DNA of 32,000 bases from Thermodesulfobacteriota bacterium (GTDB taxonomy: Bacteria > Desulfobacterota > WTBG01 > JAGOGO01): assembly GCA_026625185.1 (NCBI GenBank), contig CP113000.1:2235622-2267621 (forward strand), written 5' to 3'. This document shows positions 1-32,000 of the stretch, in pieces. The position numbers and the translations under genes were made by a program. The notes below the pieces were generated by a model. That model saw nothing but the letters and a program-made list of their open reading frames with translations. It was not told the DNA's origin and ran no database searches. Positions within the stretch are counted from its first letter, which is position 1. Each line of letters opens with the position of its first letter.

Positions 1-977
1 ATGAGGCCCGTCATTATATTGGCCAGACCGGTCCGGGCACCGGCACTTACCCCGGTAGCGCTTTCGATATAACAGGTCACGGTTGAGGTGCCCAAGAGGG
101 CTCCTGATACCGTGCCAATCGCGTCCGAAAGCAAAGCTTGACGGGCGCGGGGTAACGTCCCGTCCGGTTGCAACAATCCCGCTTCCTGACTCACACCGAT
201 TAATGTGCCCACAGTGTCGAACAAGGCCAGGAAGAAAAAAACGAAAACTATGGAAAGCATGCCGGTTTCCAGCGCTCCCATGATATCAAGCTTGAAAAAA
301 GTGGGTTTGATGGACGGCACCGGCCCGATAATCCCTCCATAGCTTACCATATCGGTCATAAGACCAACGATGAAGGTTGCCAAAATTCCCAGCAAGATAG
401 CGCTACGCATTCCCAGGGCCAACAAAATTGCCATGACGGTCAACCCAAAAAGGGATAAAAGTACCGGAGGGGAGGATAACTTTCCCATACTCACCAAAGT
501 TCCCGGATGGTACACCACGATTCCTGCCCATTCAAGACCGACCACCGCGATAAGCAATCCGATACCCGCGGCGATTCCGTTTTTCAAGGTTGAGGGAATG
601 GTATTTACCAAGCGCTCGCGAAGCCCCACAAACGATACAACGATGAATAATACCCCGGAAATAAAAATAGCGCCTAACGCTTGCTGCCAGCTATATTTAA
701 GGGTGAGGACCACTGTGTAGGCAAAGAAAAAATTGTGCCCCATGGCTGGCGCCAGGGCGATAGGGTAGTTGGCGAGAAAGGCCATTAAAAAGGTCGCGAA
801 AGCGCTGGAGAGGCAGGTCGCGACCATAACCGCTTCTCGGTCCATTCCCACTGCACCCAAAACTGCGGGTTGCACAAAAATTATGTAGGCCATCGTCATG
901 AAGGTGGTTAAACCGCCTGCGATTTCCCGTTGGAGAGTGGTTTGCGCTTTCTGCAATCCAAAAATTTTTTCTATCAT
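1..977 (-). CDS. NCS2/AzgA-family purine (adenine/guanine/hypoxanthine) permease; N-terminal 325 codons only, the gene runs off the left edge
   Basis: Absent from the supplied ORF track because it is open at the window edge. My translation of the minus strand from ATG at 975-977 gives MIEKIFGLQKAQTTLQREIAGGLTTFMTMAYIIFVQPAVLGAVGMD...IALAPAMGHNFFFAY...CYIESATGVSAGARTGL with no stop. This matches the conserved motifs of E. coli AdeP/PurP-type permeases as I recall them. It lies 70 nt downstream of apt on the same strand. Listed ORFs 83-283, 370-720 and 697-1005 are off-frame shadows. Confidence 0.85.
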   Translation of the reverse strand, partial: MIEKIFGLQKAQTTLQREIAGGLTTFMTMAYIIFVQPAVLGAVGMDREAVMVATCLSSAFATFLMAFLANYPIALAPAMGHNFFFAYTVVLTLKYSWQQALGAIFISGVLFIVVSFVGLRERLVNTIPSTLKNGIAAGIGLLIAVVGLEWAGIVVYHPGTLVSMGKLSSPPVLLSLFGLTVMAILLALGMRSAILLGILATFIVGLMTDMVSYGGIIGPVPSIKPTFFKLDIMGALETGMLSIVFVFFFLALFDTVGTLIGVSQEAGLLQPDGTLPRARQALLSDAIGTVSGALLGTSTVTCYIESATGVSAGARTGLANIMTGL

Positions 978-1047
978 AACGCCCCTCGACAAGTTGCCAC
1001 CTCATTTTTGTTGCTCCACGGCATCATGGGTCCTTGAAATTCTGAGG

Positions 1048-1563
1048 TTAGTCGTACTGCACGACTGAGAAAACATCGTATTGAGATAGCTCATCACGTG
1101 CTTTAAGGAAAACCAATTCGATGATGAAAGCCAGGCCAACGATGTCCCCGCCCAGGCGTTCAACCAACTTGCAGGTGGCTTTGGCGGTGCCTCCGGTTGC
1201 TAAGAGATCGTCTATGATCAACACCTTTTGTCCCTTAGCAATCGCATCAGTATGAATCTCAACCGTATTGGTGCCGTATTCAAGCGTATAGCTCTCACTG
1301 ATAGTTTCCGCTGGCAGTTTCCCCGGTTTGCGAACCGGCACAAACCCGCAGCCCAACTCATACGCTAAGAGAGCGCCGGAGATAAAACCCCGCGACTCAA
1401 TCCCCACCACAATATCAACCTGTTTGCCTTGACAAAACTTTAGCATCTCCTGAACTTTGTACCGTAGCGCTTTAGGATTTTTCAGCAACGTAGTGATGTC
1501 CTTAAAAATAATTCCTTTTTTGGGGAAATTAGGCACATCCCGGATGGTGCTTTCTATGTCCAT
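1048..1563 (-). CDS. apt: adenine phosphoribosyltransferase
   Basis: 171 aa. N-terminal IRDVPNFPKKGIIFKDITTLL and the PRPP-binding loop VLIIDDLLATGGTA are typical of Apt. A GGAGG RBS lies upstream. Confidence 0.95.
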   Translation of the reverse strand: MDIESTIRDVPNFPKKGIIFKDITTLLKNPKALRYKVQEMLKFCQGKQVDIVVGIESRGFISGALLAYELGCGFVPVRKPGKLPAETISESYTLEYGTNTVEIHTDAIAKGQKVLIIDDLLATGGTAKATCKLVERLGGDIVGLAFIIELVFLKARDELSQYDVFSVVQYD

Positions 1564-1638
1564 AAAAATTTACCTCCTTGAAGGCTTCATTAAATAACAA
1601 AATAGTTATCAAACTGATTTTGAATGGGCACGAAATTT

Positions 1639-1674
1639 AAAAAAGGAGTAACCGAGTATAGTTACTATTCTCCT
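1639..1674 (-). terminator. candidate rho-independent terminator after the transaldolase gene
   Basis: Minus-strand reading is GGAGAATAGTAAC-tatactcg-GTTACTCC followed by TTTTTT. It starts about 20 nt after the stop at 1693. The stem has an internal bulge. Confidence 0.45.
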
Positions 1675-1692
1675 TAACCGTACCCCTTTGGT

Positions 1693-2346
1693 TTATTTCT
1701 CCTTTTTGGGGACTTTTTTCGCATCAGCCAGAAAACGTTCTATGCCGATATCCGTGAGCGGATGTTTGGTCAGTTGTTCCAGCACTGAGAACGGGATCGT
1801 GGCAATGTCCGCGCCCAAAAGAGCGGCCTCAAGAACATGCACCGGATTGCGGATGCTTGCCACAATAATCTCGGTATCAAATTCATAGTTGTCAAAGATC
1901 GTGACGATCTGCTCAATCAAGTCCATCCCCACCTGGGAAATGTCATCCAGCCGCCCGATAAAAGGGCTGACGTAAGCGGCTCCTGCTTTGGCTGCGATCA
2001 ATGCCTGGAGGGGAGAAAAGATCAGAGTCATGTTTACCCTGATACCCGCTTGAGAAAGCATCCGCAGTGCTTTCAGTCCTTCGAGGCACATGGGAATTTT
2101 TATCACAATATTCGGGTGAAGCTGAGCGAGTTGTTTTGCTTCTTTGACCATGCCGGAAGCTTGGGAGCTCACAACCTCAGCGCTGATCGGACCGTTCACA
2201 ACATCACAAATTTCTTTGAGCACGGTGATGAAGTCTTTGCCGGTTTTCGAAACCAATGAGGGATTGGTGGTTACGCCATCAATAAGGCCGTACTCAGCGG
2301 CTTTTTTGATTTCATTGATATCAGCGGTATCAATAAAAAATTTCAT
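1693..2346 (-). CDS. tal: short-type transaldolase / fructose-6-phosphate aldolase family protein
   Basis: 217 aa. [28 protein letters not shown] and the overall length are typical of the TalC/Fsa subfamily. Confidence 0.92.
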
Positions 2347-2360
2347 AAGGTTACTCCTTT

Positions 2361-2630
2361 TTAAATTTTGGTGTTGTTAGCAAGGTATCGGCGATAGCAC
2401 TCCTCACTGCAAAAATAAAACATGTTTGTTCCCACTCGGTTTGCGTAGGCGTCTTTTTTTGCTACATATATTCCGCACTGGGGGTCTTGGACCATTTCAT
2501 TGATGGCAGCATTATCATTTCGGAAAACGATCCGTGAACCACTAGGAGGGCGAGAGGGGAAAAGGGATTTGATAATTCGATACAGAAAATAAAAAAGGAT
2601 GCAAAAAAGAATGAAACGAAAAAAATTCAT
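2361..2630 (-). CDS. small membrane-anchored protein with a C-terminal TRASH/YHS-like Cys motif (PP0621-like)
   Basis: 89 aa. It has an N-terminal TM helix ([15 protein letters not shown]) and a C-terminal DPQCGIYV...YFCSEEC motif. Its start overlaps the folK stop (ATGA), implying translational coupling. Confidence 0.7.
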
Positions 2631-3127
2631 GGCAGCTTTTCACTCACTTTAACTACTTTTTTTTGGTCCGGGGAGGTCTCTAAAAGTTCTTTGATCGTTC
2701 TTTTTAACACCGGATGTACGAATTGGGGAGCAATTTCTGCGAAAGGGATCAAAACAAAATTTCGTTCCCCTATTCGAGGATGAGGAATTTCCATCTCCGG
2801 TGATACAAGAGAAAGATCATCATAAAAAAGAATATCAATATCGATAACGCGAGGTCCCCATTTTTCTCTATTTTTGCGGCCCAAACGTTTTTCGATTTCC
2901 TTAAATTTCGCTAAAAGCTCATCAGGGCAGAATGCGGTCATGATCTGAATCACCCCATTAACAAACCGATCCTGATCCTCCCTCCCCCACGGTTCACTAT
3001 AATACCAGGAGGATCGGGAAAGAAGAAAACCTACTTCCAGTTTGAGGATTTCTTCGATTGCCTGCTCACAGTTTTTTATTTTTTCGCCTTGATTTGATCC
3101 TAATCCGAGAAATACCGAATGTTTCAT
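2627..3127 (-). CDS. folK: 2-amino-4-hydroxy-6-hydroxymethyldihydropteridine diphosphokinase (HPPK)
   Basis: 166 aa. FLGLGSNQGE, RWGPRVIDIDILFY and HPR...RNFVL are HPPK hallmarks. Confidence 0.93.
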   Translation of the reverse strand: MKHSVFLGLGSNQGEKIKNCEQAIEEILKLEVGFLLSRSSWYYSEPWGREDQDRFVNGVIQIMTAFCPDELLAKFKEIEKRLGRKNREKWGPRVIDIDILFYDDLSLVSPEMEIPHPRIGERNFVLIPFAEIAPQFVHPVLKRTIKELLETSPDQKKVVKVSEKLP

Positions 3128-4302
3128 TAAAAAGCTGCTTTTTTCAACCGGTCTACCGCTTCCTTGATCCGTTCGGTTGCCTCAGTCAATGAAAAACGGA
3201 TAAACCCCTCTCCAAAAGAACCAAATCCATTTCCTGGAGTTGCAAGCACACCTGTCTGATTAAGGAGATGAGTGGTATATTCCATGGACGTATAGCCACG
3301 GGGAATTTCCGCCCAAATATAAAAAGTAGCCGCGGGCGGCTCAAGATCAAGGCCAATTTTTTTAAGGCCGGAACAGAGAATATCTCTTCGTTCCTGATAG
3401 ATTTTGCGGAGGGTTTCAGAAACATGCAGGTTATCTTTTAAGGCTGCTATACCCGCCTCCTGGACTGCCTGAAAGATCCCGGAATCGATATTGGTCTTGA
3501 TTTTTCCCAGTCCTTCGATGATCTCAGCATTGCCAACGGCAAATCCCAAGCGCCATCCGGTCATATTGAAAGTCTTTGAGAAAGAATGAAACTCAATCCC
3601 AACCTCTTTTGCTCCCTCCACCTGAAGAAAACTCATTGGTTTATAATCGTCAAAATAAACTTCGGAATACGCGGCGTCATGAAGAACCATGATGTTATTT
3701 CCCCGGCCATAGTTTATCGCATCCTTAAAAAAATCTTCCTTCCCCACGGCTGACGTCGGATTATTGGGGTAATTAAGGAAGATAAGTTTTGATTTTTGGG
3801 CGATTTCTTTTGGAATCTGACTTAAGTCGGGAATAAAATGATTTTGTTTCAGAAGCGGCATGATATGGGGCGTGCCGCCGGCAAAAATGATGGAGGTTTT
3901 ATAAACCGGGTAGCCCGGATCAGGAACTAAGCCATAATCGCCGCTATCAATGAACGCAAGGGGGATGTGGGCAATGCCTTCCTTTGAGCCGATTAAGATC
4001 AAAACCTCGGTCTCGGGGTTAAGTTTCACCTGGAAGCGATCCTGGTACCATTCGGCTACTGCCTGGCGAAGGGACAAAATCCCCGCATACGGGGGATAAC
4101 GGTGATTTTTAGCGTTTGCCAAAGATTTTTTCATCTGCTCAATGATTCCCTCGGGGGTCGGCAAATCCGGGTCACCGATAGTAAGGTCAATGACATCAAC
4201 ACCCTTGGCAATCTGTTCGGCCTTGATTTGGTCAATTCGGGCAAAAAGGTAAGGGGGGAGGTCTGTTATCCGTTTGGATTTCTCAATTATAAACACCGGC
4301 AT
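3127..4302 (-). CDS. dapL: LL-diaminopimelate aminotransferase (class I PLP aminotransferase, DapL-like)
   Basis: 391 aa. LPPYLFARIDQIKAE...GVDVIDLTIGDPDLPTP, NYPNNPT and SFSKTFNMTGWRLG (PLP lysine) fit the short DapL-type subfamily. Exact substrate is inferred. Confidence 0.8.
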   Translation of the reverse strand: MPVFIIEKSKRITDLPPYLFARIDQIKAEQIAKGVDVIDLTIGDPDLPTPEGIIEQMKKSLANAKNHRYPPYAGILSLRQAVAEWYQDRFQVKLNPETEVLILIGSKEGIAHIPLAFIDSGDYGLVPDPGYPVYKTSIIFAGGTPHIMPLLKQNHFIPDLSQIPKEIAQKSKLIFLNYPNNPTSAVGKEDFFKDAINYGRGNNIMVLHDAAYSEVYFDDYKPMSFLQVEGAKEVGIEFHSFSKTFNMTGWRLGFAVGNAEIIEGLGKIKTNIDSGIFQAVQEAGIAALKDNLHVSETLRKIYQERRDILCSGLKKIGLDLEPPAATFYIWAEIPRGYTSMEYTTHLLNQTGVLATPGNGFGSFGEGFIRFSLTEATERIKEAVDRLKKAAF

Positions 4303-4617
4303 GTCCTTTCTTGCGAATCATCAACTTTTTGAGTATTATTAATCCGAGCATAACTATGATGTAATAATTAATTTTATTTACCACACCTTAACAAAAAGTC
4401 AATCGCCTTCCTTTTTATTTTTTCGGTTTAACCCCGTTAGAAATGTCCGTGGGAAGAACCGGGGTAAGCTTAAAAATTTTTACAACAAAGTGCATATGAT
4501 ATGGATTTCAGAAGCTCCTGTCAAGAAAAGTGTTATGAGAAAGGAATGATAAGGGCTTGTAAGTATCTCTCTGTTTGCACAAATGAAACCCTGATAAAAT
4601 AAATTGTTCTTAGGAAG

Positions 4618-6993
4618 TTATTTTCTCTCGGAACCCTTCTTTGTATTATCCAGCGAGTCACGAACTTTTTTTGCAAGTACATCAATGGTAAATGGTTTTT
4701 GGATAAAGTTTAACTCGTAATCAAGGCATCTTAGAATATTTTTATCGGTATAACCCGACATGTAAAGCACAGTAAAGTCTTTTCGCACTTTTTTAAGCCG
4801 TTCGATCAATTCCGGTCCGCTCATTTTCGGCATCACCACATCAGTGAGAACCAGGTGAATGGGTTTCTTTTCCTGTTCACAAATAAGCAAAGCATCGCCT
4901 CCCGTCTCCGCCACCAGAACATTATACCCTTGGGCGGTTAAAACTTGCACGGCAATTTTACGCACCGCACCGTCATCCTCAACAACGAGAATGGTTTCGT
5001 TGCCTTGGGGCAATACATTAAACTCCGTCTTTTTTTTTGCTTCCACCAGCGGTTCATCAAACCGGGGAAGGTAAACTTTAAACGTTGTCCCTTTTTCCGG
5101 TTCACTATACAGATGGATATTCCCTCCGCTCTGCCTTACGATCCCATACACGGTCGCCAAGCCTAACCCTGTTCCTTTGCCTTTTTTTTTGGTGGTAAAA
5201 AAAGGATCAAAAATTTTTTCGTGAATTTCCTGGGGTATCCCAACCCCGGTATCGGTTAACGAAATTACCACGTAACTGCCCGGAAGCGTGCCAAAATGCG
5301 TCCTGGTATACTGTTCATCTAACTCTACATTGGCGGTCGTAAGGGTAAGGGTGCCTCCCTGGGGCATAGCGTCCTTGGCATTAACCGCAAGGTTGATGAT
5401 CACCTGTTCAACCTCTCCGGGATCAGCCTTGATCATTCCCAGGTCATCGGCGAATGAGGTAATTAGTTCAATTTCCTCCCCAATAATGCGGCACAGCATC
5501 TTTTCTAAATCTTCTAAAATGGAATTAACGTCAATAACCTTCAAATTGAGCGCTTGCCGCCGACTAAAGGCTAAAAGCTGGCGGATTAGATACGCTGCCC
5601 GCTCGGCTGCGCTTTTGATATCGTCAACTCTGGGCCTCAAATGATCATCGGCAGCGAGTTCATTGAGAGCCAATTCACTGTTTGCTTGGATGACGGTTAA
5701 AAGGTTGTTAAAATCATGTGCCACTCCACCGGCCAAACGTGCGATCGCTTCCATCTTTTGCGATTGGCGAAGTTGCGCCTGCAGAGATATCATATCCTGA
5801 AACGCTTTTTTCTTTTCAGTAATATTGCGAGCTGATTCGATTACTGCTTTGACCTCTCCCTGGTCTCCAAGAATGGGAACAGTGCGCACGTCCCAGATCC
5901 TTCCGTCCGAGATGGAAATTTCTTCAAATTCGGATTGTTTGGAACCGAAACTTCTTTGTACCGGGCAGATTGCGCAGGGTTCTGGGCGGGAATGCCATAT
6001 TTGATAGCAGTGTTTACCAACCAGATCGGAAAGGTTTCTGTTCATTATCGCCGCCAAACCTTCATTTGCCCAGATTACCTGAAAGTCGGGATTAATTAAC
6101 ATCAGGCTGTCGGGAATGGCATCTAAAATACCTTGAAATTCCTGGTAAAGGGATCGGTACTTTTTTTCATTCTCCCGCAGTACCTCTTCTGTCTGCTTGC
6201 GTTGAGTGATATCGCAGGAAATTCCGACTGTCCCGATAACCTCGTTCTCTTCATTTACGATTGGCGTTTTAATTTTTTCAACCCAGGTAACCTTTCCACT
6301 CAGAGAAACAATAGACTGTTCGATCACTTTCTTTTGCTTAGTAAGGATAACTTCCTGGTCCTCAGACCGGTAAAGTTCAGCTTCATCTTTAGACCAAATG
6401 TTAAAATCAGTTTTTCCAACTAAGGCTTCGGCACTATAACCAGCGGCTCTGGCAAAAGCTTCATTAACGGCAATAAAACGAGATTCCGAATCTTTTAACC
6501 AGGCCGCGTCCGGGATATTATCAAGAAGAGCTTTTTGCTGGAGCTGAGTTTGCCGCAAGGTTTCTTCGGCTTGTTTGCGTATCGTGACATCCTCGTATAT
6601 GGCTACAACTTCGCCAGAGGGCAACTTGTAAACGAAATTTTCTTTCCAGCCGGATATCCTATCGTCTTGATATAATTTGGTAGGATGAAATTCGGGGTTC
6701 CCAGTTTTCCACACTCTCTTGAACACTTCGAATAGCCCAAATTCCTTAACGCCAGGAAACACTTCCAGTACGGACTTGCCAATGATTGTTTCTTTGGCTA
6801 CGCCTTCAACCTTTTCAGCCGCCCGGTTAAAAGCCTTAAAAATAAAATCCTCGCCATCTGACACTGCCTCGTAGATGGCTACACAATTGCTCATGTTTTC
6901 GAACAGCTGGCGGAACTGTTCCTCACCCGCCCGCAACGCCTTCTCTGCCTGCTTGTATTCGGTGATGTCGCGGATTGATTCTATGGCTCCCAC
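4618..6993 (-). CDS. multi-PAS hybrid sensor histidine kinase (PAS repeats, HisKA, HATPase_c, C-terminal receiver)
   Basis: H-box AGGVAHDFNNLLTVI, G-box GTGLGLATVYGIV and receiver ILVVEDD...LVLTDVVMPKMSG are present. Repeated ..RDITE/QRKQAEE.L PAS boundaries occur. The listed GTG start is probably not a true N-terminus: the frame continues upstream to an in-frame TGA at 7033-7035 (see findings). Confidence 0.9.
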   Translation of the reverse strand: MGAIESIRDITEYKQAEKALRAGEEQFRQLFENMSNCVAIYEAVSDGEDFIFKAFNRAAEKVEGVAKETIIGKSVLEVFPGVKEFGLFEVFKRVWKTGNPEFHPTKLYQDDRISGWKENFVYKLPSGEVVAIYEDVTIRKQAEETLRQTQLQQKALLDNIPDAAWLKDSESRFIAVNEAFARAAGYSAEALVGKTDFNIWSKDEAELYRSEDQEVILTKQKKVIEQSIVSLSGKVTWVEKIKTPIVNEENEVIGTVGISCDITQRKQTEEVLRENEKKYRSLYQEFQGILDAIPDSLMLINPDFQVIWANEGLAAIMNRNLSDLVGKHCYQIWHSRPEPCAICPVQRSFGSKQSEFEEISISDGRIWDVRTVPILGDQGEVKAVIESARNITEKKKAFQDMISLQAQLRQSQKMEAIARLAGGVAHDFNNLLTVIQANSELALNELAADDHLRPRVDDIKSAAERAAYLIRQLLAFSRRQALNLKVIDVNSILEDLEKMLCRIIGEEIELITSFADDLGMIKADPGEVEQVIINLAVNAKDAMPQGGTLTLTTANVELDEQYTRTHFGTLPGSYVVISLTDTGVGIPQEIHEKIFDPFFTTKKKGKGTGLGLATVYGIVRQSGGNIHLYSEPEKGTTFKVYLPRFDEPLVEAKKKTEFNVLPQGNETILVVEDDGAVRKIAVQVLTAQGYNVLVAETGGDALLICEQEKKPIHLVLTDVVMPKMSGPELIERLKKVRKDFTVLYMSGYTDKNILRCLDYELNFIQKPFTIDVLAKKVRDSLDNTKKGSERK

Positions 6994-7032
6994 GCGGTTT
7001 CCCTGGGCATCAAAAAACGGAGCGACTGTTTT

Positions 7033-7767
7033 TCAGACATAAGCTCCCTTTCCTCCATATAAGGCGGGGGTAAAGGCCTCCGCATACAGGGTATTTCCCC
7101 TTCGCTGAACATACTGATATTTGGATTCGAGTTCCGGGTCGGTTACATCAATGAGATCCAACAGGTGAGTGCGCCGTTCACCGTAAAAAGGAATTGTTAC
7201 TGCATTATCTCCCTGCCCTATTATATCTTGCTTTTTGAGCCCCGTCATTTCTTCTATTGCTCGGTTCCAGGCAATGACCTTCTTATTATTGTCAAGTACG
7301 AACGTCGCGTCCGGAAGAAATTCAATAATGTCATTTAGCTTTTGGTTTGAGGAAATTAACGCTTTCTCGGCTTGCCGGCGCTCACGCCTTATGATTACAT
7401 CACGAAATGCCCGCTCAATCGCGGGGATCAGAAGCTTTATATTTTTTTTCTTGAAAAAAGCATGGGTACCCGATTGCAAACATTGAAGCGCAATGTCTTC
7501 GCTCATGGTATCGGAAACAACAATAAAAGGCAGGTAAAGATTTTTTTCTTGCAGCAAAGCGAGGGCTTCTAAGGCGGTACATTGTGATACCAAAAAATTA
7601 GAAATAACCACATCCCAGGTCTTCTGCTCGAGAGCCATTTTTATGGTTTCCGGGGAATTAACGCGTTCAAAGAGTAGGTCAAAGCCACCACCTTGTAATT
7701 CATTGGTAATTAAACGGGTATCATCCTCTGAATCATCGATGATAAGAACTCTTAGCGAATTGGTCAT
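7033..7767 (-). CDS. receiver-like domain plus the first two thirds of a PAS domain; likely the N-terminal part of the downstream kinase
   Basis: 244 aa. It has a REC fold (RVLIIDDSEDD...PFIVVSD...FFKKK), but Asn sits at the phospho-acceptor position (WDVVISNF). A PAS start follows (LNDIIEFLPDATFVLD...VIAWNRAIEEMTG). It ends at a TGA in frame with ORF 4618-6993. Confidence 0.8.
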   Translation of the reverse strand: MTNSLRVLIIDDSEDDTRLITNELQGGGFDLLFERVNSPETIKMALEQKTWDVVISNFLVSQCTALEALALLQEKNLYLPFIVVSDTMSEDIALQCLQSGTHAFFKKKNIKLLIPAIERAFRDVIIRRERRQAEKALISSNQKLNDIIEFLPDATFVLDNNKKVIAWNRAIEEMTGLKKQDIIGQGDNAVTIPFYGERRTHLLDLIDVTDPELESKYQYVQRRGNTLYAEAFTPALYGGKGAYV

Positions 7768-7819
7768 TTTCCCTTCCTCCCTTTACTAATCAGTGCATAA
7801 AATAGTTTGCATTTTTAAT

Positions 7820-8178
7820 TAGCGTTTTCAAGCCGATGTGTTTCCGAAATTTCTGAGACGATTGGCAAGCCAGAGCATAGGCAAGGTATTCCTTATTATT
7901 GAAGGTCATCCCGTTCATCGGTCTCAAAAGACCAAAAAATAGGCAACCGAACATAGGGACATATTCGTTTATTCTTTTTGCCCAGCTACCGCCCGGAACT
8001 TAATCCTGACGAGTTGCTTAACCAGGATGTAAAGAGCAATGCTGTGGGAAGACGTCGCGCCAAAGATCAGCAAAAGTTGGTTAAAAATGGACGAGGTTAC
8101 CTGCGTAACCGTCAACGTCAGCCTCATGTGGTCAAGAAATATTTTTGCCAAAAACATGTTCGGTATGCTGCAGCATAA
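7820..8178 (+). pseudogene. IS630-family transposase remnant (C-terminal ~115 codons, 5'-truncated, one nonsense codon and one frameshift)
   Basis: Frame 1 reads FLRRLASQSIGKVFLIIEGHPVHRSQKTKK-TAG(7940-7942)-ATEHRD. After a shift near 7958 it reads HIRLFFLPSYRPELNPDELLNQDVK.... FLPxYSPELNPxE is the IS630/Tc1-mariner DDE signature. I saw no inverted repeats. Confidence 0.75.
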
Positions 8179-8254
8179 TTTGCAAACCTTTTATTGCTCT
8201 TATTAATAATATGAAACAGTTATTGTTGTTTTTTCCTGCGTAGCCGCCTTTTGA

Positions 8255-9037
8255 CTAATAAACCTTAATGTCATCCCCTTTTTGGCTCTTCAGCTTTTTT
8301 TGGGCACTTCCCTCTCTTACGGAAATTTCCAAAAAATTTGAACTTCCGATGATAGCGAGCAACGTTCCTTTTTTAGCCTCTTGATAATTTTTAGAAAGCC
8401 CAGAAATAATGTTTTCGCGAATTTTGATTTTACCGGGGGCGTTTTCTAATTTTTTCAGGTGGTTCACGGTGATGTTGGTTATTAGATTTCCAAAACTATC
8501 GATATACATTACCTTACCCCTTATCCTTTTTTTCTCCAAAATTGGCTGAGGTAAAGATAGTCTTTGAAAATTTTTTGTTTCTTTCCCCATTTCCAAAGGG
8601 GAAACTCCCCGGGAAAGATATGCAGCTACGGGCGCAAAGATATCCCGGCCATGAAAGGTAGCGCTAACGGGTTTGAGAAAAAAATGCGCATTGGTAAGTT
8701 CATAGACCGAAATTTTTTTTAACTGATCATAGATTAACCCAAAAATTCCATTGTCCGGCCCAATAAAAAAGAAGTTTTCTCCTTTCACCAGGATTGGTTT
8801 GCGTTTTGACCCCACACCCGGGTCAACGACGGCAAGGTGAATAGTGCCTTGGGGAAAATAAGTATAGACACTACTGAGCAAAAAAGCTCCTTCAACTATG
8901 TTTTGAGGAGAAATGTGATGGGTAATGTCTACAATTGTAGCAAGGGGGTTAATGCCCAAGATAACCCCTCGCATGGCGCCAACGTAGTGGTCTTTAGAAC
9001 CAAAATCAGTCAATAACGTGATAATAGGATGAATCAT
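8255..9037 (-). CDS. SAM hydroxide adenosyltransferase / chlorinase-fluorinase family protein (former DUF62)
   Basis: 260 aa. ITLLTDFGSKDHYVGAMRGVI, VVDPGVGS and GPDNG match the family N-terminal domain. Confidence 0.88.
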   Translation of the reverse strand: MIHPIITLLTDFGSKDHYVGAMRGVILGINPLATIVDITHHISPQNIVEGAFLLSSVYTYFPQGTIHLAVVDPGVGSKRKPILVKGENFFFIGPDNGIFGLIYDQLKKISVYELTNAHFFLKPVSATFHGRDIFAPVAAYLSRGVSPLEMGKETKNFQRLSLPQPILEKKRIRGKVMYIDSFGNLITNITVNHLKKLENAPGKIKIRENIISGLSKNYQEAKKGTLLAIIGSSNFLEISVREGSAQKKLKSQKGDDIKVY

Positions 9038-9609
9038 ACAATGCCAAAGGTCAAAAACGAAGCCATTGTGTACACCATTATAAAGGACCCGTTTGCCCTG
9101 TCTGAAAGCCTTCTAAAGTGGAATTATATTATACTATTTTTAACACGTTAGCAATGTTTGCGAATATTGTTATTTGATATTCGGTCGCATTTTAACCAAA
9201 AAAAGTTTGGTCTCAAAAAAAGAAACAGTTTTTTATATTCTGATTTAAAAAATAAATTTATTAACTAATTGTTTTTTATTGACAAAATTAGATCTAAATG
9301 GTAAAAAATATATTAGGGGTTAAATTCACACATAACCAAAAGGTGAAATGTGTTTATCATAAAGTCTTTCCTTACTTCACTATGGATGGAGAAAAAAAGA
9401 TGCAGGTACATTCCCTTCTGGTTCATCACGTTGCCCCTGACTATCATTGAAAAGTTTTTCCATGTCCTTTCCCCTGATGACTTCCCCTGTAAAACAAGAG
9501 TAAATTTTACGGTTGCCACCGGTCAAGAATATAGGTTAAACAAAGTATGGGTGACCAAGAAATTTCGAGGAAACATAATTTAAAACCCAATTAGGAAAGG
9601 AGGGACATC

Positions 9610-9897
9610 ATGGCAGTAAAGGTTCTTATCCAAAGGAAAGTAAAACCGGGAAAAGAAGAAGCACTCAACGACCTCGTCCGCGAGTTACGTTTTAAGGCAA
9701 TGTACGCCGAAGGATTTATCTCCGGAGAGACCTTGAAGTCTATCCAAGATCCCTCAATGCACTTAGTCATCAGCACCTGGAAAAACATTGAGACCTGGAA
9801 TAAATGGCTTAATGGTACATACCGGCAAGAGGTTAAGAAAAAGATGAAAGAGGTTTTAGTGCGACCTGAAAAGATGACTCCCTATCAATACGAGTGA
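9610..9897 (+). CDS. antibiotic-biosynthesis-monooxygenase (ABM) domain protein
   Basis: 95 aa, with a strong RBS AGGAAAGGAGGG. The size and the pattern VLIQRKVKPGKEE...GFISGETL...HLVISTWKNIETWNKW fit the ferredoxin-like ABM fold. Confidence 0.75.
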   Translation: MAVKVLIQRKVKPGKEEALNDLVRELRFKAMYAEGFISGETLKSIQDPSMHLVISTWKNIETWNKWLNGTYRQEVKKKMKEVLVRPEKMTPYQYE

Positions 9898-9933
9898 TTT
9901 ATTTTTTTCAGTGTAGGGATTAAAAGTGACCTT

Positions 9934-10470
9934 ATGGATGGTTTCAGGGTAAAGCCAGCTGAGCTACTCGTAAGTTACGTAAGCCTCTTTACTGCAGGAA
10001 AGATAAACGGCCCGATCTTAGATCTGGCGTGTGGTGATGGTCACAACGGAATATTTTTAGCTCAAATAGGGTTGGAGGTAATTTGTTGCGACCTATCAGA
10101 GGAAGCATTGAAAAGCGCCCAAGAGCTTGCAGCGGTGCAGGGCGTGAGCATCAAAACCTGGTGCGTGGATTTAGAAAAAGATGGAACCAATCCTCTCTCC
10201 GAAGATTTTTACGGAGGAATGGTGGTTTTTCGATACCTCCATCGGCCGCTCATAAACTGTATAAAAAAGGCTTTAAAAAAGGGAGGGGTTCTTATCTATG
10301 AAACCTATACCGTGCGGCAACCTCAGTTCGGAAAGCCACATAATCCTGACTTTCTCTTAAAGCCGGAAGAACTTCAAAATTGGTTTATTGATTGGGAGAT
10401 CATCTATTTTTTTGAAGGGATCAAGGAAAATCCCAAAAGAGCAATAGCGCAGATTGTCTGTAGAAAGTGA
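9934..10470 (+). CDS. class I SAM-dependent methyltransferase
   Basis: 178 aa. Motif I is ILDLACGDGHNGIFLA, followed by the acidic CCDLS and post-I motifs. Confidence 0.85.
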   Translation: MDGFRVKPAELLVSYVSLFTAGKINGPILDLACGDGHNGIFLAQIGLEVICCDLSEEALKSAQELAAVQGVSIKTWCVDLEKDGTNPLSEDFYGGMVVFRYLHRPLINCIKKALKKGGVLIYETYTVRQPQFGKPHNPDFLLKPEELQNWFIDWEIIYFFEGIKENPKRAIAQIVCRK

Positions 10471-10603
10471 TACCAAGTCGCCTTCATTTGAATATCTTTT
10501 TTGTATCCTCGTCATACTCTTTGACGTACTAAAACCTACGCTGGCATCGACTCCTTGTCGTCGCCTCGATCTGCTTTTGAATGCAACTTGGTAGGAATTC
10601 ATC

Positions 10604-10647
10604 TAAAAAAAGCCAGAATTCAGTTAATGTGTATCATGAATTCTGGC
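10604..10647 (-). terminator. rho-independent terminator, probably ending the mla operon
   Basis: Perfect 10-bp stem GCCAGAATTC (10612-10621) / GAATTCTGGC (10638-10647) with a 16-nt loop. On the minus strand it is followed by TTTTTTT (10605-10611). It lies about 160 nt downstream of the mlaC stop. Confidence 0.65.
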
Positions 10648-10805
10648 TTCTACTTGACTAAATACAGTCTTCGGAATCCAGACAGAAAATCCGAGACTTT
10701 TACCCTCTTACAAACTCCCCGCTTCCCAGGTTAGATATCAAATAGCTGACCGGGGAATGAAGCACGAGGCAAACATAAAAATTCTTACACTTTTTCACAC
10801 GGGGT

Positions 10806-11438
10806 TTATTTTTTATTATCCTGAGCTAATTTATCTTGAATCCTTTTTACTAAATCTTCATAGGATGATCCCTGGAGAATACTGTTGAACTGGTCTCGAT
10901 AGTTATTCACTAAACTAACTCCTTCGATAACCACGTCATAGACCATCCAATTACCCCCGCTATTTTGCAGCCGATAGTATACGGGAATCTCCGCGCCTTT
11001 GGACGGGGTTATGATTTTGCTTTTTACCGTTGAATAAGTATCTTCAATCTTTTCCCCCTCGAAAACCACTTTTTCACCGGCATAACCTTCGATTTTACCA
11101 ATATAAGCATTCTTAATGAGGTCTCTAAAAAGACTGGTGAAATTTTTCTGCTCATCGGGCGTTCTCTGTTTCCAGTAGCGGCTTAAGGAGCGTTTAGCCA
11201 TTTCTGCCCAGTCAAAATGTTGATCAGCGATCACCATGATTTTACTTACGGTTTCTTCGCGGTTTTTTTGATGATTTTTCACATAATCATCAAGGATGGA
11301 AGTAATTTCTTCAGTTGCCTTCCGCACCTTCTCGGTAGGTGATACTGAGACTGCAGCGCCGAGGGAGGAAGAGCAGAAAACAGCCAAGAGCAAGAGGCAT
11401 AAAAAGAATCCGAGAGGTTTCTGGTCAAACGAATGCAT
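10806..11438 (-). CDS. mlaC: MlaC/Ttg2D-family periplasmic phospholipid-binding protein
   Basis: 210 aa with a signal peptide. HFDWAEMAKRSLSRYWKQRTPDEQKNFTSLFRDLI and the operon context support the call. Confidence 0.88.
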   Translation of the reverse strand: MHSFDQKPLGFFLCLLLLAVFCSSSLGAAVSVSPTEKVRKATEEITSILDDYVKNHQKNREETVSKIMVIADQHFDWAEMAKRSLSRYWKQRTPDEQKNFTSLFRDLIKNAYIGKIEGYAGEKVVFEGEKIEDTYSTVKSKIITPSKGAEIPVYYRLQNSGGNWMVYDVVIEGVSLVNNYRDQFNSILQGSSYEDLVKRIQDKLAQDNKK

Positions 11439-11462
11439 ATCCGAGTTCTCCTTAACTGATTA

Positions 11463-12206
11463 TTATTTTGTTATCGCGTCTTCCCGATGTTGGTTGTAAG
11501 CATCTCTTATCGCAATATAAGGATCAAGGGCGGCACGCTTAAACTCCTCGTATTCCCCGATTCTCAGGGAAGTGCGGTTAACGACCTCTAATATCGTTGC
11601 TCCGGTCGCATAATAAGCGGCAGGATAATGGGTGAGCACCCACCAGGAAGGAACGATACACATATCCACTAAACTTCCGATACCATCGCGGAGACTGGTC
11701 GACCCGGCAAAAGGGAGGTTAAGATAAAAACCTGGCCCTTTGTAACAACCCAGGGTTTGGCCGAAATCTTCTTCACTCGGTGGATTGAGCTTAAACCAAT
11801 TTTTAGCAGGATCAAAAAAACCGACTAATCCAAGAGTTGTATTAATTCCAAATCGGGATGCTTCGATTGATCCTTTTTTATAATCGCATTGAAGCCCGCA
11901 GTTTACCATACGGACCGGAGCATATATGTTGGTAAAGAAATCCTGAACCGATAGTCGTGCCGGTCTGGGTAAAATTTTTCCATATCCTTGGGCTACCGGT
12001 TTGAGTACCCAGAAATACATTTTGTCATTAAATTTGTAAAAAGCCTGGTTCATCCCTTGGAGGGGATCTGGGATGGGTAAAACTTCCGTTTTTTCTGATT
12101 CGTTTGCTGAAATCGAAATTCCTTGGGTGGGGTCAGAAGCAAGAGAATTATGGTTAAAAAACAACACCCCCACCAGTAAGGCCAATATTATTAGTATTTT
12201 TTTCAT
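11463..12206 (-). CDS. mlaA: MlaA/VacJ-family outer-membrane lipoprotein
   Basis: 247 aa with a signal peptide. NQAFYKFNDKMYFWVLKPVAQGY...VQDFFTNIYAPVRMVNCGLQ is the VacJ core. Confidence 0.88.
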   Translation of the reverse strand: MKKILIILALLVGVLFFNHNSLASDPTQGISISANESEKTEVLPIPDPLQGMNQAFYKFNDKMYFWVLKPVAQGYGKILPRPARLSVQDFFTNIYAPVRMVNCGLQCDYKKGSIEASRFGINTTLGLVGFFDPAKNWFKLNPPSEEDFGQTLGCYKGPGFYLNLPFAGSTSLRDGIGSLVDMCIVPSWWVLTHYPAAYYATGATILEVVNRTSLRIGEYEEFKRAALDPYIAIRDAYNQHREDAITK

Positions 12207-12312
12207 ACTTCCTCCTTTTCTTCTTTCAAAAAATTACCCGACCATCTTTTGATTTCTAATCAATATAGCATACTAAAAACTAAAAAAAATACAAAAAATT
12301 AATCTTCTTTTT

Positions 12313-12753
12313 TTAAACCTTCCCAAAAATAAAATTTCCAATTGCTTTTTCTAGGTCAAGGGGTGGCTGAGTCTCTCTAATTTTTCCTCCCGGATGAATT
12401 ATCTTCTCATCACCTCCCGGTGAAATCTGGATATACTTTTCACCCAAAAGACCCTTGGTTTTTACTGCCGCAATCGAGTCCTCTTGAATTTTAACTCCTG
12501 AGTTTATCTGCAGTTCAATCTTTGCCTGGTAATCTGATAAAGAGATGTTTCTTACCCGTCCAATCTCAACTCCTGCAATCTCAACCGAAGCGCCATTTTT
12601 CAGGCCTCCAATTTCGGAAAATTCAGCATATAACTTATACCCGCTATCCCCGATAATTTCCATCCTTCCTAATTTTATAGAAAGGTAGGTAAGGCATGTG
12701 ATCCCGATAATCATAAATAGACCCACTAAGAGTTCTGTGTCAATCCGTTTCAT
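12313..12753 (-). CDS. mlaD: MlaD (MCE-domain) inner-membrane component
   Basis: 146 aa. It has an N-terminal TM helix and then an MCE domain (YKLYAEFSEIGGLKNGASVEIAGVEIGRV). Confidence 0.88.
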   Translation of the reverse strand: MKRIDTELLVGLFMIIGITCLTYLSIKLGRMEIIGDSGYKLYAEFSEIGGLKNGASVEIAGVEIGRVRNISLSDYQAKIELQINSGVKIQEDSIAAVKTKGLLGEKYIQISPGGDEKIIHPGGKIRETQPPLDLEKAIGNFIFGKV

Positions 12754-12767
12754 TATCGTCTCTCCTT

Positions 12768-13511
12768 TTAGTTTCCTTCAGCAATTTCTGTGCCCCCGAC
12801 AATAAATTGTTGGACAAGGGGATGCGGGGAAGCCTGAATTTCTTGAGGTGTTCCTTGGGCGATGATCACTCCATCGTTTAACATCGCCACCTTTTGCACA
12901 ATCGAAAAAATCCTGGGAATTTCATGGGTAACAATTATTCCCGTAAATTTAAGGCGTTCATGGATATTTTTAATAAGTGTATGAATGGTATTGGCAATTA
13001 TCGGATCAAGACCAGTGGTGGGTTCATCAAAAAGCATTATTTCGGGATCCAAGATTAATGACCGAGCAAAAGCTGCTCTTTTTTTCATTCCTCCGCTGAT
13101 CTCAGCGGGATATTTTTTCTCTGATCCCTGCAAACCCACCTGTTCAAGTTCGAAAAGCACCTTATCCCGGATATCGGTTTCTTTCATCCTGGTTTTTTCG
13201 CGTAAGGGAAAAGCTACGTTGTCAAAAATATTAAGAGAATCAAACAAAGCGCCCCCCTGAAAAAGGAAACCAAATTTTTTTCTTAATTTTTCCAAGCCGG
13301 TTCCTTTGCTGGTGGTGATATCTTCTCCATTGATGAGCACCTTTCCCTGATCTCCTTTGAGAAGGCCGACAATATGTTTTAAGAACACACTCTTGCCGTA
13401 GCCACTTTTGCCGATTAAGGCCAAAATTTCCCCCTTTTCCACCCGAAGGGAAATTCCTTTGAGAACGGGGAACCCATTAAATGACTTATGAAGGTCGATA
13501 ACGTCGATCAT
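12768..13511 (-). CDS. mlaF: MlaF-type ABC transporter ATP-binding protein
   Basis: Walker A GKSGYGKS, signature ISGGMKKRAAFAR and Walker B IMLFDEPT are present. I place the start at ATG 13509-13511 (MIDVIDLHKSF), 8 nt after the mlaE stop. The track start at 13553 would overlap mlaE by 34 nt. Confidence 0.9.
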   Translation of the reverse strand: MIDVIDLHKSFNGFPVLKGISLRVEKGEILALIGKSGYGKSVFLKHIVGLLKGDQGKVLINGEDITTSKGTGLEKLRKKFGFLFQGGALFDSLNIFDNVAFPLREKTRMKETDIRDKVLFELEQVGLQGSEKKYPAEISGGMKKRAAFARSLILDPEIMLFDEPTTGLDPIIANTIHTLIKNIHERLKFTGIIVTHEIPRIFSIVQKVAMLNDGVIIAQGTPQEIQASPHPLVQQFIVGGTEIAEGN

Positions 13512-13519
13512 TATTTTAT

Positions 13520-14287
13520 TTAAAACATTACTGAGGTTAAGAAATAGTCCCAAACAAGAATTAATACCGAGGAAGTAACCACTGCCTGGGTGGTAGCTTT
13601 ACTTACACCCTCGGCTCCATATCCGGCATTATACCCTTTATAGCAACAGATCCAGGTCATAATAACCCCAAAGCTCAATGATTTATAAAGCCCGTCAAGA
13701 ATATCTTGAATATCCACATAGCTTCTCATTTCTCCAAAATACCCTCCGGCGCTTACCCCCAAGAGTTTTACTCCCACCAAGTACCCTCCGTAAATACCAA
13801 TCACATTGAAGATCGATGCTAAGAGAGGAAAAGAAATAATTCCGGCTAAAAAATTAGGAACCACGAGATAACGGAATGGATTAAGTGCCATGACCTCCAA
13901 GGCATCAATTTGTTCGGAAATTCTCATAATTCCGATCTCCGCGGTAAGCGCTGAACCCGCCCTTCCTGTTACCATGAGGGCGGAAATCACCGGACCTAAC
14001 TCCCGAATCAGAGAGATTGCGACTGCGGGACCAAGAAGGGCATCAGCCCCAAATTTTTTTAAAGAGTAATAACCTTGGATCCCCAAAACCATGCCCGTAA
14101 AAGCGCCGGTAAGTAAAACAATTAGGGTTGAATTTACCCCAATGAATTGTATCTGTTTGATAAAACGATGGAACTTAAGCGGGGGGATAAAGGCCCACGA
14201 AAAGCCTTTAACCAGAAAAACTCCGGCTTCTCCCAGACCTCTCAAAGTTGTAAGGGTAAATTTTCCTAAGGCTCTGATCCAATTCAT
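13520..14287 (-). CDS. mlaE: MlaE-type ABC transporter permease
   Basis: 255 aa, polytopic. LIRELGPVISALMVTGRAGSALTAEIGIMRISEQIDALEVM is the MlaE/Ttg2B signature. Confidence 0.9.
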   Translation of the reverse strand: MNWIRALGKFTLTTLRGLGEAGVFLVKGFSWAFIPPLKFHRFIKQIQFIGVNSTLIVLLTGAFTGMVLGIQGYYSLKKFGADALLGPAVAISLIRELGPVISALMVTGRAGSALTAEIGIMRISEQIDALEVMALNPFRYLVVPNFLAGIISFPLLASIFNVIGIYGGYLVGVKLLGVSAGGYFGEMRSYVDIQDILDGLYKSLSFGVIMTWICCYKGYNAGYGAEGVSKATTQAVVTSSVLILVWDYFLTSVMF

Positions 14288-14627
14288 GGTTTAAATAATA
14301 AGTATTGATAGTTCTTGAGCATTAAAAAACAAAATCTTTTGATGTGGGTTTGTAGATTGATATATAGTGAAAGTTAGAAATTTTTCAAGAATTTTTTTAC
14401 GAAAATTTTCAAACCATGCGCATGGTTTTAATAAATTTGTTAGTTCTTCCAATTTGATTGAAAAATTTTTTTTGAGGTGACATTCAAAAAGAAATTGGAA
14501 ATAATTAAGTTCGCCCTGAAAAATCTGTTTTAAAAGCCTTATTAATACCGAGCGGCTCTTTGAAAATTGAATAGAATTGCAAAAAACTGCCGGTTTTTCT
14601 GATGATCTCATGATATAATAAATCGAA

Positions 14628-14864
14628 ATGTCAATCAAAATAGCGGAAAGGCAACTTCCGATGTTTGAGTTAATCTTTTCGGATCGATTAGATTTTCACC
14701 ACGAGCTCATGCGTGCTGCCAATCTTATTGACCGGGACAGTTTGCATGAGGCATTGGAAAAGCACTATAGCCTGCAGGTCGGCAGACAAGTAGGTCCCCA
14801 TTTCACAATTCTATTCGGTTTTCAAATAACAATTTCCATCAAAAGAACGTATTGTTCAGGATGA
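14628..14864 (+). pseudogene. possible N-terminal fragment of an IS5/IS4-type transposase (InsH_N/DUF772-like)
   Basis: QLPMFELIFSDRLDFHHELMRAANLIDRDSLHEALEKHYSLQVGRQ follows the Q-x-F...H-x-L...ID...Y..GR pattern also seen in the N-terminus of the IS copy at 25795-26010. No DDE domain follows. It sits in an AT-rich divergent promoter region. Confidence 0.4.
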
Positions 14865-14953
14865 ACAAATTACTTTATTGTTTGACTTTAAAATTTTTTT
14901 GTTTAGAATGAAAAACTTTAGAAAAAACAACCTCAAAACCTTAAGGGTTTAAT

Positions 14954-15895
14954 ATGATCCAAGTAGAAAATCTTACAAAATATTATGGTCCGATCCGGGG
15001 CATCGAGGATATTACCTTTACTATTGATAAAGGAGAGGTGGTTGGTCTTCTGGGGCCGAACGGTTCAGGTAAGACTACAACCATGAGAATCCTTACTGGT
15101 TTTTTCCCCCCAACCAGCGGAAGAGCGTTAATTAATGGATACGATGTAACCAAAAAACCGCTTGAAGTACAACGTCATACTGGTTACTTCCCGGAAAGGG
15201 CACCCCTTTATCCAGAGATGTCGGTTACTGACTATTTGGGATTTGTTGGTAAAGTAAAAGGAATTAAAGGAGAAAAAAGAAAAGAGCAGATTGATAATGT
15301 AATTGTAACCTGCGGGATTGGTGAAATTGCTGATCGCCTGATCGGGACGCTTTCCAAAGGTTTCCGCCAGAGGGTTTGTCTTGCCCAGGCTTTGCTCAAT
15401 GACCCCGACATACTTGTCCTGGATGAGCCGACTATCGGTCTTGATCCCCGACAGGTGGTTGAAGTTCGCAAACTTATCAAAAACCTTTCGCGTGAAAGGA
15501 CAGTCATTCTTTGCACCCATATTCTTCCCGAAGTAAGCGAGACCTGTAACCGGGTGATCATCATCCATAAAGGGAAGTTAATAGCAATGGATTCCCCCGA
15601 AAACTTGCAGGAAAAAATCCAAAAGAATACCCAGACCTTGTTTCAATATTACGGAGGAAATGGGGGGCTGGGAAGCGAACTAATGGGATTGCCTGGAGTA
15701 ATTAATGTTGAAAAAAAAGAGGCTAACTTTTCCGGCGCCCAAGCATTGGTGATTCAATCAGAAAAAGATGAGGCGACATTACGAGCGATCTCTACCTTTA
15801 TCACCCAGCACGGTGGTCCTATTATGGAAATGAAAAAAATTAGTTTGACCTTGGAAGAAGTATTTTTAGAATTGGTAACTGAGGAGGAGCTTTAA
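14954..15895 (+). CDS. ABC-2-type transporter ATP-binding protein (GldA-like)
   Basis: 313 aa. Walker A GPNGSGKTT, signature LSKGFRQRV and Walker B ILVLDEPT are present. It is the first gene of a tightly packed four-gene operon. Confidence 0.9.
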   Translation: MIQVENLTKYYGPIRGIEDITFTIDKGEVVGLLGPNGSGKTTTMRILTGFFPPTSGRALINGYDVTKKPLEVQRHTGYFPERAPLYPEMSVTDYLGFVGKVKGIKGEKRKEQIDNVIVTCGIGEIADRLIGTLSKGFRQRVCLAQALLNDPDILVLDEPTIGLDPRQVVEVRKLIKNLSRERTVILCTHILPEVSETCNRVIIIHKGKLIAMDSPENLQEKIQKNTQTLFQYYGGNGGLGSELMGLPGVINVEKKEANFSGAQALVIQSEKDEATLRAISTFITQHGGPIMEMKKISLTLEEVFLELVTEEEL

Positions 15896-15897
15896 AA

Positions 15898-16641
15898 ATG
15901 GGGGTTTACTATATTCTTCAGCGTGAGTTGCGATCTTACTTTCAATCGTTTATCGCTTATGTTCTTATCGCCGTCTTCCTGCTTTTGGCCGGATATTTTT
16001 TTTATACTGACTTGGTCATGTACGTAGCGTTTAGTTATCAAAAGGTTAGTTTTAATAAAATATGGGCTTACTATTTTAATGATATCCGTTATGTGCTTAT
16101 GGTAGCCATTCCTCCTTTAACCATGCGCCTTTTTGCGGAAGAAAAAAAACTGGGCACAATAGAACTCCTTTGGACCTACCCCCTCCGGGACTGGGAGCTT
16201 TTGACGGGCAAATATCTCGCGGCGTTATTTTTTTTGTCTTTGATGTTGTTGCTTACCTTGTTATATCCGGCAATCACCTATTTTTTATATCATATTGATA
16301 TTACATCAGTCTTTGTCGGATACTTTGGCATTTTTTTATTAGGCTCTTCTTTCATCGCCTGCGGGGTTTTAATTTCTTCCTTGACTGAAAATCAGATTGT
16401 AGCCGCCATCGGTACCTTCGGGCTTTTACTGATGTTTTGGTTTCTCACCTGGAACGAGGCAGCGGCTAATGAAAAGCTGATGAAAATCCTTTTGAATATT
16501 TCCCTTTTTGACCGGCTCTACACCTTTACCAAGGGAGCCATAGACTTAAAGGACCTGGTTTTCTTTTTTAATTTCCATGTATTTTTTATTTTCTTAACGT
16601 GGCTTTCACTGACTACCCGGAAATGGCGAGGTATTAAATGA
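15898..16641 (+). CDS. ABC-2 family permease (GldF-like)
   Basis: 247 aa, about 6 TM helices. EEKKLGTIELLWTYPL is typical of ABC-2 permeases. It starts 2 nt after the ATPase stop. Confidence 0.85.
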   Translation: MGVYYILQRELRSYFQSFIAYVLIAVFLLLAGYFFYTDLVMYVAFSYQKVSFNKIWAYYFNDIRYVLMVAIPPLTMRLFAEEKKLGTIELLWTYPLRDWELLTGKYLAALFFLSLMLLLTLLYPAITYFLYHIDITSVFVGYFGIFLLGSSFIACGVLISSLTENQIVAAIGTFGLLLMFWFLTWNEAAANEKLMKILLNISLFDRLYTFTKGAIDLKDLVFFFNFHVFFIFLTWLSLTTRKWRGIK

Positions 16642-18218
16642 AAATGATGCGTTTTTCTCTTGCTCTTCTTTGGATCGGGACTGTTTTATTGCTGGCGGGA
16701 ATTATTCTCTTCTTTTTGGGGGCAGATTTTTCAGGGTGGTCTCTGGTCGGAATAATCGGTGGTATTCTGAGTTTCCTGTTCTATGTTGTGATAAACTATA
16801 CTGTGGTAAAAGAATTTTCCATTGAATATTCCACCCGGCAGTGGGCGAATATGTTTGTCTTTATTGTGTGTTTGGTAGGAATCATCATTGTAATTCAGAT
16901 GGTTGCCAATAATCATAACCGCCGTTTTGATCTGACTTCCCAAAAGGAACAAACCGTCGCTCCAATAACAAAAAAACTTTTAAAGGAAATTCCTTATCCA
17001 GTGACTGTGATCGGTTTTTATAAGGAAGATGAGAGGGATGAGCTTAAAGCACTCCTCGATCTTTATGCCCTGGGAAGTAATAAGTTTAAATACGAGCTCT
17101 TTAATTTGGACCACAACCCAGGGTTGGCTAAAAAATATGGGGTGGGTTCTTACGGAAGTGCGGTAGTCGAAGTAAATAAAAAATTAAAAAACGTTATCTA
17201 CCCTTCGGAGGAAAATATTATTAATGCCATTCTAACCCTGACCAATCCCATACCAAAAGTGATCTATTTTTTGTCAGGTCACGGAGAGTATGGTTTGGAA
17301 AAGGTTGATCAGGAAGACCTCAGTTATGAACTTTTGAAGAAAGCACTCGAAACGGAAAATTATCAGATAAAAAATTTACTTTTTGTAGGTGAAAAACCTA
17401 TACCGGATGATGCGAACGTTGTGGTAATAGGAGGACCAAAAACGGAATTCTCTCGAGTTGAACTTAAACGCTTGGATGAATATTTGGAAAAGGGGGGGGG
17501 TGTGGTAATTGCGCTTGGTCAGGGTAAAGAAAGAGCGATGAAAGACTATTTGAGAACTTATGGAATAGTCTTAGGGGATGATATCGTGATTGATCCGGAG
17601 GATTATTTGACTGAAAAGGGTCCTCTGGTTCCCCTGATTCCTTTTTATTTTACCCACCCGATTACGGAAAAATTTACCATTCCTACGGTTTTTCCTTTAG
17701 TCCGTTCAGTTACCAAGGGTCCTACCTTAGAAAAGAATGTCATGTTAAGCCCACTTGCCCGAAGCGGTGAGCACAGCTGGGCGGAAACTGATGTGGAAAA
17801 GGCTTTGGAAGGAAAGTATGAGTATGATCCCAAACAGGACCAAGAAGGTCCGGTCACTGTAGCAATAGTGGCGGAAATCAAAAAAGAGAAATCACCTCAA
17901 GAAAACACAAAAAATGAGGAAACAAAAAAACTCAAAAATGGGAAAATAGTTGTTTTCGGAGACGCAGATTTTTTACTCAATCAATATTTTGAGCTTCTCG
18001 GCAATAAAGATCTGTTTTTGAATACCATCCACTGGATGACCGAGGACGAATCGCTCATCACCATCCGGAAAAAGAAACCTTCTCAGGAGGATCTTAATCC
18101 GGTTTTCCTTTCTCAAATTCAGTCGCGGATGATTTTTATTGGCGTGGTTATTCTCCAGCCCCTTATAATTTTGGCAATTGGGATGGTAATAGCCTGGCGG
18201 AGGAAACAGAGAGGTTGA
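16638..18218 (+). CDS. GldG-like auxiliary component of an ABC-type uncharacterised transport system
   Basis: 526 aa. N- and C-terminal TM anchors flank a large periplasmic domain (RFDLTSQKE...YFLSGHGE...GDADFL). ATGA overlap with the permease gene. Confidence 0.82.
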   Translation: MKMMRFSLALLWIGTVLLLAGIILFFLGADFSGWSLVGIIGGILSFLFYVVINYTVVKEFSIEYSTRQWANMFVFIVCLVGIIIVIQMVANNHNRRFDLTSQKEQTVAPITKKLLKEIPYPVTVIGFYKEDERDELKALLDLYALGSNKFKYELFNLDHNPGLAKKYGVGSYGSAVVEVNKKLKNVIYPSEENIINAILTLTNPIPKVIYFLSGHGEYGLEKVDQEDLSYELLKKALETENYQIKNLLFVGEKPIPDDANVVVIGGPKTEFSRVELKRLDEYLEKGGGVVIALGQGKERAMKDYLRTYGIVLGDDIVIDPEDYLTEKGPLVPLIPFYFTHPITEKFTIPTVFPLVRSVTKGPTLEKNVMLSPLARSGEHSWAETDVEKALEGKYEYDPKQDQEGPVTVAIVAEIKKEKSPQENTKNEETKKLKNGKIVVFGDADFLLNQYFELLGNKDLFLNTIHWMTEDESLITIRKKKPSQEDLNPVFLSQIQSRMIFIGVVILQPLIILAIGMVIAWRRKQRG

Positions 18219-18748
18219 AAGAAAAACACACTTTAATGGTCGCTTTGCTTCTTTTAGGTTTGGTTGTTTATTACTCTTTTTTTGAATATAATGCCTCTTT
18301 GAAAGAAAAAGAGATAAAACCTGGACCACTTGTCTTTGAGCTTAGACCATGGGAAGTAAAAAAGGTTGAAATCCAAAGGTTGGATGGAGCTGAGTTTATT
18401 GGGGAGCGAACTGAAGGGAGTAGGTGGATTTTACTTAAAGGAAATAGGATTGAACAATGGGAGTCAAAGGTAAATGATTTTATTTTTAATCTTCTTATGC
18501 AGGTGGAGATTGAGAAATTTAAAGTAGAAAATTCTCAGGTGAAAGATTATGGCATGGAAAACCCAGCGTATAAAATAATTTTAACCGATATTACTGATAA
18601 AACTTACCAACTCTTGGTTGGGGATTCCACTCCAGGAAGAACCAGTATTTATGTAAAATTTGTTGAATCCCCCAATGTCATAATTACTGGAGCAATTCTG
18701 AATCACCAAATGTGGAAGATTGTTCCTTTGCTTGCTCCAGCATACTAA
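18215..18748 (+). CDS. DUF4340-like periplasmic protein associated with GldG-type systems
   Basis: 177 aa. The TTG start overlaps the GldG stop, and an alternative ATG lies at 18236. It has an N-terminal anchor, then WEVKKVEI...DYGMENPAYKIILTD...LLVGD typical of DUF4340 partners. Assigned by recollection and context. Confidence 0.6.
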   Translation: MKEKHTLMVALLLLGLVVYYSFFEYNASLKEKEIKPGPLVFELRPWEVKKVEIQRLDGAEFIGERTEGSRWILLKGNRIEQWESKVNDFIFNLLMQVEIEKFKVENSQVKDYGMENPAYKIILTDITDKTYQLLVGDSTPGRTSIYVKFVESPNVIITGAILNHQMWKIVPLLAPAY

Positions 18749-18760
18749 TTCACTGGGAAT

Positions 18761-19207
18761 ATGAACATTAAAGCCCATCAAGACTTCCCGCAAAAAAAAT
18801 TCTTATCAATAAAGAGAATATTTAATAAAAGCCCCATATCAAAATTTTTAAAAGCAGAGATTGAGTTGCTTTCATCAGGGTTTGCTCGGATCCGGATCCC
18901 TTTTCGGTCAGATTTCTTACAAGGTTTTGGTGTCGTGCAAGGAGGGATTATTGCTACTGCCGGTGATATGGCTGCTGCCATTGCTCTTTTAACCCTCATT
19001 GAGTCAAACGAAACAATGGCAACAATAGATTTAAAAATTAATTTCTTAACTCCAATAAAAACTAGCGATATCTTCAGTGAAGGCAAGATTATTCATAAAG
19101 GATCGCTTATCTCTCTGGGAGAATTCGAGGTCAAGACCTCTGAGGGGATTCTGGCGGCCAAAGGGATAAGCACGCTTACTTCGAGGGTAAAACGTAAAGG
19201 AATATGA
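18761..19207 (+). CDS. PaaI-family hotdog-fold thioesterase
   Basis: 148 aa. GVVQGGIIATAGDMAAAIAL and the C-terminal G.L......V... pattern are present. Confidence 0.82.
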   Translation: MNIKAHQDFPQKKFLSIKRIFNKSPISKFLKAEIELLSSGFARIRIPFRSDFLQGFGVVQGGIIATAGDMAAAIALLTLIESNETMATIDLKINFLTPIKTSDIFSEGKIIHKGSLISLGEFEVKTSEGILAAKGISTLTSRVKRKGI

Positions 19208-19339
19208 AAATAATTTGCCAAACGACGACTTTTTGGTATAATTTTAAGAAAAAAAGATTTTCGTATTGATGAAAGGGGGTTAAAAAAACTATAATTTTGA
19301 ATGGCTTATTAACCAAATTCTTGCTAAGGAGGGTACAAG

Positions 19340-19555
19340 ATGGCTGAAAGTACTTATAAAATTATTGAAATCGTGGGATCAAGCAAGACTTCTTGGGAAG
19401 ATGCTGCCAAAAATGCAGTAGAATCTGCCGGAAAATCTGTTAAAGATCTGAGAATTGCTGAAGTGATAAAACTTGACATGACCATCGAGGACGCTAAGGT
19501 CGCGAGCTTCAGAACAAGGCTCACCCTTTCGTTCAAGTATCACCCTGAAGACTAA
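19340..19555 (+). CDS. dodecin-family flavin-binding protein
   Basis: 71 aa, RBS AAGGAGGG. YKIIEIVGSSKTSWEDAAKNAVESAGKSVKDLRIAEV...F is near-consensus dodecin. Confidence 0.88.
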   Translation: MAESTYKIIEIVGSSKTSWEDAAKNAVESAGKSVKDLRIAEVIKLDMTIEDAKVASFRTRLTLSFKYHPED

Positions 19556-19656
19556 ATGGGTTTTTTTCTCCCGGGGCGCAGAAATATTTTGCCCCGTTCA
19601 AGTGGACAAATTTTTTCTTAACTGACTTGAGATAATTATCAACCATGTCGATTGAA

Positions 19657-19688
19657 GGGGTTAAAGGGTTTCTCTTTAACCCCTTTTT
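19657..19688 (+). terminator. rho-independent terminator downstream of the dodecin gene
   Basis: Perfect 10-bp stem GGGGTTAAAG (19657-19666) / CTTTAACCCC (19674-19683), 7-nt loop, followed by TTTTT (19684-19688). Confidence 0.7.
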
Positions 19689-19898
19689 ACCCCCTTCACC
19701 GAACATAAGTTGCCAGAGAAAAATTATTGAGAACCTTTAGCAGGCGGTTGGAAAACTACTCTTTTGTCGCCCTGAACTTGGTTTAGGGTCTCATAATACC
19801 TTGTTTTATTAGATGCTGAAACAAGTTCAGCATGACTTTTTACATATTTTATGAGTTTTTCAACAGCTTGTTAGAACAATTATCGAATTGAGTGCTCA

Positions 19899-20240
19899 AT
19901 GCATGAACTTGGGATAATGCAAAACATTGTTGATACTGTTCAGGATTATGCCCGAAAAAATAACGTTAGTAAGGTCGTAAAGGTGATGTTAGAAGTGGGG
20001 CAGGTGAGCGGGGTAGTGCCTGAGTCTCTGGAATTCTGTTTTGAAGTTTGCACAAAGCAGACAATGCTTGAGGGTGCTCTATTGGAAATCGAAAGAATCG
20101 TTGCTGTGGGCAAATGTAAAACCTGTGAAGAAGGTTTTGATCTTTTAACTCATAGCTTTTCTTGCCCAAGGTGTGGAGGTACAGATTGGGAGATGATTTC
20201 CGGGAGGGAACTTATCATCAAAGAGCTGGAGGTGATTTAA
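19899..20240 (+). CDS. hypA: hydrogenase nickel-insertion protein HypA
   Basis: 113 aa. It has the MHELGI N-terminus and the zinc site CKTCEE...CPRCGG. Confidence 0.93.
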   Translation: MHELGIMQNIVDTVQDYARKNNVSKVVKVMLEVGQVSGVVPESLEFCFEVCTKQTMLEGALLEIERIVAVGKCKTCEEGFDLLTHSFSCPRCGGTDWEMISGRELIIKELEVI

Positions 20241-20987
20241 ATGTGTGAGACCTGCGGTTGTGGGCTGACCAATCCTAATGTTTTACTTCACGAGCATGAG
20301 ATTGAAACAAAACGGGTTGACCTTGAAGAAAAAGTCTTACGTCACAACGACCGGCTGGCAGAAAGAAATCGAGGTATATTTGAAGCCACTCAGATTTTGG
20401 TAGTAAATTTGGTTAGCTCGCCTGGGGCGGGAAAAACAACTTTACTGGAGAATACGATTCGAGCACTTAAGGGGGAAATGGCTATTGGGGTTATTGAAGG
20501 TGATCAACAGACTGATCGAGATGCAAAAAGGATCGAGGCAACCGGTGTGGACGTGCTTCAAATTAATACCATTGACGCCTGCCATTTGGATGCCCACATG
20601 ATAAGGCATGCTTTAGATCACTTTTCATTACTGGAGTTAGACCTTTTATTCATCGAGAATGTTGGTAATCTTATTTGCCCCGGCGCTTTTGACCTGGGAG
20701 AAGATTTTCGGGTGGTGGTTCTCAGTATCCCAGAGGGAGAAGATAAACCCTTAAAGTATCCAGGGGTTTTTATTGGCTCGCACCTTGTGCTTGTAAGTAA
20801 AGTAGACCTTTTGCGGGTTCTTGAATTAGAGGTGAATCAATTTTTCACAAACGTAAAAAAAGTGCATCCTCATGTTCCTTGTCTATCTCTTTCAGCCAAG
20901 ACCGGAGAAGGAATGGAAGGATGGTATTCCTGGCTCAGAGACAAGGTAAAAGCAAAGAAAAAAAATTTAAATCAACCACCGAAGTAA
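20241..20987 (+). CDS. hypB: hydrogenase nickel-incorporation GTPase HypB
   Basis: 248 aa. It has the N-terminal CxxCGC nickel site (MCETCGCG), P-loop SSPGAGKTTLL, ENVGNLICP and SKVDL. It starts immediately after the hypA stop. Confidence 0.93.
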   Translation: MCETCGCGLTNPNVLLHEHEIETKRVDLEEKVLRHNDRLAERNRGIFEATQILVVNLVSSPGAGKTTLLENTIRALKGEMAIGVIEGDQQTDRDAKRIEATGVDVLQINTIDACHLDAHMIRHALDHFSLLELDLLFIENVGNLICPGAFDLGEDFRVVVLSIPEGEDKPLKYPGVFIGSHLVLVSKVDLLRVLELEVNQFFTNVKKVHPHVPCLSLSAKTGEGMEGWYSWLRDKVKAKKKNLNQPPK

Positions 20988-21434
20988 GAGGGTTTCATCT
21001 TAGCAGCAACAAAAAAAGTATAATGATAACATTTCAGAAGTTATCAAGTATGCTCAAAGACTGATCAGGAAATTTGAAAGATTGCAAAAGTCAGAGGACT
21101 AAAATCAGGCTAAAATAAGGGGGTAAAACAGGTGGAAAGACCCGGGGTATACTTGGATATGGGGCAGGGAGACATAAGGGGTTTTAGCCCCTCAAGACTA
21201 TGGGAAACTCGCGTCTAAAACGGCTCTTTTTTAAGAGGTCACGGAAGGGGGTTTTAAGGGATAACGGTAAAAAGAAAAAAGAAATAAAAAAACCGGTTGA
21301 GAGCCGGGTAAAGGAAATGGGGAACACGATGTTCACCAGGAGCGTTAACGCTCCGGTGGAACATCTGCTTGGACTAATTTCTTTTTTGCATGCCTTTTCT
21401 CCACGTGTGTGTAACCTTTACTTACCCACGATAG

Positions 21435-22583
21435 TCATCGCTCTTTGTCGGTTTGAATCCAGTTTCCAGTCACCGGGTCAAGTAGTCTTACTGACTCCGA
21501 TATTCCAAAAGTTCCAACAACGGCAAGCTTCGTTCCATCTGGGCTGAAACTGAGCGAGTAACATTGACAAGGGACTGTCTTCGTTGCGTTGGTTATCATG
21601 TCAAGCAGCACAATTTCATAGTCGCCATGCCAACTCCGATTGAATCTGATCAAGGCGAGGATCTTCCCACCAGGCGAGAAGATTGCCGGCAAACGCTGTG
21701 ATATTGCCTGAGCTACGTTACCGGGTGCTGAGAAAGGAGGAAAGCCAAGCGGCCCCCCTCCAAGCTGCATGCTGCGAGCACTCAGAAGGAGGGAGGCCAA
21801 AACAGCAAATGTCTGCACGGATGACCGCGATGCCTCTGGCAAAGTCACCGATGCTGCGTCCCCGTTCCCCCACTGCCATATCTTGAGGCTCCCCGAATAA
21901 GTGGCCAGCCTTACTCCATCTGGCGAAAACGACACTGAATGAACAGGGTATTCATATCCATCAAATACTCTGATCTGCTGCAAGGCATCGACACTCCAGA
22001 TTCTTGCGGTTTTATCGGCACCTCCAGTGGCAAGCATTTTGCCGTCGGGTGAGAAGGCAATAGAGAGAACGGGAGCGGAGTGTCCATTCAACTGACCGAC
22101 TTGGTTACCTTCCGGTATCTTCCAAAGTGTCACGCTATTTCCCGGAGCGGATACTGCAAGTACATTTTGGGTCGGTGAAAAGGATACTGCGACTGCACCT
22201 TTCAGACCGGTCAGCCGAATCTTTGTTTGATCACTGCTCAAGTCCCAGACAACAACTATATCGTCAACTCCGGCTGCTGCAAGAAACCTACTATCGCTGG
22301 AGAAAGAGAGGGATCGCGCGATGACATCATTCGGTTTGTCCGCCTCGCCCATCAGGGCCTTTTGGAAGCGAGCCGTGGAGGCGTCATAAAGAAGAACAAC
22401 ATTGAAAATATTGCGACCTGCCGCGATCACCTTCCCATCCGGTGAGAAAGCGGAGGTGTTTAGGACGGCCATTGTCGGGCTCATCTTAACCTGTTGGGCC
22501 GAACAGGCCGCAAGCAAAAGAAATAGCGGTATCAGTGCGACAGTGAACAGCAGAAACAAGGATTTTCCATGTTTCTCTTTCAT
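21435..22583 (-). CDS. WD40-repeat beta-propeller lipoprotein, function unknown
   Basis: I place the start at ATG 22581-22583 (MKEKHGKSLFLLF...LLLAACSAQQ, a lipobox), preceded by GGGAGGTG. The track's longer start at 22658 lacks an RBS. Multiple WD repeats are present, e.g. GHSAPVLSIAFSPDGKMLATGGADKTARIWSV. Confidence 0.85.
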   Translation of the reverse strand: MKEKHGKSLFLLFTVALIPLFLLLAACSAQQVKMSPTMAVLNTSAFSPDGKVIAAGRNIFNVVLLYDASTARFQKALMGEADKPNDVIARSLSFSSDSRFLAAAGVDDIVVVWDLSSDQTKIRLTGLKGAVAVSFSPTQNVLAVSAPGNSVTLWKIPEGNQVGQLNGHSAPVLSIAFSPDGKMLATGGADKTARIWSVDALQQIRVFDGYEYPVHSVSFSPDGVRLATYSGSLKIWQWGNGDAASVTLPEASRSSVQTFAVLASLLLSARSMQLGGGPLGFPPFSAPGNVAQAISQRLPAIFSPGGKILALIRFNRSWHGDYEIVLLDMITNATKTVPCQCYSLSFSPDGTKLAVVGTFGISESVRLLDPVTGNWIQTDKER

Positions 22584-22734
22584 GAGTTCACCTCCCTTGC
22601 TATGTCCAACAAAGATTATACGTATCTTGTATAAAACCCCTTTTTTTAACCGGGACAATTTTTACTTCCTTTCGTCCGGAGTGAAGTTCCAATGAACTCA
22701 CTTGTTTCTAAACGAACCCTTTTTTATTCCCCAT

Positions 22735-24147
22735 TTACTGGGACTTCTTCTTCACCACATCATCAAAAAATCTTTGCATTGAAGCTTGAATTGCTTTTGA
22801 TATTTCCTCTGTCAATAATTTCCGTCCTTCAGCGCCACCATAAGCCTCCATCTTCCGGCACTCGGTACCTTCCCCCTTCACCTCAGTCACCTCAGTCTCA
22901 TAAAATAATGTTTTTTTTCTTCTAAGAGCTGCGTTGGAATATTGTGATACCAAATCATAGAGCAAGGTTTTGGACGCTGTTTCCCAAAGACGAGTGCGCA
23001 AGGTTACCGCAACGCAAAAAGAACCACGGTTCACACATTCACTCAGTTCTATCTTCAGGATTTCCGTCTGGAAGATGCTTTTAAGTCCCTGTTGCTTTGC
23101 CTGGGCAAAAGGGTCATCCGCCTGGTTTAGGTTAATTGGCCTGGATGCACCATATTGGGAAATCATGGTTTCAAAGGCAGAGCCGAGCAAAGTGGCAGGG
23201 TCGTTTTCATGCAGTTCCTGCTGGAGACCTTGGGTAGTGTGCTGCCATTTGTGCTCTGCTACCTCTCCGGCAATTGTTCCGCCGGTGATTCCTGCAGGTA
23301 AATAATACAGGTAAAGTAATACAAGTAACGGAGCTGCTCCCTCACCTGCTCCCTTAAGGCATTCACCTAGGAACGGATGGTCATCTAAGAATTGAGGAGA
23401 AGAATTAGCCCCAGAACTCAACCAGTCTCCTATTCCCGTGGCGCGGGAGATAGCTCTCTTATTCCAATCCGGGGAAATCAGGCTTTTGGCGCTGGTGGTC
23501 ATGAATCCCATGGGAACAAGTTCATCTATAGTCCGGGTGGTCTTTGGTATGCCGAGTGGTTTCAGGATAGCTGACGACATGGGGGCGAACCGGCTGAATG
23601 AAGCCTGGGCAATAACTATGGCTGATTCAGTCTGGTCAATGACCCGCACTTTAGACCAAACACTAATTATCCTGCTAAAACAAGAATCCCCGCTTGTTTC
23701 GCATGCAGTAGTTAGGGTTCCGATATAGATAATCTGATTACCCTTAGAAACATGAAACCAAAAGAAGTTGGGAGAAAAATACTCCGGCCAGGTGTTAGGC
23801 GTTGGGCTGACGCTAAGATAATAGGTGCCCGGCTCAAGCATAAAATACACCCACCCATCTTTTTGCGCTTCAGAGGAGGGAGAATCGTAAAGAAAAATAT
23901 CCTTTGGAGATTGGCGGGTGTCAATGCTTGCTATTCTTGATTTAAATCTTTCCGGTCCCTCAGTTCTTTGAGAACCACTTTGGGAACGAATTTCAGCTGA
24001 AAGCCGGAGCAAAACGATGGATCTTTCTCCTCCGGCAATCGCCTCCACATCGCTTTTACTCGGGTTCCTTACCGTGGTTGCACAACCAAGAAGCAGTATT
24101 GAAACGGCAATAAAAATGATAAAAGGAGTTGTTCTAGGACCTGACAT
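22735..24147 (-). CDS. 470-aa lipoprotein of unknown function with an internal hydrophobic segment
   Basis: ATG at 24145-24147 is preceded by AAGGAG (the track's TTG start at 24171 is less likely). The signal plus lipobox is FIIFIAVSILLLGCATT. I recognised no characterised family. The coding quality looks good (no low-complexity sequence, consistent codon usage). Confidence 0.75.
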   Translation of the reverse strand: MSGPRTTPFIIFIAVSILLLGCATTVRNPSKSDVEAIAGGERSIVLLRLSAEIRSQSGSQRTEGPERFKSRIASIDTRQSPKDIFLYDSPSSEAQKDGWVYFMLEPGTYYLSVSPTPNTWPEYFSPNFFWFHVSKGNQIIYIGTLTTACETSGDSCFSRIISVWSKVRVIDQTESAIVIAQASFSRFAPMSSAILKPLGIPKTTRTIDELVPMGFMTTSAKSLISPDWNKRAISRATGIGDWLSSGANSSPQFLDDHPFLGECLKGAGEGAAPLLVLLYLYYLPAGITGGTIAGEVAEHKWQHTTQGLQQELHENDPATLLGSAFETMISQYGASRPINLNQADDPFAQAKQQGLKSIFQTEILKIELSECVNRGSFCVAVTLRTRLWETASKTLLYDLVSQYSNAALRRKKTLFYETEVTEVKGEGTECRKMEAYGGAEGRKLLTEEISKAIQASMQRFFDDVVKKKSQ

Positions 24148-24176
24148 TTTTTTATCTCCTTTTCTCTGCAAACTTT

Positions 24177-24782
24177 TTATTCTTTCAAATTTTCCTCGAT
24201 AATCACGGGTGGGGACTGTGATGATGGTATTCTTTTACCAAACCAGCTTGGAAGAGACGCTTTATCGGGATTTCTGACCCATTCTCTAAGAAAATTTTCT
24301 AACGATTCTGGGGTATTGAGCCCGTGAAGCCACATCTTCTCGAAACGCCGAACCCGGTCTTGTTCATCGAATAGGATGAGGAACCCGTAGTCTTTGGTTA
24401 GTTCCTTGATGCCTTCGGTGTTCCCACTACTTCCTACAGGAACGGGAGAAATAGGCACCAAAATCCAGGGGAGATAGCCCCAGCGTACTGTCCATTGGTA
24501 AACGAACAACCGGTCGTATCGCACGAATGGTTCACCGAGTCGGTCAATGACCTCCTTCTTCGTTGTGACATTCGGAGTTAACAATGCCATTTCCTCTTGG
24601 TTCACTTGTTTCCCCCGGATAACCTTCTGCCCTGTCGGAATCGGCAGCGCCAAGGGAATGCAACTATTGAGCAAGACCATCGCACACAGCAACAAGGGGG
24701 TGAACGTTCGGGTGTCCACCGCCAAAGCCCGACTAGCTCTAAGCAGCGAAATGACCAATGGAATTGCTTTTAATTTTGACAT
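24177..24782 (-). CDS. 201-aa secreted/lipoprotein-like protein with a possible SmpA/OmlA (BamE)-like core
   Basis: ATG start with a GAGGAAA RBS. It has a hydrophobic N-terminus with a possible lipobox (LLNSC). TKKEVIDRLGEPFVRYDRLFVYQW resembles the BamE-fold motif. Its stop lies 29 nt before the next gene's start. Confidence 0.65.
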   Translation of the reverse strand: MSKLKAIPLVISLLRASRALAVDTRTFTPLLLCAMVLLNSCIPLALPIPTGQKVIRGKQVNQEEMALLTPNVTTKKEVIDRLGEPFVRYDRLFVYQWTVRWGYLPWILVPISPVPVGSSGNTEGIKELTKDYGFLILFDEQDRVRRFEKMWLHGLNTPESLENFLREWVRNPDKASLPSWFGKRIPSSQSPPVIIEENLKE

Positions 24783-25089
24783 GTTATTTTCCTCAATCTT
24801 ATAATTTTACAACCAATTCTTTAGAATCGCAATTGGCGTGCCAGCTCAGTTAAATTTTTTTAACTATTTGATTACGCTAGCCTTTAGCGGTTCAAGTCGT
24901 ATCAATGGTAGTGGGAAAAGAGGGTTACTATTCAAACCATGTATGGACACTATACATTAAATGTATAGGGATAGGAGGTTGATGAAGAAGGGGCCACAAC
25001 GCAATGACCATCATCTCTGAGGAAATAAAAAAAAGAGGAAGAAATAAAAACCCCGCTCGATCTACGAAAAAAGGCGGGGACATCACAAC

Positions 25090-26098
25090 AGGGCGTGTTG
25101 CCCAAAGCTCTTTGAAATCAAAATAGTTCAATGCGACGGGATTAGGCTTCAGTATATACCGAGTTCATTATAGCAACCGGTAAAGCATGCCCAATTTGAT
25201 GAATCAGGTTGCTCATTGAAGCAAAAGCCAAGTTTGTTGCTTTTGTAAGCGCTTTTTAACCTGGTTTAATGCCATCGCAACGGGTTTTTTTGGCATAGCG
25301 CCATACTTTACTAACACCTGGATGTTCTGGATAGCGCAGACAAGGTATTCCTGTATTCGCATCCGCCAAAGTTCTCGCCACCGGGCTTGGTCATAACCAT
25401 AACGCTTAGACCAGGCAAAGGAACGCTCCATCAAGTGTTGTCTGGTTCTTAAGTCACGCCTGGACTTCGACGAGCGGCGCGCTTCCAGCATATGATAGTT
25501 TTCATGAAGCTGGTGCTTGAGAGATTTGGTGTCTAAAACAGACTTATTGGAGGCATTGGCATCAATGAGGCTTGAATCGATGAAAATTTTACTGCCCTCT
25601 ACCAATCCGGCTTCAACGCACTGGATGAAAATGCGCTCGAAAAAGCTTTTAAAAACCTCTGAGCCCCATTTCTTTCTCGCTTTGGACAAAACACTGTGGG
25701 TGGGAATCTCAGAGTCTAAATCAAAATCCAAAAACCACAGCCAATCAATCCGCTCCGGAATTGTTTCCATCAACTCACGTTCCGAGCGTACATTTTAGAA
25801 GATAAGCAGAAGCATAAGCTTTAAGATAACCGGCGGGGGAACGGAGACATTGCCATTATGGCCGTAGCATTCATTTACTTCCTGATAGATAAAGTCAAAA
25901 TCTATGACCTCGCTCACCTTTCTCAAAGGATGGTTCGACCGAACTCGTTTATCAATGTTAATGTCGTAATGAAACAGGCTTCTTTGTGGCCTTTGCTGCA
26001 TTCCCATCATCGACGAAAACTCCTTGAATCGGTGTTTAATATTGCAGCATTATATCATTTAATTTTTTCTTGGAATACTTATTTGGGCAACACGCCCT
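25090..26098 (-). mobile_element. IS1182/IS5-like insertion sequence, internally deleted and nonsense-mutated, with intact 17-bp terminal inverted repeats
   Basis: AGGGCGTGTTGCCCAAA at 25090-25106 is the exact reverse complement of TTTGGGCAACACGCCCT at 26082-26098. These repeats bracket the transposase remnants. At 1009 bp the element is far shorter than intact family members. Confidence 0.8.
25213..26010 (-). pseudogene. IS1182/IS5-family transposase pseudogene (in-frame TAA at 25795-25797; DDE core missing)
   Basis: The N-terminal DUF772-like part reads SLFHYDI...NHPLRKVSEVIDFDFI...VILKLMLLLIF-TAA-NVRSERELMETIPERIDWLWFL. The C-terminal part reads HLMERSFAWSKRYGYDQARWRELWRMRIQEYLVCAIQNIQVL, a typical IS1182 C-terminus. 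The catalytic region between them is absent. Confidence 0.8.
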
Positions 26099-26465
26099 CA
26101 AAAGGCTGCTCTCCCACCAGTTCCTTGAGTCTGGTATTCTGTTCCCTGAGCTGTTTGACTTCAGTTTGAGTGGCATCACGAAGACTGTCTGCCTTTAGAC
26201 GGGCTTTGCCTTCCATAAAATCCTTGAGCCAGGGATAATACAGGGCAGAGGAGATCCCTTCTCACCGGCAAAGGTCGTAAATCGGCATCTCCTTGCGGAA
26301 GCCCTCCAATACGATCCTGATCTTGTCTTCGGCTAAAAACTTTCGGCGGGTTTTAGCCCTAATTTCCCTTATAGCGTTGCTGCACTGTCTGCCCTGCCGG
26401 TTACTTGTTCTTTTTGTTCTTGGGTAGTTGTTTCCATGGTCTTTTCCCTTTCTGACTGCTTCCAT
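26099..26465 (-). pseudogene. IS3-family OrfA (HTH transposase subunit) remnant, nonsense-mutated and truncated by the neighbouring IS
   Basis: It reads RRKFLAEDKIRIVLEGFRKEMPIYDLCR-TGA(26262-26264)-EGISSALYYPWLKDFMEGKARL...TEVKQLREQNTRLKELVGEQ. This is the HTH plus leucine-zipper layout of IS3/IS911 OrfA. It ends exactly at the inverted repeat of the IS1182-like element, and no OrfB is present. Confidence 0.7.
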
Positions 26466-26633
26466 TATAGTCGTCTTTTCCACCCAGACCAACCTTAAAA
26501 GTGCAAAATAAAATTTGTCCGGTTCTTTCCAATCATTGCTGAAGATGCACACCTCGGTTCATGGTTCCACAAGTTCACCATGAACCGACCGCGGGTAAGA
26601 TACAGTCTCTTTGGGTAAGGGGAACCGAAATGT

Positions 26634-27737
26634 TTAATTAGCCAGCCTTTGGGCTGCGTAAAAAATCCCATTCGTGACCCGGGCAAGAGAAGGATAATCG
26701 ATTTTATCCGGGGTATCTTCCGGTGTATGATAGTAAGGGTAACGGAAGGGAGCAGTATCAGTCACCATGATGGCTGGATAGTTATATTTCCAGAAGGAAC
26801 TATGGTCTGACCACTCGATACCGGGAATAAAACCGAAAGTTGCCACACATTCAACAGGAAAGTCGACCCCTTCCATAAAATATTGGGTAAAAGTTTTGAC
26901 GAGTTTCCGCGACCTGATGTTGCCAACCACACCCAAAAAATTACCTTTATCAGGATAAAAAAAATTAAGCGGCGGAGGATAGCGTTGGCTTTTGGGGATT
27001 TCGCTGTAATATCCAATTGTTTCCAAACTTACCATCGCGATAATTTTTTCTCTCTGTTCCCGGCATCTTTGGGCATAGGCCCGGCTTCCCATCGATTTTT
27101 TTTGGAAAAAAGGCGGCTCTTCATTGGTGAATGCCACCAAACGCACGGTTTTCTTTTGGGGCGTATGATTAAATAACCGACTTATTTCCAGGAGCGATGC
27201 CACTGCTGAGCCATTATCATTTGCTCCTGGCGAGCCAATGACTGAATCATAATGAGCACCAAGTAAAATGATTTCCCCGGTTTTTTCTGTACCGGGTATC
27301 TCGATGCTTAAATTTTCACACGAAAGGCCTTCAACTAAAAAAGCCTGTTTTATTACCTCATAACCCAGATTTTGCCAGATTGTGTAGATATAAAAAGCGG
27401 CTTTATGTAAGTTCTCGGGGATAAAAAGGTTTCTTTCCCCAATTTTTCCAGCCAAAGCAGTTACATGGTCCTTAAGCCGATTGCCCAGCTCATTAATTCT
27501 TTGTTTTTCCCCTTTATTTATTTTAGGACTTTCTATTGGGGGCCTGAATTTCATCATGGCAAAGCTTACCCCAAGAAAAAAGGATAAAATCAAGGTGAGA
27601 GTTGTTCCAATAATAAAACCTTCTTTTAATCTGAAGCCTATTTTCAAAGTTTTAGAAAAAAAGAGAAAAGGGAAAGGGTGAAAAATAAAATATTTTCTGT
27701 ATATTAGGCAAAAATATTGCTCAGTTACTGTCAACAA
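26634..27737 (-). CDS. M28-family zinc aminopeptidase, membrane-anchored
   Basis: GAHYDSVIGSPGANDNGSAVASLLEISR and FTNEEPPFF are M28 metal-ligand motifs. A TM helix (IIGTTLTLILSFFLGVSFAMM) precedes the domain. The start is uncertain (track TTG at 27737, no nearby ATG). Confidence 0.85.
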   Translation of the reverse strand: MLTVTEQYFCLIYRKYFIFHPFPFLFFSKTLKIGFRLKEGFIIGTTLTLILSFFLGVSFAMMKFRPPIESPKINKGEKQRINELGNRLKDHVTALAGKIGERNLFIPENLHKAAFYIYTIWQNLGYEVIKQAFLVEGLSCENLSIEIPGTEKTGEIILLGAHYDSVIGSPGANDNGSAVASLLEISRLFNHTPQKKTVRLVAFTNEEPPFFQKKSMGSRAYAQRCREQREKIIAMVSLETIGYYSEIPKSQRYPPPLNFFYPDKGNFLGVVGNIRSRKLVKTFTQYFMEGVDFPVECVATFGFIPGIEWSDHSSFWKYNYPAIMVTDTAPFRYPYYHTPEDTPDKIDYPSLARVTNGIFYAAQRLAN

Positions 27738-27795
27738 AGATTAGACTTTACATTAATTCAAAAAGATCATACCTCCCTAAATGTTAACTTATTAA

Positions 27796-28050
27796 TTATA
27801 AAAGTAATTTAATGGGTTGCGCTTCGCGCTCGATTTTCGTTCCCACTGAATTTCCGCAATAAACACAAAGATAATCATATTTATCTCCCTCAGGCAGAGC
27901 TAAAAGAAGCCGTTTTCTTACCGGGACCGCCTCCTTACACTGAGAGCAAAATAAAACCGTAGCTTCAAGCTGGTCAAATTGCTTAGGAGAATGCTCATGA
28001 TTTGATCCGAAAGGATCAAAATCAGCAAAATCATTACCCGAAAATTTCAC
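27796..28050 (-). CDS. small zinc-ribbon protein (CxxC...CxxC), function unknown
   Basis: 84 aa. GTG start is preceded by GAGGAGGG. CSQCKE and CVYCGN pairs lie about 32 residues apart. Confidence 0.6.
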   Translation of the reverse strand: MKFSGNDFADFDPFGSNHEHSPKQFDQLEATVLFCSQCKEAVPVRKRLLLALPEGDKYDYLCVYCGNSVGTKIEREAQPIKLLL

Positions 28051-28370
28051 TCAAACCCTCCTCGATTGATTTTAAATGCCAAAAAAGTAAGCTTTAAGAT
28101 TGGTTTTCTTCTTTTATTTTAATAAAGTATTTCGGTTTTTAAAAAAAATATTAATTTTATGGTCTTAAACGTGCCGGGCTTGCCTTGCGCCACGAAAAAA
28201 TGTTTATTGATAGTTATGAAAGTCTTTGAGTTCTTAACCGTTAACTACAGCGATGATAATAAATTCATTGACAAAAAAAATATGAAGTGATACCGGAAAT
28301 AAAACCACTCTTCGGTCTTCATGGTGCCGAGGGGAAACTATCTGATAAAAGATTGGCCTGAACAGCCAAA

Positions 28371-28442
<72 letters not shown>

Positions 28443-28464
28443 ATTATGTTTATATTACAATATA

Positions 28465-29514
28465 TTAGCAATAATCTTCTTTGCCTTCAAATCGTCTTGG
28501 TGTCCAATTAGTGTCCAAAAGATTATCCAGTTTCTCTACCGCTTCCTGCACAAATTCAGGTGAAAGATGCGAATACCGCATAGTCATTTTGATTTCTTTA
28601 TGGCCCATCACCTGCTGGATTGTTCTGGGGTTCACCCCTTTCATGGCTAGATGCGAGCCAAACGTATGCCTGAGATCGTGAAACCTAAAATCCTCAATTC
28701 CCGCCTTCTTAAGGGCGGAGGAAAAACTCTTTTTAACGTCCTTGAACGGATTACCATCTCGGCCAGAAAAAACATGCGCACCCTTGTTTGATTTCTGAGC
28801 CAAGATCAAGAGCTCCTGATAAAGGGTACGATTGATCGGAATCACCCTCGACTCATTATTTTTCGTATTAACTACCGTAACTTTTCGGTTCTCTAAATCC
28901 ACGTGTGACCATTTTAAAGTAAGGACCTCAGATCTTCTCATGCCAGTGTTTAAAGCAGTGACAACGATGGGTCTAATGTGCTCGGAACAGGCTTGAAGAA
29001 GGGTTTTAATCTCCTCCGGTTTTAAATATCTCAGACGGCCAGGTGGTTCCTTAAGGAGCTTCACTCCCTTTGCCGGATTGATCCTTGCATAACCCCATTC
29101 CATGGCTTTAGTATACATATGCTTAAGACAGGCCAATTCCCGATTTACCGTGGCTGGTTCTACTTTTTCCAACCTCATCGCCTTATATTTCTCAATCAAC
29201 TGGGGTGTGATTTCAAAGAGATATTTCCCTTGAAAGGTAGCTTTAAGGCTGTTGGTACTAAAACGATCACTCCGCTCATAGGTTGCAACCGATTTATTAG
29301 CCTTGGAATATTCCAAATACTCCCGGACATACTCTTCAAAAAGAATCTTCTTTTCTTCCAGGACACCGAGATATTCTTTTTTGGCAATCTTTACCTGGAC
29401 ATCCATTAAGACCTGCTCCGCCAGTTTTCTGGACGGGCCAACCTTCTTCCTTTTCCGCCTGCCTTTCAGATAATAATCTATATACCAGTTGGTCCCTTTT
29501 TTATAGATTCCCAC
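28465..29514 (-). CDS. tyrosine-type site-specific recombinase / phage-type integrase
   Basis: 349 aa. The GTG start has an AAGGAAA RBS. The N-terminal SAM-like domain reads GIYKKGTNWYIDYYLKGRRKRKKVG. The catalytic residues are present: R (GMRRSEVLTLKW), HxxR (HDLRHTFGS) and Y (MTMRYSHL). Confidence 0.93.
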   Translation of the reverse strand: MGIYKKGTNWYIDYYLKGRRKRKKVGPSRKLAEQVLMDVQVKIAKKEYLGVLEEKKILFEEYVREYLEYSKANKSVATYERSDRFSTNSLKATFQGKYLFEITPQLIEKYKAMRLEKVEPATVNRELACLKHMYTKAMEWGYARINPAKGVKLLKEPPGRLRYLKPEEIKTLLQACSEHIRPIVVTALNTGMRRSEVLTLKWSHVDLENRKVTVVNTKNNESRVIPINRTLYQELLILAQKSNKGAHVFSGRDGNPFKDVKKSFSSALKKAGIEDFRFHDLRHTFGSHLAMKGVNPRTIQQVMGHKEIKMTMRYSHLSPEFVQEAVEKLDNLLDTNWTPRRFEGKEDYC

Positions 29515-29605
29515 TATAGTTTCCTTACGTTATTTTAAAATATAAACTTAGCACGTTTTTAAAAATTAACAAGATCAAAATAAAAATTCAGGATAGTTCC
29601 ACGAA

Positions 29606-32000
29606 TTATAAGAAATCCTTTTTTTCCTCCTCTTTAGTCCGTTGCTTAAGCCACTCTTCCAGGTCTTCTCTCCTGAACTTTACCAGACGTCCCACCTTAA
29701 CATGGGGAACCTTCTTTTGAACAATCCACTCGTAAAGAGTGTTTTTGCTGATTCCTAAAAACTGAGAAGCCTTGGTAGTATCCAGTAATTGTTTCTGTTG
29801 GGAAATTTCTTCAGAAACAACCCTCTTTTCAGAATCCATACCCAAAATCGGGGGGCGGTACAAAAACTCTTTTACCTGGGAAGGAAGGAGAAAGCGAAGC
29901 CTTTCCCACTCCCGTAAGGTAAAATTCTTGCGGGACTCTTTCTTGAGTAAAGGGATGCGCTTTTCATCCGCGCACACGCAGATCACATAATCGTATCCGG
30001 CATCAAGACATTTTCTGATGTTTTGAACTTCCTGCCCGGCTTTCGAAGTGCTGGAAATTTCGATCGCCACCCTGACATCGTCTCGCTTCAATCCCACATC
30101 CACGCTTTCCAGGGACCGCGAAATTCTTTCCTCGATTCTGGCCTTCCATCCATAAAGCTCCGCCTGCTCTTTGAGCATGGTCTGGAGGTGGGTATGAAGG
30201 TCCCCGCCTTTTCCCTTCAGCAGGGATGACTTTTTAAGAATTTCCTGGCCCTGTCCGGTGAGGGTAAGGACTTTGGCCAGGCGTCCCCCTTTTCCTTCCC
30301 GGGTCTCCTCCTGAACGAGCAGATCTCTTTTAATCAATTGTTCCTTCAGCCGGTCTCCTTTATAGCCGCTCAAGCGCAGTTCCTTATATACCTGGGTCAC
30401 AAACATTCCCGGATGTTGGGAGATGAATTCGAGAAGAAGCTCCGCATCCGCAGGGAGTTTTTCGTCCAAAACCGGTTCCGCTTCCTGACGCCGCACCCGC
30501 TTTGACTCTGCTTCTTTTAGGGCCTTCTCGTGGGGTTCGCTCTTCTTTGGTTCTATCAGGGATGGCATTGGAGTCGTTTGCTTTTGGGTCGGGGTTGTCT
30601 CAATCTCCTTCTTGGGGCGACTATAGCGGCTACGGGAAAGCGCGATCAGTTTTTCCTGTTTTTCCTTTAGAGCTTCCGGCGTAATTTCAGACGGAAGCGG
30701 AACGCTGAGATTGAAATCGAACTCCGCCCGCTCGACCCTTACCAGGGCCTCACCGATTCCCAGATTTTGGAGGTCCTCGGCCCCAAAAGATGAAAACCCT
30801 TCCGCCAGTTTCTTGGCATCAAAATCTCCCAGCCGAAAGCAAATCCTGGTATAGGGGTTGGAGATCACGGAATTGGCCACCTCCGTGTCCCGGTTCCAGA
30901 GCTGCCTGAGTTCCTGGTGAGCCAGGATGAGACCCAGGTGGTATTTTCTCGCGCCGGAGAGGATCGCAGCCATGGAGGGAGTGATAAAATTCTGGAATTC
31001 GTCGATATAGAGATAGAAGTTTTCCCTCTCGGTTTCGGTTTTCGCCTGTCTGGACATAACGATCTGGTGGAGCTTGGAGACAATGAGCGTCCCCAGGAGA
31101 TAGGCGTTTTCCTCGCCAATGAGTCCCTGGGCGAGTTTAGCCAGAAAGATTTTTTTGGTGTTTAAGATCTCCTCAAAGTTAAGCCCTTTTTTCTGCATCA
31201 CCAGGTTGCGGATAAGCTTGGGCCTTAAAAAAGTATCCAGCCGGGTGAGCACCGAGGCCTGGGGTTTTCCGGCCAGAAGAGGAAACTCTTTTTTCCAGTA
31301 ATAGACCACTTCCGGGTCTTTTACGGTAGAAAGAAAAGCATTTCGAAAATCCGGCTCCACCAGGAATCGCCTGAGATCAACTAAGGTTCCGCCCTGTTCG
31401 CTTTCCAGAAAGGCCAGGATGGCATTACCCAGGACCGAGGTCATCTGATCGCCCCAGCTGGTGGAAAGCCTCCGGAAGACCGCCACTAAGTCTGAGGATA
31501 AAACGTTCTTTTCAATCTCGGAGTGGCTGGAAAGGATATTGAGGCCGATGGGATACTCGGCATCTGCCGGATCAAGGAGCACCACATCCTTGTACCTCTC
31601 TTCAGGTATAAACCCCAAAATCTTGTCAATCAAATCTCCATGTGGGTCCAAAACCCCCACGCCTTGGCCGTTGGTAATGTCCTGGATGACAAGGTTTAAA
31701 AGCAGGGTGGATTTGCCCGTGCCGGTGGCGCCCACCACATAGGTGTGGCGTAGCCTTTGTTCGGTGCCCAGACCCACGGTTACGGTTTTCCCCTGGTGAA
31801 GGTTTTCTCCCATGGTGAGTTCATGGCCCAGAGCGATTTTGGGAGCGGCTTTGGTTTTTTTCGCCTGCCGAAGAAGTTTCTTGGACTGCACGGAAACCGA
31901 AGGAAGATGCACCAGGGAGACCAGCTCTTCGTTGTTTAACAGCATACCGAATCGGCGGCTCTGGCGGGAAAGAACATCTTCCTGATGAAGAACGTCATCA
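29606..32000 (-). CDS. large multidomain protein: TraD/VirD4/HerA-like P-loop ATPase, linker, wHTH, PD-(D/E)xK-like module and excisionase-type HTH; N-terminus probably beyond the right edge
   Basis: Walker A VGATGTGKS lies at 31709-31735 and Walker B YLYIDEFQNF at 30986-31018, with ARKYHLGLILAHQ also present. The C-terminal ASQFLGISKNTLYEWIVQKKVPHVKVGRLVKFRREDLEEWL is a MerR/Xis-type HTH. The frame stays open upstream of the listed Met (31945) to base 32000 (...DDVLHQEDVLSRQSRRFG-M). Confidence 0.85.
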   Translation of the reverse strand, partial: DDVLHQEDVLSRQSRRFGMLLNNEELVSLVHLPSVSVQSKKLLRQAKKTKAAPKIALGHELTMGENLHQGKTVTVGLGTEQRLRHTYVVGATGTGKSTLLLNLVIQDITNGQGVGVLDPHGDLIDKILGFIPEERYKDVVLLDPADAEYPIGLNILSSHSEIEKNVLSSDLVAVFRRLSTSWGDQMTSVLGNAILAFLESEQGGTLVDLRRFLVEPDFRNAFLSTVKDPEVVYYWKKEFPLLAGKPQASVLTRLDTFLRPKLIRNLVMQKKGLNFEEILNTKKIFLAKLAQGLIGEENAYLLGTLIVSKLHQIVMSRQAKTETERENFYLYIDEFQNFITPSMAAILSGARKYHLGLILAHQELRQLWNRDTEVANSVISNPYTRICFRLGDFDAKKLAEGFSSFGAEDLQNLGIGEALVRVERAEFDFNLSVPLPSEITPEALKEKQEKLIALSRSRYSRPKKEIETTPTQKQTTPMPSLIEPKKSEPHEKALKEAESKRVRRQEAEPVLDEKLPADAELLLEFISQHPGMFVTQVYKELRLSGYKGDRLKEQLIKRDLLVQEETREGKGGRLAKVLTLTGQGQEILKKSSLLKGKGGDLHTHLQTMLKEQAELYGWKARIEERISRSLESVDVGLKRDDVRVAIEISSTSKAGQEVQNIRKCLDAGYDYVICVCADEKRIPLLKKESRKNFTLREWERLRFLLPSQVKEFLYRPPILGMDSEKRVVSEEISQQKQLLDTTKASQFLGISKNTLYEWIVQKKVPHVKVGRLVKFRREDLEEWLKQRTKEEEKKDFL

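Follow-up and report, generated by a model that had tools for sequence, protein, structure and literature searches.

What does a gene do that joins a conjugation-type ATPase to winged-helix, nuclease-like and excisionase-type modules in one polypeptide, immediately beside an integrase gene? The question arises at the end of the window, the whole stretch of 32,000 nucleotides of Thermodesulfobacteriota DNA that was analysed. As the sequence-only reading had described, translation of 29606–31999 gives an uninterrupted minus-strand frame of 797 sense codons, with a stop at 29606–29608 and none from there to the window edge. These codons and the stop (29606–32000, minus strand) constitute the 3′ 71% of the large gene, the remaining 330 codons lying beyond base 32000. 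Extension of the contig past this base recovered the N-terminus, as anticipated, with ~330 further codons resulting in a protein of 1127 aa (P0001); the full gene of 1127 codons is present on contig JARDUJ010000048.1 (GCA_029216095.1, a Thermodesulfobacteriota MAG).

A frame of this length could be an artefact, either an assembly join, a possibility raised from the outset, or decayed genes that happen to merge into one open frame. Three contigs, a second MAG included, however encode exactly the same 1127-aa protein, which indicates that it is not a join, and more than 30 independently assembled homologues with 49–69% identity share its length and domain order. The long frame is therefore real, since both the identical protein in independent assemblies and the more than 30 homologues of the same architecture argue against a join. 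Invariant catalytic residues spread over the whole length of the protein and confident predicted structures (pLDDT 84 and 90) also speak against an artefact, the probability of which we consider negligible.

The N-terminal 390-aa domain of the large protein, of which the first ~330 codons are outside the window, has the N-terminal domain of VirB4/TrwK as its best fold match. When the predicted model was compared with the PDB using Foldseek, TrwK chains of the R388 conjugation machine were at the top (E 3e-5 to 4e-4, TMq 0.37–0.43), the best match (E 3e-5, TMq 0.41–0.43) extending over about 370 columns. The domain is VirB4-like at the fold level only, as a search with VirB4 sequence models gave 24.4 bits for TIGR00929, with a cut-off of 643.1, and no match to CagE_TrbE_VirB.

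The adjoining domain (30710–31807, minus strand; about residues 395–760 of P0001) is a P-loop ATPase of the T4CP/VirB4/HerA class. Its Pfam scores exceed the cut-offs for TrwB_AAD_bind (36.9 bits, cut-off 20.5), DUF87 (28, cut-off 23.2) and TraG-D_C (24.3, cut-off 22), in agreement with the initial assignment as TraD/HerA-like on the basis of the first two families. The TrwB_AAD_bind match spans residues 77–412 of the window frame and is observed in all 37 aligned homologues, while the nearest PDB sequences are IcmO/DotL and TrwB. Both Walker motifs had been identified correctly, with coordinates that required adjustment: Walker A (GATGTGKST) is located at 31706–31732, not 31709–31735, and Walker B (FYLYIDEF) at 30995–31018, not 30986–31018, both on the minus strand. 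Of the Walker A residues, G420, G423, G425, K426 and T428 do not vary among 37 homologues and the remainder are at least 90% conserved; D663 and E664 of Walker B are likewise invariant in the homologue alignment. The stretch ARKYHLGLILAHQELRQL is also present in the ATPase frame, as earlier claimed. A simple hydropathy scan detected no transmembrane segment in the ATPase protein, the maximal 19-residue Kyte-Doolittle mean being 1.12 with no window above 1.4.

After the ATPase comes the expected linker, which is flexible, of low complexity and enriched for Glu, Lys, Pro and Thr (30455–30619, minus strand); it corresponds to unconserved alignment columns. The linker is followed by a MarR-type winged helix-turn-helix (30215–30454, minus strand), the earlier winged-helix call being borne out by Foldseek matches to the MarR-family repressors MexR, MepR and MarR (E about 1e-3) using a model with a pLDDT of 89.8 overall and above 90 in this domain. 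The winged helix is restricted to a subclade that also has the C-terminal excisionase-type domain; phmmer detected it in L001, L003, L004 and L021 only.

The next domain (29855–30214, minus strand) is nuclease-like, with a predicted PD-(D/E)xK fold composed of a helix, three strands, a helix and a strand (model pLDDT above 90). Foldseek matched it to Bax1, EcoT38I, AF1548, Can2, R.BspD6I and the R2 restriction-like endonuclease, with modest E-values of 2e-4 to 4e-3 for a three-domain query. Thus, of the two cores initially proposed, the PD-(D/E)xK fold is supported by predicted structure and the Replic_Relax type is without sequence support, as no similarity of the large protein to Replic_Relax or any relaxase model was detected. 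By sequence, the domain gave nothing significant in the PDB or Pfam, with sub-threshold matches to Uma2, AHJR-like and Mrr_cat families, and was identified by fold search only. Residues H932, Q936, E953, D964, E977, E987 and N990 are invariant and K993 is nearly so; with respect to the D...(D/E)-x-K signature, the third strand reads E-I-S, so that a lysine would have to be supplied by the next helix. The domain is present in every long-form member of the family, and 2549 representative clusters contain it. Stand-alone winged-helix–nuclease proteins were considered and rejected, as they look like truncated family copies in which the domain lies at a near-constant distance from the C-terminus. 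The protein terminates in an excisionase-family HTH (29639–29788, minus strand), for which the Xis-type call was confirmed at curated cut-offs (HTH_17, 55.1 bits, cut-off 27; TIGR01764, 48.3 bits, cut-off 28.8).

A small partner gene, the product of which is usually hydrophobic, shows translational coupling to the large gene. It lies upstream, outside the window, with a stop codon that overlaps the large gene's start; the partner abuts or overlaps this start in 19 of the 23 loci analysed first. A partner HMM recovered the gene in almost every long-form locus, with hosts ranging from Thermodesulfobacteriota to Bacteroidota, and a membrane-type hydrophobic segment occurs in 15 of 19 partners. 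Fusions between partner and large protein, sought among the retrieved homologues as a sign of physical interaction, were not observed, and the partner has no similarity to VirB3. GC content of the two-gene cassette is 0.50–0.55, compared with 0.33–0.44 in the flanks; the HTH_17-coding end of the large gene has a lower GC, similar to the integrase gene.

Directly downstream of the large gene and on the same strand is a gene for a 349-aa tyrosine integrase (28465–29514, minus strand; Pfam Phage_integrase E 1.6e-38). The adjacency reported in the sequence-only reading thus stands, with the spacer (29515–29605) recomputed as 91 rather than 92 bp. A tRNA-Thr(CGT) gene identified by ARAGORN (28371–28442, minus strand; Rfam 68.1 bits) has its 5′ end 22 bp after the integrase stop codon. 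The same integrase-then-tRNA layout is found in L003, L091, L092 and L093, and at HTH_17 loci a tRNA gene lies within 3–22 bp after the tyrosine integrase. The class of recombinase changes between loci without a change in position or orientation, the gene directly downstream on the same strand encoding a tyrosine recombinase in L001, L004, L091, L092 and L093 and a large serine recombinase in L011, L013, L017, L018, L022, L024, L025, L027 and L100. In counts which are small and not phylogenetically independent, loci with HTH_17 have a tyrosine integrase in 7/9 and a serine recombinase in 0/9 cases, loci lacking HTH_17 have a serine recombinase in 12/20 and a tyrosine integrase in 1/20, and a tRNA gene follows the module in 8/9 HTH_17 loci versus 0/17 HTH_17-negative loci scanned. 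The integrase is 64–75% identical to those at the same position in L003, L004, L091 and L093; across Thermodesulfobacteriota, Schekmanbacteria, Brocadiia and two metagenome loci, identities are 64–75% for the integrases and 52–64% for the large proteins. Judging from these sequences, partner, large gene and recombinase are co-inherited across phyla. Because it travels together with the partner gene and integrase across phyla, the large protein is probably the DNA-handling motor of a small mobile island and not ordinary cargo. No recombinase was detected within 10 kb in some long-form loci, for example L010, L014, L019, L021, L029 and L094.

In the present genome the element is about 12 kb; its genes for a Cro/CI-like regulator, a DnaD-like replication initiator and two RuvC-like resolvases come first, followed by a few cargo genes and then by the partner gene, the large gene, the tyrosine integrase gene and tRNA-Thr. 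The element also has a Nudix gene. The HTH_3 and HTH_36 genes and the pair of RuvC-like genes are seen again in L095, L003, L096, L016, L023 and the P0006 contig, and L097 encodes, besides a primase, another T4CP-like ATPase of short length. The 11.6-kb P0006 contig was considered as a circular excised form on the basis of its gene map only. Genes on the side away from the recombinase vary, including type I restriction-modification, toxin-antitoxin pairs, RHS-like proteins and sugar-modification genes. A search for att direct repeats of the tRNA or flanks on the left side of L001, L095, L003, L091–L094 and L012 returned chance-level matches of 10–16 nt only, and the ends of the element are therefore undefined. 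The element yielded no match to a known relaxase family, no component of a mating pore (VirB6, VirB8, pilin) and no origin of transfer, and relaxase and VirB-type pore Pfam families were absent from the called genes of L001, L095, L003, L004 and L091–L093. The PD-(D/E)xK-fold domain is a candidate for the relaxase role.

The motor, the resolvases and the adjoining recombinase could alternatively be explained if the large protein were an FtsK-like motor that translocates along the DNA of the element and activates or orients the neighbouring recombinase, or if, with the RuvC-like genes, it resolved or segregated replicated excised circles. A precedent is the activation of XerD at dif by FtsK-gamma, and the layout of the large protein parallels that of FtsK, with a motor, a low-complexity linker and a C-terminal winged helix. 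The gene adjoins tyrosine or serine recombinases, with HTH_17 co-varying with the tyrosine class, and a replication initiator and two RuvC-like resolvases reside in the same element. However, the FtsK_SpoIIIE Pfam score is sub-threshold (18.1 bits, cut-off 24), there is no Ftsk_gamma match, the winged helix being MarR-like, the N-terminal domain resembles that of VirB4 and the nearest matches of the ATPase are coupling proteins. Moreover, in the flanking sequence retrieved, the apparently minimal islands L004 and L092 carry neither replication nor RuvC genes, and a nuclease domain is unnecessary for recombinase activation. We consider this role in recombination or maintenance control improbable.

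The fusion is not an isolated case. It is the conserved architecture of a very large family, which comprises over 5500 protein clusters, with over 600 loci in species-representative genomes, and for which the precomputed Pfam match is DUF8128. Cultured carriers among the Bacteroidota include Mucilaginibacter pankratovii and Mesoflavibacter zeaxanthinifaciens DSM 18436. Among cultured plasmids and phages no full-length relative was found, only distant ATPase-domain matches with 22–35% identity; Bacillus phages (phage G, Slash, JL, SPO1-like) encode homologues that share the N-terminal domain and the ATPase. In IMG/VR only 3 full-length relatives appeared among 2.9 million viral contigs, and members of the family are thus not usually classed as viral. 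A metagenome scan with the C-terminal 288 aa detected at least one contig, which was short. The suspicion that the architecture was undescribed held, in that a literature search found no publication on such a domain combination. The family is accordingly regarded as uncharacterised.

Our preferred explanation, advanced tentatively as somewhat less than an even prospect, is that the large gene is a backbone gene for DNA processing and translocation in small integrative elements. In the proposed sequence of events, the partner would anchor an oligomeric motor at the membrane, by positional analogy with VirB3-VirB4, and the excisionase-type HTH would act with the neighbouring tyrosine integrase at the attachment sites of the element. 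The winged helix and nuclease-like domain would then recognise and cut or nick the excised element, a step that would resemble the action of MOBC relaxases with a restriction-endonuclease fold. The ATPase could move the excised DNA, perhaps to a co-resident conjugation pore, in which case the element would be of the integrative mobilisable kind and would supply the coupling protein itself; alternatively, the ATPase may be more autonomous, like TraB of actinomycete elements. Several observations count against mobility: the Bacillus phages which carry homologues of the N-terminal domain and ATPase are not expected to conjugate, relaxase, pore, oriT and att repeats were not found and some long-form loci are without a nearby recombinase, and the best defence-library match is mad8, which MADS requires for protection against phages.

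This last match introduces a further explanation, that the pair is defence or entry-exclusion cargo located by the recombinase, in which a membrane-tethered ATPase would load onto invading phage or plasmid DNA and the PD-(D/E)xK domain would cut it. Two-gene operons with an ATPase fused to a nuclease are characteristic of defence systems. The match to mad8, essential for MADS defence, is the best obtained with PADLOC (E 2e-19). Weaker matches are to DndH, defence-type HerA and DptH. The GC content of the cassette is unlike that of its flanks, neighbouring genes include type I restriction-modification, toxin-antitoxin pairs, CHAT/TPR proteins and STAND-like NTPases, the L004 and L092 islands may hold little beyond the pair, integrase and small genes, as would a minimal cargo islet, and the Bacillus phage homologues could serve superinfection exclusion. 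Conversely, no complete known system is present, mad2–mad7 being absent and the partner and integrase giving no PADLOC match, and the mad8 model, built from HHpred alignments against the PDB, may be generic for this ATPase class. The fixed recombinase-proximal position and orientation outlast a change of recombinase class, the excisionase-type HTH accompanies tyrosine integrases and, in the loci counted, no serine recombinases, and co-inheritance of the trio across phyla is not expected of exchangeable cargo. In addition, the MarR-type and excisionase-type DNA readers suggest specific sites, not foreign DNA in general. We regard defence as rather unlikely, but still as a serious rival. Of the two readings first proposed, an AICE-like transfer/excision module and an ATPase-nuclease conflict protein, the former is tentatively favoured by synteny, by inheritance together with the recombinase and by the association of HTH_17 with tyrosine integrases.

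A bolder form of the mobility explanation is that the large protein and its membrane partner excise the island with the recombinase, cut it and pump this 6–12 kb island out of the cell. This would be a minimal, pilus-less transfer comparable to the TraB-type transfer of Streptomyces, operating in many non-actinomycete phyla (Thermodesulfobacteriota, Planctomycetota, Acidobacteriota, Bacteroidota); we consider it doubtful at present.

How most genomic islands might be transferred is not known. The large gene and its small partner recur next to a recombinase in small islands of many, mostly uncultured, phyla. If the pair is a transfer or processing machine, it would define a compact, widespread class of mobile element and would show how an ATPase of the conjugation type can operate when a complete type IV secretion system is missing; as a defence system, the pair would be a new membrane-linked ATPase-nuclease type missed by current defence catalogues. 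In either case, a testable role is provided for a DUF-level family (DUF8128) with thousands of members, and cultured carriers allow experiments.

Comparison with known systems reveals partial resemblances. With MADS, the resemblance lies in the mad8 match of the ATPase and in a mad1 match of the terminal HTH (NCBIfam MADS1 E 1.5e-10; PADLOC mad1 E 5e-6), but no methyltransferase, kinase, mad6 or mad7 is present here and the NCBIfam MAD1 score of 41.2 bits is below the cut-off of 80. Membership in MADS was rejected: the published model requires mad6–8, and here, with no methyltransferase module, there are only mad8-like and mad1-like domain matches, both in one protein. With type IV coupling proteins (TrwB/TraD/VirD4/IcmO-DotL) the large protein shares scores above the TrwB_AAD_bind and TraG-D_C cut-offs and residence in a mobile element. 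It differs from them in having a VirB4-like N-terminal domain in place of an N-terminal transmembrane anchor, in lacking nearby relaxase or pore genes and in possessing a C-terminal nuclease-like and two HTH domains; it is also far below the NCBIfam TraD models (43.9 versus 366 bits). TraD, FtsK and TraB each have their own transmembrane segment, which the present ATPase does not. VirB4/TrwK with VirB3/TrwM is similar in the predicted fold of the N-terminal 390 residues and, in position only, in the small membrane-type gene upstream, and is dissimilar in that there is no sequence-level VirB4 match, the partner is not VirB3-like and other type IV secretion genes are absent.

MOBC relaxases, such as TraX of pAD1 and MobC of CloDF13, have a restriction-endonuclease fold. 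They combine an HTH with a following PD-(D/E)xK-fold domain and act on mobile-element DNA, an arrangement which the present protein would share by analogy; no sequence similarity of it to a relaxase model was detected and its module is fused to an ATPase. Finally, integrative mobilisable elements and the TraB-encoding AICEs are likewise small elements with int, an xis-type domain and a replication initiator, and AICEs also rely on a single FtsK/HerA-superfamily ATPase with a C-terminal winged helix; pSAM2 has a Nudix gene as well. The present elements depart from AICEs in having hosts outside the actinomycetes and an ATPase that falls outside the FtsK_SpoIIIE family, lacks a membrane domain and has nuclease-like and excisionase domains fused to it.

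The minus-strand frame at 29606-31999 comprises 797 sense codons, remains open to the window edge as the sequence-only reading had described, and ends with a stop codon at 29606-29608; on its source contig (JARDUJ010000048.1, Thermodesulfobacteriota MAG) the large gene reaches its full length of 1127 codons. The same locus is present in a sister MAG, and >5500 relatives emerged when 5.8 billion protein clusters were searched, most of them 1010-1230 aa in length, with domain order constant among relatives at 49-69% identity. Thus, the fusion is a recurrent one and no product of misassembly, which disposes of the earlier concern that the frame might be an assembly join and establishes that the architecture is conserved. 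The protein bears a generic name in public sources, and no paper on its architecture or on the three-gene module was found in the literature. DUF8128 (PF26449) occurs among its precomputed Pfam hits, tagged 'faint' in most loci, and was not reported in the Pfam scan performed here.

Recomputed motif positions, all on the minus strand, agree within a few bases with those first proposed. Catalytic residues of Walker A (GATGTGKST, 31706-31732) and Walker B (FYLYIDEF, 30995-31018) do not vary in 37 homologues. The proposed FtsK/HerA/TraD class assignment held: the ATPase passes Pfam TrwB_AAD_bind, DUF87 and TraG-D_C but lies far under the thresholds of all curated TraD, VirB4, HerA and FtsK family models, the nearest solved sequences being the coupling proteins IcmO/DotL and TrwB. 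For the N-terminal 395 residues, encoded beyond the window, a fold was predicted (pLDDT 84, pTM 0.81) whose best PDB match, with E 3e-5 and TMq 0.41-0.43 across ~370 columns, is the TrwK/VirB4 N-terminal domain from the R388 type IV secretion system.

Beyond a Glu/Lys/Pro/Thr-rich linker (30455-30619), the last 288 residues form three compact domains in an AlphaFold2 model (pLDDT 89.8), and the three modules anticipated by the sequence-only reading are recovered in order. Foldseek relates the first (30215-30454) to MarR-family winged helices and the second (29855-30214), the H/E/D/E core, to PD-(D/E)xK nucleases, namely Bax1, EcoT38I, AF1548, Can2, R.BspD6I and the R2 endonuclease domain; the third (29639-29788) is an excisionase-family HTH_17/TIGR01764 domain. 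The nuclease-like domain was not identified by sequence searches alone. Within it H932, Q936, E953, D964, E977, E987 and N990 are invariant and K993 almost so; since E-I-S stands where the classical (D/E)-x-K would be, the domain is probably, though not certainly, catalytically competent. A profile search located this domain in 2549 representative clusters, near a C-terminus in every case, and it therefore appears to be specific to the large-protein family.

The obligate partner gene, encoding 289 aa, overlaps the large-gene start codon with its end. Partner homologues hold the same position in 19 of the 23 loci first analysed, and a partner HMM detects them in nearly all loci with the long-form architecture, across several phyla. 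No match to the partner was found in Pfam, PADLOC or PHROG. Fifteen of 19 partners carry a membrane-type hydrophobic segment; no such segment was found in the large protein itself. Our leading, although tentative, interpretation is that the pair performs a backbone function on the element's own DNA. A motor tethered at the membrane would then possess a built-in site reader, nuclease and excisionase-type domain, and might either fuse relaxase-like and coupling-protein functions in the service of a mobilisable island or act as an autonomous, TraB-like translocase. The main rival, that the pair is a defence or exclusion system carried beside the recombinase, draws on a match of the large protein to mad8, which is required for MADS defence, and on the way in which defence proteins commonly combine ATPases with nucleases; we consider it somewhat unlikely. 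MADS itself is ruled out because the remaining genes that the system requires are not present.

A tyrosine integrase gene (28465-29514, minus strand) lies 91 bp downstream of the large gene on the same strand, essentially the 92 bp originally noted. Close relatives (L001, the window's locus, L003, L004 and L091-L093) likewise have a tyrosine integrase downstream of the pair, and a large serine recombinase is directly downstream in L011, L013, L017, L018, L022, L024, L025, L027 and L100. The recombinase-proximal position of the pair is thus fixed despite the change of recombinase class. Among HTH_17-bearing loci, 7/9 have a tyrosine integrase and 0/9 a serine recombinase, the corresponding values without HTH_17 being 1/20 and 12/20; the C-terminal module tracks recombinase class. 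A role in recombination control or maintenance, FtsK/Xer-like, is a second rival that we regard as improbable. GC falls from ~0.52 to ~0.40 within the large gene at the start of the HTH_17 module (window ~30000-32000 versus ~29600-30000; 6001-9500 versus 9501-10000 in L001 coordinates). The pair has a GC of 0.50-0.55 versus 0.33-0.44 in its flanks, and the HTH_17-coding end is as low in GC as the integrase gene, a pattern that could be explained by fusion of the xis of an xis-int module to the large gene.

HTH_17 and tyrosine integrases are also linked to tRNA genes, present downstream in 8/9 HTH_17 loci (Thr, Arg, Met, Gly, Arg, Gly, Gly, Arg) and in 0/17 HTH_17-negative loci scanned. Five of the eight begin 3-22 bp beyond the integrase stop, tRNA-Thr(CGT) of the window (28371-28442, minus strand) starting 22 bp past it. 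At these five junctions (window 28371-28465; L003 14186-14198; L091 11479-11483; L092 11543-11558; L093 11453-11459) the tRNA, of locus-dependent identity, is complete, on the integrase strand and with its 5' end facing the integrase. Elements usually replace the 3' part of a tRNA gene, the island lying 3' of it; the arrangement here is an unusual mirror of this, raising the questions of where the tRNA promoter lies and whether the element supplies the tRNA 5' part. A 16-nt piece of the tRNA-Thr gene (28414-28429) recurs at 15/16 positions in the integrase 3' end (28528-28543), 114 bp apart, possibly by chance (E ~0.15). At this position, in a set of loci that spans three phyla, integrases share 64-75% and large proteins 52-64% identity; the trio of partner, large gene and integrase is co-inherited, and these identities indicate that it moves together.

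On the sister contig (L095) the genes of the element span ~12.3 kb, in the order HTH_3 regulator, HTH_36/DnaD-like replication initiator, two RuvC-like genes, a cargo of aspartyl-protease-like, bPH_2, formyltransferase-like, PIG-L and Nudix genes, then partner, large gene, integrase and tRNA-Thr. The regulator, initiator, RuvC block and pair recur in L003, L096, L016 and L023, and on the P0006 contig the block joins the pair without intervening cargo. The tandem RuvC-like resolvase genes, preceded by the HTH_36/DnaD-like gene (L095 3320-4393, L003 3861-4902, L096 5555-6595), lie outside the window, differ from one another and are common to the same element in different phyla. Islands that look smaller contain toxin-antitoxin pairs (L004) or an RHH protein (L092) with the trio. 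In some loci the cargo is defensive, type I R-M in L091 for example, and several loci have an extra short (~390 aa) T4CP-like ATPase. A search for att repeats found none. Short minus-strand transposase-like ORFs at window 25213-26552, 2-3 kb past the tRNA and with a DUF772 match on the source contig, look like insertion-sequence remnants. Bacteroidota neighbours of 1300-1570 aa that cluster together (L019 13209-17915, L022 4633-8619, L027 3079-7110) are read as RHS/YD-repeat toxin-like from their repeat-rich sequence.

A shorter form (L030-L089, in Patescibacteria and elsewhere; ~residues 110-800, ~30% identity), very common in the former, has no adjacent partner homologue by the partner HMM and rarely a recombinase close by, and may constitute a separate functional class. 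Proteins of Bacillus phages G (gp155 and gp156), Slash (U5Q0H6), JL and SPO1-like phages, ~550-900 aa, combine the N-terminal fold with a related ATPase. P0069, P0087, P0088, P0097 and P0113 (~1190 aa) lack the VirB4-like N-terminus and have N-terminal hydrophobic segments, probably membrane-spanning, before the ATPase domain; in P0087, if not in others, the nuclease domain recurs at the C-terminal end.

Defining features of the coupling-protein, VirB4, AICE and mobilisable-element families are missing from the large gene: its product has no membrane anchor, neither relaxase nor mating-pore genes were found beside it, and its scores stay under the family thresholds. Its ATPase nevertheless resembles that of type IV coupling proteins, its predicted N-terminal fold that of VirB4, and its genomic context that of AICEs and mobilisable elements.
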